DNA from: a virus
Taxonomy: Duplodnaviria > Caudoviricetes
Strand: one strand, 5' to 3'
IMG/VR virus record: IMGVR_UViG_3300006802_000103
Location: 1-62,674 of that record
DNA length: 62,674 nucleotides
Below the pieces are notes generated by a model that had not been told where the DNA came from, made no database searches, and saw nothing but the letters and a program-made list of their open reading frames with translations. This document shows, in pieces, positions 1-62,674 of this stretch (position 1 is the first letter of the stretch; the number at the start of each line of letters is the position of its first letter). Both the position numbers and the translations under genes were made by a program.

Positions 1-13
1 GCGATGGAGAGGC

Positions 14-1072
14 TCATGTGTATGCCAAAAAGAGAGCTACCGCAGTGTTACTCCCGAAGCAGTGCCACATGTGGGAGTCGAAGGAAGTCGTTACATCGAT
101 TGAAATTTGTGGGGTTCCATTCACCAGGGCCGCGTTGAAGAGTTGAAACTGTATCTGTTTCGTCCCGCCTGTTGTGATAGACCCCATGACGTATGGTTCG
201 GTTATCGAGAGACGCGACTCTCGCCAGGGGTATGTGTTGGATTGTGTGTATAGGAGTAGGTCAGTCGGGTTTCCAGAGTAAGCGGCGTTATTGAGAACAA
301 TCAGTCCTCTTCCTCGGGTTCCGGCGGAGCCAGTGCCGTCAAGTGTTCCGCGCCAAGTCGGAGCATAGTAGACAAAGCCTCCGGTGAAGTTGTTATTTAT
401 CGCGAAGAACGCGCGGGATACTCTCTCCGTGGTTCCGACGCGACCACCGGAGGTATAAGCTCCGTTTCCGACGGATGTATTGAGTGTGAAGGTCGCCGCC
501 CCCGTGACAGTGACTTGAAAGTAGCCATTTGCTGCTGTATTCCCCAGTACGCCATCAAGGAAGACATAATCTCCCGTCATGAGATTGTGGTCGGCGGTTG
601 TGGTTACCTCAATTGGTGTTGCGTTCGTTGCTCCGGAAACCGCGAGCGGCTGGACAGGTTCAGGTAACCAGGGAACTCCGCAGTAGTAGACGGTGGCAAG
701 CGAGCCGGGGGCGATGTAGGTGATTCCTGTTTGAAAGAGGAAGAATCCGAATTTGTGACAGATTATGTCGTATGTGGTCGCGGCGGCGGTGTAGAACTGG
801 GTGAGCGTGTTACCCACCGTTCCCTGTGCGGTCAATGTTCCCGCGACATTTTGTGCGTTGAGGTAGGCAACCCCGCCGGAAGCGTAGATGTCTACTCGGA
901 AATCAAGTCCCTGTGAAGTCGTCGCGGAAAACATAGACCAACCGCCGGAGATCGCGGAGGAGGTCCAGCCGGAGGTTTCCAGCGTGGTCTTCATATCGGC
1001 GACGAAGTTAGCGGCGGAGGAACCGTCGATTGTGGTGCGTTGGAGTGTGCCGCCTGAGTAAACGAGTCCCAT
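14..1072 (-). CDS. Virion structural / tail-fibre-like protein with internal FCCH-like beta domain (paralogue of 1072..2142)
   Basis: Gly/Thr/Ser-rich 352 aa. Internal ATNATPIEVTTTADHNLMTGDYV...ANG...TFTL segment resembles the E1-FCCH-like domain of phage tail proteins. Similar along its length to the adjacent ORF. Confidence 0.7.
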   Translation of the reverse strand: MGLVYSGGTLQRTTIDGSSAANFVADMKTTLETSGWTSSAISGGWSMFSATTSQGLDFRVDIYASGGVAYLNAQNVAGTLTAQGTVGNTLTQFYTAAATTYDIICHKFGFFLFQTGITYIAPGSLATVYYCGVPWLPEPVQPLAVSGATNATPIEVTTTADHNLMTGDYVFLDGVLGNTAANGYFQVTVTGAATFTLNTSVGNGAYTSGGRVGTTERVSRAFFAINNNFTGGFVYYAPTWRGTLDGTGSAGTRGRGLIVLNNAAYSGNPTDLLLYTQSNTYPWRESRLSITEPYVMGSITTGGTKQIQFQLFNAALVNGTPQISIDVTTSFDSHMWHCFGSNTAVALFLAYT

Positions 1073-2142
1073 TATGTTGTCACCACGGCGAGGCAGAGGA
1101 CGCCGGAGCCGCCTTCGTTATACACGACCCAGTTGTGTGAGTCGGCTGTGAATACGGAGTCGCCAGCGGGGGCTACGGAGCCGGTTACGATTGCGGCGTT
1201 ATAGAGTTGCGCTTGCACCAGTGCGTTACCGGAGCCGGTGTTGGTTGCGCGGAGGTATGGTTCGGTGATTGTGAAGCGACCGCCGCGCCAAGGGTAAGAG
1301 GAGGCGGCGAAGAGGACGGGGTTAGTGCCGACTACTCCGTAGTTCTGTTCATTGACACAGAAGGAACTGATGGAGGAACCGCCAACTCCGGACGCGGATG
1401 AGTCGGGGAGGTAGCGCCAGCCGTTGCAGGGGAGGGTGTAGGATCCATCTTGTCCCCAGACGTAGAAGCATCTGGAGATGCGTTCGCGGTTCCCGACGAT
1501 GCCGCCGCTTGTGTACACACCGTTGCCAACGGAGGTGTCTAGTGTGAAGGCGGTATCAGAGGTCTTTGTGATCGTCCAAAGGCCGTTCGCCGCCGTATTG
1601 CCGCCTGCGTTCTGGATATAGCAGCTATCGCCAGTGAGCATTCCGTGATTTGCAGTCGTCGTGATGGCGATGGGGGTTGCATTTGTCGCGGCGGAGATTG
1701 AGAGGGGTTGCACAGGTTCCGGTAGGTAGGGGACCCCGGCAGCGAATGCGTTGGAGACTCCGTTAACGATGTCAATTGCGTTGTTGTAGCGGAATGAGCC
1801 GAGGAGGTAGAGCCATACGGAGTAGCGGTTGGCGATGAATTCGTAGGAGCGGCCCGAGGTGACGTAAACGTGCTGGAGAGCGGTTACTGCGGAGCCGTCG
1901 ATGGAAGTTCCTTGGATGGCGGGGTACCCGTTGTACGTTCCGGAGGTTTCGGTATAGACTTTCAGCTTCATCGCGAGGCCGGAGGGGGTTGTCGCGGAGG
2001 TGAGCGAGTAGCCGTTTGCGATGGCGGCGGAGGTCCAGCCTGCGGAGACCATTGCGGAGTTCACCGCGCTGACGAATCCCGCAGCGGTCGCACCAGTTAC
2101 GGTTGTTTTGACGAGTGTTCCTCCGGAGTACGCTATGGCCAT
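1072..2142 (-). CDS. Virion structural / tail-fibre-like protein with FCCH-like domain
   Basis: Paralogue of 14..1072 (YSGGTL start; VPYLPEPVQPL, ATNATPI, ERISR, YPWR motifs). Preceded by the late motif at 2149-2164. Confidence 0.7.
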   Translation of the reverse strand: MAIAYSGGTLVKTTVTGATAAGFVSAVNSAMVSAGWTSAAIANGYSLTSATTPSGLAMKLKVYTETSGTYNGYPAIQGTSIDGSAVTALQHVYVTSGRSYEFIANRYSVWLYLLGSFRYNNAIDIVNGVSNAFAAGVPYLPEPVQPLSISAATNATPIAITTTANHGMLTGDSCYIQNAGGNTAANGLWTITKTSDTAFTLDTSVGNGVYTSGGIVGNRERISRCFYVWGQDGSYTLPCNGWRYLPDSSASGVGGSSISSFCVNEQNYGVVGTNPVLFAASSYPWRGGRFTITEPYLRATNTGSGNALVQAQLYNAAIVTGSVAPAGDSVFTADSHNWVVYNEGGSGVLCLAVVTT

Positions 2143-2148
2143 TCGAAT

Positions 2149-2164
2149 CTATTGTAGCGGGAAC
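2149..2164 (-). promoter_or_regulatory. Putative late promoter GTTCCCGCTACAATAG
   Basis: 16-bp exact match to 41015-41030. TACAAT lies 8 nt before the ATG at 2142. Confidence 0.7.
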
Positions 2165-2191
2165 CCGAGGCCACGCCTCGTTTTGGCGGAC

Positions 2192-3142
2192 CTACTTCGG
2201 GGCGGAGAACTCGGCTAGCTCGTCGAGAAGTCGCGAAAGGGTAATTTCGCCAGTTCGCTGCGCTCTCATTGCTCGCTTTTCGATTGGCGCTTGGAGGTAC
2301 TTGATGAAAGAGGATTCCGGTGTGGTGTAGGTCGGTGTTGTGTCGAGGCGAGTAAGCGCGGCCTTCCTTCGTGGGTGCGCTTTTCGATACGCTCTCTCGA
2401 CGATCTGGTCAGCGCCTTCTGCGTATTGATAGAATTTTTCAAGGGCGGCAGTATCTTTATTCGGGTTGAATGTTCCGGGGAACCTTTTCTCGAAGCTTTC
2501 GGGACTTTCGATGAAGTCTCCGATGGAGACTCGCTCTTTCGTTCCCGGACGATTGATATTCCCCAGGCGCATGAAGTCGTTGGAATGTTGCATTTCGTGG
2601 GCGAGAAGACCGGGGAGGGTGGATGGATTCCCGTTGATGGGGAGGGCGACAGTGCCAGTACCTGCGTTGAAGGCTCCCTCGTTGGACGGGGTTATGAATG
2701 TCCGGCTGTGACCCTGCCCTTGAATTCCTTGTTTGTATAGTGCCGGATATTTTGCGGCGTATAGCGCCTCCGCCATATTCTGATTGGGGTGCTGCGGGCG
2801 GCGATAAGCCAGTTCATCGAGTTTGTTTTGGAAAAGTTCGGCAAGTTTTGCGATATTGCGTTTGTTGACAACAAGACCCGCGCGCTGTTCCTTTCGTGTC
2901 TCCCTCGTCTCCGGACCGGAGAAAAATTTCATAGCGGCGTCCGAAGCAAAATCGCCCAGGACCATCCCCGGTTTCGCAAAAAGCGAAGCATCCCCAACAC
3001 CGAGGGATTCACCAAGTTTCGCTTTTCGCTTCTCCTGCTCACCTTCGAGAAACGCTTCTAGTTCTTTTCTTCCGCGAACACGCTCTTGTATTTCCGCTAA
3101 AAGCGGATCTTTACGCAGTACTTGTTCGAGGAGGGAGTCCAC
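2192..3142 (-). CDS. Putative zincin metallopeptidase-domain protein, possibly virion-delivered
   Basis: LAHEMQH (HExxH) preceded by an EGAF..TVAL strand. N-terminal KLGESLGVGD motif shared with 3688..4677. GTG start 6 nt after TACAAT. Confidence 0.55.
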   Translation of the reverse strand: MDSLLEQVLRKDPLLAEIQERVRGRKELEAFLEGEQEKRKAKLGESLGVGDASLFAKPGMVLGDFASDAAMKFFSGPETRETRKEQRAGLVVNKRNIAKLAELFQNKLDELAYRRPQHPNQNMAEALYAAKYPALYKQGIQGQGHSRTFITPSNEGAFNAGTGTVALPINGNPSTLPGLLAHEMQHSNDFMRLGNINRPGTKERVSIGDFIESPESFEKRFPGTFNPNKDTAALEKFYQYAEGADQIVERAYRKAHPRRKAALTRLDTTPTYTTPESSFIKYLQAPIEKRAMRAQRTGEITLSRLLDELAEFSAPK

Positions 3143-3166
3143 ACAACTATTGTAGTGGTGGTGGAG

Positions 3167-3197
3167 AAAAAGCCCCGGTTGGTTACCGGGGCTTTTT
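3167..3197. terminator. Bidirectional intrinsic terminator
   Basis: AAAAAGCCCCGGT-TGGTT-ACCGGGGCTTTTT. Confidence 0.85.
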
Positions 3198-3214
3198 CAG
3201 TCGGGGGAGGGGGA

Positions 3215-3655
3215 TTAGTTGCCAGCGGTGATGTCGTTCTGGATCGCTCGTTTACACGCATCACATGCGAGGTACAGCAGTTTGGTCGTGGTGGCGGTTG
3301 CCCCGGCGAAGAGTTCCGAATTAGGGATGGTCAAAGCGGTGCCGCCGGAAGGGGTGGTCGTTGGGGCGCGCCGGACTACTGGGGTGAGGACGCCCGCGCC
3401 GTCATTCGTGACCATGATGGAGTAGGAGTTGGTTTCCTTGTTCGTGGTGTCGTTTTCGATGGCACGCTTACAAGCGTCAACCGCGAGGTACATGAGTTCC
3501 GTAGTCGTGGCGGTCGAGCCTTTGAAGAACTCCGAGTAGGGGATGGTCAGAGCAGTCCCGCCGGAAGGGGTCGTGGAGGGGGAACGCCGCGCGACGGGGG
3601 TGAATGTTCCGGCACCGTCGTTGGTGAGCATGATCGAGTAGGACGAGTTGGGCAT
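3215..3655 (-). CDS. Small protein made of two ~72-aa tandem repeats, possibly a virion decoration protein
   Basis: SYSIM.TNDGAG..TPV.RR.P.TTPSGGTALTIP.SE.F.G.TATTT.L.YLA.DACKRAI.ND occurs twice. AGGAG SD, own late motif and own terminator. Confidence 0.7.
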   Translation of the reverse strand: MPNSSYSIMLTNDGAGTFTPVARRSPSTTPSGGTALTIPYSEFFKGSTATTTELMYLAVDACKRAIENDTTNKETNSYSIMVTNDGAGVLTPVVRRAPTTTPSGGTALTIPNSELFAGATATTTKLLYLACDACKRAIQNDITAGN

Positions 3656-3687
3656 GAGTGCGGGTTTTCTCCTATGTCAATTGTAAC

Positions 3688-4677
3688 TTAGCGTCCGGCG
3701 GTTTTCGATTTACGGTTTGCCGCGCGCTCGTTTAGGATTTCGTTGAGGAAACGGGAGAGTTGGGAGCGTTCCTTCTGCGCGGCGGTTTCGGAGAGTCGAG
3801 GGAGGGGAATTTCGGCTTGTTGCTTGCTATAGTCCCTATTCGTCCGAACCCCGGTGATACGGTGGCCGCCGACTCTTGTCTTCTCGGGGTAAAAAGCAGC
3901 CAACCCGCGACCCAGTGCCTTTATGGATGCTGGCTCGAAGGGAGTTTGCCATATAGTCGCATAGTTATGCGTTGGTGGAATTGTCGGGAATCGAGGGAAT
4001 TCCAGACCAGCACGTTGTTCATACGGAATGCTGTAGTAGTGGTCTGCGGACTCTTGGTACTTCTTGAAACTTTCATCCCACTGCCTGCGCTCAAGCTCCA
4101 TCTTTCGCATCTCCGGGAGATTCGGACGACGGCTTACGTCGATAGTCAGCTTGTCTATCTCAGAGGCCGGGGTGTATCGTCGAGGATTTTCCTTAGTAAT
4201 CGAGACTCCCGCTTTTGGATAACCTCCGACGAGGAAGTCTAGGTTGCGTGAGTAGTTCGGGTTTCCGAAGAAGCTGCGTTCATCTGGCTCCAGGTATTTC
4301 TCCCCCAGTTTTGCTGGCCCGTACTTGTCGTAGATTCTGGGAGCAACTAAATCCCGGCGAGGAGTCGAATCGGGGGGTCGCGCCGCAACCGCACTTCTCC
4401 GCGCAACTTTGACGGCCCGAGGGACCACCCCCTGCATGTACTCCTCATTCGCGGGAACAGAGAGGAGGCGGTTTGCGGTATCTGCGAGGAAGGCAACTGT
4501 GGTTGCTGCCGGTTTTGCGAGCAGTGCTAGATCACCCACACCGAGGGATTCACCAAGTTTCGATTGCCGTATTTCTTGTTGTTCTGAAAACCAATCCCGC
4601 AACTGCTCCGACTCGCGCCGCCGCGCCTCCTCCGGACTCATCCGGAGGTACGCTTCGAGTAGTCGGGGGTCCGCCAT
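3688..4677 (-). CDS. Hypothetical protein sharing N- and C-terminal modules with 2192..3142
   Basis: KLGESLGVGD.AL.AKP motif; C-terminal LSRFLNEI vs LSRLLDEL. Start moved to MADPRLL (GACAAT 6 nt upstream). Confidence 0.65.
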   Translation of the reverse strand: MADPRLLEAYLRMSPEEARRRESEQLRDWFSEQQEIRQSKLGESLGVGDLALLAKPAATTVAFLADTANRLLSVPANEEYMQGVVPRAVKVARRSAVAARPPDSTPRRDLVAPRIYDKYGPAKLGEKYLEPDERSFFGNPNYSRNLDFLVGGYPKAGVSITKENPRRYTPASEIDKLTIDVSRRPNLPEMRKMELERRQWDESFKKYQESADHYYSIPYEQRAGLEFPRFPTIPPTHNYATIWQTPFEPASIKALGRGLAAFYPEKTRVGGHRITGVRTNRDYSKQQAEIPLPRLSETAAQKERSQLSRFLNEILNERAANRKSKTAGR

Positions 4678-4714
4678 ATCTCTATTGTCGCGCAAAGTTT
4701 GCTACACTTTCTTC

Positions 4715-4957
4715 ATGCGCCTATATCCACTCTGTCAAACATTTCTGGTCCCCGACCGTCCGTCTCTAAACCTATACGTCGAAGGTCGCTACATGGGGCA
4801 GGCGCAGATTGTAGGCCCCTACACTCTCGTCGGCCCGATACCAGATCCGGCAACGGCGTGGCGTGACGAAGATCCCTACGCCGAATCTGTTCGGCGGATT
4901 TTTAGGAAGTTACTTCCCGCGCCCTGTTCACGCTCCGCGAACACAGCCAACTCCTGA
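4715..4957 (+). CDS. Hypothetical protein (leaderless)
   Basis: ATG 6 nt after TACACT; divergent from the 4677 gene. Confidence 0.5.
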   Translation: MRLYPLCQTFLVPDRPSLNLYVEGRYMGQAQIVGPYTLVGPIPDPATAWRDEDPYAESVRRIFRKLLPAPCSRSANTANS

Positions 4958-4959
4958 AC

Positions 4960-5665
4960 GTGAGCCTCCGGCGGGCCGCGCTCGGGGTTCCGGCAAAAAG
5001 GAAAAGCACGCGGGCCACGCCCGCCCTATCCGCGCATTTCTAACTCCTTTATAATCAATAAGTTGCGCGGGACTGGCGGGGCACTAGAGAGGAATTCGCT
5101 GCATGAAATAGTGGGCACTTTTCCCTCACCCCGGCGCATATTTATATAAAACCCCCGACCAAAGAGGCGTGGCCTCCGTACTCCCAAAAAATGCCCCCGC
5201 CCTCCCCAAAATGGGTCCCATCCCCACTCTCAAAAGCCCCCTCCCCCCAAAAAGGGTCCCCTTTTTCAAAATCCGCGCGCAAAATTTTTGGAACTCGTGT
5301 CCGTCTCCCGACACCAGAAGGACGTTCCGTCCTTCTTTCCGGCCCGGTACTATATGTACTAGTACCCCCGGGGGTCGGTACCCCACCTTTGGGCGGTGGA
5401 ACCTTCTTGGTACTACCAGTACTCCTGGGTGGCTTGGGTGTACTGCGAGTACTACTGGTGCTACCTATCTTCCGATGGGATCTTAAAAGAGATTGACTTC
5501 ATCGATAGATAGGTAGGACGGGATCTTTAGATAGGCTGGGATTAAAAGTAAGTACTATTTCGACGCAATTAAGTACATAATGATGCAGAGTAGGCAGTGG
5601 TACAAAGTGCTTTGTAGTGCAAAGTAGTAGACCTGAAAGAAGCCGCCTCGAAGGGCGGCTTAACT
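4960..5665. other. Long non-coding region at the late/early switch, candidate packaging/terminus or origin region
   Basis: No credible ORF. C-runs with A-tracts (5140-5290) and dense GTAC/AGTACT palindromes (5345-5605). Confidence 0.45.
5636..5661 (-). terminator. Intrinsic terminator
   Basis: AAGCCGCC-TCGAAG-GGCGGCTT hairpin, U-rich tail on the minus strand after the 5674 ORF. Confidence 0.65.
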
Positions 5666-5673
5666 TTGGTTAA

Positions 5674-5961
5674 CTACGCGGGAATATGACACTCAAACGA
5701 GTCCAAATCACGATATCGAGGCGCTGACTCACCGCCACCTGTTGGCCACGGTGCAAGGGCAACGAATAGCTCAACAGCGGGGCCGGAAGTGGCATCGAGC
5801 AGGGCGACAGCGGGGGAGCGCAAGTCCTCCCACTGCGACGGGCGGTAGTTTCGCAAAGCGGTTCTAACGCGCGTTGCAACTTCAACTTGTTCTTCATGGG
5901 GTAGTTCGTGGAATAGCATTTGTGAATCCGCTCCTTCTACGGATAGAGTAGCGTACCACAC
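5674..5961 (-). CDS. Hypothetical protein
   Basis: 95-aa ORF followed by a terminator. Confidence 0.45.
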   Translation of the reverse strand: MWYATLSVEGADSQMLFHELPHEEQVEVATRVRTALRNYRPSQWEDLRSPAVALLDATSGPAVELFVALAPWPTGGGESAPRYRDLDSFECHIPA

Positions 5962-6013
5962 TCTCGCCTATTCTGTTTCCGCTATTTTGCTGCTATCCGT
6001 ACTTCGACAACTA

Positions 6014-6064
6014 TCGAAGTACGAAGGGCTTCGTAGTACGAAGGGTTTCGTAGTATAAGGAGGG
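6014..6064 (+). repeat. Three 17-bp imperfect tandem repeats, TCG(A/T)AGTACGAAGGG..
   Basis: tcgaagtacgaagggct / tcgtagtacgaagggtt / tcgtagtataaggaggg, plus an inverted partial copy at 5998-6007. Confidence 0.7.
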
Positions 6065-6084
6065 CTTATTCTGTGAGGGGGCGT

Positions 6085-6119
6085 AATAAAAGCCAGTAGC
6101 GGATTAGGCTACTGGCTTT
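6085..6119 (-). terminator. Intrinsic terminator
   Basis: AAAGCCAGTAGC-GGATTAG-GCTACTGGCTTT hairpin downstream of the 6146 ORF. Confidence 0.75.
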
Positions 6120-6145
6120 AGTGGGACACGGCGCGCCGTGGGATT

Positions 6146-6577
6146 TTATGCTCCGCGCGTGTAGAGGCGATTGGGCGATTGTCCCACGGGTAGCGGTTCC
6201 GATTCTCCCGCGCGGTAGATGGGGTTTGGCGTGTGCGTGCGGTATGACGGTACGCGGAGTCCTTCGTGTCGCGGGGCAATTGCTAGCACGTCTTCCGGAG
6301 TCAATCGGCCAGCTACAGCAGCGGCGTAAACTTCGCGGGATGGCCAGAGCCGCTTGTCTGCGTAGGTAAGGCCCGCGAGTTCCTCAGCGCCACTGATGAG
6401 TGACTCGGGATCGTATGCGACGCCGTAGCTATTCGGGCCACCCGTTCGACGTACGGCAAAGTTGTCCGCTTCGAACCCCGTTGGTAAGATCGGGGCTATA
6501 TCGGTAACGGCATGGCCGTCAAACGGCTGAACTGCGTCAAGCAATTCGTCGGTAAGAGTGCTTTCGGAAAAGTCCAT
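6146..6577 (-). CDS. Hypothetical protein
   Basis: 143-aa ORF with AAGGA SD and a downstream terminator. Confidence 0.65.
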   Translation of the reverse strand: MDFSESTLTDELLDAVQPFDGHAVTDIAPILPTGFEADNFAVRRTGGPNSYGVAYDPESLISGAEELAGLTYADKRLWPSREVYAAAVAGRLTPEDVLAIAPRHEGLRVPSYRTHTPNPIYRAGESEPLPVGQSPNRLYTRGA

Positions 6578-6628
6578 GATGAGAATCCTTTATCGTTAGT
6601 GGGTTTCGGGTGAGTTTACCGGAGTAAA

Positions 6629-6934
6629 CTAGATGAATTCGCTGTAGTCAAGTTTCTGGATTGAGAGTAGCACGCAAATTTGCTTGAATGCATCCTTGAG
6701 TCGCGCGGCCAATTGCAGCGCCTTTTCGCGTGGAGTTAAGCCGCCGTACACGATGGAGACCTGCAATCCCGCATCCAAGTATAGAATGCCGTCTTCACTC
6801 CATGCGCCTTGAGTCGGGACGACCGTGCCCGCGCCGAACACCTCGACGCAGTGTTCTAGAGCCAGTTTGATATCCTGCGCTTGAATGTCGCGCGTTTCGC
6901 TTACTCCAACATTGATCACAATTAAGTGTTTCAT
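6629..6934 (-). CDS. Small ferredoxin-fold protein, DUF3574 / phage SAM-lyase-like (tentative)
   Basis: Pattern FG.GT...TQGAW....Y.D.....I......LA..LK..FKQ.CVL. Leaderless start 7 nt after TAGAAT. Confidence 0.4.
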   Translation of the reverse strand: MKHLIVINVGVSETRDIQAQDIKLALEHCVEVFGAGTVVPTQGAWSEDGILYLDAGLQVSIVYGGLTPREKALQLAARLKDAFKQICVLLSIQKLDYSEFI

Positions 6935-7123
6935 GAGATCCATTCTACGGTACACCGCGAACGAATGCAAGCCTATCTTTCGATAGGTATCTTCTGATCG
7001 ATGCAAGGCGTGGCTTCTAAGGGCAAGGCGTGGCCTTGGTACTTCCGTACTACGGCAATTTTGTTACTTCTGGTACTCCACTTTTCTCTTGCAATTGGGC
7101 GGGAACAAGCGCATACTGAACCC

Positions 7124-7351
7124 ATGAAGAAACAAGAGTACACAACAAAGGCCGGGACAAAGCAGTACATGCCTGTCCTGTCCATCCGTCAGATGATGGT
7201 GCGGGATACTACTGGCTGGTGTCTCAAGTGCGGGCAAGAGGTTCCGAATGTGGAACCGGATGCGCGGAAGTATGTTCATGAGCGGTGTGGTGAGCCAAAG
7301 GTTTATGGATTGCAGGAATTGCTTTTGCTGAACCTTGTGAGGGTGAAATGA
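7124..7351 (+). CDS. Zinc-ribbon phage protein
   Basis: GWCLKCG..EPDARKY.H.RCG. Promoter TTGCAA-17-CATACT ends 6 nt before the ATG. Confidence 0.65.
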   Translation: MKKQEYTTKAGTKQYMPVLSIRQMMVRDTTGWCLKCGQEVPNVEPDARKYVHERCGEPKVYGLQELLLLNLVRVK

Positions 7352-7824
7352 TAATTATTGATACGAAAATACTCACGCGCGACGGCTTGGAGATCCTGAT
7401 ACAGCACGTCCATGACGAATACCACGGCGCGCCGTGGGACAACGAAGATGGTCATGGTCCTGTAAGCAAATGGACGAATCGCGACAAACACGCGGGCGAA
7501 CTGGTCCTCTGTAGTGATCGTGACTCGAAGCGCTACTACGACTACGCCGAAGCGGTCCGCATCGCCAAGCGCGATGGATGGGGACCCGGTAAGCCTCATG
7601 AGGCGGCACGCGCTGACTATGACCGCTTGCGGGCGTGGTGCAACGATGAATGGTATTACATTGGCATCGTGGCCACGATTGGCAACGTGGCGCGGGCGTC
7701 GTTGTGGGGGATTGAGTCGGATTCCAGCGACGATTACTTGGCGGAGGTGGCTGACGATCTAGCCAGTGAAGCGCTATATGACTTGCGGCAGGTGGCCTTA
7801 ATTGAGGTGGCAGCGTGCGAATAA
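7348..7824 (+). CDS. Conserved phage hypothetical protein
   Basis: ATGA overlap with the previous gene; W.Y.G...SLWGIES motif. Confidence 0.65.
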   Translation: MIIIDTKILTRDGLEILIQHVHDEYHGAPWDNEDGHGPVSKWTNRDKHAGELVLCSDRDSKRYYDYAEAVRIAKRDGWGPGKPHEAARADYDRLRAWCNDEWYYIGIVATIGNVARASLWGIESDSSDDYLAEVADDLASEALYDLRQVALIEVAACE

Positions 7825-8486
7825 CCTACCGAACCGCACTACGAAACATTCGCAAACTGTACGCGGAGATCCCGCAAGCCGACCGGGATGCTAGCGTAAA
7901 CTGGTATCTCCGAGCGCACAATGAGATCAAGGCGATTGGCGCGCGCTATCCCTGGTACGAAGCGCCGATTGAGGCGTACTGCCATGTAGTCGCGGCATTG
8001 TCCCCCGGTGTGAAGTGGCAGAGCAATCTTGAGGACTTCGCCAAACTACTCGAATTGATGGAGGGTGACCCAAACGGCACGCTACTGCCGTGGTTCAAAC
8101 CCCGTACCTACCCCGCGCAGAAGGATAAGGCGATTACGATATTGTCCCGCGCTCGGCATTGGGATAAGAGCGGGCATTGGTCCGAAGTCTTGAAGGGACC
8201 GAAGGAACGCGCTTTCGCGCACAATCTAGCCTACCCTGAAGCCGAACGGGAACTGACTCTCGACTTCCACGCCTACTCCATTGCGTGCAATACCAGATGG
8301 ACTTCGCAATCAGTCCCGCAATTCAAGGTTGCCGAACGCGCCGCAATTGACCGGGCATACCGCAAGGTGGCAGAAGAAAACAAGCTGAAAGCGTGTCAGT
8401 TGCAAGCAATCACTTGGGAGTGGTGGCGTAAGACTCGCCCCGCGCCAAGATTTCACAAAACGAAAGGAAAGGTTATCGAAGCATGA
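7815..8486 (+). CDS. Phage HhH-glycosylase-like (DUF7178-type) protein
   Basis: WY..AH, VAALSP..W..N, KGPK..AF..N, TLD.H, QLQAITW motifs. Confidence 0.5.
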   Translation: MRITYRTALRNIRKLYAEIPQADRDASVNWYLRAHNEIKAIGARYPWYEAPIEAYCHVVAALSPGVKWQSNLEDFAKLLELMEGDPNGTLLPWFKPRTYPAQKDKAITILSRARHWDKSGHWSEVLKGPKERAFAHNLAYPEAERELTLDFHAYSIACNTRWTSQSVPQFKVAERAAIDRAYRKVAEENKLKACQLQAITWEWWRKTRPAPRFHKTKGKVIEA

Positions 8487-8695
8487 ACTCAACATACTTG
8501 ACCGTATCCCCCGCCTATGGGCGCGATTACAAGACGAAAAAAGAGGTCCTGGCCGCTTGGGAAGCAGGAAAGGACTTCATCATTCAAGACCTGTTCCGCT
8601 CGGGATATATCAACAAGGATGACGCGCCCAAAGGTGCGACTATCAATATCCGGTACAAGCGGTTGACACAGGTTTGTCCGGTGAAGGTGGTTTAG
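8483..8695 (+). CDS. Conserved small phage protein (PAYGRDY family)
   Basis: LTVSPAYGRDYKTKKEV..AW..GKDF. Confidence 0.7.
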   Translation: MNSTYLTVSPAYGRDYKTKKEVLAAWEAGKDFIIQDLFRSGYINKDDAPKGATINIRYKRLTQVCPVKVV

Positions 8696-8816
8696 TTCCG
8701 TCGATCTTTGCACGCAGCTACTCCGGCTAAGTGCGAGCACCCCGAGCACGAGGTGAGCGCCGGACATGACCCCGTATAACTCGGTAAGCCGGGGGCTAAA
8801 ATTTCAGGAGATCAAA

Positions 8817-8969
8817 ATGGAAACCGACATCAGAGAACAATACCGCGCCCTGATCGAAGAGTCCGAGCGCGTTCGTAAAGAAAACGACCGATTCTGGCGA
8901 AACCTGGGTCTGCGCGGGTTCGTCTTAGCCCTAGCCGCGCTTGCGTGGTTGGAGTGGGTGACAGCTTAG
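8817..8969 (+). CDS. Small membrane-anchored protein
   Basis: AGGAG SD; C-terminal hydrophobic helix. Confidence 0.55.
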   Translation: METDIREQYRALIEESERVRKENDRFWRNLGLRGFVLALAALAWLEWVTA

Positions 8970-9010
8970 GAGACAAATGGACATGACAAATCAAAAGAAA
9001 GAGGCCCGCA

Positions 9011-9262
9011 ATGGCTAGCCATACGCGGGGAATTGATGACACTATGCGCCTTGACGGCATACCGTTCCGCGCAACACCAGGAGCGGAGGAGAGATCGGCT
9101 AAACTTGCGCAAATACGCGCTGCCGCGCCGGAGTTGGCTGAGGCGTTGAGATACCTACTCAGTTTCTATTCGTACCACGACGAGAAGCTACATCACAGTG
9201 GCGACAACCAGCGATGCGGCGTATGCAACGCCCGCGCCGCGTTGCGAAAGGCGGGACTGTGA
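9011..9262 (+). CDS. Hypothetical protein
   Basis: IRAAAPELAEAL..C..C.ARAAL motif common in phage early proteins. Confidence 0.6.
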   Translation: MASHTRGIDDTMRLDGIPFRATPGAEERSAKLAQIRAAAPELAEALRYLLSFYSYHDEKLHHSGDNQRCGVCNARAALRKAGL

Positions 9263-9516
9263 GCATCGAATTCCATCAAACCGTACCCTCCCGCTACAAA
9301 GGCCCGTTCCCGATGATCGCCATTCGGGACCAGTGGGAAACATACTGCACACCGCTCGAAGGCTACGATCCCGAAGAGGTCCTGGAGTATTTCCGCGTGA
9401 CCTATGATTGGAACCCCGACCTGGATCTCACGGCGGAAGAGTTTGAGGCTGTGCGGCGACACGATCCGGTATCTGGCTTCCACATCTACCTGACCGAAGC
9501 CGAACTCGACGACTAA
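9259..9516 (+). CDS. Hypothetical protein
   Basis: GTGA overlap with the previous stop; acidic. Confidence 0.55.
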   Translation: MSIEFHQTVPSRYKGPFPMIAIRDQWETYCTPLEGYDPEEVLEYFRVTYDWNPDLDLTAEEFEAVRRHDPVSGFHIYLTEAELDD

Positions 9517-9537
9517 TTAACCAAAGAAAGGACTGAA

Positions 9538-9798
9538 ATGTATTTCGAATTTGAGTATTACAATGGCGACACCACGGGGTGCATCATCTACCCCGGAGGG
9601 AAGGGGACACCAAAACGAGACTCCCTCGCTACCGGAGTTGCCACCCGACACCCAATGGACAACCCCAACAAACGCAAAGGCCGCAACCTAGCCGCCGCCC
9701 GCGCGATCCGCAACCTGATCCCAGGTGATCGAAAGGATGTTTTACAAGAACGACGGCTGGCGTGGGATGCTTTGAGGGCACAGGGGGTGCGGGTGTGA
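9538..9798 (+). CDS. Hypothetical protein
   Basis: AAGGA SD; G.A..HPMD..NKRKGR.LA..RA motif. Confidence 0.6.
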   Translation: MYFEFEYYNGDTTGCIIYPGGKGTPKRDSLATGVATRHPMDNPNKRKGRNLAAARAIRNLIPGDRKDVLQERRLAWDALRAQGVRV

Positions 9799-10007
9799 AG
9801 AACCTTATCTACTCAAACCCCTGCCCGCACGCCGAGCACCTCACGACGGAGCTTCGCGCTTACGCCAAGTTCGGTCCTGGCGTCCCGGAGAACACGCCCA
9901 TCTTCTTCGAGGGCAAGCAAGTCACCTCGTTCGGAGTGGAGGAGGAGACACTGAGCGACGGGTCGAAAGCCTACAACATCGTCCTTACCGGAGGAAGCCC
10001 GCAGTGA
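9795..10007 (+). CDS. Hypothetical protein
   Basis: GTGA overlap; ETLSDGSKAYNI motif. Confidence 0.55.
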   Translation: MKNLIYSNPCPHAEHLTTELRAYAKFGPGVPENTPIFFEGKQVTSFGVEEETLSDGSKAYNIVLTGGSPQ

Positions 10008-10294
10008 CACTAATAGAAGCCGCTGTTAAAGACGGCCAATTTCGCGGATTATCGGAGGCATTCTCCCAAGTTCGAGTCTTGAAACAAATCAAGAATTTAA
10101 CTCAACTAGGACCAGAATCCTGGGAGAGAATCGGAAACCGCGCGGGGGCGCTGGATACGCCCCCAGTTGCGGGCAACCCTCAATTCATCGCAGTCCCGCG
10201 CGAGTTGGTGATAGCCGCGATAGATGCCTTCGCCGAACTCGGGCATTCAATGGACGCGGGGGAGTTGCAGAACATACTGGAGGAGGCGAGATGA
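10004..10294 (+). CDS. Hypothetical protein
   Basis: Translationally coupled ORF. Confidence 0.55.
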   Translation: MTLIEAAVKDGQFRGLSEAFSQVRVLKQIKNLTQLGPESWERIGNRAGALDTPPVAGNPQFIAVPRELVIAAIDAFAELGHSMDAGELQNILEEAR

Positions 10295-10620
10295 AGTATC
10301 CCCTCGGTCCCTACCCCAACACGGAAATAGCCGTCGCCTCCCACCTGCCCCCGGATGGCCGATGTCTCGCCGTCGCTTTCACCGTCGTCGTCGTCGTCCC
10401 GTTGGCGGGGAAAACGACTGACCCGCTATCGAAAAAAGACGCCCTCGCTGCCCTCGTCAGGTTGAAGAAGGAGGCAGAGCGGAAACTAACCGACCGGACT
10501 TTTGAAATCGCCCAAGGCCAATTCGCCCTCGGAGTTGTAAATCTTCCAACGGGTGAGGAGACGGTGGTTGACATCAAGTTGGAATTACCTGAATATAGAA
10601 CAGGAGAGGAGATTCAGTAA
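10291..10620 (+). CDS. Hypothetical protein
   Basis: GGAGG SD, ATGA overlap. Confidence 0.55.
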   Translation: MKYPLGPYPNTEIAVASHLPPDGRCLAVAFTVVVVVPLAGKTTDPLSKKDALAALVRLKKEAERKLTDRTFEIAQGQFALGVVNLPTGEETVVDIKLELPEYRTGEEIQ

Positions 10621-10850
10621 TGCAAACCAGACACAGTAGCAAAGGCCGCGCCCGCTCACGGAACTCGGATGCCCACTGGAATGAGAGATGGGAGATGTTG
10701 AAGCGAGAGGGCCGGGTCGAAGTAGAGAACCCCGAGTCTTACCCTCCCCCGCCCCTCGCTTCATCCTCCAACTTCCTCTCCCGCGTCTCCTCCGTCTGGT
10801 GGAACGAGGAGGACGTGACCTATCTCACGACTAGGGGAGCGCGTAGGTGA
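10620..10850 (+). CDS. Hypothetical protein
   Basis: Coupled ORF with SD. Confidence 0.5.
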   Translation: MQTRHSSKGRARSRNSDAHWNERWEMLKREGRVEVENPESYPPPPLASSSNFLSRVSSVWWNEEDVTYLTTRGARR

Positions 10851-11908
10851 AGCGAACAAAATACACACCCTTGGGGCGAAATGGCGAGGCACTCAATCGC
10901 GACCTCGCAGCCCGCATCGTAGGTCAGCCCTCCGCACTGAATGCAATAATCCCCTACGTCCAGATGTACCAAGTCGGACTCGCGCCGGAGGGCCGCCCGG
11001 TCGGAGTCTTCATGCTCCTCGGGCCGACAGGTAGCGGCAAGACCCGAACGGTGGAGGCGCTGGCGGAAGTGATCCATGGATCGCCGCGCAATGTCCTCCG
11101 TATCGATTGCGGCGAATTCCAACTCGACCATGAGGTGGCTAAGCTGATCGGTGCGCCACCGGGCTATCTCGGACACCGGGAGACGGTCCCGCTACTCAAC
11201 CAATCCAAACTGACCCAGATAATGAGTGACCGCGCCAATCTCGCCATCGTCCTTTTCGACGAAATCGAGAAAGCCGCGCCCTCCCTGACCCGCCTCCTCC
11301 TCGGTATCCTGGATAAAGGCGTCCTCCGCCTAGGGGATAACACAACCGTCCACTTCGACCGCAGCCTCATCTTTATGACTTCCAATCTAGGAGCAAAGGA
11401 GATGTCCCGCGTCGTTCAGCCCGGTTTCGGCTTCGACGCCCTCACGGCTGGCGAAGGTGCGGATATGTCCGACGAGTCCTTCTCGCGACTGGAAGAGGTC
11501 GCCGTGGCGGCGGTGAAGCGGAAGTTCGCGCCGGAGTTCGTCAACCGCATCGATGCGATGCTGACCTACCGCCCGCTCAACGCAGATTCCACCGATAAGA
11601 TCCTCGATCTCATCCTGGATGACATCGGCAACCACGTCCGCCGACGCCTTGGGGACCGCATGTTCTATATCGAAGTCCCGAAGTCGGTGCGGAAGTTCCT
11701 CATTCAAAAGGGTGTCAGCGCGGAGTATGGAGCGCGCGAACTGCGGCGCACCCTACACCGCCACCTCATGCAACCCCTCGCCGCCATGCTCGCCGATGGT
11801 GAGATCAGGCCCGGGGCGGTAGTAGTAGTGAAACCCCATTCGAGCGGGGAGCGGTTGGAATTTAGAGTGAAAGATGAGAGTTCCGCTTCGGCGAAGGGAG
11901 ATAGGTAA
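10847..11908 (+). CDS. Single-ring Clp ATPase (ClpA/B NBD2 plus D2-small domain only)
   Basis: IVGQ, GPTGSGKT Walker A, RIDCGEF, LIGAPPGYLG pore loop, VLFDEIEKA Walker B, MTSNLG, PEFVNRID, YGARELRR. Confidence 0.9.
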   Translation: MKRTKYTPLGRNGEALNRDLAARIVGQPSALNAIIPYVQMYQVGLAPEGRPVGVFMLLGPTGSGKTRTVEALAEVIHGSPRNVLRIDCGEFQLDHEVAKLIGAPPGYLGHRETVPLLNQSKLTQIMSDRANLAIVLFDEIEKAAPSLTRLLLGILDKGVLRLGDNTTVHFDRSLIFMTSNLGAKEMSRVVQPGFGFDALTAGEGADMSDESFSRLEEVAVAAVKRKFAPEFVNRIDAMLTYRPLNADSTDKILDLILDDIGNHVRRRLGDRMFYIEVPKSVRKFLIQKGVSAEYGARELRRTLHRHLMQPLAAMLADGEIRPGAVVVVKPHSSGERLEFRVKDESSASAKGDR

Positions 11909-11912
11909 ACAG

Positions 11913-12347
11913 ATGTTCATAAAACTAGAAAACGCATTCATCAACACCGCGCAAGTCCTCGTGATCTTCGCCCCCGACGAGCAGCACCCGAACGGAGCGC
12001 TGATGTTCTCCGTCGGCAATGCTGTTGAGTTCGCCCCGGGGGAATACGAAGCCCTTTCGAACTACCTCCTAGCGACCGGCTCCCCCAACCTAGCCACCGT
12101 CGCCCAGGCCGGGGACATCTACAGAGAAGCCGCAGCCCGCGCCCCCATTGACCACGCTCTCCAAACCCAAGCGGCCACACTGCAATTCGACCGCAGTTTC
12201 GCAAAACAAAAGGAAACCACGCAATCGGCGCAGCCGTCTGAAGGAGTGCGGAGGGAGGTTAAACCCAATGTGCAAACGGAATCACCCCTCCCGCCTTCGA
12301 TAACCAACCGTCCGGGTATCTTTCCGGATCAATTTGAGGATCTTTAA
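11913..12347 (+). CDS. Hypothetical protein
   Basis: MFIKL..AFIN..QV start. Confidence 0.6.
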   Translation: MFIKLENAFINTAQVLVIFAPDEQHPNGALMFSVGNAVEFAPGEYEALSNYLLATGSPNLATVAQAGDIYREAAARAPIDHALQTQAATLQFDRSFAKQKETTQSAQPSEGVRREVKPNVQTESPLPPSITNRPGIFPDQFEDL

Positions 12348-12348
12348 C

Positions 12349-12573
12349 ATGACTGATGCACTGCGTAATCAACTACGGAAGGCAAGTGTTCGGCACTCCT
12401 TGGAGACAGAAATCGAAGAAATCATTGCCGAACTCGACCGCTATGAGAAGGCGCTGCGGGAGATCCATGAAGGCGCTTGCAGGACCGCACAAGATAGCCG
12501 TAGTCGAGACGATGATCGGTATTGCTTAGCAAGGGTAATAGAGTGCGCTGAGGAGGCGCTGCGATGCGAGTAG
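12349..12573 (+). CDS. Hypothetical protein
   Basis: RYEKALREI..A.EAL helical motif. Confidence 0.55.
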   Translation: MTDALRNQLRKASVRHSLETEIEEIIAELDRYEKALREIHEGACRTAQDSRSRDDDRYCLARVIECAEEALRCE

Positions 12574-12584
12574 AGGAGGCAACG

Positions 12585-13070
12585 ATGAGAACCACCGCTG
12601 ATCTGAAGCCAGTTGACCTGGACGCGCTGGAAAAGCTGCACGCGGCGTCTACCCAAGGGGAGTGGCGAGTTAACTACTTATCTAATAAGTGGATACTACT
12701 CCCAACCAACACGGAAGGCGACGATAACCGCATCGATAATGCAGAGTTTGTCGCCGCCGCTCACAACGCCCTGCCCGCGCTCATCGCCGAACTCCGCGAA
12801 TTGCGGGAGTTGGTGGGGCGAAAGGTCGTGACAAAGATCATCTGCCGCATTGACGTAGGAAGTCGTCTTGGATGGGGTGTGTTCCGATTTCGCGAAACGA
12901 AACGAGAAGTGCGTATTTACGAGCCTGCTGGCTTGAGCAGTAGTGACCTTGATCCGCTATTGAACTTTTGTATTAACAGCAACGCCGCCGCGCGGAAGTG
13001 GGAGCCGGAGACCGAAAAATGGTGGCGGGACCAGATTAAGAATGGAATCCTACCCCCCCGGCGGGCCTGA
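12585..13070 (+). CDS. Ead/Ea22-like N-terminal domain; C-terminal part probably continues into 13042..13446 by frameshift
   Basis: DLDALEKL..A.T.G.W...NAEFVAAA.NALPALIAEL; ends with ETEKWWRDQ followed by a C7 run. Confidence 0.55.
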   Translation: MRTTADLKPVDLDALEKLHAASTQGEWRVNYLSNKWILLPTNTEGDDNRIDNAEFVAAAHNALPALIAELRELRELVGRKVVTKIICRIDVGSRLGWGVFRFRETKREVRIYEPAGLSSSDLDPLLNFCINSNAAARKWEPETEKWWRDQIKNGILPPRRA

Positions 13071-13446
13071 GGATGAACTCGCTATTCTCTCCGCTTTCCG
13101 CGCGGAGATCGAACACCTGCGGGAGATTACAAAGACCGAAAAAGTTCTCTTCATCGCTTACCCAGCCGGGTTCGAATACTCCTTCCTACAATCAATGCGC
13201 GCCCGCCTTTCCGCCCAGCGGAATGAAAGGTGGGATGACCAATTTACCTTCATGGATCTCCGGACGGCATTTGCGGACTACTCCGGGATACCCGTGGAAG
13301 ACGCCTCGCACGCGAGAGTACCCGACTATATGTGCGGGGGTTTGCGGATTACCCATAATGCACTGGAAGATGCGCTGTGGCAGGCGGCGTTGTGGAAGTA
13401 CTTGACACTATCCTCCGACGAAGCTACCCCGGCCCGACCCCTATGA
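13042..13446 (+). CDS. C-terminal half of a DEDDh 3'-5' exonuclease (DUF5051/RNase AS-like)
   Basis: IAYPAGFE..FL, MDLRT, THNALEDA..QA. N-terminal ExoI motif missing from this frame. Confidence 0.6.
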   Translation: MESYPPGGPEDELAILSAFRAEIEHLREITKTEKVLFIAYPAGFEYSFLQSMRARLSAQRNERWDDQFTFMDLRTAFADYSGIPVEDASHARVPDYMCGGLRITHNALEDALWQAALWKYLTLSSDEATPARPL

Positions 13447-14051
13447 CCGAAAATCTACTACTCACCTCCGACTGGCACCTCGGGCACCACAACATTCGGT
13501 TTCTCTGCGACCGGCCCTGGGATTGGCCGCTGCGACTGGAAGTGAACCACCGCGCGGCTTTCGACTCAAACCCGGAAGCCACCCTCCTCCATCTCGGAGA
13601 CGTACTGTTTGCGAAGTACTGGAGCCGCAGCTTGAAGGAAGTGTGGCCGGGGCGGGTTATTTGTACTCTTGGGAACCATGATCGGAAGAAGGAGCAGTCG
13701 CGGATTGAGGCGGAAGGATGGGGCGCGACTGATTCCCATTCGACGATTGACGGGTTCCGGCGGATACTATTCTGTCACCGACCGCAAGATCTTCGACGGA
13801 AGTTCCTTTCGGACATTGGTGTCTACGGCCACAAACACAATTCACCGCTAACTGAATACGAAGCCGAGCCAGTGCCTCGATCAATCCGCATCTCCCCGGA
13901 ATTCATGGACTACCGACCAATTCACTTGAACGACTTACTGAAAATAGGGGAAACCCCGATCTGGCACGCCGCGTCTCAGAAGTGGTACGGGGCATCAACC
14001 TACCCGGAGAAGTTGCCGGTGAAGGAAATGGGGCCAAATCATCGTGATTGA
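13443..14051 (+). CDS. Calcineurin-like metallophosphoesterase
   Basis: SDWHLGH, HLGD, GNHD, CH.P, YGHKH motifs. Confidence 0.85.
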   Translation: MTENLLLTSDWHLGHHNIRFLCDRPWDWPLRLEVNHRAAFDSNPEATLLHLGDVLFAKYWSRSLKEVWPGRVICTLGNHDRKKEQSRIEAEGWGATDSHSTIDGFRRILFCHRPQDLRRKFLSDIGVYGHKHNSPLTEYEAEPVPRSIRISPEFMDYRPIHLNDLLKIGETPIWHAASQKWYGASTYPEKLPVKEMGPNHRD

Positions 14052-14442
14052 CAAAGAACAAATCGAAACCGACCTCCTCGACCTACCCTGCCTCGTCCTT
14101 CCCCCGGAAGTTGTCCGGGTCATGCGCGAGGAGGGGAGAGTTCCGGGAGTCCACTCCCACCACGAATACCTCATGGAGTACTTATTCGGAACTCCGGCGC
14201 TAAAAGGAAGAAGGAAGAAGATGACACATCAGGAGCTAATTGAATTACAAAGAGACCTCTACCGGCTAGAGCGCGAATCACGCAACCGATCATTCGACGA
14301 GGAGTCCTATCAACCGCATGAACTCCAGCGGTTCGCGGTAGTTGCAGAAACCATCCGCCGCGTATTCCCCCTTGTAGATGAAGCGCAGAGAAAGGCGGGG
14401 AGGCGGGAGGAGCAAGGGGAAGGAAAGCAGAATGCCACTTAA
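14044..14442 (+). CDS. Hypothetical protein
   Basis: Coupled ORF. Confidence 0.5.
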   Translation: MIDKEQIETDLLDLPCLVLPPEVVRVMREEGRVPGVHSHHEYLMEYLFGTPALKGRRKKMTHQELIELQRDLYRLERESRNRSFDEESYQPHELQRFAVVAETIRRVFPLVDEAQRKAGRREEQGEGKQNAT

Positions 14443-15415
14443 CATCAGCTACTACGAAACCGAGGACGGCTATCTCCTCCGTAAGATTGACGGCTACGGA
14501 CAGACCGCGCTTGGCGGCTACCTCCTCAACGGAGGAGAAGCGCAGACGACCTGGGACCCCTCCTGGTGGCGCTTCGTCTGTCCGAAAACCGAAACCCCTG
14601 TCCTCGAAGGTCCGGTCTGGTATGAGAATAAACCTCTGTACTGGGAGCGGCTTGAAGGGACCCCTGCATCCTTCCCGGAGCGACTGGAGTATGAAGAGGG
14701 GAAAACAGCCGCCGACAATCTCTACCGTCTCGTGACGGAGAAAGTTAACCGAGGCCGGAAGGTCCAAGACTGCATCTTCACCCGCCTCGGGGAAATCGTC
14801 TGGGCAAACCTGGAGAAGCCGGAGGAGTTCTCTTTCAAGTTAGCGAAGGAGTCTTCCTGGTCCGGGGATGCGAATGAGCGGTTACTGGAAATCAAAGATA
14901 TCTTCTCCAGCAACATCTGGGCCGAATCCTTTATCCAAGTCGCCGACATCCAGCGCGCAATGACTCCATCCTTCGCGTGGCACCTTGGTCCTTGCACCCT
15001 TCCTTCCAACATCTTCTACCGAGTCGTCCGTGCGTGGGTTAAGGAGAATTTGAATGGGAAGTACGCAACCATCACCTCTGACTATGATTTCGTGTTCGAA
15101 GTGAAAAAGATTCTTCCCTGCAAGCCGCATGAAGTCAAATACACCCGTCCATTCGGGCGAACGAAGAGGGAGCGGAGTAAAGTGTATGTCCAGTTGGAGA
15201 AGGATCGGAAGGTTTCGGTATTTCACATCACACACAAGCAGAAGGTCCACGGCACTGAATACGGAGCGAAGATACTCCCGGACATCACGGGGGAGTCGTT
15301 AAATGACCTTCTCCTGAATATCAAAGCCTACCTCGACGAGACAATGACAATGATAAACGCGCCACTGCAAATCTGCCCGCACTGTGAAGGATCTGGGATT
15401 GCGGAGGAAAAGTGA
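14432..15415 (+). CDS. Conserved phage protein with C-terminal CxxCxGxG
   Basis: ITSDYDFVFEVKK and CPHCEGSG; start moved to MPLNISYY. Confidence 0.65.
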   Translation: MPLNISYYETEDGYLLRKIDGYGQTALGGYLLNGGEAQTTWDPSWWRFVCPKTETPVLEGPVWYENKPLYWERLEGTPASFPERLEYEEGKTAADNLYRLVTEKVNRGRKVQDCIFTRLGEIVWANLEKPEEFSFKLAKESSWSGDANERLLEIKDIFSSNIWAESFIQVADIQRAMTPSFAWHLGPCTLPSNIFYRVVRAWVKENLNGKYATITSDYDFVFEVKKILPCKPHEVKYTRPFGRTKRERSKVYVQLEKDRKVSVFHITHKQKVHGTEYGAKILPDITGESLNDLLLNIKAYLDETMTMINAPLQICPHCEGSGIAEEK

Positions 15416-15639
15416 CTAAATACCGCATGAATAAATACCGAACCATCTACGTCGACGGCACTAAGTTCCGCTGGCGTCTAAGTGGGGAACTAATGCAAAT
15501 CCTTCGCCCTGGAATGAGGCCACCTTACCAGTTTCGCCTCTCACAAATACCTAACGACCCCTTCCTCCAGCCTCGCGCTAAGTCCGACTATGGAGACGAC
15601 CACGCGGCTTGGGTGGTGGGGAATTGTATTTTGGTGTAG
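15412..15639 (+). CDS. Hypothetical protein
   Basis: R.I.VDG.K.RW motif; last gene before the convergent block. Confidence 0.55.
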   Translation: MTKYRMNKYRTIYVDGTKFRWRLSGELMQILRPGMRPPYQFRLSQIPNDPFLQPRAKSDYGDDHAAWVVGNCILV

Positions 15640-16284
15640 TTACAGATCCCGGACGGAGAGAGGCATCCGAATCATATGATGCGCCTCAATCGTAGTTCCT
15701 AAAACCGCCCTCTCCCCCATCTCCTTCAGCCGCCGGAAGAATGAGTAATCCTCCGACAACCCAGGGATGATTTGAAAAGGCTCGCACTGGAACTTAGCGC
15801 GCATCCGGTTAAATACCGATCTGTGAACCAATAGCGCCCCCGCCCCGCACGGCCCGACATCATCAATCCACCTACCAGACTTATCCCAACTCGTAATCGG
15901 CTGCACCTCGCAATTCGGCCCCCACATATTCGCCACCGCTCGATGCTGCATGTTCGGCGACTTATACTGGTAAATCCCCGTAACCACCCCCGCCTGGGTC
16001 TCTTCCGCCAGCAGTAAGAGGCGCTCCAGTAAGTCGGGGCGGAACATATGATCCGTGTCCAGGGATAGAAGCCAATCCCCCTCCATGTGCTCGACCAGCC
16101 AATTCCGCGCCATCTCGTGATACGACATAGGGGCTTTGATGTAGTGGATGAATTCGTCGGGACCGCATAGTCGCCGCTGCGAATAGAGAAGGAGTTCGGA
16201 TAGACTATCAACAAACTCCGCCATGCAGTTATCGGCCCACATTCTCCCAACCGTCAACTTAGCTTTTTGATAACGTAGACTCAC
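15640..16284 (-). CDS. Glycosyltransferase family 2-like (GT-A)
   Basis: ARN, WLLSLDTD (DxD), CGAGALLVHRSVF, SEDYSF. Confidence 0.8.
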   Translation of the reverse strand: MSLRYQKAKLTVGRMWADNCMAEFVDSLSELLLYSQRRLCGPDEFIHYIKAPMSYHEMARNWLVEHMEGDWLLSLDTDHMFRPDLLERLLLLAEETQAGVVTGIYQYKSPNMQHRAVANMWGPNCEVQPITSWDKSGRWIDDVGPCGAGALLVHRSVFNRMRAKFQCEPFQIIPGLSEDYSFFRRLKEMGERAVLGTTIEAHHMIRMPLSVRDL

Positions 16285-16467
16285 CTACCCCACCTCCTTA
16301 TCCCGCCCCAGAAAGACCCATGCCGTTGCTTCGCCCATATCGTAATCAAAATAGCGATTTCCCGCTGCGACTAGCTCAATCTCGCGCGAGGCCCCATCGT
16401 ACTCCATCCGAACCTCCGCACTGGGCGGAAACCGCTTTAACTGCACAATCATTTCCGCGACTGTCAC
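16285..16467 (-). CDS. Small phage protein (MTVAEMI..L..FP type)
   Basis: Common phage N-terminal motif. Confidence 0.6.
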   Translation of the reverse strand: MTVAEMIVQLKRFPPSAEVRMEYDGASREIELVAAGNRYFDYDMGEATAWVFLGRDKEVG

Positions 16468-16691
16468 TTCTTAAAATCCTCCTCCGGATAGTAGAAAGCA
16501 TCCTCCACCAACTGCCCCTCCTCCAGCGGAATCACACACTTCGGATCTTCACCCGCAGCAATCGCAGCGTCCATCGAGGAAAACACTCTCATCACAATGA
16601 AATCCGGATTTCCTTCGCAGTAGGTCTCGCTGCCGACCATGTAGAAAGTAGCCGGGGACGACTTCAACTTCTGCATTTTCTTCTTTTTCAT
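16464..16691 (-). CDS. Hypothetical protein
   Basis: VFSS...A motif; coupled ORF. Confidence 0.55.
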   Translation of the reverse strand: MKKKKMQKLKSSPATFYMVGSETYCEGNPDFIVMRVFSSMDAAIAAGEDPKCVIPLEEGQLVEDAFYYPEEDFKK

Positions 16692-16699
16692 AGACTTTC

Positions 16700-16897
16700 T
16701 TATCCCTCACGATCCGTCTCGCGCCGCCGCAATGATCCCCAGAAATCGGGCCTGTCCGCATTTGGCGACCGGGACAATTCTTCATCCCGCTCCCGATCTC
16801 GAAGGTACTGCGGATAGTCTGGTCGATCTGAGTTCGGTGAACCGCAACCACTCTGGTGTTGGTTCAAGTTTGCTCCGCAATTCGGACAGTAGTTCAT
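16700..16897 (-). CDS. Zinc-ribbon small protein
   Basis: MNYCPNCGA; internal SPN.DRPD duplication. Confidence 0.55.
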   Translation of the reverse strand: MNYCPNCGANLNQHQSGCGSPNSDRPDYPQYLRDRERDEELSRSPNADRPDFWGSLRRRETDREG

Positions 16898-18042
16898 TTC
16901 TTAAGATCCTCCTCTAACCAACCGGACCACTGAGAAACCGTCCTCTCCCAATCAAACTGCTTCAGCGCCCACTCTTGCATCTCGCACCTCCAGTCCTTCC
17001 GCTCCCAGGTATTCTGATCCGCAACCATCTCATCGCAGAGAGCGGATAGCATCGTATGCAACAACACCTGGGACTTCTGGGGGACACCTTGAAACTTCCG
17101 CCCATACTGCACAAACTCCCCCGGTGCCCAGAGATCGTTAGAAACCGGCCACGCGCCCAAAGCCTGCGCCTCCTGGCAGCAGATCATGTTCGTCTCGGGG
17201 AAATCCGTAAAGATGGGACAAACGCCCGCCTGCAACCACTCCTCATAGACCCGCCCCTGATCAATCCTCCCGGTAAACTGAACCCCCTCCTGCTGGAAGA
17301 GAGACTCAAGTTCCCTCGCGTACTCAGCCCTCCAGTCCCGCCCCGCCATCTTCCGGATGATGACTTCCATGTTATCCAAGCCATACGCAACGACAATTTC
17401 CGCATCCGGAACCCGCTCCTTAATCCGGAACCAGTTCTCCAGGATGAGCTTAATCCCCCTGTCGGGGGAAGAAGCGTAGAACATCCTCTTCGGGTTCCGC
17501 TCCTGCGGCTTGATCGCCACACCTGTAACCGGATTCCGGACCTCGCGCCCCGCCACAAGTTCGCGAATCAACTCGGACCTTACCCCGTTGGAGGAAATGT
17601 AAGTCTTCCCCCGCAACGCGGGGTACTTCTCCTGCGTGTACTGCGCGTGCTTCTTACACAGGCAGATATACCTGTCGATCTTCTCAATCCGCTCCGGAGT
17701 CAGCGTCGGATAATCCGTATCCTGCGCGACCAACCACCACTTAGCCCCCTTCGGCTTTCGGGTGTCGAACAGTTCCGGGGACCGGTAGTTGATTAAAACT
17801 TTGTAATCCCGCGCCCGGAAGCCGCCGCCCATTGAATCGTACCAGGGGATCGGGGGTTCGGTATCGTGGAAGTCAATTCCACCCAAGGGAGACCAGGATT
17901 CGATCGCAAATCCCCTCCGGCGCAACCTGACCGCGCACTCAATATGGCTCGTCTCACTCCCACCAATCCCCTTCGTCCAGGGGTTCCGCCAGTCCCAGGT
18001 CTCTAAAGTGGGGGCGGATACAATAGCGACATTGCTGTTCAC
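16894..18042 (-). CDS. Glycosyltransferase, GT-B (family 4-like)
   Basis: GIGGSE, NGV, YASSPDRG, FTGRI, FPET..I...EAQALG. Confidence 0.85.
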   Translation of the reverse strand: MNSNVAIVSAPTLETWDWRNPWTKGIGGSETSHIECAVRLRRRGFAIESWSPLGGIDFHDTEPPIPWYDSMGGGFRARDYKVLINYRSPELFDTRKPKGAKWWLVAQDTDYPTLTPERIEKIDRYICLCKKHAQYTQEKYPALRGKTYISSNGVRSELIRELVAGREVRNPVTGVAIKPQERNPKRMFYASSPDRGIKLILENWFRIKERVPDAEIVVAYGLDNMEVIIRKMAGRDWRAEYARELESLFQQEGVQFTGRIDQGRVYEEWLQAGVCPIFTDFPETNMICCQEAQALGAWPVSNDLWAPGEFVQYGRKFQGVPQKSQVLLHTMLSALCDEMVADQNTWERKDWRCEMQEWALKQFDWERTVSQWSGWLEEDLKK

Positions 18043-18048
18043 GTACCG

Positions 18049-18078
18049 AGAGTACCACTACTCAGGGGTGGAAGTCAA
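18049..18078 (-). promoter_or_regulatory. Sigma70-like promoter for the glycosyltransferase operon
   Basis: TTGACT-18-TACTCT, 6 nt before the GTG start. Confidence 0.5.
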
Positions 18079-18081
18079 CAA

Positions 18082-18117
18082 CAAAAAGAAAACCCCCGCC
18101 TTCCGACGAGGGTCTTC
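18082..18117 (-). terminator. Intrinsic terminator
   Basis: GAAGACCCTCGTC-GGAA-GGCGGGGGTTTTC followed by TTTTT on the minus strand. Confidence 0.7.
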
Positions 18118-18147
18118 CAAAATCCACCAATGCCGTGCCTTGCCGAA

Positions 18148-18630
18148 CTAAACAGCCGTATACCGAACGCGAACGCCGACGTACAGACCCGTGCCCGCCG
18201 AAGTCGCCGCAGCCGAACCGACCGAGCGAGCGTTGTAATCCACGGAAATGCAGTCGCCCGCGCTGAAGTAGCACGAGTTCTGATTGACAACTGCGGACGT
18301 GCCGCCGCCGGTCAAAGTCGTCTTCCTCGTCGCCGCCCCAGCCGATCCCGCCATGGCAATCGCCGGGAGGGTCGAGAGGACAGCCGCTGAATTGATATTC
18401 ACCTGCGCGTCAACCGTACCTGACACAAAGCCGGAAGCCGAAACCGCCGGAACCGGGACGCCAATCGCGACATCCAAGATCCGACCTGGGCGGAAAACCG
18501 GGCCGATAACCGCGCGGAGAGTGCCGGAGTTGCCGTGGACACTCGATTCACCGACAAGGGCAAATGTAAACGTCTCCTCGTCCACCGTGTAGCCAGCAGC
18601 CGCGTTTGACAGGAAATTGAGGTCAGCCAT
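18148..18630 (-). CDS. Putative virion decoration / beta-sandwich protein
   Basis: Ala/Gly/Ser-rich beta pattern (FSAGD.ISVD, GLYVGV); late motif TACAATAG upstream; own terminator. Confidence 0.55.
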   Translation of the reverse strand: MADLNFLSNAAAGYTVDEETFTFALVGESSVHGNSGTLRAVIGPVFRPGRILDVAIGVPVPAVSASGFVSGTVDAQVNINSAAVLSTLPAIAMAGSAGAATRKTTLTGGGTSAVVNQNSCYFSAGDCISVDYNARSVGSAAATSAGTGLYVGVRVRYTAV

Positions 18631-18676
18631 GTGTCGCAGTTTTCTCCTGCGACTATTGTATCTCAGCTAGACAGGA

Positions 18677-18790
18677 CTACTTCTCCCGCAACCTCCTAAA
18701 CCCCTCCGCTACCAGCCCGAAAGCGGCTAGTATTCCCATAAGGAGGAGGAATCCGACTATCTCCGCACCCCGGATGTTCGCTAACCCCAT
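18677..18790 (-). CDS. Small membrane peptide
   Basis: Single hydrophobic helix followed by a basic tail; coupled to the upstream gene. Confidence 0.45.
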   Translation of the reverse strand: MGLANIRGAEIVGFLLLMGILAAFGLVAEGFRRLREK

Positions 18791-18984
18791 CAAATCCACC
18801 CCAGACCGCGCGCAAACGCCGCACAACCAGCAGCCGCCAGTGCCGCCTGGACTGCGAGCATGGTGTGGAATCCGAACCAATGTCCGGGCCACTCGTCTCG
18901 TCGGTCCCAGTCGTCCAACACCGCCAAGACCATCCCCGCAGCAGTTGCCAGCCCGCTCACGATAACGCAGATGTCGATAAGCAT
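18790..18984 (-). CDS. Small two-TM membrane protein (leaderless)
   Basis: MLIDICVIV start 6 nt after TACAGT; two hydrophobic segments. Confidence 0.55.
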   Translation of the reverse strand: MLIDICVIVSGLATAAGMVLAVLDDWDRRDEWPGHWFGFHTMLAVQAALAAAGCAAFARGLGWI

Positions 18985-19178
18985 GGTCTTACTGTACCCA
19001 AAACCCGCCGAGAAGTCAACTCCAAAACCGAAAAACCCGCCGGAGCGTGAGCGGAGGGCGGTCTTCTCTCTCTTATTACCAATTCTCTTATTAGTGTTAT
19101 CTGTCTCTCTACTCTGTCTGTGTTTATTATCCGACTCGGGTGGGGTTGTAGGGGAGGGTATCTTTTTCCCCCGAACAG

Positions 19179-19207
19179 TTGACCCAGAAGCCAAAATCGC
19201 CTATAAT
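19179..19207 (+). promoter_or_regulatory. Sigma70 promoter
   Basis: TTGACC-17-TATAAT; ATG 7 nt later. Confidence 0.8.
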
Positions 19208-19214
19208 CCCCGGT

Positions 19215-19667
19215 ATGGCATCGCTCCCCTCGACCCATGTGGCTGAAGTCGGCCCGGTTAAGGTCCAGTTCTTTAACTTCTGCGAGTACCCGGTTGAGCC
19301 GGGACAGGTCGCGCATCCGACTCTCTACATGAACGTCGGGGTTCGCTACGGCGAGGGCCACTCCTTCATCTTCTACAACGTCCGGCTGACCCAGGGGCAG
19401 TTTGTCAACCCCTACTACCGGAGCGGCCCCGCGACTAAGGCGGCGGGCTACGTCGGCCCGGAAACGGCTAAAGCGATTGCCGCCGCGTGGGAGGCAGGTC
19501 CATCCTCCCTGATCGGACGCTGGCCGCTTATGGAAGGCCCGGAGGCGTGGAAGAGACTTTGCTTCGACGTGGAAAGAATGGCCGCGCTGACGAAGAAGCC
19601 GTATGCGATCTTCGAGGCGAAGAAAGAGCGTAAGAAGCGCGCGGCTTCGACTGGTTTGGAAATTTGA
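19215..19667 (+). CDS. Hypothetical protein (leaderless)
   Basis: Start placed by the promoter. Confidence 0.65.
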   Translation: MASLPSTHVAEVGPVKVQFFNFCEYPVEPGQVAHPTLYMNVGVRYGEGHSFIFYNVRLTQGQFVNPYYRSGPATKAAGYVGPETAKAIAAAWEAGPSSLIGRWPLMEGPEAWKRLCFDVERMAALTKKPYAIFEAKKERKKRAASTGLEI

Positions 19668-19691
19668 GCTAATTGAGAAAGGATTATCAAA

Positions 19692-20300
19692 ATGCCTACT
19701 GGCTACACATGCGATGTTGTTAATGGGAAATGCACTGACTTTCCCACATTCCTAATGAGGTGCGCCCGCGCCTTCCTCCCCGACTGCCGCGACTCCTCCC
19801 TGGATTCGCCAATCCCAGATGAGCCGTCGGGGGATGATAGCTACTACGAGAAAGCTGTCGTGGCGGCGCAGGAGAAGCTACAGGGCCTCCTCGCGATGAC
19901 AGATGAGGAGAAGGGTAAGTTGGTCCGAAAGATGGACGCTGAGGCGATTGAATTTGCCCAGAGGGGAATAGCGGAAGCCCGATTGAAGCGACAGCGGTTA
20001 GAGGAGATGGAGAAGGCTGTTGAAAAATGGCGTCCTCCTTCGGACAAGCACCGGGACTTGAAGAAATTCATGCTCGAACAACTACAGCAGACTATCAACT
20101 TTGACAGCTCGACGGATTACTATGAAGCAATTCTGAACAACAAGCGGGAGGCAAGCGCCGAGGAGGTCTGGCAGCGGGAGGTCCTTTACGCCAGTACGTC
20201 GGTACAGCGGCGGGAGGAGGATCTGGCGAATGTGAAGAGACGGCGCGAGGAGGGAAGGCTGTGGATTCGGCAGTTGAAGGAGTCCGTTGCGGCTCTATGA
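19692..20300 (+). CDS. Conserved phage protein (MPTGYT family), coiled coil
   Basis: MPTGYT..F..F.MRCARAF; W.PP...H..LK.FM.EQL. Confidence 0.75.
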   Translation: MPTGYTCDVVNGKCTDFPTFLMRCARAFLPDCRDSSLDSPIPDEPSGDDSYYEKAVVAAQEKLQGLLAMTDEEKGKLVRKMDAEAIEFAQRGIAEARLKRQRLEEMEKAVEKWRPPSDKHRDLKKFMLEQLQQTINFDSSTDYYEAILNNKREASAEEVWQREVLYASTSVQRREEDLANVKRRREEGRLWIRQLKESVAAL

Positions 20301-20314
20301 TACGCTATAGATGA

Positions 20315-20743
20315 ATGGTTCTCCAAGATTTCGAAATCACCCTTTCCCCGCTCGAACCGAAACTGAGCAAGTCCAAGTTTGTCGGCAATGGCCGACCTAA
20401 GGATGAAAAGCTCTGCTACCGGTTCGACTTCTCCTGGACCGGCTCCATCGACGGCTCCGAGGATACCTGGGGTATTAAGTCCAAGGGCTGTCTCCTCTTT
20501 ATCAACCGCGAAGGGGAACTCGACTGGTCCCTCGCGAAGATCGTCACCGGTTTTCGCTCGTATGAGGTCCACATCCCCACGCCGGGGCTGAAGAAGGCCG
20601 TTCTCCGCGCTATCCAAGCTGACCGCGCGGGGCAGATCGCGGCGGAGAAGTTGTTCGCTCACGAAGCGGCGCGTTCTATTGCCAACGGGAAGGACCCGCA
20701 GTTTGTCATCGACGAAGCGGATTTCATCAAGGTCGGGGCGTAA
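20315..20743 (+). CDS. Hypothetical protein
   Basis: 142-aa ORF in the plus-strand gene run. Confidence 0.6.
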   Translation: MVLQDFEITLSPLEPKLSKSKFVGNGRPKDEKLCYRFDFSWTGSIDGSEDTWGIKSKGCLLFINREGELDWSLAKIVTGFRSYEVHIPTPGLKKAVLRAIQADRAGQIAAEKLFAHEAARSIANGKDPQFVIDEADFIKVGA

Positions 20744-21217
20744 GTGGAGGGGATTACCTTAGAGCAGCGGGGGAAGCGGAACACGCCGAAGAGTAAGGTG
20801 GCGAGAAAGCTGGTCGAACTAGTGAAAGAAGGCGCGACCCCAGATAAGGCCGCGCGACTCTTGGACCTGGACCTCAAATCCCCCGACAACTGGGCTATTG
20901 TCGACCAAGTGCGGGGGCTTTTGAAGGATTACGCCGCCAAGCCGGAGTTGGATCGTGAGTTGGTACGGGCAACTCGTAGAAAAGCTATGCTGGAAAGCCT
21001 CCGCCCCGATGCCACCGAAGAAGGTCCCAACTTCGACATCGCGTTGAAAGCCGCGAACCAAATAGCCTCCGACCCGGAAGTCGGCCTGACCGCACCTCCC
21101 CAACCAGTCGTCTCAATCAACCTCCAAATGCTTGAAAATATCCTCGACTCCGTTAAACTGGAAGATGTGATCGATGTAACGCCGGAGGCGGGGGAGAAAG
21201 ATGCCGAGGAAGCGTAA
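20744..21217 (+). CDS. HTH-containing protein, possible terminase small subunit
   Basis: N-terminal G.TP.KAA helix pair, helical body, VIDVTP C-terminus as seen in TerS-like proteins. Confidence 0.4.
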   Translation: MEGITLEQRGKRNTPKSKVARKLVELVKEGATPDKAARLLDLDLKSPDNWAIVDQVRGLLKDYAAKPELDRELVRATRRKAMLESLRPDATEEGPNFDIALKAANQIASDPEVGLTAPPQPVVSINLQMLENILDSVKLEDVIDVTPEAGEKDAEEA

Positions 21218-21425
21218 GGTGAAAGTTCAGATACTCCAACCGGGGCCGAACTTCGATGTGTTCCAACGGAATGCCTGGGATAAGTCCTTCGGGACAACCG
21301 GCTCTCTTGTTTCCGTATCTCGCGACGGACACACCGCTTTTGGGCAACGCCCGAGAGTGACGCTCGCGGAGCAGTTGGCGAACCGTTTGGAAGTTGCGGC
21401 GGAACTGCTGCGGCGGAGGTCGTAA
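21201..21425 (+). CDS. Hypothetical protein
   Basis: Coupled ORF. Confidence 0.5.
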   Translation: MPRKRKVKVQILQPGPNFDVFQRNAWDKSFGTTGSLVSVSRDGHTAFGQRPRVTLAEQLANRLEVAAELLRRRS

Positions 21426-21682
21426 TGGGGTTCAAGAAGTTCTTCAAGGGCGTCTGGAAGGGAACGAAGGAGGTGGCACCGTTCATCCTCCCCGCAGTCC
21501 CCGGCGGCGCGGTTGCTCAAAAGGTGATCGACGCGGCGGATCAGAAGTTCAGTCTTCGCGGTCTGGAGTATGATGCGATTGTGGATAGGCTGTGCCGGGA
21601 GTGGGTGGAGACGAGAGCGCCCGAGGCTTACAAAGAGATCCAAGCTATCGCCCGGATCGAGTCCGCGAAGCTGCCGAAGTAG
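21425..21682 (+). CDS. Small protein with cationic amphipathic N-terminus
   Basis: MGFKKFFKGVWKGTKEVAP; GGAGG SD. Confidence 0.6.
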   Translation: MGFKKFFKGVWKGTKEVAPFILPAVPGGAVAQKVIDAADQKFSLRGLEYDAIVDRLCREWVETRAPEAYKEIQAIARIESAKLPK

Positions 21683-21711
21683 TTGACTTTTCACCCGAAG
21701 TCGTGTAGACT
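21683..21711 (+). promoter_or_regulatory. Sigma70 promoter
   Basis: TTGACT-17-TAGACT; ATG 7 nt later. Confidence 0.75.
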
Positions 21712-21718
21712 TTAGGGT

Positions 21719-22186
21719 ATGAACTTAAAACTAAGACCAATCGAAGAAGCACCAGCAGGGCGACCGCTGCTTGCCATATGGCGTAGTCCATCAGGCGCGG
21801 GCGAGGTTCGAGAAGTCGAATATGCCCTGGTGTCGAAATATTGCGGAGCGAATCATGCTGTTGGCTTCTACCTTATCGATGAACTTATAGAAGCCGCCAA
21901 GATTCTGGACGCGATCACACCTGCGGGGTATGAGTACGACTCGCACGAAGACTCGACGAAATGGCCGAGCGGATTGCACTGCCAGCGCGTCGTGAACTTC
22001 CGCCGCGTCGTGCCGCCCGTGGAGTACGAGTATGTGACGGATGGGAAGATCCGAAAGCCGGAAGCGAACGACTGGGTGCTTGATGATGAAGGCGATGGCG
22101 TAATGGTGTGGAAAGAGGTTCGCCGATGCGTGACGGGACTACTCCCGCCGCAACTCTGCTACCGCCGCATCGAGGTCAAGAAGTAG
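21719..22186 (+). CDS. Hypothetical protein (leaderless)
   Basis: RPIEEAP.G N-terminus. Confidence 0.65.
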   Translation: MNLKLRPIEEAPAGRPLLAIWRSPSGAGEVREVEYALVSKYCGANHAVGFYLIDELIEAAKILDAITPAGYEYDSHEDSTKWPSGLHCQRVVNFRRVVPPVEYEYVTDGKIRKPEANDWVLDDEGDGVMVWKEVRRCVTGLLPPQLCYRRIEVKK

Positions 22187-23046
22187 TGGCCGCACAAACC
22201 CAAGAACAACGCGCCACCGAAAGCTGGGAAAAGGCGCAACAGAATCTCAACTGGGCCGCAATCCACGAAGAGATGGCCAAAACGTCCGACGCCCGTCTGT
22301 CCCCCTACGACTGGGACGACGCTCGAACGGCGGTCTTTGACGGTCTCGAAAGCTGGCTGGGATCGGACCTTTTGAACTTCGAAATCCTGGAGGTTGAAAA
22401 GTCCGTAACCACCCCCCTTGTCCGTGGCGTCTTAGATTTGGTCTTCCGTGTCCGGCCAAAGCCGCTCATTGGTGCATACGCGGCTTGGGCTGGCCGGATT
22501 CTTCTATCGGACTGGAAGACGAGTAAGAATACTCTGTCAAACGACTGGCGCGGGCGGCACATAGCTTCCTGGCAGGCTCCGATTTACGGAATTCTGACCG
22601 AACATGAAAACGGCTTCGGAGAAATGCCAGCGGCCTTCGAGTTCCGGGGAATTTCCCGAGCGCGGGAGACTAAACCGATCCTGTTGGAATACGGCCCCGC
22701 CTCCTCCGACCTCGCCTACACCTTCCTCTATCAGATTGATCGGATGAAATCTACTCTAGGAGACGGGAAGACGAAAAGGTGGCCGCAGAATCGTCCACAT
22801 GCATGTAACGCATACGGTCGAGAGTGCGTATATATTGAGGACTGCGACAACGGCGTGGAGAGGCTGGTTCAAATCGGGACCAAGCCGCTCTCCTACTCCG
22901 GCGTCTCGACATTCATGTTATGTCCCGAGAAGTTCCGGCGGCAGCAGGCTGACGGATCTCAGGACTCGGACGAAACAATCTTCGGCTCCGTGGTTCACGA
23001 GGGCTTGGCTGAAGCGTATCGGCAGGCAAAGAATTGGACACTTTAA
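22186..23046 (+). CDS. PD-(D/E)XK Cas4/AddB-like nuclease, circularly permuted
   Basis: EVEK, RGVLD, DWKT, Q..IY and C-x6-C-x5-C, followed by the LSYS..TF..CP..F...FG..VH module that is normally N-terminal. Confidence 0.8.
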   Translation: MAAQTQEQRATESWEKAQQNLNWAAIHEEMAKTSDARLSPYDWDDARTAVFDGLESWLGSDLLNFEILEVEKSVTTPLVRGVLDLVFRVRPKPLIGAYAAWAGRILLSDWKTSKNTLSNDWRGRHIASWQAPIYGILTEHENGFGEMPAAFEFRGISRARETKPILLEYGPASSDLAYTFLYQIDRMKSTLGDGKTKRWPQNRPHACNAYGRECVYIEDCDNGVERLVQIGTKPLSYSGVSTFMLCPEKFRRQQADGSQDSDETIFGSVVHEGLAEAYRQAKNWTL

Positions 23047-23050
23047 CAAA

Positions 23051-23506
23051 ATGACACCCGAACTTCGAGATTCATACAAAATCGACCGCACTGGTTGGGC
23101 TTCCGGTCCCTGGGATGGAGAACCGGATCGAATCGACTTCACCCACGCCGGATTGAACTGCCTGATGCTCCGCGCACGATCTGGTCACTGGTGCGGTTAC
23201 GCTGGTTTGCCGCCGACGCACAAACTGCACGGGAAAGACTACTGGGGCGTCGATGTTGACTGCCACGGCGGTTTGACGTATGCTGATGCGTGCGCCGGGA
23301 ATATCTGCCACGTCCCCGCGCCGGGAGAACCGGAACATCTCTGGTGGTTCGGTTTCGACTGCCATCATTCGAATGACATGGCTCCGGAAGACACCACCGA
23401 GCGGATGCGGCAGTTCGCATGGGGACGCGGTGGAAGCTACCGAGACGCTGGATACGTCCGTCGGCAAACGGAAAGGCTCGCAGAACAACTCAAGGAACTG
23501 AATTAA
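23051..23506 (+). CDS. Conserved phage protein (WCGY / HGGLTY / WWFGFDC family)
   Basis: GHWCGY, DCHGGLTY, WWFGFDCHH..D motifs. Confidence 0.75.
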   Translation: MTPELRDSYKIDRTGWASGPWDGEPDRIDFTHAGLNCLMLRARSGHWCGYAGLPPTHKLHGKDYWGVDVDCHGGLTYADACAGNICHVPAPGEPEHLWWFGFDCHHSNDMAPEDTTERMRQFAWGRGGSYRDAGYVRRQTERLAEQLKELN

Positions 23507-23511
23507 AGAAA

Positions 23512-24510
23512 ATGACACTAACAACACCAAAACCACAAACCCCCGCGCAACCCGCGCCCAAGACGGCTGATGAGTTCAAAGCGGGAGGCGTTTCGGCAGT
23601 CCGAGCACCTCGCGTACTCGTTCGCCGCCTTTCCGACCCGTCGAAGACCGGATTGCGTATTATGCTTTTCGGCCCCGCCGGATCGGGTAAAACGTACTTC
23701 GTCAAGGACCTCTTGAAGAACGGCTGGAAAGTCCTCTTCATCTCCACCGACATCGGCGGCTCCGGCACTTCCGCACTGGAAGCCCCGCTGCGCCGCGAAG
23801 GTGCTGGTTTCGCGCTCGATAACAGCGTCGATGTCACGGTTAACGGCTTCGAGGACCTCCAATCCTTCATCCGCAAACCCGCCGACTATCTCAAGCCCGC
23901 CGGGATCGATCTTCACTCCTGGGACCCGGATATCGTCTACTGGGACGGATTCGGCGCATTCCAGCAGATTGAGATTTCCGAATTCGTCGGCTCGATGGAA
24001 GCGGAATCGAAGAAGGGTCCGAGCGAACAGCGGGGGTCGGGGCTGAAGCTCGAACAGAGCGACTGGGGCCTCGTCCGCAACGCCACCATCCGCATCCTGG
24101 ATGAATTCTGCGCCATGCACAACCCGAAGACTGGGAAGGTGTGGCACAAGATCGTCTCCGTACACGAGAGCGTCAAATCGAAGGAAATCGCCCCCGGCAA
24201 AACCAGCCTCGCGGAGTCCAAGGAGCCGCTGCTGACCGGTGCGGGTGGGATCCTGGCGCGCGGCGCTTTCGATCTCATTCTGAAGACCCAAGTCCGCAAG
24301 GCGAAACCGAACGAAGAGGGCGATGGCGGCGGGCGCGTCTTTGAATATGTGGTCTCCGGCCACGAAAATCTGGCTGCGAAGAATCGCGGCTTCGACTTCG
24401 GCCCCGATGCAGTGATTCCCGGCAACGGCTACGAGGTCTTTCAAAAGATGCTCCAGCAGCGCGGGTTCACCAAAGATCAAATCGACGAAAAATTGAAGTC
24501 CAGCAGTTGA
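23512..24510 (+). CDS. AAA_24 / Sak4-like ssDNA-annealing ATPase
   Basis: GPAGSGKT, VYWDG, DWG, VHE, AKNR; lies between the nuclease and SSB. Confidence 0.8.
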   Translation: MTLTTPKPQTPAQPAPKTADEFKAGGVSAVRAPRVLVRRLSDPSKTGLRIMLFGPAGSGKTYFVKDLLKNGWKVLFISTDIGGSGTSALEAPLRREGAGFALDNSVDVTVNGFEDLQSFIRKPADYLKPAGIDLHSWDPDIVYWDGFGAFQQIEISEFVGSMEAESKKGPSEQRGSGLKLEQSDWGLVRNATIRILDEFCAMHNPKTGKVWHKIVSVHESVKSKEIAPGKTSLAESKEPLLTGAGGILARGAFDLILKTQVRKAKPNEEGDGGGRVFEYVVSGHENLAAKNRGFDFGPDAVIPGNGYEVFQKMLQQRGFTKDQIDEKLKSSS

Positions 24511-24535
24511 CTTCTTCCGCGAAATGAAGTAAGCT
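24507..24535 (+). promoter_or_regulatory. Sigma70 promoter
   Basis: TTGACT-17-TAAGCT upstream of the SSB-like gene. Confidence 0.65.
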
Positions 24536-24591
24536 AATAACAGTTGAGAGACGGGGGCACGGCCCCCAACTACTAAAGGAAATACACAAAA

Positions 24592-25332
24592 ATGTCAGCA
24601 CAAGCACAAGCTGTTGAGTTGGATCTCGGTTTCGCGGCGGTTCCGCCGATGCCGACGAAGTTTTGCAAGGGCCGGGTTTCGGAAGTCGGTGAGGCGAAGG
24701 TCTCTGAATACTCCCCCGGCTTCCTCCAGTGGCCGATCACGATTGATGGTTATGGAGCCGCGCCGCGCGCGTGGTTCTACCTCGAACTGGCCCCGGATTG
24801 GATTCATCTGAAGGCGGACGGCACCCCGTTCAACCCCGCGACGGATATCAATTTTGAGTCGAAGGAAGAGACCAACCGACACAATCGCACCTGGAACAAG
24901 AATGTGAACGCGAAGGATTCGGTCGCGGCGCTTCTGGCCTTCTGCGGTTGCGATAAGTCGGTTCAGGCGGCTTTGATTACCGAACTCCGCCAGATTCCGG
25001 CACCCCCGGTCACGAAGGTCGATGGTGAAGAAGTTGTTCAGATCGAGGAATTCGCGCGGCAGGTCACGGACACCCTCCGGAACCACATTGTCGGCAACGA
25101 CTTCGGCTACACTCTCGTTCAAGCCCAGACCAAAGCGGGCGTGAAGGAGAACGGGAAACCGAACTACATCCCGACGAACAAGTACAAGATCGGCGACTCC
25201 TACTACAACGTCGGCGATGCCTTCTTCGATGTCAACAACGAGAAGTTCGTTGAGTCGCTCCGGAAGAAGTGCGCGAAGGAAGGGAACGAGGGTAAGTATC
25301 AGTTCCTCGTTGACGAAGAGGTCGCTTTCTAG
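24592..25332 (+). CDS. Putative single-stranded DNA-binding protein
   Basis: Follows the Sak4-like gene; beta-rich N-terminus; acidic/aromatic tail DEEVAF. Confidence 0.6.
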   Translation: MSAQAQAVELDLGFAAVPPMPTKFCKGRVSEVGEAKVSEYSPGFLQWPITIDGYGAAPRAWFYLELAPDWIHLKADGTPFNPATDINFESKEETNRHNRTWNKNVNAKDSVAALLAFCGCDKSVQAALITELRQIPAPPVTKVDGEEVVQIEEFARQVTDTLRNHIVGNDFGYTLVQAQTKAGVKENGKPNYIPTNKYKIGDSYYNVGDAFFDVNNEKFVESLRKKCAKEGNEGKYQFLVDEEVAF

Positions 25333-25377
25333 CATTCACGGCGGGGGTTACTGTTCCCCGCATACACAGAGACGAAT

Positions 25378-25890
25378 GTGCGCCGTGAAATCGTCCAAGG
25401 CGGTGAAAAGCCGCCACCTTTTTTTTCCAAAATGCACCTCGACAAAGATGAAATCCAGCAACGACAAACAATCGCGACATGGAAGGCTGAGAAAACCTGG
25501 GATGGAATTCACGACCTCGAAAGTCGCATCGACTATCGCCGCCGGATGGAATTTCTGGACTACTGTCGCGAGGAGCTTCGACGCGCGCAGCGCCTTGGTT
25601 GGTTGTTGGACGAGGAGGGAAATAGCCGACTCGAAGATGCAATCGAAGCGTCTGTCACGCCCGCCGACGTGGTAAGCCGGGTGTTGATACAAAGCGCAAT
25701 CGAGCAGTTAAAACCGCGCGAACAGGAAATGCTAACTCTCTTCTACTTCCAAGGCTGGTCCCAAGCTGAAATAGCCAGGAAGTACGGAATCGGGGAAAGC
25801 CGGGTAAGTCAAATCTTCAAACACGCCTACGGGCGGATGAAAGGGTATTTATGCCAAAGTTCTTCTTCACAGTCATCCTTGGCGCGGTAG
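25378..25890 (+). CDS. Sigma-70 family sigma factor (FliA/SigF-like region 4)
   Basis: AIEQLKPREQEMLTLFYFQGWSQAEIARKYGIGESRVSQI; start may be 25432. Confidence 0.8.
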   Translation: MRREIVQGGEKPPPFFSKMHLDKDEIQQRQTIATWKAEKTWDGIHDLESRIDYRRRMEFLDYCREELRRAQRLGWLLDEEGNSRLEDAIEASVTPADVVSRVLIQSAIEQLKPREQEMLTLFYFQGWSQAEIARKYGIGESRVSQIFKHAYGRMKGYLCQSSSSQSSLAR

Positions 25891-26204
25891 GTTTGGCAGC
25901 GCAGGATTCAGTCACGCTCACGGTTACCGAGGGAGGGGTGGCGAAAACCACCACCATCACCGGGAACGCCGCGACGGAGACGATTAAGGTTTTGAAACAC
26001 CTGAACGGCGTGTTTAACACTGGCGAGACGACTGTCATCCAGGCCATCCGCCGTCTTGTATACCTTCAGATTCAAGCCAATGCGTATGAAGCCACCGGGA
26101 CCGCTATCAAAGCCGCGACCGATGCGGAGAAGCAGGCGGCTACAGCGCGCGTGGCGGCTGAGAAGACCCTAGAGACGGGGTTCCTGACCGCGCCGGTTCA
26201 GTGA
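25851..26204 (+). CDS. Secreted protein (Sec signal)
   Basis: MPKFFFTVILGAVGLAA-QD signal peptide. Confidence 0.6.
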   Translation: MPKFFFTVILGAVGLAAQDSVTLTVTEGGVAKTTTITGNAATETIKVLKHLNGVFNTGETTVIQAIRRLVYLQIQANAYEATGTAIKAATDAEKQAATARVAAEKTLETGFLTAPVQ

Positions 26205-26243
26205 GTTTTCTGTGTTCAAAACTGAGAAAGGAGAACAATCAAA

Positions 26244-26456
26244 ATGCCACGTCGTCCTCAGAACGTAGTTGACCGCTTCGTCGGTGACTACTCCAATCTG
26301 ACCGAGAGCGAGCGCACGCAGGTCAACGCCGCTATTCGCGGTTATGACATTGCAACCGGAACCACCGGCTCAATTTCGAAAGCAGCGCCTCGCCGGGTTC
26401 GCAATTCGCGAATTTCGAATTCAGGCGTAACCTCCGGCCAGTCGTCCGCGTCCTAG
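26244..26456 (+). CDS. Hypothetical protein
   Basis: AAAGGAG SD. Confidence 0.6.
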   Translation: MPRRPQNVVDRFVGDYSNLTESERTQVNAAIRGYDIATGTTGSISKAAPRRVRNSRISNSGVTSGQSSAS

Positions 26457-26562
26457 TTTGTGAAGGCGGTTTTGGAATAACAGTTCCAACTAGCAGAAGC
26501 CCACTGGCTGCCTTCTCCCTCTCCCTAAAATGGCCGTAAAAAGCCAAAACTGCAACCAACTG

Positions 26563-26597
26563 AAAGCCCCGTATTCCCCCGTGCGGGGCTTTTCTCT
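26563..26597 (+). terminator. Intrinsic terminator-like hairpin immediately before the tRNA
   Basis: AAAGCCCCGTA-TTCCCCCG-TGCGGGGCTTTT. Confidence 0.65.
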
Positions 26598-26599
26598 TC

Positions 26600-26677
26600 G
26601 CGAAGGTAGCTCAAATTGGATAGAGCAGCGGTCTGCCAGTCCGCAGGTTCTCGGTTCGAATCCGAGTCTTCGCTCCA
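26600..26677 (+). tRNA. tRNA-Gly (GCC)
   Basis: Acceptor GCGAAGG/TCTTCGC, D-arm GCTC/GAGC, loop CT-GCC-AG, GGTTCGAATCC T-arm, U73, encoded CCA; U-U mismatch at the base of the anticodon loop. Confidence 0.9.
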
Positions 26678-26689
26678 ATTTCTAAAGCT

Positions 26690-26950
26690 TGCCCAAACCA
26701 ATTTACGAGTGAAACCTGGGGAGGTGTTCAGGATCGGGTTGGTTTGGGTAATAAGTTATGGAGGAATTGTTTGCATGGCGGTCGGTGTAAAAACCGACTG
26801 CAATGTTGCACGGTTCCTCCACCAGTACCTAGGGGTGGTCGGTCGTCATAAACGTAACCCCGGAGGGCAACCCGCTCCGCAAGAACTGGGTGGCTGGTAA
26901 CTCAGTGCTGATGTAATCGAAACGCTAGCAAGCGCTGACAACCGGGTACA
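26690..26950 (+). ncRNA. Candidate structured non-coding RNA
   Basis: Three consecutive long GU-containing stem domains; no good ORF or SD. Confidence 0.4.
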
Positions 26951-27020
26951 GGGAAAGCCGCCGCGATCCAGGCTTGACTTTTAAGCTGGGGTTTCAGAGG
27001 AAACTCGGCAAGAAATCAAA

Positions 27021-27248
27021 ATGAACCGCTACTTCCTAAAATACGACGACGGCATCTGGATTGAAGTTCAGGAGAAGAAGTACGCGAAGGAAATGCGCGA
27101 GTATTTGGAGTACGCTCCGAAGTCTTCAATCAGCTTTTTCCACACCTCCGGGGGTAAGTCAGTCTCCGGTCGAGTCATACATTCCTGGCGGAAAGATGCT
27201 TACTCGTGGGATGAGGAATTTATGCGGTTAGTCCGGAGGGCGGAGTGA
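27021..27248 (+). CDS. Hypothetical protein
   Basis: 75-aa ORF coupled to the next gene. Confidence 0.55.
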   Translation: MNRYFLKYDDGIWIEVQEKKYAKEMREYLEYAPKSSISFFHTSGGKSVSGRVIHSWRKDAYSWDEEFMRLVRRAE

Positions 27249-27451
27249 AAAGAGTCGAGCGCGTTACAGAAATCCGGGAATTCGCGAACATCAACACCTG
27301 TCCAGAGTGCCCAGCCTTCCGCGCAATTCAACTGGAGCATGGCCCTCGCTGGGTTTGCAGTGACTTCCTGCCGGTGATGGTGATAAAGAGTTCGACGGAG
27401 CCGGAGCCGACGAAGATACCTGATTGGTGCCCGCTGCCGGAGGTCGAATGA
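27245..27451 (+). CDS. Small Cys-rich protein (IPDWCPL family)
   Basis: CPECP, WVC, IPDWCPL. Confidence 0.65.
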   Translation: MKRVERVTEIREFANINTCPECPAFRAIQLEHGPRWVCSDFLPVMVIKSSTEPEPTKIPDWCPLPEVE

Positions 27452-28197
27452 AACTCTCCACCGGCACCAAACCACCACCCAAACTCCTAGCGCACAAGTC
27501 CGGATCGCAGGATAAGAAAGGCGCGTGGCAGTCTATGGGAGTTCGGCAGAAGCCGGAGACTTGCAAGTTTTGTAAGTACTCCCAAGTCGGGACAGCCTTC
27601 GTCGCCGACTACTTCCCCCCGGACCCCAAAATGGCCTTCGTATTCGCGCACCCTCGGCCAGATGATATAGCCGAGCAAAAGCCCCTCTCCGGCAATTGGG
27701 GCGGCGCGATGAGGGCGATTCTCTCCGAGGCTTCATCCATTCCCCTTGAGGAAATCGCCCTCTGCCATATCGTCCGCTGTATGCCGCCGAAGAAGTACGC
27801 GCGGATGGGAGGGTTGGAGTTCGTGTGGCCAACCGGGGCTAATAAGTGGGCCGCAGAATCCAACTGCCGACAGTACGATGATTCTCGGTTCCGCTCTGGG
27901 ATTTTGGAGTCGGGGGGTCTGATCTCCTGGCAGCCGAACGTTGCCGTAGTTGCCCTCGACCTCGATTCTGTGCTAGAAGTAGAAGCATACAAGTTCATGG
28001 TGCAGAAGGATGTTGAGAAGGCTTGCCGTTTCGCTCTACATGGCTATCGTCCGGTTGTCCTATTTGGCACCGAGGTTCTTTCAATAGTTGCGGGGCACCT
28101 TCAGGGTGGGAGTAAGAAGTGGCGCGGCCATTTTTGGGAGTTGGAAGGGTGGCCGTTTGAGGCGAGAGTGAGGGAGGAGGTTATTGGATGGGTGTGA
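27448..28197 (+). CDS. Uracil-DNA glycosylase family 4-like protein (degenerate)
   Basis: C..C.Y, P..DD..Q.PL.G..G, VRC.P, NC; lies directly upstream of polA. Confidence 0.6.
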   Translation: MKLSTGTKPPPKLLAHKSGSQDKKGAWQSMGVRQKPETCKFCKYSQVGTAFVADYFPPDPKMAFVFAHPRPDDIAEQKPLSGNWGGAMRAILSEASSIPLEEIALCHIVRCMPPKKYARMGGLEFVWPTGANKWAAESNCRQYDDSRFRSGILESGGLISWQPNVAVVALDLDSVLEVEAYKFMVQKDVEKACRFALHGYRPVVLFGTEVLSIVAGHLQGGSKKWRGHFWELEGWPFEARVREEVIGWV

Positions 28198-30320
28198 AGA
28201 AACTCAAATCAATTAATCAAGACCTCACGGAAATCCAAGGCTCCCTATTCGCCCCAAATTCCGTCAAATTCGGCGGTCTGGAGGAGTCTGGATACCCGGA
28301 GTTGCGCGGGGACGCGATTGGTTGGCGAGAGGTTATTCGTCGCTCTTTACAATCTGGTTACATCGGAATCGACTACGAGTTTAAGCGTTTCGACCGTCCG
28401 ACAATTATGGGGATTGCGGATAGGACGCTTGCCGTCGGGCTGAAATTCGACCGCGCGCTGCACGGGGAGTTGGAGCCGCTGCGGAAGGCTGGGGTGAAGT
28501 TTGTCGCCCACTCCGGATACGGCGCGGATAAGCCGGTTTACGATTGGGTAGAGGGAGTTGAGTCCGATCCACTCGAATGGATCGATTCCATGCTCCTCCA
28601 CTGGTTCCAGAACGCGCATCTGACGAAAGCGCCGCAGAAGGATGAGTCGGATGATGCCGGGGCCTTGGGATTCATGGACCTCTACTCTGCCGCTTCCCTG
28701 GTCGTGGATGTCCCGAACTGGAAAGCCTGCCGGGGTTCCGCTTGTCAAGGTCCCTGTCCCACGCATGAGCCTTTTAACTACTGCGCGGTCGACGCTTGGG
28801 CGGGTTTGGAGATCGCGCTCTCCTGCCTCCACGCACTGCGGCAGCGCGGCTTCAACTGGTCAACCTTCACCGACCGGTCTCTCCTCGCCTACTACCTGGA
28901 GAAAATGCAGTCGCGGGGGATGCGCGTCGACTGGGACTACTTGGACCGATTCAATGCCCGATCAGAGGAGATCAAAGAGGGTCTTTTCCCGCTGAATGAG
29001 GAAGGCGGCCAGACTCCCTTCAACCCCCGGTCCTCGGATCAAGTCCTGGCGTGGGCGAAGGCGAATGGGATTTCCCTCTCCTCGAACCAGAAGAACGATG
29101 TTCGGAAGACGCTGGAGAAGACGGCGGCGCGGTTTGGTTTCTCCGATTTGAAAGAATTGGATGAAGCAGACGAACTCCCCCCGGTCGTCGAAGTTCTCTA
29201 CCGGCTGGACCAGTTTAAGGGATCGGGCAAGGGGAGCGATGCGTGGTTCGACCGGCGTTATGTTTCAAAAGAGGATGGGCTTCTCCACCCACGCTACATC
29301 TATGTCGGCACCTCTACCTCCCGGCTGAGTTGTGCCAAACCGAACTTCACCAATCTCCCCTCACGCGGATGGGGCGACTTGCTCAAGGGCGCGGTCATTC
29401 CGCACGATCCGGAAAAGTACGACATCATCGACGCCGACCTCGGGCAGCTTGAACTGCGCGCCGTCCTCTACCAAGCGGGCTATCCCGTGGAGACGATCAA
29501 AGGAGATGCCCTCTCTGCCATATTGGAGAAGTCGAAGGAGCCGCTACAGCGGGCGGCGGAGATTGCCGGGGGGACGGCTCGGGACATTCTCAAAACAGTC
29601 GTCTACGGCGGTCAATACGGCGAAGGCGTCCAAATCTACACCCCGGACGACATGCGATCCCCTGTCTTCCAGCGAATGCTTTCAAAAGGTGCGATTCGGC
29701 TCTACACTCCGGAGTACGTCAAATGGCTCGACCACCCCTGGGAGTACGCGGGCGGGATTATCGGGTTCACCGGGGCGAACCTCGCCGAACGCCTCTTTGG
29801 GGACAAGAAGGAGGAGTCTCGTCGGAAGGCTCTGGAGATTCAGGACGATATCATCTTCGCGGGCGACCTTCGGATTATCCGAGAGTGGCAGATCAAGGTG
29901 AGCCGGGAGATTGAGTCCAAAGGCTTCCTCCAACTCCCCAATACGCACGGTTTACGGATGCTCGGGTCCGCGCATAAGAATTTCAAAGTCGGCCTCGCCT
30001 TCCTCGGTCAGGGCTTCGGAGCGATGCACGCGCAGGCGACCATGTTGGAGATGATCCGGCGGTCGGAAAAAAATCACCTCCCCCTATTGCAAGTTCATGA
30101 CTCTTTGGTGTATGCTGTCCTTAGAGAGTGGCCAGATCAACAAGTCCGCGAGTTCATGGTCCCCCTCTTCTCCGAGACACCTTTGATCCCTGGTTTCAAA
30201 GCTCCGGGGAAGGTGAAGCGGGGGCGGAACTACGGTTCGTACCACGCGGAACATAACTCCGGTGGGTTGAGACAGATTTGGGATTCTTCGAAGGAGGATG
30301 TATGCGGGAACAAGTTGTAA
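28188..30320 (+). CDS. polA: Family A DNA polymerase with 3'-5' exonuclease
   Basis: ExoI IDYEF, ExoIII YCAVDA, TSRLS..PNF.N, motif A DADLGQLELR, motif B RDILKTVVYGGQYG, motif C QVHDSL. Confidence 0.95.
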   Translation: MGVKKLKSINQDLTEIQGSLFAPNSVKFGGLEESGYPELRGDAIGWREVIRRSLQSGYIGIDYEFKRFDRPTIMGIADRTLAVGLKFDRALHGELEPLRKAGVKFVAHSGYGADKPVYDWVEGVESDPLEWIDSMLLHWFQNAHLTKAPQKDESDDAGALGFMDLYSAASLVVDVPNWKACRGSACQGPCPTHEPFNYCAVDAWAGLEIALSCLHALRQRGFNWSTFTDRSLLAYYLEKMQSRGMRVDWDYLDRFNARSEEIKEGLFPLNEEGGQTPFNPRSSDQVLAWAKANGISLSSNQKNDVRKTLEKTAARFGFSDLKELDEADELPPVVEVLYRLDQFKGSGKGSDAWFDRRYVSKEDGLLHPRYIYVGTSTSRLSCAKPNFTNLPSRGWGDLLKGAVIPHDPEKYDIIDADLGQLELRAVLYQAGYPVETIKGDALSAILEKSKEPLQRAAEIAGGTARDILKTVVYGGQYGEGVQIYTPDDMRSPVFQRMLSKGAIRLYTPEYVKWLDHPWEYAGGIIGFTGANLAERLFGDKKEESRRKALEIQDDIIFAGDLRIIREWQIKVSREIESKGFLQLPNTHGLRMLGSAHKNFKVGLAFLGQGFGAMHAQATMLEMIRRSEKNHLPLLQVHDSLVYAVLREWPDQQVREFMVPLFSETPLIPGFKAPGKVKRGRNYGSYHAEHNSGGLRQIWDSSKEDVCGNKL

Positions 30321-30547
30321 CAAGGGAGGAAGCTCTCAACAAGGTGCTCACCGAAACCGAAGACGGTCTACCGCTCCACTTCTTCTCCGGAATGCCTTGT
30401 GTGGAATTCGAAGAGGCGTGTGAAAAGTATCCTGATTTACGGAAATGGATGAGAGGCCAAACTGGACTCGGACCGATTGGTGGGAAGTGCTACATCTACC
30501 TCTGGGATTACGACAATTTTCTGAAGGGCGGAAAGGTGGTTGACTGA
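30302..30547 (+). CDS. Hypothetical protein
   Basis: KWMRGQT..IY.WDY motif; GGAGG SD. Confidence 0.65.
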   Translation: MREQVVTREEALNKVLTETEDGLPLHFFSGMPCVEFEEACEKYPDLRKWMRGQTGLGPIGGKCYIYLWDYDNFLKGGKVVD

Positions 30548-30885
30548 TGACACTGCGAGAGGCTATCATCGAGGCGCAAAAGATGAAGGGCGCGCGTGTG
30601 TACCTGGAGCGCGGTTTGCTGTCGTTTCAAATCTGCTATCCCTCATTAACTGATGGGGCATTCATTCCGCTGCAAGATGCAGTGGCTACCGACTGGGAAG
30701 TTAGACTCCCCGCGCCGCCCCCAATGGACTTCAAGACCGCGATGGGGCATCTTCAGGAGGGGCGAAAAGTTTGGCGGCGGACCTGGATGAATTTCCATGC
30801 GTCGAAGTTCGACGACGAGGAACTCTGCGTTCGGTGTTTCGACCGAGAGGATATTGAAGCAACCGACTGGGAGGTTGTTCGGTAA
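30547..30885 (+). CDS. Tandem DUF2829/Tad2-like protein
   Basis: Two repeats of M.F..A....G.KV.R..W ... D..ATDWEV. Confidence 0.65.
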   Translation: MTLREAIIEAQKMKGARVYLERGLLSFQICYPSLTDGAFIPLQDAVATDWEVRLPAPPPMDFKTAMGHLQEGRKVWRRTWMNFHASKFDDEELCVRCFDREDIEATDWEVVR

Positions 30886-31193
30886 TGGCAAAAGAAAAAG
30901 TACCAGCGCAGAATTCAACAGCGAAGGAGACTTTAGTCGCGATCAATAACGCAATCGCGCTTCTCCAGAGCGATTCGGATATCTCGCAGCAGAAAATGTC
31001 TCGATTGGCCGCATTTACTCGCGCGCTCTACGCACCGATGAAGGAGTACTTGGATGAGGGCCTCTACACCCCGGCGGAGTGTGTTCTGGTCCTCCTAAGT
31101 TGCGCCGCATTGACGCAGCAAGCACGACTGGCGGAAGATGACCGGAAGATTCCGGCACAGAAGGTTTTGGATGTATTCTTTGGAGGTGAGTGA
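30885..31193 (+). CDS. Hypothetical helical protein
   Basis: Coupled ORF. Confidence 0.6.
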   Translation: MAKEKVPAQNSTAKETLVAINNAIALLQSDSDISQQKMSRLAAFTRALYAPMKEYLDEGLYTPAECVLVLLSCAALTQQARLAEDDRKIPAQKVLDVFFGGE

Positions 31194-31561
31194 TGACTTT
31201 TCAGGAAGCCTTGAGGAAGGCTCGTGAGAAAGATGTTACATCGAATCGGAAATTCGGGCGAAACGGACTATTTCGCAATGAATGCGGGTGGGCGACATAC
31301 GCCGAAGCGACACCTTATTCTTTCTTTGCGCACCTCCTTCAAGACGATTGGGAAGTCGAAGAATCCAAAATGGACTTCGCCACCGCGATGAAGTACGTGC
31401 AGGAGGGGCGCACGGTTAGGCGTAGAAGTTGGCCCGCTGATGCGCCTCGCGCTCTCGGGGCGAAGGAGAAGCATGAATCGCTCGGAGGTAAGGAGCGGAA
31501 TGGTTTCCTCTATCTCACGAGCGAGAATGTCAGCGCAACCGATTGGGAGGTTATCGACTAA
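31190..31561 (+). CDS. Tandem DUF2829/Tad2-like protein
   Basis: MTFQEAL..DDWEV followed by MDFATAM..EGRTVRRRSW..ATDWEV. Confidence 0.65.
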   Translation: MMTFQEALRKAREKDVTSNRKFGRNGLFRNECGWATYAEATPYSFFAHLLQDDWEVEESKMDFATAMKYVQEGRTVRRRSWPADAPRALGAKEKHESLGGKERNGFLYLTSENVSATDWEVID

Positions 31562-31992
31562 TGCATCGCCCAAATCTGCGGCTTCGTGAACTGTACGGTC
31601 CGAACGTCATTTTTGTTTTCGGCAGTAATGAAAAGGGCATGCACGGCGCGGGTGCGGCTTTGTGGGCGAAGCAGAAGTATGGGGCGCTTTCGGGTCGAGG
31701 CGAGGGGGGGCAGGGGTATGCCTATGGAATTCCGACCAAGGCTAGCCCTTCGGAAAGACGATCCTTGACAGCGATTAAGAAATCAATCGCCCGTTTTCAT
31801 GAAGCTGTTCTGGCTGCCGGATCGGAGCAGCCTTGGTTCGTGACTCGCGTGGGGGCCGGGCTAGCGGGCTTTTCGGAAAAAGTAATGAAGGGCCTATTCG
31901 ATCAATTCGACTGGCCGTCCAATGTCCACTTCAGTTGGTTTTCGGATTTCTACGATTACGAAACAAAAGGAGCGAGCGGAGAAAATGTGTAA
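31561..31992 (+). CDS. A1S_2505-family / macrodomain-like phage protein
   Basis: IFVFGSN..G.HGAGAA, G.AYGIPTK, FVTRVG.GLAG. Confidence 0.7.
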   Translation: MHRPNLRLRELYGPNVIFVFGSNEKGMHGAGAALWAKQKYGALSGRGEGGQGYAYGIPTKASPSERRSLTAIKKSIARFHEAVLAAGSEQPWFVTRVGAGLAGFSEKVMKGLFDQFDWPSNVHFSWFSDFYDYETKGASGENV

Positions 31993-32317
31993 CGAATGCA
32001 AGAAAGAAATCAAGCACCTCAAGGACCTAATCGGAGTCGACGGCGAGGACTTCCTCGAACGGCACGATTTTTCGAACATCCTCCAGGCGCTTTCCTACCT
32101 CCTGACGCACTCGAAGCCGCCGGAGCCGGTGAATGCGAAGATTGGTGCGGTGCGACCGAGGGATGGTTACTTTACGCAAGTGGACGCGAGGGGTACATTG
32201 CAGCACGTTTCCCCAACGCAGCAGGTTACGGTATCGAAGCCGCTGGAGTACCTACCGCCGGATCGTAAGCGCAACTCAGGCAACTGCGCCGACCTACCAA
32301 GCGAAGGTGCCGCTTGA
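31985..32317 (+). CDS. Hypothetical protein
   Basis: Coupled ORF. Confidence 0.5.
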   Translation: MCNECKKEIKHLKDLIGVDGEDFLERHDFSNILQALSYLLTHSKPPEPVNAKIGAVRPRDGYFTQVDARGTLQHVSPTQQVTVSKPLEYLPPDRKRNSGNCADLPSEGAA

Positions 32318-33195
32318 GCGCGAAGCCGCTGCACAGTGATTACCGAAAAGAAGGGTATGAGTCCCTCCTTGTTCTACCAGATACTCATTTTGACCAACGC
32401 AACGGCGAGATCGTCGGAATCGATCACCCGGCTTTCAATGCGGTGATGATGTTCGCGGCTTCGCAGCGGTGGGAACGATGGGTCCAGCTTGGCGACTTCG
32501 GCGATTGGGATTGCGTATCGTCGCACAACAAAGGAAACCTGAGAGCGGTAGAGGGACAGAGAATTAAACAATCCGCCGCCGCCTGTAACGTTGGTCTCGA
32601 TACGATTCAAGCCAACGTCCGTAAGCACGGAGAGCCGATTGAAGAGGTCCTGATATCAGGGAATCATGACTATCGGCTCGTCGCCTGGGCCAACGCGCAG
32701 CCGGTTCTCGAAGGCATGATCGAGTTCGAGGATCTTCTCCACTTGAACGAACGCGGTATCACCTACGTCGACTACTGGGGGAAAGGCGAGGTCTGGACCT
32801 GCGGCAAGGTCAGCTTCATTCACGGCTTGTACACAGGATCAACTGCCGCCTCCCGCCACGCCGTCGACCATGGGTGCAATATCGTAGCAGGCCACACTCA
32901 CGGATTCGGAATGACCCCCGTCAAGACGCACGGCAACGAGATTCGCATTTCACTAATCCTCGGATGCCTCTGTGATCTTTCCCCTGTCTGGATGCGAGGG
33001 AAACCGGCGGCCTGGACCCATGCTTTCGGCGTTTTCTACATACGGAAGGAGGACGGGCGTTTCACCTTCTACACGCCGCTTTTGTTTGACGGTCAGTTCG
33101 TCTCACCCGATGGTCGGTATTTTGACGGCAGATCGCCTCGTGGTTGTGTGGTCCTGCCGAAGAAACTACCCTCGGGAGCGAGGAGAAGTGTATGA
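32314..33195 (+). CDS. Calcineurin-like metallophosphoesterase
   Basis: PDTH, LGDFGD, GNHD, HG, GHTH, GCLC. Confidence 0.85.
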   Translation: MSAKPLHSDYRKEGYESLLVLPDTHFDQRNGEIVGIDHPAFNAVMMFAASQRWERWVQLGDFGDWDCVSSHNKGNLRAVEGQRIKQSAAACNVGLDTIQANVRKHGEPIEEVLISGNHDYRLVAWANAQPVLEGMIEFEDLLHLNERGITYVDYWGKGEVWTCGKVSFIHGLYTGSTAASRHAVDHGCNIVAGHTHGFGMTPVKTHGNEIRISLILGCLCDLSPVWMRGKPAAWTHAFGVFYIRKEDGRFTFYTPLLFDGQFVSPDGRYFDGRSPRGCVVLPKKLPSGARRSV

Positions 33196-33716
33196 GCGAG
33201 GAGAAGGTGTGTTCTTGTTGCAAGAAGCTGCTTCCGGTGGTACGATTCAGTCGTGACGCGCAGAAGGCTGACGGGCTTCGTCCGAATTGCCGCGATTGTC
33301 GTAGCACGCAACGAGCACTTGCCTACCGGGAGAATCCGGAGCCGCAGAAAGAACGGAGTCTCGCGCACTACTATCACAATCGCGAGTCGATTTTGCAACG
33401 AGTTTTGAGTTATCAGGCAAGTCATCCTGCGATTGCCCGCGCGACATCTCGTCGTATGCGAGAAAAGTATCCGGAGAAGGTTACTGCCCGCAGCATTCTG
33501 AATCGCGAGATTCTATCAGGGCGTATTAAAAAACAACCATGTTCGGTTTGCGGCGCGGACAGAGTGGAGGCGCATCATCCGGATTACGCGCAACCGCTTC
33601 GTGTGCAGTGGCTTTGTCCGGCGCATCACAAGGAACTACACCGACGTGAAAGAGTCAATCGAGAAAGCTCGAATAGAACAACTACGCTCCCGCGCAGATT
33701 ACCTAAGGGCGTGTGA
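33192..33716 (+). CDS. HNH-type endonuclease with N-terminal zinc finger
   Basis: CSCC..F..D...DGL...C..C; PCSVCG..EAHHPDY.QPL.V.WLC..HH..H. Confidence 0.75.
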   Translation: MSEEKVCSCCKKLLPVVRFSRDAQKADGLRPNCRDCRSTQRALAYRENPEPQKERSLAHYYHNRESILQRVLSYQASHPAIARATSRRMREKYPEKVTARSILNREILSGRIKKQPCSVCGADRVEAHHPDYAQPLRVQWLCPAHHKELHRRERVNRESSNRTTTLPRRLPKGV

Positions 33717-33808
33717 AGCCGGAGTTGAAGGTTGGGAGCGGGATGGGGCTTTGCTCGGTTTGTCCGACTGGTTCCATGAAGAGATTTTAATTCTGGAAGA
33801 GGAAAGAA

Positions 33809-34267
33809 ATGGCAGACCTAAAAGGACTCCGTCTATGGTCAGTCGACCAGACGGCACAGATGTACAAGAAGGCTCTCGCAGTTATGGTTGAGCGGTCGTT
33901 AAAGTACGCGAGTAATGAGAACCCGTTCGAGAACTTCGAGTCTTCCGCACAATTTGCCGGGACTTCGGTCGAACAGGGTATCCTGACCCGCCTCGGAGAC
34001 AAGTTCTCTCGCTTACGCAACACGATCTCCCGCGAGGAGTCCGATGGTGTGTACGCGGACGAGAGCTTCGACGACACAGTTGTTGACATCTGTAACTACA
34101 TCGTCCTCTTGAGAAACTACCGCCGGTACGTTCGCGGCGATGTCGACCTCGGGGACGTGCCGGGGGTTGCGGAGAATCTTCTCCCGATCACCGCAGAAGT
34201 TGCGGAGGAAGAGTCCAAACCGACCTACTTCCAGAAAGTCATCAAAGCGCTTGCTGGCGTGGACTAG
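33809..34267 (+). CDS. DUF1599 / nucleotide-modification-associated domain 1 (Nmad1) protein
   Basis: KY....PF.NF, G..TRL.DK.SRL, DES..DT..D..NY. Confidence 0.7.
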   Translation: MADLKGLRLWSVDQTAQMYKKALAVMVERSLKYASNENPFENFESSAQFAGTSVEQGILTRLGDKFSRLRNTISREESDGVYADESFDDTVVDICNYIVLLRNYRRYVRGDVDLGDVPGVAENLLPITAEVAEEESKPTYFQKVIKALAGVD

Positions 34268-34297
34268 TTGTGCCATATTGAAAGGAGGGGTTTCAAC

Positions 34298-34633
34298 ATG
34301 TGTGTTGTTTCGATGGTTACTGAGCAGGCTTTCCGCGCTCCTTGGGAGTATCCGACCCGGCGGCCCTGGGATAATCAACCTTCGCTGCCGGGACATCTCT
34401 TCGACCCCCGCACTCCGGAAGAAATTCGGGAAGAGAACCAGCGGCTTGCCGACTTCATCACCCGGATGCTGAAAGGCGCGGCGGATTACGACAAGCGGAC
34501 TAACCAGCCTCGCTGCGAGGACAAGGAGAAGCGGTTAAAGCTGCTCGAATTGGCGAATGAACTCGGAGTCCGAATCACCTTTCCCGATGAGGTGAAGGAG
34601 GGGAGCACCCCGAGTGAATGTCCGGTCGACTAG
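34298..34633 (+). CDS. Conserved phage protein (MCVVSM family)
   Basis: GGAGG SD; A..YD..T.QP.C...K. Confidence 0.65.
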   Translation: MCVVSMVTEQAFRAPWEYPTRRPWDNQPSLPGHLFDPRTPEEIREENQRLADFITRMLKGAADYDKRTNQPRCEDKEKRLKLLELANELGVRITFPDEVKEGSTPSECPVD

Positions 34634-35529
34634 TTCTGGGAGCACAGACAAGCCGCGAGCCGAAGAGGGTATCCTACCTTGCCGACCTACTCGACCGGGA
34701 GGTGGAGAAGGTCTCGTCCTGGATCGAGCCGGGGATTCTACCGAAGAGTGGAATTATGGTCCTGGCGGGGGAGGCGAAGATTGGAAAGTCGCTTATCTTG
34801 GGGTCACTAGCCCGTTCCCTTGCCACTGGAGAGGCTCCCTTTATGATGGATGGCCTGCACACGCCCACTCGCGCCAAGGTCCTTTTAGTCGATCAGGAAG
34901 TCGGGGAGTATGGTCTACAAAAGAGGTGCCGCCCGATGCTCCAGGATCTCGCCCCGACTGACTACGCATCGAATTTGATGTATGTAACGAAAGATCCGGA
35001 GTTGATGCTGGATCAAGCGGCGGGGATTCGTACTCTATGGGAGTACGTGGAGAGTGCTCAACCGAACGTCTTGATCCTCGATCCGGTCGGCAAAATGCTG
35101 TCGGAATCGGAGAATGACGCGATTGAGGTTGCCAAAGTCTTCCATACTCTTGAGAGACTACAAAAGGACTTCCGACACCTCGGTCTCTCGATAATCCTCT
35201 CCCACCACTTCATGAAGCCGCCGAGGACCGCGCGCGATAGAGAGGGCTTCGACCCACTGGACCCGTACAATATGCGCGGGTCGGGTAAGTGGAAGGACGC
35301 GCCGGACACCTTGGTGATGGTCTCGCGGGGGGATAAGTTGCCCTGCCCACATCAAGCCTGGAAGATTGACATGCGGATCTTGCCGAGGCACGCAGAGGAG
35401 CCGCCCGATCTGCACCTGAACGTGAACGAGTTCAAGGACTTCCGGGTTCGGATCGCGTCTCAGACGAAGAGGACTGCGCCACGTTTAGGTGGTGGGGCGA
35501 TTCAGACTACTCCTTCGATTTTTCAGTAG
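34618..35529 (+). CDS. AAA_25 / RepA-like replicative helicase
   Basis: GEAKIGKS, LVDQE, LILDP, END, SHHF.K, MRGSG. Confidence 0.85.
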   Translation: MSGRLVLGAQTSREPKRVSYLADLLDREVEKVSSWIEPGILPKSGIMVLAGEAKIGKSLILGSLARSLATGEAPFMMDGLHTPTRAKVLLVDQEVGEYGLQKRCRPMLQDLAPTDYASNLMYVTKDPELMLDQAAGIRTLWEYVESAQPNVLILDPVGKMLSESENDAIEVAKVFHTLERLQKDFRHLGLSIILSHHFMKPPRTARDREGFDPLDPYNMRGSGKWKDAPDTLVMVSRGDKLPCPHQAWKIDMRILPRHAEEPPDLHLNVNEFKDFRVRIASQTKRTAPRLGGGAIQTTPSIFQ

Positions 35530-37657
35530 CGTCGGCTCGCCGATTCTGCGCTTGTTGAGAAATCGTTATCATGTTGACGATGTTGGGGACAGATGGGTTG
35601 AGTGCATACTTTTGCCAAGCCTTTCCTACAGGGTTCCCCTTCTCCATCCAGGCATCGATGACTTGGGGGGCTATCTGCTTGGTTCGCATTGCCGCAGAGA
35701 CCATAGCTGTTGTCCAGAGACCGGCGGTGTTACTGTATTCTTTGTTTCTGCCGCTGATAGCATTTGCCATCGATTGCGGCGTCCAACTGAACCGGAAGTT
35801 CGCACCACCTCTACCCTCGGCTGCGTGAGCAAGTCCTTCCTGGATACTGCGTAGCGTCTTGAATGCTTCTGGATTCTGAAAGAGAGCGTTCCAGGCGGTT
35901 TCGTCCAGCGATTCCAGCGTCTTTCCGAACTTCGCCGGATCAATTCCACGACCTGTAAATGGGCCGGATTCCTCAAGGGAGCCGGAGAAGAGTTTGCTGA
36001 TAAGTGCGTGGCGAATGTTCTTGACTTCGGTGGAGTTGGGCTGGAATAATGAAATAATGCCGATTGCGCGAGAGGTTGATTTCGCCTCATTTCCGAGGAA
36101 ATCTTTGATGAATTCCTCGGGACTATCCTGAGCGAGCAGCTTTGCGGCGGCCTTTTCGTCCGGAGTCATTTTGGCGGGGTTGAAACCCGTTTCAGTGCGA
36201 ACCTTCTCGCCCATTTCCGCATAGGCGCGTTTCTTGAATTCAATTTGCTCTAAGTTTCCACCTGTTTTCTTCGCAATTGAATCGATTTCTTTCTTCAGGG
36301 CTTCTGCTGAAGAAAGGTCAGCCTCCGCTCCCTCACGAGTTACTCGCGCACGGAAGGTCTGCTCGCTCTCCCCCGGACGTTGATAGACCGCACGTCTCTT
36401 TGTGTACAGGAGTTGGAGCATTTCCTGGTCGGCGATATTGTTGCGGATTTCCTTTTCGAGTTGTTGTCCGGCCTCGTAATTGTATGCGGAAGGCGTTTCC
36501 GCATTGTGCGCGGCGAGACGTTGGCGGAGTTCTTTCTCCTGCTCCTTCAACGCTATTCGGGTCTTGTTCTCCTCAAGTCGCTGGACGGCCTCCGCACGGC
36601 GTGCATTCCGCGCAGTCAATTTATCCTGCCCCTCGGCGGCGTTCACTCCTATTTCGGCTTCGCGAACTGCCTTTTGTGCGCGGGCGACCTTTGCACCTGC
36701 TTGGGCAGCGGGGAGTGTTTTCGCCTTTTGAATCCGAAGAGCCGTTTCGACAAGTTGCTCCTCCGGTGAGAAGACTTTTTCCCCCAGTTCAAGATGCTTG
36801 GCGGCAGGTTTTACATTTTGCATCCGCTCAGCAAGCGAGGCCCGCTGTTCGGCCTGAAAAACAGGATCGCTGTAGTGCGGATCGAGAGGATCAGTTCCGA
36901 TCTTCTCCGTTGCGACCCCGCGAGCACGTTCGTTTGCAACTCCGGGGGTCGAGTTGAGCACTTTTTGCGCGCCCTTCGCGAGGAGTCCTCCCAGAAGACC
37001 ACCACCAGCACCCCAAATTACGGCCTTGTATGGATCTTCGTTGTCAATCTTGGCTCCCGCAAGATTTGCCAGCAGCCCTGTGCCCCCGCTTGTGATGATG
37101 GGGCTCCGCTGAGCAGCGGAACCGAGAGCGTTGAGCTTTGCTCCAACAGTGCCTCCCATCTTTCGCGAGGCAGCTAACCCCAGTCCACCTGGAATCAATC
37201 CACCGAGGACTTCCGCCGTACCCTCACCGAGTGTCAGCGGTGCTTCTCCGCCTCCGGTGTAGTCATCAATCAGGTCGCCGATGAGTGTTCCAGTGAGAGC
37301 GCCCTTCCAGCCGCCACCAACCAGTCCGGCACCTCCACGAAGTACGCGACGTTTATTTCGATTTGCCTCTCCCTCGGTTGCTTTTGGAAGTACCGGAATT
37401 CCCGGCTCGCCGCCCCTCCAGTTGCGGGGACGATACGTCGGAATTTCCGCAGCGGGAGGAGGACTGAAGTAGTTCTGGAAGAACGACACATCCGTTTCGG
37501 GGATGGACGACCCTTCGATGCTGAAGGCCCGTTTTGTCGTCTGTTTGTACTTCCGCATCGCATCAGCGAGTTTTTGCCGGTCGTCTCCCTCAAATACGAG
37601 TTCCTGGTCAGGCTCATCGTCGAAGGTTGCGCGGATTTTGTATTTCGGCTCAGGCAA
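35507..37657 (-). CDS. Internal virion / DNA-ejection protein
   Basis: Gly-rich hydrophobic helices plus coiled coil; last gene of the late block. Confidence 0.6.
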   Translation of the reverse strand: MPEPKYKIRATFDDEPDQELVFEGDDRQKLADAMRKYKQTTKRAFSIEGSSIPETDVSFFQNYFSPPPAAEIPTYRPRNWRGGEPGIPVLPKATEGEANRNKRRVLRGGAGLVGGGWKGALTGTLIGDLIDDYTGGGEAPLTLGEGTAEVLGGLIPGGLGLAASRKMGGTVGAKLNALGSAAQRSPIITSGGTGLLANLAGAKIDNEDPYKAVIWGAGGGLLGGLLAKGAQKVLNSTPGVANERARGVATEKIGTDPLDPHYSDPVFQAEQRASLAERMQNVKPAAKHLELGEKVFSPEEQLVETALRIQKAKTLPAAQAGAKVARAQKAVREAEIGVNAAEGQDKLTARNARRAEAVQRLEENKTRIALKEQEKELRQRLAAHNAETPSAYNYEAGQQLEKEIRNNIADQEMLQLLYTKRRAVYQRPGESEQTFRARVTREGAEADLSSAEALKKEIDSIAKKTGGNLEQIEFKKRAYAEMGEKVRTETGFNPAKMTPDEKAAAKLLAQDSPEEFIKDFLGNEAKSTSRAIGIISLFQPNSTEVKNIRHALISKLFSGSLEESGPFTGRGIDPAKFGKTLESLDETAWNALFQNPEAFKTLRSIQEGLAHAAEGRGGANFRFSWTPQSMANAISGRNKEYSNTAGLWTTAMVSAAMRTKQIAPQVIDAWMEKGNPVGKAWQKYALNPSVPNIVNMITISQQAQNRRADATEKSKE

Positions 37658-37658
37658 T

Positions 37659-39479
37659 TTAGTTCACCGGGATGCGAATTGGGGCTTTCTTCGGAGTGGG
37701 TGTTTGGGCGGGAGCGGCGGCAGCAGTGCTCCGACTGACAGGTCGGCTTTTTGAATCCGACGGCTCCTCTCCGGTCTCCGCGCGGTACAGATCGTTGAAG
37801 ATACGTTCGGTATCTAATTCGAAGCGTAGGTTTTGCTCAAAATCTTTCCGTATTTGCTCTCGCGCCTTCGCCGTTTGTCCGCGTGCGGACATCTGCTGAT
37901 CGTACTTCTTGTAGAGGTTGTTTACCTTGTCTATCTGCTGCGCAATGGCACCGTTGGCAGAGACGAAGGACGCCTTGTCGATATCCTTCTGCTTCATATT
38001 CCACATCGCCTTTGCTGCGGCGAACTGTAGGGCGACAGTAAGGCCGAGGTTGTCCTGTGCCGCGACGGGCATCAACGAGGAGGACTGACCGAGCTTAGGG
38101 AAGAGACTCTGTAGGTACTCAAGCTCCTTATACCCAGCGCCCGCGCCAGTGATGTCGTGACGAAGTTGGTTGGCGAGCTTGAAGATTTCACTTTCTGTAA
38201 CGAGGAGCGCGCCTGGACGCCCTTCATTGGCCTTGGAGATCCAAGTGTTCAACTTAGCGCGTGTGCCTGTTCCGAATCTCCGAAGGCCGTTATCCCCATT
38301 CGCGTCGACATCGAGCATGAGGGAGGTCATGCTTTGCATCATATTATTCGTTGCGATTGCCGCGTCTCGCGTCTTCTTGAACTCCGTCACAAGACCAGGA
38401 GAAGCCATTCGGTTTTGATACTCGGGGATATTGTCCCCGTAGCTTTCTGCAAACGATTTCGAGACGACACTTCTCGCTGACGGCGAGGGCTTCGTCTTCG
38501 CCCCTGTCGGGTTGACGTAGGCGGATGCGGGCTTGGCGGGCGGTGCGGTGGGGGCTTCGGTGGGGGGAATGGCCGTCTCCGAGGGTTGTCCCCCTCCGGT
38601 TCGACGAAGGAAGTCGTCGATTACTGAGTTGGTGTCCTTCCCAGGTTGCCCGCCACGTTGGACTACGGAGGTCGATCCGCCGGGGGCCTGGACCCACTTC
38701 TGGTCTCCATTCATCATCGTTTTAACCGACCACGCGGGGGAGCGGGTGGTTACAGTTGGTCCGCTTGATCCACCACGACCTTTTCCGATATCGGAAAGGA
38801 CGCCCATCGTGCGGAGGAATTTTTCCATTCCTTCGGGAGATTGATTGGATAGGCTGGTGGCGTCGTTGTACTGGGTCGAGTGACCCTTCAAGGTTCGCGT
38901 GTACAGTTCGTTAGCTTCCGTGTACAGCTTCTGCGCTTTTAGGTTCTCGATCTGTTGTGCGATTAGCGGATCTTTCTGGCGGATTTTAGCCATCTCTGCG
39001 TCGAATTTATCGCCAGCCAGCCTGCCCTTCAGTTCCCGATCCGCCTCCCGCTGCTTCATCAAGTCCTGCGACTGTTCAAACAGCCGAAGCTGTTTCATCA
39101 AATCCGACTCTTCCGTCTTCGTCGCCGCAGTTTCCGCAGCGTACTCCTGTCGGGCGCGGTCTGCTATCTTCTCATAGTAATTCGGCCCGCCGCGTTGTGA
39201 ATCCGCCGCGCCCATTAGGAATTGGAAGATTCCCGTCCCGACCTTCGCCAGCTTACCCCGATTCGGGTCGGATTTCATCCACTTGTGGGTGAGTTCGTCC
39301 TTCCGTTTTTCAATAGGTTTCGCCGCCGCTTCCTTACGCACCCGTGCGTCCTCCAGCATGGCGAGGAGTCGGGCGCGGATCGGGTCTTGTTCCTCTTCCG
39401 GCGGCGGTCCCATCGCGGGCTGCCCCTGTTCGAGAATCGGATTCCCCTCGGTGTCGTAGCCTATGAATTGTTCTGGCAT
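37659..39479 (-). CDS. Internal virion / DNA-ejection protein
   Basis: Helical, charged; LRHDITGAG...EL..L...P motif seen in ejection proteins. Confidence 0.6.
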   Translation of the reverse strand: MPEQFIGYDTEGNPILEQGQPAMGPPPEEEQDPIRARLLAMLEDARVRKEAAAKPIEKRKDELTHKWMKSDPNRGKLAKVGTGIFQFLMGAADSQRGGPNYYEKIADRARQEYAAETAATKTEESDLMKQLRLFEQSQDLMKQREADRELKGRLAGDKFDAEMAKIRQKDPLIAQQIENLKAQKLYTEANELYTRTLKGHSTQYNDATSLSNQSPEGMEKFLRTMGVLSDIGKGRGGSSGPTVTTRSPAWSVKTMMNGDQKWVQAPGGSTSVVQRGGQPGKDTNSVIDDFLRRTGGGQPSETAIPPTEAPTAPPAKPASAYVNPTGAKTKPSPSARSVVSKSFAESYGDNIPEYQNRMASPGLVTEFKKTRDAAIATNNMMQSMTSLMLDVDANGDNGLRRFGTGTRAKLNTWISKANEGRPGALLVTESEIFKLANQLRHDITGAGAGYKELEYLQSLFPKLGQSSSLMPVAAQDNLGLTVALQFAAAKAMWNMKQKDIDKASFVSANGAIAQQIDKVNNLYKKYDQQMSARGQTAKAREQIRKDFEQNLRFELDTERIFNDLYRAETGEEPSDSKSRPVSRSTAAAAPAQTPTPKKAPIRIPVN

Positions 39480-39488
39480 TAGCGATTC

Positions 39489-41000
39489 TTACCTCGGGGC
39501 CTGGACGAAATCTTGAACCGGGCCATTGCGACCGGGGAGTTGCGAGGAATTCTGCGCGAACCGGCCTAGGATGTCGTTGGCCTGGGAGCCGATTTGTAGT
39601 GATGGGTTCGTGAACTGTTGGCCGAACCAGTTGAACCCGTTATTCATCGCCGAACCCTGAGCGCCGAGAGCGCCGAGGTACGCCTGGAGCATACTTTCGA
39701 AGTTCTGCCGACCGGCTTGTTGAGAGCCGAGTGCGAGGGTGCCGCGATTGGCCCCGGCTTGGTTAGCGAGAGTGCCCGCGCCGAGAGCGTATTGGTTCAT
39801 GTCGCGGAGTGTGTTCTGCCCGAGATTCCCGCCGCCCAACTGCGCCCCGAGGTAGTTGTTCAGAAGGCTGCCCCCGAGAGACGCGCGGCCTAGATCGGCG
39901 GCTTCTCCACCCAAACCCAAATTGCCCGCAGCGGACATTTGTCCCGTGGCGGCGCGCTGAATCTCCGGGAATAGTTGAAGTGCCGTCAGGAGTCGAGTAT
40001 TTTCGAGGCCCTGCGAACCCTCGCCGATCTTCGCCGACTGCAAGAGATCCTGGAGACCAAGCTCCTGCTGCCTCTGCATGGCATCCCGGCCAGCACCGGC
40101 TTCCGCCTGCATTGCTTGGTCCGCGAAGTCGCCCATCGCCTCATTCGACGATCCGTTCGCAACCATCGTCCCCGGCCCGCCACCGCGAGCAAGGGCTTGT
40201 CGACGCACCGCACGAGCACGTTGGCTCGCAGCGGTTCCGGCTTGGTCGCGGGACATGGCAACGGCGTCTTCCATTGAGAGGATTGGGTTCGAACCGAGCT
40301 TATCAATCGCCCGTGCCTGAGCCGCCTTCGTGAAATCCGTCGCGCCGCCGGTCTGGAAGATCGAATCCGCGTAGTTACCTGCATTCCGGAGTAAATCGGT
40401 CTGCCCGCCGAAGCGGACATCTGTCGCGGCTCGGTCCCTGAGGGCATTGGTGAAGTCCGACTGGCCCCAGTTTTCCAACATCCCCTGGCCGGTGCGGGAC
40501 ATCTGGCCCATTTCGGGCGTTTCACCATTCTGGAGACGGGAGGCGAAGTCCATCAAATTCTGTCCCGGCTGTGACCAACCGCCGCCACGGAAGATACCCT
40601 TTCCGCCGTCAGCCAGTTCACCGAAGTCGTCTAGGGAGTTGGCAATCCCGCCGCCGAAGTAGGGTTGGCCGTACTGTTCCTGAAGTCCGGGGATCTGGTC
40701 GTAAAAGCCAGAAGCGCGGTTCAGATATGGCGAAAAACCCTCGTAAAGAGGGGTCGACATGTACTCGTTCGCGCGGGCAGCGTTACCGAATACCGGATTC
40801 GTCCGATCCTGCCAGAGGCGGTTCCAGTCGTCATAACCCTGCCGACCGAAGTTGAGGTTGTTTACATACGCCCCCCGCCACCAGCCGCGATCTCGGGAGT
40901 CGGCGAAGTTGGAGAAGATGCCCGAAGTCAGGTCGGCGAGACTCAGCAGGTTGCCCATGCTAAACGGACTGGTTTGGTCTGATTTCGCGCTGTCGGCCAT
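39489..41000 (-). CDS. Internal virion / pilot-like ejection protein
   Basis: Gly/Gln/Asn/Ala-rich 503 aa; late motif upstream. Confidence 0.6.
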   Translation of the reverse strand: MADSAKSDQTSPFSMGNLLSLADLTSGIFSNFADSRDRGWWRGAYVNNLNFGRQGYDDWNRLWQDRTNPVFGNAARANEYMSTPLYEGFSPYLNRASGFYDQIPGLQEQYGQPYFGGGIANSLDDFGELADGGKGIFRGGGWSQPGQNLMDFASRLQNGETPEMGQMSRTGQGMLENWGQSDFTNALRDRAATDVRFGGQTDLLRNAGNYADSIFQTGGATDFTKAAQARAIDKLGSNPILSMEDAVAMSRDQAGTAASQRARAVRRQALARGGGPGTMVANGSSNEAMGDFADQAMQAEAGAGRDAMQRQQELGLQDLLQSAKIGEGSQGLENTRLLTALQLFPEIQRAATGQMSAAGNLGLGGEAADLGRASLGGSLLNNYLGAQLGGGNLGQNTLRDMNQYALGAGTLANQAGANRGTLALGSQQAGRQNFESMLQAYLGALGAQGSAMNNGFNWFGQQFTNPSLQIGSQANDILGRFAQNSSQLPGRNGPVQDFVQAPR

Positions 41001-41014
41001 GAAAATCCTCTACC

Positions 41015-41030
41015 CTATTGTAGCGGGAAC
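41015..41030 (-). promoter_or_regulatory. Putative late promoter GTTCCCGCTACAATAG
   Basis: Identical to 2149-2164. Confidence 0.7.
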
Positions 41031-41039
41031 TGCCTGAAC

Positions 41040-42620
41040 CTATTGATCTTCCCGTGTATTCAACGACATAATCGTCCAACTGGAGGTTCCAGTCACAGTT
41101 TGCGCCGCGAGGGTGACTGTCTCCCCCGGCTGTAGTGTTATATCGTCCTCGAACGCGAACAGCGACGACCCGGACGCGCCGATAGGCATGGAGAAGATGA
41201 TCTGTTCGTTATTCGTGATTGTACAAGTCGTCGCCGCAGTGTCGACATAGGTAGAGCTATTCGTCGACCAAGCGGTAAAACTGGGTGTTCCGACGAGAGT
41301 TGCGTTTCGGATTAGGAATAGGGTAACAGGTGTCGTATCATCGTGCGCGCCGCCCGCCGAGAGTAGGCGGACAACGGACTGATTCGCGCGGCCCCCATAG
41401 ACACGCTCGTTCCGAATCGTCATGAGGCAGTAGTAGGAAGAGGTACTGACGGCGGTCGAACTGCGCGTATACGTCATGCGCGGGCCGATTAGCTTTTGCT
41501 TTCCCTCGACAAACCCCGCGAAGGATCCGCAGGAGACGCTCACGTCCGTTGTCGAGCCACCGGAATATGCCGCCATCGTGAATGGAAAGGAGGGTTGCGA
41601 GACGCTGGTTGTCGTACTGGAGTTCGGGAAATTGATCGTATGGCAGGTTACAAAGGTGCCATTATTTCCGTCGGAAGCGGGCACCTCGACCTGGAAGGTG
41701 ATACACCCGGCCCCGAGGTATTGGATTCCGATTTGGAAAACGTTCAAATTGGTCTTTGTCAGGGTAAAGCCGGAAGGCCCGGTGCCGTCTAACTTATCCC
41801 CGTTCCAGGAGGATTGCGCTGTCCAGGTGTCAGTTGATGCAGCGCCGGACAGGGTTTCGACGTTCGATCCAACTGCCGGGGTTCCCGCGCCCGATTGTCC
41901 TAGGGTTATCAGCGCCTTCGTCCCAACATCATTCGCGAGGAAGATAACCGTTGCTCCCCGTTGCGTGGCAGTCCATCCTGGATAGGTTCCCTGCGAGATT
42001 TCATATGCCGTCTTCGTCGTAGAGCCGTTATTTGTCGCGGTTACGTTGACTGTCTGTCCCGACGGTAGGGCGATGTTGTAGTCGTTTGTCGCCGTTGACG
42101 CCGTGGTAATCGTCATCGTCTGAATTTCGCGCACGCCACCCGTGGAGCGGAGAATACCGAAGGAGGTCCCGTTGTATCCGAAATAGAAGCCCGATTCCCC
42201 TGTACCATATCCGGCGACGAGGATGGAGTTTGCAGCGGGTGCTGAGAATTTTGCGGTGAAACGACCAACAACCCCCTGCCCAGGACGGTAACGGAGACGG
42301 CGGCGCGATTGAAGAGTTCCGAAGGAGTAGATAGTTGTTCCCGTGGAGCAGGTGAAGAGGTTGCTCGCGGCGGTTGCTGTGGCGGAGTTTGCGCCGTAGC
42401 TCACAGCGAGTCCGGTTACTGCTGAAACTTCACTCGTGTTCAATCCGTATATTGGATCGCATTGGAAGATGGGGTCGAGGCTTTCTGTGTGCAGCGCGCC
42501 GAAGGGGAGTGTGGGTGAGTGGACGGCGACCTCTATATGCCCCTCGGGGGTGATTGCGACCGGACTGGTCGTTCCGTCGTCAAAGGTGCCGTCGATTGTT
42601 ACATTCTTGAAATAGGACAT
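41040..42620 (-). CDS. Tail fibre / receptor-binding-like virion protein
   Basis: Thr/Ser/Gly-rich; RYRPGQG, SSWNGDKLDGTGPSG, QYLGAG motifs. Confidence 0.7.
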   Translation of the reverse strand: MSYFKNVTIDGTFDDGTTSPVAITPEGHIEVAVHSPTLPFGALHTESLDPIFQCDPIYGLNTSEVSAVTGLAVSYGANSATATAASNLFTCSTGTTIYSFGTLQSRRRLRYRPGQGVVGRFTAKFSAPAANSILVAGYGTGESGFYFGYNGTSFGILRSTGGVREIQTMTITTASTATNDYNIALPSGQTVNVTATNNGSTTKTAYEISQGTYPGWTATQRGATVIFLANDVGTKALITLGQSGAGTPAVGSNVETLSGAASTDTWTAQSSWNGDKLDGTGPSGFTLTKTNLNVFQIGIQYLGAGCITFQVEVPASDGNNGTFVTCHTINFPNSSTTTSVSQPSFPFTMAAYSGGSTTDVSVSCGSFAGFVEGKQKLIGPRMTYTRSSTAVSTSSYYCLMTIRNERVYGGRANQSVVRLLSAGGAHDDTTPVTLFLIRNATLVGTPSFTAWSTNSSTYVDTAATTCTITNNEQIIFSMPIGASGSSLFAFEDDITLQPGETVTLAAQTVTGTSSWTIMSLNTREDQ

Positions 42621-42621
42621 C

Positions 42622-43461
42622 CTAGATAATGCTCCATTCGGTGCCGTTGTACATTACTGTTACCGAGGTGTACTGTGTAGTGATTGCGAGGGATGCCGCG
42701 CCGTCGATATTGTTCCCGTTCCCCGAAAAAGTGAGGGTATTCGCCGCGACCATCTTCTTAATCGCGTAGCTGTCGCCTGCGGTGGGTGTAGCGGGGAGGT
42801 TCACGGTGAAGGACCCCCCGGTCGTATCCCCGCAGACGAGGTAGTCGGTGGCGACAATCGTATAAGGTCCGGAGGTCTCAGTTCGGACAGGCAGGCGGAG
42901 CCGGTCGAGGTAGATTTGGGTGTTCGCCGCCGCAGTGAGGACGCCCGCCGCGCTGACTGTAAAGCTGCCGACTTGGGAAGCCGTCCCGTAGCTACCCGCA
43001 GTTACTCCAGAAGGTCCCAGGCCGGACGAAGGGATGACGGGGAGAATGGTGGTCCCGACCACGGAAGGGCTGAAATTCAAAGGAGTAACGAAGCCCGAAT
43101 TTAGCTGTGTTTGGACGAAAAAGGTGACGCGACCTGCGTGATTATTCACAAGGCGGACGACAATAGGGGACCTGCTTGTGGAAAAAGGCCCCATTGGAAT
43201 TTCGCTGAATTCCAGTCCGACGACGTACACGTTGTACTGAGAAATGTTCCGAAATCGGTCCTCCGGCTCCGTCCAGTTCAGGGTGAACGAGGTCCCACCG
43301 AGGTAGGATTCGGTTTTCACAATCCGGAGATTGGAGACGAAAGGGAGACGATAGTCGCCCCTCTGCTGCGGGGGCAGCAGAGTTCCTTCAGCCGTGTTGG
43401 TCTCATTCACAATACGGTCGACGATGAACTGGGAGACTCGATTTGGTGAGATGTTACTCAA
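42622..43461 (-). CDS. Tail fibre / adaptor-like protein
   Basis: Fn3-like N-terminus, SGVTAGSYG segment, C-terminal TVNLP..IDGA..WSII domain. Confidence 0.65.
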   Translation of the reverse strand: MSNISPNRVSQFIVDRIVNETNTAEGTLLPPQQRGDYRLPFVSNLRIVKTESYLGGTSFTLNWTEPEDRFRNISQYNVYVVGLEFSEIPMGPFSTSRSPIVVRLVNNHAGRVTFFVQTQLNSGFVTPLNFSPSVVGTTILPVIPSSGLGPSGVTAGSYGTASQVGSFTVSAAGVLTAAANTQIYLDRLRLPVRTETSGPYTIVATDYLVCGDTTGGSFTVNLPATPTAGDSYAIKKMVAANTLTFSGNGNNIDGAASLAITTQYTSVTVMYNGTEWSII

Positions 43462-43720
43462 TTTTCGGCTCCTCCAGTTGGAATAGTTCAGCGGCGGCGT
43501 GTCTTGCTTTCTTGTACGAGTTGCGGTCGACTATTCCTAGCGCCGGGTTACACTGCTCCGGGTCGGTCAGGGTAACCTTCAGCGGGCACCCCAGCATCTT
43601 CCGGATGAAGGTATCCCAGTGCATCTCGAAAGCCATTATACGTTCGACAAGGAGGTCACCGGTTGGCGGCGGGGGTTGTGCTCCTGCTGCTAGGAGAATG
43701 AAGAGAAACGGCTTCTTCAT
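43454..43720 (-). CDS. Small exported protein
   Basis: MKKPFLFILLAAGAQ signal-like N-terminus; two Cys. Confidence 0.55.
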   Translation of the reverse strand: MKKPFLFILLAAGAQPPPPTGDLLVERIMAFEMHWDTFIRKMLGCPLKVTLTDPEQCNPALGIVDRNSYKKARHAAAELFQLEEPKIE

Positions 43721-46047
43721 TACGGCCCACTTCCAGCCTCGGGTTCAAATATGAAGAGGAGGTTTTCGATTGAGATTAGATCGGGGGTCGGGGTCCGGCG
43801 CATTCCGACGGCGAACCGGTGGCCGACTCGGTTGTATTTCAACAGCCGGGTAGCATAGGCGGTTGAAATCGGGCGGCGGGAGGGGTCGTATTCCACGTTG
43901 AGTGAAATGGGAGTCGACCAGAGATCGTCCTGGTAGAGATTACAGATCGGCTCCTTATCCCCCGGGTAGAGGATGCGGTCGAACTGGATCGCATAGAGAG
44001 AGGGGTCGAGCGCGGGGGATCGGAGGGCGTTGACGTGGTTTCCGGCTGGAATGGTTAGCAGTCCGGTTACAACTTCCCAATCGATATTTTCCGCGCCGTC
44101 GATGAAGTAGTCGGTTCCGGTCTCCAAATCCGCATCTAGGTAGGCTAGTGCGGAAGTCAGAGAGGCGTCTGCATCGTCGTACATCGAGAAGATGAGATAA
44201 CGGCGGGAGGAGGTTTCGGAATTCCGGCCAGACACCAGGGAGGAAGCCCGGATCTCCCAGGGCGTATTCCAGAAGTCCATTTGCAGCACTTTCGACTTCC
44301 GGAGGTCGTAAACCCAGGCTTTCGATTCCGCCGTGTCGTCTAGGATTGCTCCGAGGACGACGATCCATTCCTTCTCATTATCCGCCCAGTACTCCAGGTT
44401 AAACTCGCAGGAAGACACAACCGCCTGTGTCGGGAGGTCGTCCCCGAGGGGGTCGCTGATAGACTGCGGTTGATCGGAATTGATGTCCCTGATGAGGCAG
44501 ACTCGATAGTCATTGGAGAGGAAGGCGACGGAACCGCCGAATCGAATTACTCCTTGTGGGTGACTCGGTGCCATTCCGATGTTTTCGTAGAGGGGCCGGA
44601 TGTTGAAAGTCTCTTTCGTCGAACCCGTGATGACGTAAGTCGTCGAATCGGTAAACGCGAATACCGCCTCCGAGGTCGCTACGATACTAATCCCAGGCTC
44701 CTGAGCACGGAAGAAGTTTCCGAAGAGTCCAGAAGGGAAGCTCTCTTCAGGGATTCCCTCGTTGAGTTCTTCCTGCGCGGAGTAGACGATGATGTTGTCG
44801 ATCCAGTACCAGTGTCGGCCTTGGTAGTAGGCAATTGGGGAACTTCTCTTGATGGCGTCGACTCCGACCACTTCGGGCGTGATCGTTGAGGGCGGGGGAG
44901 AGTTCGAGGTAAGCGAGGGTGCGATTTCCGCAGTGTCGAGGAAAGCATCGGGGATCGGGTCTTGTTCGGTCGTGCCGGAGGGGTCGGAGGGGAAATGTTT
45001 GTCCTCGTAGGTTATATCCCCTGCGCCGGTATTGGGGATTTCGTCCAGCTTGAAGAAGGTTCCGCCGCCGTCCGTGGTCCGGTAGATGCAGATGGTCGGG
45101 ACGTTGGTTGTGTCTGCCGTGCCCTGGACGGTGATTTTAGGGCAGAGGTCCGCGAAAGGGCCGGTGTTCGAAGGCGCGATGTCGGGGTTTTCTTCAACCG
45201 GCGCGCGGTTTGAGACTTGATCTGTAATGGTCTTCCAGGCGTAGGTGTAAAACCAGCCCTGGGAAACGTCGACGCGGTGGTTAGCTGCCGCCCAGCCGCT
45301 TCGGTAGAGGACCAGGGTGTCGGTATCGTGGGTGGCGGCGGTCGTGCCGTTGTATCCCCGTGTGACGGTGAATTGGTTCGCCCCTGGAGATCCCGTCACG
45401 TTCATCTGCTCATACTCGACCTGGATGACGAAGGGGTAGCCGCCGGGGAAGGAGGCGATTGAGTCGAGGGTGATCGTAGTCGTGCTGGCGTTGATCGTGC
45501 CGTTCAGTTGTCCGACTACCGCAGAGATCCGGGCAGCGGTTGTCGGGCCGAGGAGTCCCCAGGGTTTCGTGGAAGGAGTGGCCCCGGAGCCGTCGAAGAT
45601 TACGGAGCCGAGGAGTTCGCCGGTGCCGATAGCCGGGGTCCCTTTGATGTAAGCTAAACCGCGCGCCAGGGAGCATTCGTGGGGGTAGTCCGAGGCGTTC
45701 AACTGGCGGTAGCTGCCCATCGATGTCCACAAGGATGTTGTGAGGTCCATCCGTTTGTAGTACATTGCGTACTTATTCGTCGCCATGTTCCGCACGGACG
45801 CGAGGTGGAAAACCTTTTGCGGGGTTTCCATTGTCCGATAGACCCACTGGCGTTCTATCCGACCGGAGAGGGAGCTATTCGTAACCCCCAGCGTCCCCGG
45901 GCGCTTCTGTAACGCCCCGCCGTAGGTTACATAGGAGTTATGCCCCGAGCGCAGACGAGGCATGTCGGATAGGTCGTGGACGACCTTATTGTATGGAAAG
46001 TTTAGGTCGTCGAACGCCCGGGTATCGAATGCGGAGTTGGAGGGCAT
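43720..46047 (-). CDS. Tail nozzle / packaged-DNA stabilisation protein (beta-propeller)
   Basis: GALQKRPG N-terminus, IYRTTDGG..F, 775 aa; lies after the adaptors. Confidence 0.65.
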   Translation of the reverse strand: MPSNSAFDTRAFDDLNFPYNKVVHDLSDMPRLRSGHNSYVTYGGALQKRPGTLGVTNSSLSGRIERQWVYRTMETPQKVFHLASVRNMATNKYAMYYKRMDLTTSLWTSMGSYRQLNASDYPHECSLARGLAYIKGTPAIGTGELLGSVIFDGSGATPSTKPWGLLGPTTAARISAVVGQLNGTINASTTTITLDSIASFPGGYPFVIQVEYEQMNVTGSPGANQFTVTRGYNGTTAATHDTDTLVLYRSGWAAANHRVDVSQGWFYTYAWKTITDQVSNRAPVEENPDIAPSNTGPFADLCPKITVQGTADTTNVPTICIYRTTDGGGTFFKLDEIPNTGAGDITYEDKHFPSDPSGTTEQDPIPDAFLDTAEIAPSLTSNSPPPSTITPEVVGVDAIKRSSPIAYYQGRHWYWIDNIIVYSAQEELNEGIPEESFPSGLFGNFFRAQEPGISIVATSEAVFAFTDSTTYVITGSTKETFNIRPLYENIGMAPSHPQGVIRFGGSVAFLSNDYRVCLIRDINSDQPQSISDPLGDDLPTQAVVSSCEFNLEYWADNEKEWIVVLGAILDDTAESKAWVYDLRKSKVLQMDFWNTPWEIRASSLVSGRNSETSSRRYLIFSMYDDADASLTSALAYLDADLETGTDYFIDGAENIDWEVVTGLLTIPAGNHVNALRSPALDPSLYAIQFDRILYPGDKEPICNLYQDDLWSTPISLNVEYDPSRRPISTAYATRLLKYNRVGHRFAVGMRRTPTPDLISIENLLFIFEPEAGSGP

Positions 46048-47031
46048 TTAATACCATGTGAAGGGCATTTGAGATTGACGCGGCTGGAACCGGGGAGCCG
46101 CTCCCAGTCCGGGGTAATACCGGCGGTTTCCGTAAGGAATGCGGTAGTTGGCGTACCTCGATGCCCAGCCCCCCGGGGATTGCATGGGCGGTCTGCCGCC
46201 GTAGAATTGCTGCGGTCCGAAGTTCGGAATCTGTGATCCCGGACCTCCCCCGAGGTTGAACCCAGTCGGTCGCGCGGGGGGTGCGATATTGAAATTTGAA
46301 CCGACCGACGAACCGAGGTTCGCACCTTGTCCGAGGAAATTCTGACCGCCCGAGACGGGCTGGTAGAAGGATCGGGTGCCGAACTGTCCGCCCTCCTCGC
46401 CCTCCGCCATCCCACTCGATCTCGGACCCATCTGCGCGAGTTCCGCGCGGGTCATCGCGTCTGCTGTCGCGCGGTCGTACTTCGCATACCTCTCCGCCAG
46501 GAGTCCGGCGTTGAGCATATCCGCGCCGCCGAAGTCGATCATATTCTGCGGCGGGGGGCCTGTTGGAGACCCAAATGCGTTCCTGGTCTGGTTTACACTC
46601 CCGCCCAACTGCTGTGCGAGGTTGTTTGCCGTGGCCATATTCGCGTACTGCGATTGGTTATACCCCGGGTAGTTGTCAAAGCCCGGATCCGCAAAAGCAT
46701 TCCGTGCCGGTTGATTGGTCGGGGGGACAAAAGCGGTTGGGTTCGTCTGGGCGTTGATCTCATTCTGGTTGCCGAGGTAATTCCCGCCGAACGGATTGAA
46801 ACTCGTCTGCTGCGGCCCCTGTGCGGGAATACCGGCTTGTGAGGCAACGAATTGTTCGATATTCGACTGTCCCGGTTTCGGGTCAACCGCACTCGGTCCG
46901 GGACCGTCCACCGAAGCCTGCGCGACATTATCCCGTGTTGCCCCGGCGAATCCCTCGCCAGGGTTGTAGGGAACCGCCTCGCCGCCGAAGGTTGGATTCG
47001 TGCTCTTTAGAAATGGTGTTACTGAGAACAT
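46048..47031 (-). CDS. Low-complexity G/P/Q/N-rich protein with central YN..QYA..TA..NAGL domain
   Basis: Central domain shared with 47041..47421. Confidence 0.6.
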   Translation of the reverse strand: MFSVTPFLKSTNPTFGGEAVPYNPGEGFAGATRDNVAQASVDGPGPSAVDPKPGQSNIEQFVASQAGIPAQGPQQTSFNPFGGNYLGNQNEINAQTNPTAFVPPTNQPARNAFADPGFDNYPGYNQSQYANMATANNLAQQLGGSVNQTRNAFGSPTGPPPQNMIDFGGADMLNAGLLAERYAKYDRATADAMTRAELAQMGPRSSGMAEGEEGGQFGTRSFYQPVSGGQNFLGQGANLGSSVGSNFNIAPPARPTGFNLGGGPGSQIPNFGPQQFYGGRPPMQSPGGWASRYANYRIPYGNRRYYPGLGAAPRFQPRQSQMPFTWY

Positions 47032-47040
47032 TACAACTCC

Positions 47041-47421
47041 TTAGAACAAGATTCCAGCGGTTTTCAAATCGACCTTGAGCGCGTCAAGATGCCCCGTGCG
47101 GATGAGGGAGTTGGCAATCAATCCGGCGTTGAAGGATTCCGAAATCCCAAAGCGGGACACTTCAATCTGCCAAGACGCCGGTGGCTGAACCGGGCCTTCC
47201 GGTTTCGTCTTCACAGCCTTGAACGAGATATCCGAAGGTAGCGCCTTCTTCAGTACGTCCACTATCGCGTCTGCGGTCTTTTCCGTCGCGTACTGAAGGG
47301 GGTTGTAGCCTTCGTGGTCCTCGAAGGTGAAATCCGCGCCGACAGCCGGGGCCTCTCCGTCTTCGAAAGTGACTTTACCCGTTTTCGGGTTGTACAGAAG
47401 GCCGAAAATGTTGCGTTTCAT
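47041..47421 (-). CDS. Stand-alone YN..QYA..TA..NAGL-domain protein
   Basis: GYNPLQYATEKTA...FNAGLIA; late motif at 47440. Confidence 0.6.
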   Translation of the reverse strand: MKRNIFGLLYNPKTGKVTFEDGEAPAVGADFTFEDHEGYNPLQYATEKTADAIVDVLKKALPSDISFKAVKTKPEGPVQPPASWQIEVSRFGISESFNAGLIANSLIRTGHLDALKVDLKTAGILF

Positions 47422-47571
47422 CCTTTGGATTCCTCGCATCTATTGTAGCCTTGCCGCCGATAAGGACTGGTGGAATATGGCGGATTTGGACATTCTTCCG
47501 GATTTTGAAAGTCGGGGCGTATCCGAGGAGTATATCCGTCGGTTTGAGGAACTCAAGGAGGGTCACGGGGG

Positions 47572-48285
47572 TTACCAGCCACCGGTCAGGGGGTAGAGTG
47601 CCATCTGCTGCCCCCAGCCGGGGACAAGTGCCTGGGAGGGGGCTACAGTCGGGTCGCCGAGTTCAAATCCCTCATCCCGGCCCATTCTTTCAATCTCAAA
47701 ATCCGCCATTGCGATCAATTCCCCCACCTTCGGGGAACCGGTCGCGACGGCTGCGGCCCACCGGAAGACTTGGGTCACTCCAGCGAGGTGTCGGTCGTCC
47801 CAGGGGAGGAGGGTAGTACCCATAGTCGCGGCGGTCACCTTAGTCGGGTTCTTCTTATAATCCCCCGTGATGATCCACTCGTGCCCCCCGACGTTCCCCG
47901 GACACGGGCGGTCGAGGCGGAAGGTGGCGGAGGCCGGGTCGTAGCTTATGTAGGAACAGAAGTCGCAGACGTGGGTCTTCCGGACATCTTTACGAACTTG
48001 CAACTCGTACACCTGCGGCGGGAAGACGGAGGTCCGGGTTAGGTAGGCGAGGTGGAATCCCGCGAAGTCGGAGGGGACCGCTACTTGAGGAGCGCCGTAT
48101 TCCTGTTTATATGGGACGAGGCAGAAGGGGCGGAGTTTCCCGAGAGTTTGACGGAAGGGACCGTAGTTCCAAATCCGCTCATTCGCCATGTTACAAATCG
48201 CAACCGCCTTGATGTCCTCCTCCGCGAGTGAGAACTGTCCCCGGACGAGGTTGAAGACATCTTGGTATTTGTAAGTGGAGGCCAT
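47572..48285 (-). CDS. Head-tail adaptor / tail tubular protein A-like
   Basis: MASTY start, IWNYGPFRQT, P.DF; paralogue-like to 48285..48968. Confidence 0.6.
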   Translation of the reverse strand: MASTYKYQDVFNLVRGQFSLAEEDIKAVAICNMANERIWNYGPFRQTLGKLRPFCLVPYKQEYGAPQVAVPSDFAGFHLAYLTRTSVFPPQVYELQVRKDVRKTHVCDFCSYISYDPASATFRLDRPCPGNVGGHEWIITGDYKKNPTKVTAATMGTTLLPWDDRHLAGVTQVFRWAAAVATGSPKVGELIAMADFEIERMGRDEGFELGDPTVAPSQALVPGWGQQMALYPLTGGW

Positions 48286-48968
48286 TATTTAGTCAGCGGC
48301 GGAACCGGCGGGACGAGGAGCGGCTCCCTCATCTTCATTATCGCAAGGTTCGCCTCGACAATCCCGCGCTGGCCGGTGTAGGTCGCGGATTTCCCGTCCG
48401 ACTGCGAACCGCCCGCGCGCTGGTCATCCGTGTAGAGGTAGGCGAAGTAGAGGACAATCGACTTGTAAACCCAAAACCACTCGTCGTCGAATACCTGAAC
48501 ACCTGTAGTCTGGGCGTTCGCGGCTGTGATCGTGGGACACGTCTTCTTATACATCGCAATGATTTTCGTACCCGATGTAACAGAACTTCCCGGCTTCGGG
48601 AACACTCGGTAGGTATCTGTCGCAGGGTGTGATATCTGGGAAGGCTGTCCACCTATCTGCTGCACAGTGGAGTGGATGTGCGAAGTGACTTCAATGTACC
48701 GACCAACGTCCGAACCGCCTTCGCTCAGGTAGACTGACCCCGGTTGGATATAGAGGAAGTCTGCCGGGTCGGTAATTGTGTAGTCGGAGGTGTTCGCGGC
48801 TAGCGTCAGCGCCGTGATATTCCCCAACGTCCACCGCCAGGGGGCCGCCATCCAGAAGAAGCGTGCCGCATCGTCTAAAATCTGCGGCATGACTGGTTCG
48901 AGATTGGGGTACTTGACGAATGCGTTGATGTAATCGAATCCGTCGCGAGGGCAGTAGGTGGAGGCCAT
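48285..48968 (-). CDS. Head-tail adaptor / tail tubular protein A-like
   Basis: MASTY start, FW.AAPWRWT, DY....DF, RVFP.P. Confidence 0.6.
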   Translation of the reverse strand: MASTYCPRDGFDYINAFVKYPNLEPVMPQILDDAARFFWMAAPWRWTLGNITALTLAANTSDYTITDPADFLYIQPGSVYLSEGGSDVGRYIEVTSHIHSTVQQIGGQPSQISHPATDTYRVFPKPGSSVTSGTKIIAMYKKTCPTITAANAQTTGVQVFDDEWFWVYKSIVLYFAYLYTDDQRAGGSQSDGKSATYTGQRGIVEANLAIMKMREPLLVPPVPPLTK

Positions 48969-48971
48969 TTC

Positions 48972-49415
48972 TTAGTACTGGGGTCCGCCGACAGCTTCCA
49001 TCGCGGGCCGGAGGTGGGGAGGGCAGTCTGCTTCCGACCACATCTTCATACAGTTCTGGCAGTTGAAGATGTAGTGGTTCTGCGAGTCCCGGAGGCCGAC
49101 GATGGCGGTTTTCTTATTCTCCTTCTCATGCGGGCAGGAGAGTTGCGCGGCTTGCAGTTCCCGATCCCGCTTCCGGTGCGCGGCCATCATGGAGAGTTGA
49201 AGCGCGCGGCGGTTCTCCTCTTCCATAAGGATCTTCGCTGCTTCCTCATCCGCCTTCGCTTCGTCCCGGTTCAGCGCGCGGAGTTGCTTCTGCGCGATTT
49301 CCAAATCGAGGGCCGCTTTTAGCCTTTGGAGTTCTTCGAGGGATTGGATTTTTTCCGATACGGAAGGAGGCGGGGCTTTCGGTTCGCCGGGGGTTACTTT
49401 GATTTGCTCTGGCAT
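48972..49415 (-). CDS. Coiled-coil protein with C-terminal Zn finger
   Basis: CPH.K...CQNC...W. Confidence 0.6.
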   Translation of the reverse strand: MPEQIKVTPGEPKAPPPSVSEKIQSLEELQRLKAALDLEIAQKQLRALNRDEAKADEEAAKILMEEENRRALQLSMMAAHRKRDRELQAAQLSCPHEKENKKTAIVGLRDSQNHYIFNCQNCMKMWSEADCPPHLRPAMEAVGGPQY

Positions 49416-49422
49416 TTCACGC

Positions 49423-49881
49423 CTATTCTAACCTATACCCACTGGCATCTGGAAGTGACTCCCAACGCCCATCCCAACCGACCACATCCGCCATCTTCGC
49501 ATACGTCCAGCGGGTCACTTTCGCCCGCGTGTCCAGGTGGATGTAGGAGCGCCAGGGGTCGACACCTATCCCGTGGAACTCAGGAAATCTGAGCACCGCT
49601 TTATAAAGTTCCTTGAGTGGGAGCTTGTCAACCGAGATGTCCGCTGCGATTCCGTAAGTGTGCGCGGAGTAGGTCCCCGGAGCCTTCGCCCTCTCCACGG
49701 GATGCGCCATGCAGCGGAATCCGGAGTTGATCTGAATGGGCCGCGCGATGGAATCGCGTAACCTCTGTAACAAACGGACGAAATCCAACTGAATTCCCCG
49801 CGACCGGCAGTGGTGGCAAAGGAATTCAGATTCCCGAAAGGAGTCGGTGAGGAACTTATCCTCCCTCTGAAATTCGGTCAC
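49423..49881 (-). CDS. Peptidase M15A endolysin
   Basis: F..SEF.C, LQ.LR, INSGFRC..H, SAH.YG.AAD, IHLDTR. Confidence 0.85.
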   Translation of the reverse strand: MTEFQREDKFLTDSFRESEFLCHHCRSRGIQLDFVRLLQRLRDSIARPIQINSGFRCMAHPVERAKAPGTYSAHTYGIAADISVDKLPLKELYKAVLRFPEFHGIGVDPWRSYIHLDTRAKVTRWTYAKMADVVGWDGRWESLPDASGYRLE

Positions 49882-50555
49882 GCGGGGGCCTCCATTCCCG
49901 TCTGGTCCTTACCGGTGGCGACTTTCCATCCTCGGGTGTCGGCGGATCCGAATTCCCGCTCCACGTCACCGAGGAAGAGTTCTCCGGCAGCTAGGAGGTA
50001 GAGGAGGACTGTCCGCCACCCCCGCTTGACCTCACGCCACGGGAGTTCAACCTCCTCCTCGCCCGGAAGCAACCCATGAAACCGCGTCTCCCCCGCCTCC
50101 GGGTCCCACTCCGACTTCGGCATATCTTTTGAATTGATGTGCATAACCGCCTGCTTCCCATCCGCATTCCGGTTATCCGGGTTGAAGAAGGGGAGGGGGT
50201 TGAATTCGATTTCCGTCTGCCGTGCGCGGAGGCTAAATTCGGGAATCCAAGGGTTCTCGTAGACACAGAGACAGACCGCCTCGCCTAGCCGCCAGATGTA
50301 GCAAACTCGCTTATCCGGCTTCAGCGGGAGTGTTTTGAACTTCAACCTCGGGTTCAGTTTCAGAAGCCGCTTCTCAAACTCCTCCGTCAGACAACCGCGC
50401 GCCGCCCTGTCCGCATTCGTCGGGTCGTCGGCGGTATCAATCCAAACCGCCTGGGAGTGGCACCTCCGGTAGTACTCCTGGAGGTCCTCGTAATACTTGT
50501 CAATCAAAGCCTCTTGAGCGAGACGGTCAAGCGCCGCCTCATCACGAACCAACAT
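49878..50555 (-). CDS. Hypothetical late protein
   Basis: PEFS and RGWRTVLL.L motifs. Confidence 0.6.
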   Translation of the reverse strand: MLVRDEAALDRLAQEALIDKYYEDLQEYYRRCHSQAVWIDTADDPTNADRAARGCLTEEFEKRLLKLNPRLKFKTLPLKPDKRVCYIWRLGEAVCLCVYENPWIPEFSLRARQTEIEFNPLPFFNPDNRNADGKQAVMHINSKDMPKSEWDPEAGETRFHGLLPGEEEVELPWREVKRGWRTVLLYLLAAGELFLGDVEREFGSADTRGWKVATGKDQTGMEAPA

Positions 50556-50839
50556 TACTGCTCCTTACGGCGCTCGATTGATGTTCGCAATTCTGTGACC
50601 GCGATCCGGAGATCGATGGAGGCTTTCGTAAGTTCCCCGATTGCCGAATCGTGTTTCGCCACAATAGTTTGCAACTCCTGCACCTGTTGAGATTTTACAC
50701 CATAGGCGTAAGAGGATGCCCCGGCGATTGAAAGAAGAGTGACTGTCGCCGCGATTGCTTCTCTCAGGGAAATCTTAACCGGCGACTCGGGGGACATCGG
50801 GGATGTTGGCGGGTTGATGACGGAATCGAAAACAGGCAA
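50555..50839 (-). CDS. Single-TM coiled-coil protein (holin/spanin-like lysis accessory)
   Basis: TM helix followed by coiled coil; near the endolysin. Confidence 0.45.
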   Translation of the reverse strand: MPVFDSVINPPTSPMSPESPVKISLREAIAATVTLLSIAGASSYAYGVKSQQVQELQTIVAKHDSAIGELTKASIDLRIAVTELRTSIERRKEQ

Positions 50840-50848
50840 AGCTTTTCC

Positions 50849-51253
50849 TTAATTTGGAGTAAACGGCGTAGTACCAGCAGTCGGGACCGTCAGCGTGGCG
50901 CTCGGCGGGGATGCAGTCGAGGAGGTAACAGTCCAGACTGCTGAAGGGCCTGCTACTTGACGACCGGTGGAGTCGTAGTACCAGGAGATGTATTTCGTGT
51001 TCGGCGGCGTGATGTCGGCGTTCCAGAGAATGCCTATGCCGGAGGAGAAGGTCCCGTTTACGATGGGGCAGACGAGGAAGTCGGGGACGGGGACTTGGGG
51101 GAAGGAGTTGGAGAAGACGGCTTCAGTGTATGAGCCGGTGGAAGGGAGGACTAGGGAGACGAGGAGAAAGCCGTTGAAATTGGTCGCGTCGGACCACTGG
51201 ACTACGGTTGATTGGTCGAAGGTTGCGTAGCGCGTGGGGGAAGCGGCGGGCAT
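50849..51253 (-). CDS. Virion structural protein (beta-rich)
   Basis: WNADITP.NT.Y motif; late motif at 51261. Confidence 0.55.
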   Translation of the reverse strand: MPAASPTRYATFDQSTVVQWSDATNFNGFLLVSLVLPSTGSYTEAVFSNSFPQVPVPDFLVCPIVNGTFSSGIGILWNADITPPNTKYISWYYDSTGRQVAGPSAVWTVTSSTASPPSATLTVPTAGTTPFTPN

Positions 51254-51276
51254 TGCATATCTATTGTATCGGGACG

Positions 51277-51462
51277 CTAGTCGATTCTATTTATCATCGC
51301 GATATCGACGTACTCGCTCCCCTGAATCCCGAGAAAATGAGCGAACTCTTCCATCGACAGCGAGCATTTGACGATAGTCATGGTCAGTCTCGGATAGGTT
51401 GGTTCGGGAACCCAAGCGCCGGGACAAACTGCGAGGAGTCCGAAGAGTGAGCGGCGGGTCAT
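51277..51462 (-). CDS. Tat-signal peptide fused to a capsid-protein fragment (MCP ~76-108)
   Basis: MTRRSLFGLLA; LTMTIVKCSLSMEEFAHF vs MCP LTMTSTKVAATVSEFSNF; ATGA-coupled to the upstream gene. Confidence 0.6.
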   Translation of the reverse strand: MTRRSLFGLLAVCPGAWVPEPTYPRLTMTIVKCSLSMEEFAHFLGIQGSEYVDIAMINRID

Positions 51463-51704
51463 TTTGAATACCGGTACCAATAAAGCGTCTTGCCCGAGGC
51501 AGGCGGGAATCGAACTGTCCTCTCGCATACTTCGCGGAATAGGAATTTCTTCTGCAATCGGTCCCGGGCTTTCTGGCTTATGTACAAAGTCCAGGCTGTC
51601 CGTAGCGGCGGGATCGACTGAACTACAGCCGGAGGTAATTTTGCGATGACCGTTTGGGCCGCCGCTGTGCCGAGAAGTGCTGCTAGAAATCCGCGTCTTT
51701 TCAT
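51459..51704 (-). CDS. Tat-signal peptide fused to a capsid-protein fragment (MCP ~21-57)
   Basis: MKRRGFLAALLGTAAA; KARDRLQKKFLFREVC..GKTLYWYRY vs MCP KALSRLQKKFRFRDLC..GRTAVWFRY. Confidence 0.75.
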   Translation of the reverse strand: MKRRGFLAALLGTAAAQTVIAKLPPAVVQSIPPLRTAWTLYISQKARDRLQKKFLFREVCERTVRFPPASGKTLYWYRYSK

Positions 51705-51985
51705 TTCTGCTTCGGCTCCTTCCAGATAAACATCGAAGCCTCAATCCGCGCCAGATCCATTTCGTTAATCGCGAAAAGTTCAGGTAGCGGCTCGACCATT
51801 CCTTCGAGACTCTTTACGGCTTCTCGGATCTGTTCAATGGTTAGCTTTTCAGGCATGTGAAAGAGCGAGGAGCGGGGGCTTATTCTCATCAGACGGCAGG
51901 TCGGCCCAAAGTAGGTCGACCAAGCTGAACCCGCATCCCTCCGGTACAACCCGGAGATTCTGCTTAAACTATCCTCGCTTTTCAA
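51701..51985 (-). CDS. Hypothetical protein (start may be 51856)
   Basis: Stop overlaps the next ATG (ATGA). Confidence 0.45.
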   Translation of the reverse strand: MKSEDSLSRISGLYRRDAGSAWSTYFGPTCRLMRISPRSSLFHMPEKLTIEQIREAVKSLEGMVEPLPELFAINEMDLARIEASMFIWKEPKQK

Positions 51986-52419
51986 GTGTAGCGTGGCGGC
52001 GGTTGGAAGTCAACCTCCCTCCACTCTCCCGCGAAGCCCTTCCAGTTCTGGAGTGGAAATTCGACCGCCGGTAGGTCTTTCGACTGTCCTATAAGTTTCG
52101 CGGGATCGGGATTCCGCATCGCAGCCCATCCGCCCGACTCGAATCCGGTCTCTGTGGCCCATTTATGGACGCAGGAGGCCGAGCAGAAGTATCGGCCATA
52201 CGGTTGTTCATAAAGGCGCGGGAGCGGAACAGTAAAGCCCTTCGGAACCCACGGCTGCGGTCTTGTATCCAAAAGTACCCCGCAGCAGGAACAACCCCGG
52301 ACATACCCTGGCGGCGGCGGTGGTATGAATTTATCTCGGAGTTTACCTAATTGCGGAACCAAAAGCGCCTTCCCGATAACCGGAAGGCTGAGGAGGGAGA
52401 GGAAGAAGCGTCTTTTCAT
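51982..52419 (-). CDS. Tat-signal protein with TRASH/YHS-like CxxC..FCSxxC finger
   Basis: MKRRFFLSLL; CSCCG...YFCSASC. Confidence 0.6.
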   Translation of the reverse strand: MKRRFFLSLLSLPVIGKALLVPQLGKLRDKFIPPPPPGYVRGCSCCGVLLDTRPQPWVPKGFTVPLPRLYEQPYGRYFCSASCVHKWATETGFESGGWAAMRNPDPAKLIGQSKDLPAVEFPLQNWKGFAGEWREVDFQPPPRYT

Positions 52420-52446
52420 TGAGGTCTCTGCCTCAACGATAGCAGA

Positions 52447-52716
52447 TTACTTCCCCAACCACAACAGGGAAGCCCAAATTCCCACAGCAGTCCCGGTCGC
52501 TCCACCCAAGGTGTACCCCGCGAAACCCCAACCGCCGCTCTCCTCCTTCGCGATCTTCTTAATCACAAACCAGTTTGCTGCGCCGAATATGACATCAACT
52601 AGGACTGACTTTGCGATATCTGCTTGGGCAACTGCTCTCCAGGAGATGCAAACGACTCCGTAGGTCCAGAACTGGAGGGCGAAGAAGGTGAGGAAGTTTT
52701 TGATATTGGTCGACAC
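52447..52716 (-). CDS. Small multi-TM membrane protein (leaderless GTG)
   Basis: Three hydrophobic helices, Y.LGG..GT..G; TGGACT-17-TACACT 6 nt upstream. Confidence 0.65.
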   Translation of the reverse strand: MSTNIKNFLTFFALQFWTYGVVCISWRAVAQADIAKSVLVDVIFGAANWFVIKKIAKEESGGWGFAGYTLGGATGTAVGIWASLLWLGK

Positions 52717-52789
52717 GATTGAAGTGTAGCAAATCTGCGCGCGGGAGTCCAGAGGAGGGGCATAGGAGTCTATTCTCCCACGGATGGAG

Positions 52790-52820
52790 AAAGAAAAAGC
52801 CCCGACCGAAGCCGGGGCTA
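52790..52820 (-). terminator. Terminator of the capsid transcript
   Basis: AGCCCCGGC-TTCG-GTCGGGGCTTTTTCTTT on the minus strand. Confidence 0.85.
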
Positions 52821-52840
52821 AATCCTTTGTTTTGTTGCGG

Positions 52841-53824
52841 TTAGGCGATTGTCGATTGCGCGTCAATCGTCTTGGCGCGGAAGGAACCACCGATACCCGT
52901 CGGACCATCCAACCAAAGCGCCGAGTAGAGGTAGCGGTACGATACCCAGCCACCGATCATCCCTTCCGGATCGAACCCGGACGGGACGCCGCCCTTGACG
53001 ACCTTGATGTTGAAGTTCTCCTTCGACGGGTCGGTCACCTTCGCGGGGGCAGCACCGGCCAGGGTCAAGCAGCCGAAAGCGCCGTTGCCGAAGATATAAG
53101 TGCGCCATTTGTTCGGCGAGGTCGAGGAGTAGACATTCGTGGACTCGATGACCTTCGCACCGGCGACATGGGTCACAACGCCCCGGTCGTCGCGGGAGAC
53201 GAGGTTGGCTTTCTGCGGAGTCGTGTATTTGAAGATATCCGCGAGACCATTGGCCGCAGGGTCGGACACGAGGTCGTAGGAGTTGTACGGCGAGGTCAGG
53301 ACCTTGAACTCACCGTCTTCGAACGGTTCGACATCGATGGCTTGCAGAGTGTGGACCGCCGCGCGGATGTCGCTGACACGGAGGTAGGTCGCGATGGGGG
53401 ACTGATTGGTGTTCGAACTCTCAGCGTCAATAGCCGCGCGGGTGATATTGTCTACCGACAAACCGCCACGATAACCCAAGAGAGTGCCAGCGGCTTCCAA
53501 CTGCGGGTCGGGCGCGGTCTCTTCGCGAAGGGTCGAGACGGAAATGAAGTTCGAGAACTCCGAAACCGTAGCCGCGACCTTCGTCGAGGTCATCGTGAGG
53601 GAAGTGCCGACTGCGCCTTCGGTGGAAGGAGTCGTCCCGGCGGCGAGGTTGGCGTAGCGGAACCAGACAGCCGTCCGGCCTTCGCGCATTCCCAACTGAT
53701 CCTCAACGCAGAGGTCGCGGAAACGGAACTTCTTTTGAAGCCGGGAAAGCGCCTTTCGACGGATTGCTTCCGACTGAAGATGGGCTAGGCCGAGGGTAGT
53801 ATTACCTGCGGGAGCGTAAGCCAT
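52841..53824 (-). CDS. Major capsid protein (N4-gp56-like HK97 fold)
   Basis: G.T..W.RY..L, EG..G, LG...G..VD, DP..MIG..VSY; lies after the scaffold with a strong SD and terminator. Confidence 0.85.
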   Translation of the reverse strand: MAYAPAGNTTLGLAHLQSEAIRRKALSRLQKKFRFRDLCVEDQLGMREGRTAVWFRYANLAAGTTPSTEGAVGTSLTMTSTKVAATVSEFSNFISVSTLREETAPDPQLEAAGTLLGYRGGLSVDNITRAAIDAESSNTNQSPIATYLRVSDIRAAVHTLQAIDVEPFEDGEFKVLTSPYNSYDLVSDPAANGLADIFKYTTPQKANLVSRDDRGVVTHVAGAKVIESTNVYSSTSPNKWRTYIFGNGAFGCLTLAGAAPAKVTDPSKENFNIKVVKGGVPSGFDPEGMIGGWVSYRYLYSALWLDGPTGIGGSFRAKTIDAQSTIA

Positions 53825-53921
53825 ATCTGAAATCTCCTGTGCGGTTAAACAATGTCCGCAGAATTATTGTATCGCAGGAGTTTCGGTGGATATGGTATTT
53901 TCAGTAAATGCTGAAAAGAGG

Positions 53922-54710
53922 CTAGAACCCGCCCCGGAAATTCTGCCCGTGGGCCTTCGCGTAGACTTCATTGAACTTATCATCCGGTAGGCTGCGGTAG
54001 AAAGCGGCCCATTCCTGGTCGGTCTGGGGCATTCCGTTACCGGTGGATGGGGCTTGGCGACCGGGGGACGGGGGCGCGGCGGGGCGTCCATTTTGCGTTT
54101 GCTGCGTTTGCTCCGGCCCTTTGATATGCCCGGTGCCGCGAGCGTAGTGGTAGGCCGCTTCGAGACCTTCCGCAGTATTCCCCAGGCCCAGGTATTCCCG
54201 CGCCTGCTGGACGATTTGGAACTGCTGGGGATCCTTCTGCAAGTCCTCATGCCGCTGGAGGAAGGAGGTCTCCGCGAGCGAGCGGTCCATGAGGGCGGTC
54301 TTCGTAGTGAGTTCACGGAGGAGCGCCGAGGCATCGTCGACTTTACCGTCGTAAACACCGGTGCCGATGAGGAGGTTCGCGACCCCCCGCATATCCCCCT
54401 TCTCCAAGAGTTCAACGAATTGCTTCGTGGCTGCGGGGACTTCACCCGGCTTCGGAGGTTCCGGCTCTTTGACAACCGGTTTCTTCGCCTCTTCCAATCG
54501 GGCCTGGGCGGCGGCGAGTTCGGCTTGCTGCTTCGCAAACTGGCCTTCGAGCGCGCGCTCAGCCTCCGCTTGGGTTGGGAAGGTGTAGTCCTTCCCGCCG
54601 AGGTGGAGCTTGAACCCCTGGGCCTCCTTGGGTTTCTCCCCGTCTGTCTGCTCGGAAGCGAGTTGCGCGACGAGTGCGTCGAAGTCTTCGAAATTGAGAT
54701 TATCGGCCAT
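53922..54710 (-). CDS. Capsid scaffolding protein
   Basis: Acidic, helical; lies between portal and MCP. Confidence 0.7.
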   Translation of the reverse strand: MADNLNFEDFDALVAQLASEQTDGEKPKEAQGFKLHLGGKDYTFPTQAEAERALEGQFAKQQAELAAAQARLEEAKKPVVKEPEPPKPGEVPAATKQFVELLEKGDMRGVANLLIGTGVYDGKVDDASALLRELTTKTALMDRSLAETSFLQRHEDLQKDPQQFQIVQQAREYLGLGNTAEGLEAAYHYARGTGHIKGPEQTQQTQNGRPAAPPSPGRQAPSTGNGMPQTDQEWAAFYRSLPDDKFNEVYAKAHGQNFRGGF

Positions 54711-54716
54711 GCGAGA

Positions 54717-55031
54717 TTATTCTACTATAGCCAATTCTTCCGCCGCCCCCTCCTGCACAGTAGCAGGCCCTTCAACATCATACTTCGACCGGAACTCCTC
54801 TACAAGCTGTCGCTCGTGGGATTTGAGAACCCGCAAGATGTGGCGGTAGGCTTTCATGAAGGAGACGAGTTTCCGCTCCTCTTCCGCGCTCATCTCCCAC
54901 GACTCCAGCCGGGTGACTAAGTTGTCCGCTTCCGATTGGAGGACATCGAGGATCAGTTTACCTCCGGGGGAGGCGAGGGCGAGGTACATTTGCTCGCGGT
55001 CGTAGGTGGTTATTTCGCGTGGTTCAGCCAT
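54717..55031 (-). CDS. Small portal-adjacent protein (Bbp19-like)
   Basis: ALASPGGKLILD.L motif. Confidence 0.6.
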   Translation of the reverse strand: MAEPREITTYDREQMYLALASPGGKLILDVLQSEADNLVTRLESWEMSAEEERKLVSFMKAYRHILRVLKSHERQLVEEFRSKYDVEGPATVQEGAAEELAIVE

Positions 55032-55525
55032 TTGCTTAGTGTATTCTCCAGCCACTCTTTTCTTGCACGCGCCATTTCTGGTGCTCCGGAGTCGGTTATT
55101 TCCGCAGGAGAGGGGATTCGGTCAGCACGCCAGCTACCTAAGCAAACACTTGACCTAATAGGCTCTCCGTCGGCAGTCAGAATCCACATTTGTTCCCCCC
55201 GCGACCCTTTTTTGACGATAACAACTCTCGCGCGATACACCCCCTCGGGGTCATCCATGCAAGGCACAATCGGCGCGTAGGTGCAATTTTCAAACACATC
55301 CGTCCTTCGGAAATTGTGTGAGTGAATAATGGTTTCCTCAGAAACCCAAATTATTTTAGGAAACTTAGCCTCCCACCGGAGTTTTTCGACGAAGGCACAG
55401 TTATAGGTGTGTTCTTCGATTGTGGATGCGCTGTAGTTCCATCTGGGCAGGGAGCGCTGCGTGGTTGCTGCGGCGGGTAGGAGAGAGCAGCCGAAAGCCG
55501 CTCGTAGGAAATTTCTTCGAAGCAT
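55010..55525 (-). CDS. Tat-signal protein inserted between portal and scaffold, with its own promoter
   Basis: MLRRNFLRAAFGCSLLPAAA; TTGACA-18-TATACT 6 nt upstream of the ATG. Confidence 0.65.
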   Translation of the reverse strand: MLRRNFLRAAFGCSLLPAAATTQRSLPRWNYSASTIEEHTYNCAFVEKLRWEAKFPKIIWVSEETIIHSHNFRRTDVFENCTYAPIVPCMDDPEGVYRARVVIVKKGSRGEQMWILTADGEPIRSSVCLGSWRADRIPSPAEITDSGAPEMARARKEWLENTLSKWLNHAK

Positions 55526-55562
55526 ACCTGGAGTATACCCCGGCCACGCCGGGTCTGTCAAG

Positions 55563-57827
55563 TTAGGCCGGTCGCGGCTTCTTCTCCGCCTTCTTCGGCC
55601 CCGCTTCGCCACCCGGTTTCGCCCCGGCTTTGGCTGCGGACATTTTCTTCATCTGTTCGAGTTTGACGGAGTGTTCGGCTTCCGAGTGCTCACGGGAGAT
55701 TTGGGCATCCAGTTCGGCGTTATATCGGTTCAACTCCGAATCCTGTGCGGCGGAGGTCATTTTGAACTGATGCTCCTGCTGCTGGCCCGCGAGCTTCATA
55801 GCGTTCGCCTGCGCGTCGGATTGCATCTTCATCTGCGCCTTCTGTTGTTCGAGTTGTATCCGCATCGCTTCCGACTGAATCTTCATCTCGGCAAGCTGCT
55901 GCTCGACTTGCAGTTTCATCTGCTCCAGTTCCATCTGCATCTGGTGCTTTTCCTGCTCCATCTGCATCTTGGCGGCTTCGGCGTACTGCTGCGACTCGTC
56001 CGGCTGCTTTTTGATGATCTCTTTCTGTATATCCGACTGCGCCTTCATCTGCCCCATTTGCAGCCGGACTTGGTTGGAGCGGTCAGCCATCTGCATCTGC
56101 TGCTGCTTCTCCTGTTGCGCGGCTTGGATCTCCTGCGGGGACATCTGGCGGTAGAGGGGGTATTGTTCGGAGGTCCCGGTGGCGTCCTGGAGGAGCCGGG
56201 TGATGGAATCGGTGTCGAGGGTGATGTTTGTGGAGTTTAGATTGCCGAGGAGCGGGCCGGACATTCCGTATTGGAAGACGAGGGGAAGGGCGGCTTGCAA
56301 CTGTTCCCTCCGGAGCATTCTGGAGGCCGCGACGATTCGGAAGCTGACTTCATTCAGGAAGACCGCGCCGGAAACCTTCCGCGCCGGGGCCGACATGGAT
56401 GAACGTGCGTTAACCATGTCCGTCGGCTGGAGGTGGTAGCGGTTGATCTTGGTCATCCCGTAGAGCATGGGGATGATGAGGTAGTCTTCGATGTTGGCGA
56501 TGATTTGGAAGAGACGGAGGGATGCGCCGGAGACTTGCGCGTTTACCCCAGTCGCAGTTCGGGACTGATTCGTGGAGCGTGGAATGCCGGATCCGCTTAT
56601 TCCAGTGAGCCTCTCCGCCGACTGATCGATGTAGGCGAGTTCGGAGTAGACGTTCGCAGTGACATCCTGGGGAGCGAGGGAGAGGATGTCTTCCTTCGGG
56701 TTCTGGACTTGATACGTCTGCCCCGGTGCCCAACGCTGCTGTGCGGGGGTTAGGAGCATTCCGTGGGAGGTTGCGCGCGGCGGGTTTAGGGTGAGGTTTA
56801 CGTTGTCCAGACGGGCGTTGAAGAGGGCTTCCTTATACCGCTGGTAGGAATCCTGCTCGTCCGCGACACCCCTGGCGTAGAAGCGACCGGGGACCTCATA
56901 ACAGGGAGCGAAGAAGTAGGGGATGAAACCGTAAGGGTTCCGCTCGTTATACATCACCCAGGAGCGGCCCAGGACCCAGATGATGCGGTTGGCGGAGTGG
57001 TAGATGAGGACTTCAATCTTTCGGTCGGCGGGGTTGGGTTGGAAATCGGACGAGCCGGGGGCGTAGAACATTCCGCGCGTGGCTTCGGAGTACTGCATCG
57101 TCATATCCCCCGCAGTGTAGGGGTTCATCCCGGCGAGGGCATATAGCTGTTCGTCCGAGGGAACGTCCATTCCCTGTGTGCCCCGGTAGGAGCGGATTTC
57201 GGCCAGCGGGAGGGAGAGTTTCCGGATGACGGAGGTCGAGGAGGAGATGTCCGGGGACGGCGTGCCGGGGTCGATGTAGATGTCGCGGATGTCGACGAAT
57301 TCAGGGACAGTGCGTTGCTTCTCTGCGTCCCAGCGGACGGTCACCCCGCCGTTGCCGTGTTGGAGGATTTGTTTGATCGCGGTTACAACTTCCGGTCTGG
57401 CCGAACCGCGAAAGTCCCCCCGCGCGTGCTCGAAGTCGTAGAAGAGTTTGTCCCGCACTGCTTGGACATCTTCCGGCTTTCCATCCTCCTCCCCGATGAC
57501 CTGAAACCAGTCGTCGGAGGGGAAGATCGCAGTCACCAGGGAGGGAAGCGCGGTTTCCACCTGTTCAAAGACTAGGGGGAAAGGGAGAGAGGAACGCGGA
57601 ACCGTAGTCCCCGGCCAAGTCCTCTGAGCCATCGCGCCGAAGTATAAAGCGTCATGATTCTTCAACTTCGGGTCCACATTGGACATTCGCCAAGTTTCCC
57701 ACGCGGACATGGACTTCGTTACCAGGGAGAGAGCGGTCTCCGCCGTTAGGCTCGAATCCGGCTTGATTAACGGCGCACTATCCAGGTCGGTCTGTTGGAG
57801 ACTCGGAACTTGTTCAATATTCGGCAT
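55563..57827 (-). CDS. Portal protein (podovirus type) with Q/M-rich coiled-coil tail
   Basis: RS..P...EQVET, DIYIDP, NPYG.IP, FY..G, RLDN..L..NPP, TATG. Confidence 0.9.
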   Translation of the reverse strand: MPNIEQVPSLQQTDLDSAPLIKPDSSLTAETALSLVTKSMSAWETWRMSNVDPKLKNHDALYFGAMAQRTWPGTTVPRSSLPFPLVFEQVETALPSLVTAIFPSDDWFQVIGEEDGKPEDVQAVRDKLFYDFEHARGDFRGSARPEVVTAIKQILQHGNGGVTVRWDAEKQRTVPEFVDIRDIYIDPGTPSPDISSSTSVIRKLSLPLAEIRSYRGTQGMDVPSDEQLYALAGMNPYTAGDMTMQYSEATRGMFYAPGSSDFQPNPADRKIEVLIYHSANRIIWVLGRSWVMYNERNPYGFIPYFFAPCYEVPGRFYARGVADEQDSYQRYKEALFNARLDNVNLTLNPPRATSHGMLLTPAQQRWAPGQTYQVQNPKEDILSLAPQDVTANVYSELAYIDQSAERLTGISGSGIPRSTNQSRTATGVNAQVSGASLRLFQIIANIEDYLIIPMLYGMTKINRYHLQPTDMVNARSSMSAPARKVSGAVFLNEVSFRIVAASRMLRREQLQAALPLVFQYGMSGPLLGNLNSTNITLDTDSITRLLQDATGTSEQYPLYRQMSPQEIQAAQQEKQQQMQMADRSNQVRLQMGQMKAQSDIQKEIIKKQPDESQQYAEAAKMQMEQEKHQMQMELEQMKLQVEQQLAEMKIQSEAMRIQLEQQKAQMKMQSDAQANAMKLAGQQQEHQFKMTSAAQDSELNRYNAELDAQISREHSEAEHSVKLEQMKKMSAAKAGAKPGGEAGPKKAEKKPRPA

Positions 57828-58040
57828 TTATTCCTTATCCAAGTCCACACCGATCTTTTTCTGAAAGGAGACGTTGGTGAGCAGAAGGTAGACATCTTTC
57901 GCGGCCCCGATGAGCATGAGAGCGCCGATTTTCTTCCAATCCGTGAGGAGTTCCGGCGCGACGACACTGAAGATGAAAGCACCCAAGGCACCCGAGAGGG
58001 CGACGTAGAAGGTGGTTTCTCCAAACTTGGTCCAGTTCAT
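57828..58040 (-). CDS. Holin-like two-TM protein
   Basis: 70 aa, two TM helices, charged C-terminus. Confidence 0.55.
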   Translation of the reverse strand: MNWTKFGETTFYVALSGALGAFIFSVVAPELLTDWKKIGALMLIGAAKDVYLLLTNVSFQKKIGVDLDKE

Positions 58041-58067
58041 GCGGGTTTCCTCTTCTCTATTCTACGA

Positions 58068-59861
58068 TTAGAGACCTCCGGTCAGGGGGTGGTTGGTGTC
58101 ATAAGCAGGCCCGCCTGCCCCTTCCCCAAACTCCCCGCTGAGACCAAGAGCGTGCTCGAAAGACTTCTGCCGCCGGAGGGTTTCTTTGTCGTAATTGACG
58201 GGGAGTTCGAAGGGGCGGGTCTCGGGTCTCTGTTGCAACCGACCTAACCACTCCTTGTCCTTGTAGAAAGCCGCGAGGGTGTCGAGGATGTCGTCGGTGG
58301 GCGGGAAGGGGGCTTTCTTCAATTCCTCTAAAAGTGCCTCCTTCTCCTTCAAGTCGTCCAGGAAGATGATCTGGCCTGTCTTGTAAGGCATCTGGAGGGT
58401 ATTCGTGATATTCTCCGCTTTCGACTTCTGGTTGTTGATCTTGAAAGGCTGGATGTCCATGTACAGCCCCCGCTGGTCGAGGTACTGCTTCAGCCCGTAC
58501 ATAAGGCCCCGGACGTAGCCGGTTTCTTCAATCCGCACCCGCACATACCCATTCTTCGAAAGCGCCTTCGTCTGCAACCAAACCGCTACGAGGTTGGCGA
58601 TGAGTTCCGCCGCGAGCCATTTTCCCCGCTTAATCTCCGCGATGTACAAACGCCCCGCTTGGTCCCAGGCACCCACGGTGATTACGGAGTAGTTGGACCG
58701 CAAATTGGTCGTTTCCGCCGTATCCACCGTAATCTCCCAGTGGGAAACCCACACATGGTCCCTGAAATCCTTCCGGGACTTCCACTTCGGCAAACTGTCG
58801 TTAATCGGGAAGACCGTCTGCCCACCAATCGCGCGGTTCGGGTAGTTGTACATCTGTGCGGAAGTGATGTAGGGGTTGAGGAGGTATCGGGACATAATCT
58901 CCTCCACCTTATGCCTCTCCGGCCAGATTGAGATGGGTAAACCGTTCTCATCGAGTAGATCCGGAAGCTCCACCTCATCCGGAGAGTACCGGCGCGGTTT
59001 CCCCCCGGTATCCTTCTCGAAAACCCCGCGCACGAAGATATTCCAGTCCCTTTTCTCCTCTGGAATGACCAACTGTCCCTTGATAATCTCCCCATAGGCG
59101 TCGGCGTCGTCATACCGGGTGCCTTCGACATCGGCCCAGTGGGAACCGGACACCAAAAGGTTCAAGGAGAGTGCGAATTTGTCGAAAATCGACTTACAGG
59201 AGATCGCATTCAGAGAATTCGTCTCGTCCACGATGTCCGAGTACTTAATGAGGTCGAAGTGGGACCCCGCGAGACCCTTTTCGATGGACGCGGCTCGCAC
59301 GGTCGGCTCTCTTCGGGTACAAGCGAGGCCTCTTGCTTCAGTTACGAACGATTCAGCCGTCCCCCAGTCATTCGCCTTCTTCAAAATCGGGCAGTGTTCG
59401 GGAAAGAGTTCGCGAAAGATCGGATTCCGGGTGAAGTGGTTCTTGATTTCCCTCGTGAAGTCAGAGGCTTTGTCTAGATTGGACTGGATTACCGCGATTG
59501 CGATGTCGGGGTAGTTTATGATCCACTGGATCGTGTGCGCGATGACGTTACATGAGGTCTTTAGGTTACCGCGCGGGTCCAAAAGGAGCATCCGGCGCTT
59601 TCCCTCAAGCTCCAACATCGGTCGGAGTGGTTTGTACACCCACTTCCCGTTGATGTACTGGTCGTTCTCGGTTAATTCTTTCTCCGTCGGCTTCGGAAAC
59701 TTCTGTAAATTCTTGATAAAAGGCCCGTGGACCTTCTCGTTGATGTCAGGATAGCTCAGGACGTTGTTACAGAACCAAATCAGATCAGTTCTGGCCTTCC
59801 ACCGTAGTAGCCGAAGCCGATCAATGTGACTCGAAGACAAACCGCCCGCGCGCTCAATCAT
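58068..59861 (-). CDS. terL: Terminase large subunit
   Basis: PRGNLKTS Walker A, G.HFD, EGTRY, ITVDTA, IEE, DDILDTLA. Confidence 0.9.
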   Translation of the reverse strand: MIERAGGLSSSHIDRLRLLRWKARTDLIWFCNNVLSYPDINEKVHGPFIKNLQKFPKPTEKELTENDQYINGKWVYKPLRPMLELEGKRRMLLLDPRGNLKTSCNVIAHTIQWIINYPDIAIAVIQSNLDKASDFTREIKNHFTRNPIFRELFPEHCPILKKANDWGTAESFVTEARGLACTRREPTVRAASIEKGLAGSHFDLIKYSDIVDETNSLNAISCKSIFDKFALSLNLLVSGSHWADVEGTRYDDADAYGEIIKGQLVIPEEKRDWNIFVRGVFEKDTGGKPRRYSPDEVELPDLLDENGLPISIWPERHKVEEIMSRYLLNPYITSAQMYNYPNRAIGGQTVFPINDSLPKWKSRKDFRDHVWVSHWEITVDTAETTNLRSNYSVITVGAWDQAGRLYIAEIKRGKWLAAELIANLVAVWLQTKALSKNGYVRVRIEETGYVRGLMYGLKQYLDQRGLYMDIQPFKINNQKSKAENITNTLQMPYKTGQIIFLDDLKEKEALLEELKKAPFPPTDDILDTLAAFYKDKEWLGRLQQRPETRPFELPVNYDKETLRRQKSFEHALGLSGEFGEGAGGPAYDTNHPLTGGL

Positions 59862-60336
59862 CTTTTCTCCAAACTATGTCAATTTCGTGCCAAACTGGAA
59901 AGAATTTGACATCTGATCTCAGTTTAACCGGTCCCGCGTTCAAACTCATGACCCCCATGAAGCTGTAGAACGGTCCCAGGAGCCTCCGGAAGTGGTGGAC
60001 CGACTCCCAATCGCCTTTAGACGGCACCGGTTCGGCGTAGTTGACCGCTTTCAGCGGCGCGCAGTGGGTGTGGATGTCGCCTAGGGGTCGGAGACCGGCG
60101 GATTTTGCCTCCCTGGCGACCTTCTGTAGCCACATATTCGGAATAGTGACCTTCCACTGGGAGGCGGAGGTCAATTCAAATGGGCAGATCACCAGTTTTT
60201 CCACCTCCAGGATTTGATTCTCGACCATCTCACCCAAGAACACACCGTAGATTTCGTGGGGAAAGCGCTTTTTGGCCTCGGAGCGGAACATCTTGAGCCA
60301 CTTCGGGTCGCAGTGGATGGAGAAGAGGCCGTTCAT
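59854..60336 (-). CDS. JAB/MPN (Mov34) metalloprotease
   Basis: PHEIYGVFLG; GDIHTH..PS.GD (complete JAMM motif). Confidence 0.8.
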   Translation of the reverse strand: MNGLFSIHCDPKWLKMFRSEAKKRFPHEIYGVFLGEMVENQILEVEKLVICPFELTSASQWKVTIPNMWLQKVAREAKSAGLRPLGDIHTHCAPLKAVNYAEPVPSKGDWESVHHFRRLLGPFYSFMGVMSLNAGPVKLRSDVKFFPVWHEIDIVWRKDD

Positions 60337-60345
60337 GGGCCTATT

Positions 60346-60801
60346 TTAGCTTCTGACGGAACTCCTCTGCGGGTCCGATCCCAGATTCAGAGCCGCATCC
60401 GGCTTTTCCAGATCGGTAATCTGCCCGCCGGGGCTTAGGGAGTAGTAGTAGGCGCGCGGGTAGAGGTCGCCGCTGAACTCCCCATCCCTCGGCCCGGGGA
60501 ACCAGGGTGGAATCGGGAGCGGCCAGAGAAAGGCGAACGGATAATCCGCAGTTCGGAGAGTTGGATGCCCGAGCGGAGTCGCGGGAGGGAATGGGTTGAA
60601 GTCGAAACCGAACGGCGGGGGGTTGCCGGTTGAGATCGAAGGGGTGACGAAGAAGGTCCGGATGAGTGCCGGGTTGACTTTTCGGTATGGGTAGGGATTT
60701 TCGAGCGGGGGTTGCCACCAAGCGGGACTCGGCGGGGGGTTGCTGACTTCCAGATTGGTGAAAGCGATTGCCGGGTATTGGTAGCGGCGGATGTAGATCA
60801 T
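60346..60801 (-). CDS. Pro-rich late protein
   Basis: Pro/Phe-rich 151 aa in the late operon. Confidence 0.55.
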   Translation of the reverse strand: MIYIRRYQYPAIAFTNLEVSNPPPSPAWWQPPLENPYPYRKVNPALIRTFFVTPSISTGNPPPFGFDFNPFPPATPLGHPTLRTADYPFAFLWPLPIPPWFPGPRDGEFSGDLYPRAYYYSLSPGGQITDLEKPDAALNLGSDPQRSSVRS

Positions 60802-60809
60802 TGGCTACT

Positions 60810-61652
60810 TCACTTCGCGAGTCCGTAGCAGCGGATTGTACCGCTGGCGATGTTGCCGCTCGAAAACAGGAAGCGAAATGCGTTGACGGCGGTTGCCGCT
60901 TCGTAAGCGCCCGACACGATTACCGCTGATCGGATATCGCCATTAACAAACCCGCGCAAAGACCCCAAGACTTGTTTGTATATCGAACCGCCTGGGTTAC
61001 GTAGAGTTATGTTACCGTCAACGCCCCAGTTTGAGTTATTGTCCCAATTTACCCCACCGATTAGCTTTATCGATGTCTGGGCTGTTCCAGAAATAACACC
61101 GGTTCCGCCAGCGCTATATCCGAAATTCATGTGTGAGTAGCTACCCGTACTCACATACGTACTACCGCCGTCGGTCGAAACGCGGAAGTTTAACTCAACA
61201 TTGTCGGTAGCCGGGATCAGTTGGATTATTTCAATCAGGTAATCGTCGTGCGCTGTGGTGATACAGGTCGTAAAATCCAGCGAAGACGACGCGGAAGCTG
61301 TGTGGGATTCTAGCAGGACTAAGCCTCCCGCCACACGAATATCCTCGCGTAGTTGAACAAGTGCGTCATACGTCAGCGCCCACCGCAAGGTTTCACCGGA
61401 ACTAATATTCCCATCGCCAGAACCCTCTCCGGAGACAGCAACTACGGTCAGGGTGTCCGTCGACCGCGCGGTAACTTTGAACAGCCGGATAGTGCCGGAG
61501 CCGTTGTTGTATGCGAGCCAGAAGTCTCCGGAGGAGGGGAGGTAGGCTCCGTTTCCGGCGGTGAGTGCCATCGTACCCGAACCGGAGGTGTACCCAGAGG
61601 CGAGAGTGACCGTCTGGAGGGTGGAGGATTGGATGTATTTGAGGGATGCCAT
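60810..61652 (-). CDS. Fibre-like virion protein (paralogue of 61656..62507)
   Basis: GLVLL..HTAS.S.SL.F..Y..Y, STDGG, GNIASGT.R.YG. Confidence 0.7.
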   Translation of the reverse strand: MASLKYIQSSTLQTVTLASGYTSGSGTMALTAGNGAYLPSSGDFWLAYNNGSGTIRLFKVTARSTDTLTVVAVSGEGSGDGNISSGETLRWALTYDALVQLREDIRVAGGLVLLESHTASASSSLDFTTCITTAHDDYLIEIIQLIPATDNVELNFRVSTDGGSTYVSTGSYSHMNFGYSAGGTGVISGTAQTSIKLIGGVNWDNNSNWGVDGNITLRNPGGSIYKQVLGSLRGFVNGDIRSAVIVSGAYEAATAVNAFRFLFSSGNIASGTIRCYGLAK

Positions 61653-61655
61653 TAG

Positions 61656-62507
61656 TTAGCTCTTAGCGATTCCGTAGACACGCACGGTCCCGCTGGCAAT
61701 GTTACCCGTGGAGGCGATAATCTGAAAGGCATTGATCGCGGTCGTTGCGCCGTTGTAGTATCCGGTGAAATTGTACATCGCATAAGCCCCGGCTGCCGAG
61801 TATTCCGTATTCTTTCCTTCGATTGTTTTCTTATCCGAACTTCCCAGAGGATTGTGGAAGTAGAAGTTCAGAGTCGTGGGTGGTTCTGTTGCGGTGCTTT
61901 CTTGACCATTACCACTAAGACGCACACTTGTGTCTGTCGTGGAGGAGGCCCGATTCGTTCCCGCCGTATCAACAAACCAGTAGAGCCATGTGTAGCTTCC
62001 TGTCGAGATATAGGAAGAACCGCCGTCAGTGGAAACGCGAAGCCTGAAAAGAGCGCCATCTGTAGCTGGCCGTAGATCAGATGAGGTGATCCAGTAGGTG
62101 TCGTAGCTGCTGGTGATACAAGTTGTGAAGTTGAGGGACGCCGAGGAACTAGCTGTGTGTTGTTCCAGCAGGACGAGTCCCCCCTGGGCGACAATATCCG
62201 CCTTCAGTTGTGTCAAACCCGCACACGTCAACGCCCACCTCAACGTAACCCCGCTCGACAAATTCGCATCCCCCGAACCCTCAGTCGCATCCGCAGTGAT
62301 TGTAAGAGTATCCGTACTCCTTGCAGTCACCTTGAAGATCCGCACAATCCCCGCGTTGTCATCATACGCAAGCCAGAAATCCCCCGTGGATGGAAGCCGC
62401 GCCCCATGCCCCGCCGTCAAACTCATCGTCCCCGACGCAGCGGTATAGTTACTCCCCAAAGTCACCGTCTGGAGGTAGGCGTTCGCTTCGTATTTCAGAG
62501 ATGCCAT
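61656..62507 (-). CDS. Fibre-like virion protein (paralogue of 60810..61652)
   Basis: Same architecture; MASLKY start. Confidence 0.7.
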   Translation of the reverse strand: MASLKYEANAYLQTVTLGSNYTAASGTMSLTAGHGARLPSTGDFWLAYDDNAGIVRIFKVTARSTDTLTITADATEGSGDANLSSGVTLRWALTCAGLTQLKADIVAQGGLVLLEQHTASSSASLNFTTCITSSYDTYWITSSDLRPATDGALFRLRVSTDGGSSYISTGSYTWLYWFVDTAGTNRASSTTDTSVRLSGNGQESTATEPPTTLNFYFHNPLGSSDKKTIEGKNTEYSAAGAYAMYNFTGYYNGATTAINAFQIIASTGNIASGTVRVYGIAKS

Positions 62508-62674
62508 TAGTATCCTTCCACTTCAATTATCGGTCGGGCGGGTTGGCTCATTGCGATGTACCACGTGGACATGTCGGGGACCGCGCCGCCGGGGGAGGCA
62601 GTTGTGGGGTCGACGTAGCCCAAAGCGGCGAGACCGAGGAGGACAAAGGCAAGTTGACTGGACGGCGACCACGA
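62507..62674 (-). CDS. Partial ORF truncated at the window edge
   Basis: Open frame ..SQLAFVLLG..PIIEVEGY* whose TAA overlaps the next ATG. Confidence 0.45.
   Translation of the reverse strand, partial: SWSPSSQLAFVLLGLAALGYVDPTTASPGGAVPDMSTWYIAMSQPARPIIEVEGY

What the first reader, a model, noticed from the sequence alone, without database searches (positions are those of the whole stretch)
51277..51704. Two consecutive genes, each a Tat signal peptide fused to a successive fragment of the major capsid protein
Seen: 51459..51704 begins MKRRGFLAALLGTAAA (RRxFL twin-arginine leader). It ends ISQKARDRLQKKFLFREVCERTVRFPPASGKTLYWYRY, which aligns with MCP residues 21-57 (IRRKALSRLQKKFRFRDLCVEDQLGMREGRTAVWFRY) at 17 identities with one gap, counted by hand. 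The ATGA-coupled gene 51277..51462 begins MTRRSLFGLLA and contains LTMTIVKCSLSMEEFAHF, matching MCP 76-93 (LTMTSTKVAATVSEFSNF) at 8/18 ungapped. The fragments are collinear with the MCP, and the second leader sits where MCP 58-75 would be. Inference: a diverged second capsid gene was cut into pieces and each piece given an export or membrane-tether leader. Possible roles are a decoy for capsid-sensing immunity (CapRel/Lit/Avs-type sensing), interference with capsid assembly of competing phages, membrane tethering of procapsids, or Tat-translocon jamming. I know of no description of this arrangement.
Basis: partly seen in the sequence, partly recalled or inferred. Interest (0 to 1): 0.92.

Follow-up and report, generated by a model that had tools for sequence, protein, structure and literature searches.

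The report
Export-tagged mini-gene from a capsid piece
An uncultured freshwater phage carries, in a variable cargo island behind its capsid gene, a small intact gene that joins a twin-arginine export-type leader to an old copy of the capsid protein's N-terminal arm, followed by a broken continuation read as a second small gene; whether either is made or useful is untested.

Summary
The sequences, coordinates and hand counts are right. The first piece is real. Gene 51459-51704 (81 aa) matches a profile of 29 related capsid proteins, with its own capsid protein left out, at E 8e-10. It is a 20-residue RR leader joined to capsid residues about 2/15-59.

The second piece (51277-51462) is marginal. 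It is the best hit in the genome, at E 0.034, but beside an unrelated hit at 0.048. The family profile does not report it.

The capsid frame runs on through the first gene's TGA. The second 'twin-arginine' is the -1 reading of the capsid's Leu-Ala-Ala codons, which read Pro-Arg-Arg in real capsid genes too.

Both genes lie at the far end of a 1.6-kb island at a hypervariable site. Neither has a relative in 1.84 billion representatives, in 71 related loci or in 10 relatives' records.

Best reading (0.5): a relic of a second, divergent capsid gene whose first part became a small membrane-targeted gene. Rival (0.33): a dead scar. Decoy or assembly roles have no support.

This scan has noted the same design on other phage DNA. 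I could not reproduce that in my small sample.

The parts
51459..51704 (-). 81-aa ORF. Codons 1-20 are an RR-type leader (51645-51704). Codons 21-81 are a diverged copy of capsid residues about 2/15-59, the N-arm with the RLQKKFxFRxxC motif (51462-51644).
51277..51462 (-). 61-aa ORF that overlaps the previous stop by ATGA. Its first ~17 codons overprint the old capsid frame in -1, including the RR. The rest is weakly like capsid residues 76-96 of the own lineage and/or 111-135 of the family.
51701..51985 (-). ORF of up to 94 aa, more likely 51 aa from the ATG at 51856. Its stop overlaps the start of the 81-aa gene (ATGA). It has no relatives.
51982..52419 (-). 145-aa ORF with an RR leader (MKRRFFL...) and a Cys-rich middle. 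It shares a 13-nt identical start region with the 81-aa gene.
   Evidence: D15
52447..52728 (-). About 93-aa protein with three hydrophobic stretches; the first gene of the island.
52798..52819 (-). Terminator-like hairpin (9 pairs, 7 G-C, T run) directly behind the capsid gene.
52841..53824 (-). Major capsid protein, 327 aa, N4-gp56 type as JGI names its relatives.
51261..51268 (-). TACAATAG late-gene motif between the island and the next conserved gene.
   Evidence: 9 matches, about 1 expected; D9
50849..51253 (-). Conserved 134-aa gene. In relatives it follows the capsid gene after a gap of 77 to 3949 bases.
55010..55525 (-). Fourth RR-leader ORF (171 aa, MLRRNFLR...), between portal and scaffold genes, behind a TTGACA-18-TATACT site.

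Best explanation
WHAT IT IS
It is a relic of roughly the first 60-135 codons of a second, divergent N4-gp56-type capsid gene. It sits at the far end of a 1.6-kb island that only this phage has, at a hypervariable cargo site between the capsid gene and the next conserved structural gene.

FIRST GENE (81 codons)
The first ~59 codons of the relic survive as an intact gene. A new 20-codon twin-arginine-type leader replaces the capsid gene's promoter, leader region and start codon. The gene is chained by ATGA overlaps to the ORF before it and the ORF after it.

SECOND ORF (61 codons)
Behind codon 59 the relic is broken. A TGA lies in the old frame, followed by a frame change with extra bases and probably a deletion. 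What remains is read as a second ORF. Its Arg-Arg is the -1 reading of the capsid's Leu-Ala-Ala codons. Its hydrophobic stretch and its ATG are new.

HOW IT MOST LIKELY WORKS (inferred, not shown)
- The 81-aa product, and perhaps the 61-aa one by translational coupling, is made together with the other small island proteins.
- Its RR/hydrophobic N-terminus takes it to the cytoplasmic membrane, either as a Tat-type signal or as an uncleaved signal anchor.
- The passenger is a disordered ~60-residue copy of the capsid N-arm that keeps the arm's most conserved motif.
- It would act in the cell envelope, as accessory cargo genes at such sites commonly do. The capsid-derived part would be raw material rather than a capsid part.

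MY ODDS FOR THE SEPARATE STEPS
- Capsid origin of the first gene: 0.95.
- Capsid origin of the second ORF: 0.6.
- First gene translated and kept by selection: 0.55.
- Tat-dependent export: 0.35.
For: ORIGIN
- Profile of 29 relatives, own capsid left out: E 8e-10 for the first ORF's frame among 2065 open frames.
- phmmer over 1.84 billion representatives finds only the protein itself and one 327-aa capsid protein, E 4.7e-4, query 23-80 on capsid 4-60.
- The match runs on through the TGA to profile position 67.
- The copy is not a recent duplicate. Silent sites are saturated (pS 0.59-1.05) with pN 0.28-0.54 against 40 capsid genes.
- It lacks the own lineage's two-residue deletion.
- It scores better against other lineages than against its own capsid.

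ISLAND
- In 10 relatives the gap between the capsid gene and the 134-aa gene is 77-3949 bases; here it is 1587.
- The other island ORFs have 0 tblastn hits in 71 related loci.
- The island has no blastn match in 50,697 phage records.

POINTS FOR A LIVE FIRST GENE
- No stop and no frameshift in 81 codons, whereas the next ~75 capsid codons carry 3-4 disruptions.
- An AGGAG lies 11 nt before the ATG, and the ATG overlaps the previous stop.
- The leader DNA is unlike the upstream regions of 13 relatives' capsid genes and of the own capsid gene.
- It shares 13 identical bases with the start of the neighbouring RR-leader gene.
- All 7 positions of the motif are kept, against 7 of 13 other columns that are >=90% conserved. 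My hand Fisher test gives p about 0.04, and the motif was chosen post hoc.
- The annotated frame has the best codon score of six.

LEADER
- All four leaders fit TatP's expression RR.[FGAVML][LITMVF] (PMC1182353, passages) and are followed by 12-17 uncharged residues.
- Four such leaders lie in 4.3 kb here. In 763,852 bases of relatives there are 27 start sites among 20,068 candidate starts.

SPLIT
- The split is real: two further runs give identical contigs across it.
Against: - There is no relative of either ORF anywhere I searched. Selection therefore cannot be measured, and a singleton fits a young scar as well as a young gene.
- The 81-aa ORF has lost 6 of 20 residues that capsid proteins keep at >=90%. 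It is further from every capsid protein (28-44%) than they are from each other (40-100%). That is what relaxed constraint looks like.
- Its codon score (0.034) lies at the low edge of real genes, whose 5th percentile is -0.011.
- Neither Pfam (E <= 1) nor NCBIfam (E <= 10) reported a Tat-signal model for any leader.
- TatP's expression alone is wrong for 15-23% of RR proteins.
- The passenger is predicted to be disordered: Atlas model pLDDT 0.46, and the same part of the capsid model is under 50. Tat usually carries folded cargo.
- The RR of the second ORF is explained by descent, so only one of the two leaders looks added.
- In my own sample of 10 small RR-leader ORFs from other viral contigs, none showed a copy of another gene of its contig.
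Confidence: 0.5

Rival explanations
1. Dead recombination scar. A 5' piece of a foreign or old capsid gene was left at the edge of a cargo island by illegitimate recombination and is decaying. The two ORFs, their ATGA overlaps and the leader-like starts are by-products and give no useful protein.
For: - It is a singleton in every search.
- A TGA lies in the old frame. A frame change, extra bases and truncation follow.
- The second RR comes free from the -1 frame of Leu-Ala-Ala codons. Own capsid and 4 of the 7 relatives shown read RR there, and 3 of those (L004, L013, L028) read (P)RR or PRG.
- 6 of 20 near-invariant capsid residues are lost.
- The codon score is low.
Against: - 81 codons stay open with an ATG, an AGGAG and an overlap with the previous stop, while the adjoining part is broken several times.
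- By my rough estimate from the share of lost conserved residues, an intact frame under neutral decay has odds of a few in 100. This is inference, not a call.
- The first leader is foreign to capsid upstream DNA and shares its first 13 bases with a neighbouring leader.
- Four such leaders in 4.3 kb are far above the rate in relatives.
- After the RR, real capsid genes read charged peptides in the -1 frame, not a hydrophobic stretch.
Confidence: 0.33
2. Capsid-directed function. The N-arm copy binds the scaffold, the capsid protein or a host capsid sensor. It would act as a decoy, an assembly inhibitor of competing phages, or a membrane tether.
For: - The arm's most conserved motif is kept at 7 of 7 positions.
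- In print, other elements use proteins that compete at capsid-scaffold contacts: SaPI1 CpmB, PMC5644958. I saw only the title and the start of the abstract.
Against: - An N-terminal RR/hydrophobic leader with its positive charges first would place the passenger outside the cytoplasm, away from scaffold, procapsids and the known cytoplasmic sensors. This follows from established topology rules and is not a call.
- Capsid relatives in 10 related records carry no such copy.
- There is no PADLOC match.
Confidence: 0.1
3. One product by -1 slippage. The ribosome slips back on the A-run before the TGA (TCA AAA TGA) and makes a 142-residue fusion that carries both capsid pieces in their order. The 'second leader' would then be an internal hydrophobic linker in place of the E-loop tip.
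For: - The Lys tRNA can re-pair on AAA one base back, and the next -1 codon is the ATG of the second ORF (read).
- The two pieces are collinear.
Against: - There is no canonical heptamer and no stimulatory structure was looked for.
- The site is a single case with no relatives.
- ATGA overlaps are the ordinary form of coupled genes.
Confidence: 0.04

Closest known systems
Twin-arginine (Tat) signal peptides and uncleaved Tat signal anchors (for example Rieske proteins)
   Same: - RRxFL-type motif right after the start.
- A short, Ala/Gly/Thr-rich uncharged stretch, and an AAA-Q site in the 81-aa ORF.
- Weak likeness of residues 1-33 to the PetC anchor model, E 0.052 and below cut-off.
   Different: - No Tat-signal model reported.
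- The passenger is a disordered 60-residue peptide, not a folded cofactor protein.
- The host and its Tat system are unknown, and no export test exists.
Accessory cargo ('moron') genes at hypervariable hotspots of phage genomes
   Same: - It lies between two conserved late genes where relatives carry other cargo or none.
- It follows the capsid terminator and precedes the next late motif.
- It encodes small membrane or exported-looking ORFans.
- Hotspots of this kind are surveyed in bioRxiv 10.1101/2024.10.15.618418, of which I saw the listing and the start of the abstract.
   Different: One cargo gene is built from a piece of the phage's own type of capsid gene. I did not find that described.
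Capsid-assembly mimics of satellites
   Same: Small proteins related to, or competing with, head-assembly proteins, encoded outside the normal head gene set.
   Different: - Those act in the cytoplasm on the helper's procapsid and have no export leader.
- CpmB resembles scaffold, not capsid.
- Nothing here shows binding.
Overprinting, or gene birth from a frame-shifted older gene
   Same: The second ORF's first ~17 codons are the old capsid codons read in -1, including the RR.
   Different: Whether the new frame gives a working protein is unknown.
This scan's own unpublished notes on 'export-tagged mini-proteins made from virion pieces'
   Same: The same design: an RR leader plus a piece of the phage's own capsid protein, often as two coupled genes. 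It is noted on other phage genomes.
   Different: - Those notes speak of large families with a shared leader. Here both ORFs are singletons by sequence.
- Only the capsid, not the portal or 8 other head-module proteins, has a copy.
- The notes are AI notes that I could not check.

Membership tests
N4-gp56-type major capsid protein (HK97 fold) | Significant sequence match to the family profile | tested here: met
   81-aa ORF: E 8e-10, profile 15-60; E 1.6e-10, profile 18-67. The 61-aa ORF is not reported at E <= 10.
N4-gp56-type major capsid protein (HK97 fold) | Full length of about 330 aa with spine helix, P and A domains | tested here: not met
   Only the part before the spine helix (helix 107-134 in the model) is present. 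It is a fragment, not a capsid protein.
Tat signal peptide | RR.[FGAVML][LITMVF] near the N-terminus followed by an uncharged stretch | tested here: met
   RRGFL with 17 uncharged residues and RRSLF with 15. The expression is from PMC1182353. Alone it is wrong for 15-23% of RR proteins.
Tat signal peptide | Match to curated Tat-signal models (Pfam PF10518 and TIGR01409; accessions recalled) | tested here: not met
   No such family listed at E <= 1 (Pfam) or E <= 10 (NCBIfam). Short models are easily lost to the filters.
Tat signal peptide | Export that depends on TatC and on the RR pair | not testable with these tools
   Needs fusions in tat+ and tat- cells. TatP and SignalP are not on hand.
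Phage accessory cargo (moron) at a hotspot | Variable content between conserved flanking genes; absent from relatives | tested here: met
   Gap of 77-3949 bases in 10 relatives. Island ORFs have 0 hits in 71 loci.
Phage accessory cargo (moron) at a hotspot | Own promoter and terminator | tested here: inconclusive
   A terminator lies before the island and two 9-of-12 promoter-like sites lie inside it. No terminator was found behind it.
Pseudogene (decaying duplicate) | Stops or frameshifts relative to the parent gene | tested here: met
   TGA inside the capsid-frame match; frame change and 74 nt against 48 nt. This holds for the part behind codon 59 only.
Pseudogene (decaying duplicate) | No intact reading frame with start signals | tested here: not met
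   The 81-codon ORF has an ATG, an AGGAG 11 nt upstream and a stop-start overlap.
Scan's 'export-tagged virion-piece mini-proteins' (undescribed, AI notes) | RR leader joined to a copy of a piece of the phage's own virion protein | tested here: met
   Met for the 81-aa ORF; marginal for the 61-aa ORF.
Scan's 'export-tagged virion-piece mini-proteins' (undescribed, AI notes) | Sequence relatives sharing the leader in many phages | tested here: not met
   phmmer over 1.84 billion representatives finds no short relative. Of 29 viral-contig matches to the leader's DNA start, 10 are small RR-leader ORFs, but none shows a virion-piece copy.

The most novel reading that the evidence does not exclude
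The 81-aa gene is one instance of a widespread, undescribed habit of tailed phages: joining a Tat-type export or anchor leader to short copies of conserved pieces of their own virion proteins. Here that piece is the capsid N-arm with its RLQKKFxFRxxC motif. The copy would be placed at or beyond the cytoplasmic membrane, where it acts on something that recognises capsid pieces. That could be an envelope-level exclusion of incoming related phages or a membrane-bound host sensor. The second ORF shows how such a gene can arise, by overprinting the old capsid frame.
Probability: 0.25. Interest if true: 0.8.

Novelty: new variant of a known kind. Interest (0 to 1): 0.5.

Why it matters
If the 81-aa gene is live, it is a clean, datable case of a phage turning a scrap of its capsid gene into a small membrane-targeted protein. 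It would also show a second ORF being born by reading the old codons in another frame.

If the design really recurs across unrelated phages, as this scan's unchecked notes say, it would point to an unknown use of capsid peptides outside the cytoplasm.

If it is a scar, it is still useful. It marks the capsid-to-next-gene junction as a cargo exchange site in this phage group. It also warns that Ala-Ala codons read in -1 give 'twin arginines' for free.

Tried and rejected
The one metagenome scan gave only 2 distant loci. The genome-contig scan gave 2 distant loci that name no host. A single-protein scan of viral contigs gave nothing.
- POPULATION VARIATION. Four other runs hold the stretch with 0 differences, so no polymorphism test was possible.
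- EXPRESSION. No RNA holder was listed.
- COMPLEX FOLD. Capsid protein with residues 21-81 of the 81-aa ORF: no answer, score 0.00. This is not evidence either way.
- ATLAS. The best feature scores were 0.86 and 0.83, below the 0.9 line. Rows named for Tat signals or TRASH/zf-FCS are leads only.
- FAMILY LIBRARIES. Pfam, PHROGs, NCBIfam and PADLOC gave nothing above cut-off for the island ORFs.
- OTHER VIRION PIECES. Profiles of portal, scaffold and 7 further head-module proteins hit no island frame at E <= 10. Weak tblastn hits of three island ORFs to the portal gene (E 0.048-0.43) are therefore noise. A broad tblastn of 5801 ORFs against the island was too noisy to use.
- FLANKING REPEATS. 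I saw no direct-repeat pair bracketing the two ends of the island.
- RECURRENCE. 29 viral-contig matches to the leader's first codons gave 10 small RR-leader ORFs. None had a PHROG match to a head protein. None had a within-locus hit. The 3 searched against their whole records gave no hit except one paralogous leader in L093's record. The sample is small and was chosen by codon identity, and PHROGs also misses the 81-aa ORF itself.
- REJECTED IDEAS. An assembly frameshift is ruled out. A recent duplicate of the own capsid gene is ruled out. A leader derived from the capsid 5' region is ruled out. A canonical lipobox in the 61-aa ORF is ruled out because Val stands at -1 (read).
- SUPPLEMENTS. 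I did not ask for supplementary files of papers.
Full report
SETTING
The window is a whole virus record of 62,674 bases, estimated 98% complete. The runs that hold it are labelled freshwater or aquatic metagenomes. All genes discussed are on the minus strand.

The head module reads as follows:
- Portal, 55563-57827. It matches the SU10 portal model at E 2e-24.
- A 171-aa ORF with an RR leader, 55010-55525.
- A 112-aa gene and a 262-aa gene at the scaffold position.
- The major capsid protein, 52841-53824. It matches phrog_1357 at E 3.5e-15. JGI names its relatives 'N4-gp56 family'.
- A strong terminator-like hairpin, 52819-52798.
- A 1587-base island.
- The late-gene motif TACAATAG at 51261-51268. 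There are 9 matches in the window against about 1 expected.
- A conserved 134-aa gene, 50849-51253.

The nearest cultured phage is Tunturiibacter phage Tunturi_3, whose capsid protein is 28% identical. That is too far to name a host.

THE OBSERVATION

The first likeness is far beyond chance.
- A profile built from 29 related capsid proteins, with this phage's own left out, was searched against all 2065 stop-to-stop frames of the window. It finds the capsid gene and then only the frame of the 81-aa ORF, at E 8e-10 and profile positions 15-60.
- A full HMMER pass over 1.84 billion representative proteins finds only the ORF itself and one 327-aa capsid protein. That hit has E 4.7e-4, with query 23-80 on capsid 4-60.

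The second likeness is weak.
- Only 1 of 2000 shuffles reaches its score against the own capsid protein.
- Against the whole window it has E 0.034, beside an unrelated hit at 0.048.
- The family profile does not report it.
- Searched alone, it aligns at E 0.04 to other positions, 111-134. Pairwise shuffles for that alignment give 16, 63 and 76 of 2000.
- Its place directly behind the first piece makes a capsid origin likely. I put it at about 0.6, not more.

ANATOMY OF THE COPY
An alignment with 31 capsid proteins places residue 21 of the 81-aa ORF on capsid residue 2. The copy then runs to residue 59 with one extra residue. Residues 1-20 are an addition.

The AlphaFold model of the capsid protein has mean pLDDT 61. 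Residues 1-27 and 44-104 are under 50. Strands lie at 55-58 and 79-97, and the spine helix at 107-134. By the usual layout of the HK97 fold, the copied part is the N-arm and the first E-loop strand. These parts are ordered only in the lattice. The Atlas model of the ORF is likewise poor (pLDDT 0.46).

The copy is old and did not come from this phage's present capsid gene.
- Against 40 capsid genes, silent sites are saturated (pS 0.59-1.05) while pN is 0.28-0.54.
- It lacks the own lineage's two-residue deletion.
- It is 28-44% identical to capsid proteins, which are 40-100% identical among themselves in the same 61 columns.
- It keeps 15 of 21 columns that are at least 90% conserved, or 14 of 20 without the start Met. 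It keeps 10 of 40 others.
- All seven positions of the L..KKF.FR..C motif are kept, against 7 of the 13 other conserved ones.

BEHIND CODON 59
The capsid-frame match runs on through the TGA of the first ORF to profile position 67. The old frame still reads Ser/Thr-like residues where the capsid has its Thr-Thr-Pro-Ser-Thr-Glu stretch.

The start of the second ORF lies in the -1 frame of these old codons. Its Thr-Arg-Arg is the -1 reading of xCC-GCC-GCx. The own capsid gene and 4 of the 7 relatives shown also read Arg-Arg at that place in -1. For example, Val-Pro-Val-Phe-Gln-Pro-Arg-Arg in L013 compares with Val-Pro-Val-Phe-Lys-Met-Thr-Arg-Arg here. So this 'twin arginine' is inherited.

Two things are new: the ATG, which is part of a TGA codon that real capsid genes lack at this place, and the hydrophobic run after the RR. 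In real capsid genes the -1 frame reads charged residues there.

Between capsid positions about 70 and 76 the frame changes, and the stretch is 74 nt instead of 48. If the second alignment is right, about 22 codons are also missing. The copy ends near position 135.

The split is not an assembly fault. Contigs of runs X2 and X5 cover 51330-51488 without a difference.

THE FIRST LEADER IS AN ADDITION
The 60 bases that encode it are unlike the upstream DNA of this phage's capsid gene and of 13 relatives. Many of those upstream regions show a late promoter-like motif, and several an AGGAG.

Its first 13 bases, counted from the base before the ATG, are identical to the start of the 145-aa RR-leader gene 715 bases upstream (D15).

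All four leaders of this phage fit the default expression of TatP (PMC1182353, passages read) and are followed by 12-17 uncharged residues. They lie within 4.3 kb. The same rule gives 11 start sites in 9 ORFs among 1552 candidate starts in the window. It gives 27 among 20,068 in 763,852 bases of relatives. A stricter rule gave 14 start sites in 10 ORFs in 745,063 bases.

Against this, no curated Tat-signal model was reported, and I could not run TatP or SignalP.

THE ISLAND
A homologue of the 134-aa gene is found in 30 of the 71 related viral loci. In 10 that I measured it follows the capsid gene after 77 to 3949 bases, with various ORFs or none between.

The island's other ORFs have no tblastn hit in those loci. 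These are the three-helix membrane protein, the 145-aa gene, the 94-aa ORF and the 61-aa ORF. The island has no blastn match in 50,697 phage records.

The 81-aa ORF hits 59 loci once each. The 12 best hits listed all lie at the 5' end of the capsid gene.

The capsid profile finds no second copy in the whole records of 10 relatives, three of them complete. The same method finds the copy here at E 1.6e-10. Profiles of nine other head-module proteins hit nothing in the island.

So the copy is unique to this phage, and only the capsid gene has one.

LIVE GENE OR SCAR?
For a live first gene:
- 81 open codons lie next to a stretch with three or four disruptions.
- It has an ATG, an AGGAG at 11 nt, and stop-start overlaps on both sides.
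- It has a foreign leader that resembles three neighbours.
- It keeps the motif.
- It has the best codon score of the six frames (0.034; real genes have mean 0.168 and 5th percentile -0.011).

For a scar:
- It has no relative at all, so no test of selection is possible.
- It has lost six near-invariant residues.
- Its codon score is low.
- Its passenger is disordered.
- The second leader is largely explained by descent.

I put a kept, translated first gene at about 0.55 and the whole best reading at 0.5.

WHAT THE SCAN NOTED BEFORE
It also showed a set of notes from other genomes on 'twin-arginine leaders fused to pieces of the phage's own virion proteins'. One of these was later re-checked with mixed result. 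These are AI notes and I do not count them as support.

They did make me test recurrence myself.
- Of 29 viral-contig matches to the leader's first codons, 10 are small RR-leader ORFs of unknown function.
- One record has two neighbouring ORFs with leaders 71% identical.
- None of the 10 shows a copy of another gene of its locus, nor do the 3 that I searched against their whole records.
- Small RR-leader ORFans are thus common in phage contigs. In this small sample I could not confirm that they are often made of virion pieces.

LITERATURE
Five full-text searches gave no paper on phage genes that join an export leader to a capsid piece. A 2026 review of Tat transport mentions phage only for phiX174 lysis protein and SlyD (PMC13673990, passages). 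The nearest things in print that I saw were SaPI1 CpmB (PMC5644958, listing and start of abstract) and surveys of hypervariable hotspots (bioRxiv 10.1101/2024.10.15.618418, listing and start of abstract).

VERDICT
It is a real chimeric ORF of capsid origin in a cargo island, with a frame-shifted remainder behind it. Function is untested and the decoy ideas have no support. I score interest at 0.5, because the case is a singleton but fits a design that may be general.

Noticed in passing
window 51277-55525: Four ORFs with RRxFL-type leaders lie within 4.3 kb of the head module (starts at 55525, 52419, 51704 and 51462). None has a relative. The 171-aa one returned only itself.
   Followed up: partly
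window 51982-52419: The 145-aa RR-leader ORF has a CxCC...FCSxxC pattern. It gives weak hits to zf-FCS (E 0.8) and, by structure at TM under 0.5, to TRASH/YHS clusters. It may be a small metal-binding exported protein.
   Followed up: partly
window 52447-52728: A ~93-aa protein with three hydrophobic stretches heads the island. It has no family match and could be holin-like or an exclusion protein.
   Followed up: no
window 51261-51268, 53858-53874 and 7 other sites: TA(C/G)AATAG occurs 9 times against about 1 expected, mostly just before late genes. CGATACAATA stands before both the capsid gene and the 134-aa gene. Relatives show GGTACAATAAA or GGTATAAT before their capsid genes.
   Followed up: partly
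window 47572-48285 and 48285-48968: Two adjacent genes (237 and 227 aa) are paralogues. Each one's family profile hits the other at E 1e-47 to 1e-50. Relatives carry the pair too.
   Followed up: partly
window 49423-49881: Peptidase M15-type endolysin without a leader (Peptidase_M15_3 E 1.6e-11; phrog_894 E 1e-22). A 94-aa protein with one membrane helix and a coiled-coil-like tail lies at 50555-50839.
   Followed up: no
L093 (record G001) 692-763 and 1083-1331: A provirus record from another sample has two neighbouring small ORFs whose RR leaders are 71% identical over 24 residues.
   Followed up: partly
L032 8015-11884, L037 8015-10392, L016 8141-9848: In relatives the same capsid-to-next-gene gap holds long unrelated ORFs, up to 532 aa, some with Sec-like signal starts. 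It is a cargo hotspot of the whole group.
   Followed up: no
window 53650-53660 and the same codons in L004, L013, L016: The Leu-Ala-Ala codons of capsid genes read (Pro)-Arg-Arg in the -1 frame. Ala-rich genes in G+C-rich phages will often show 'twin arginines' in shadow frames, which is a trap for reading by eye.
   Followed up: yes
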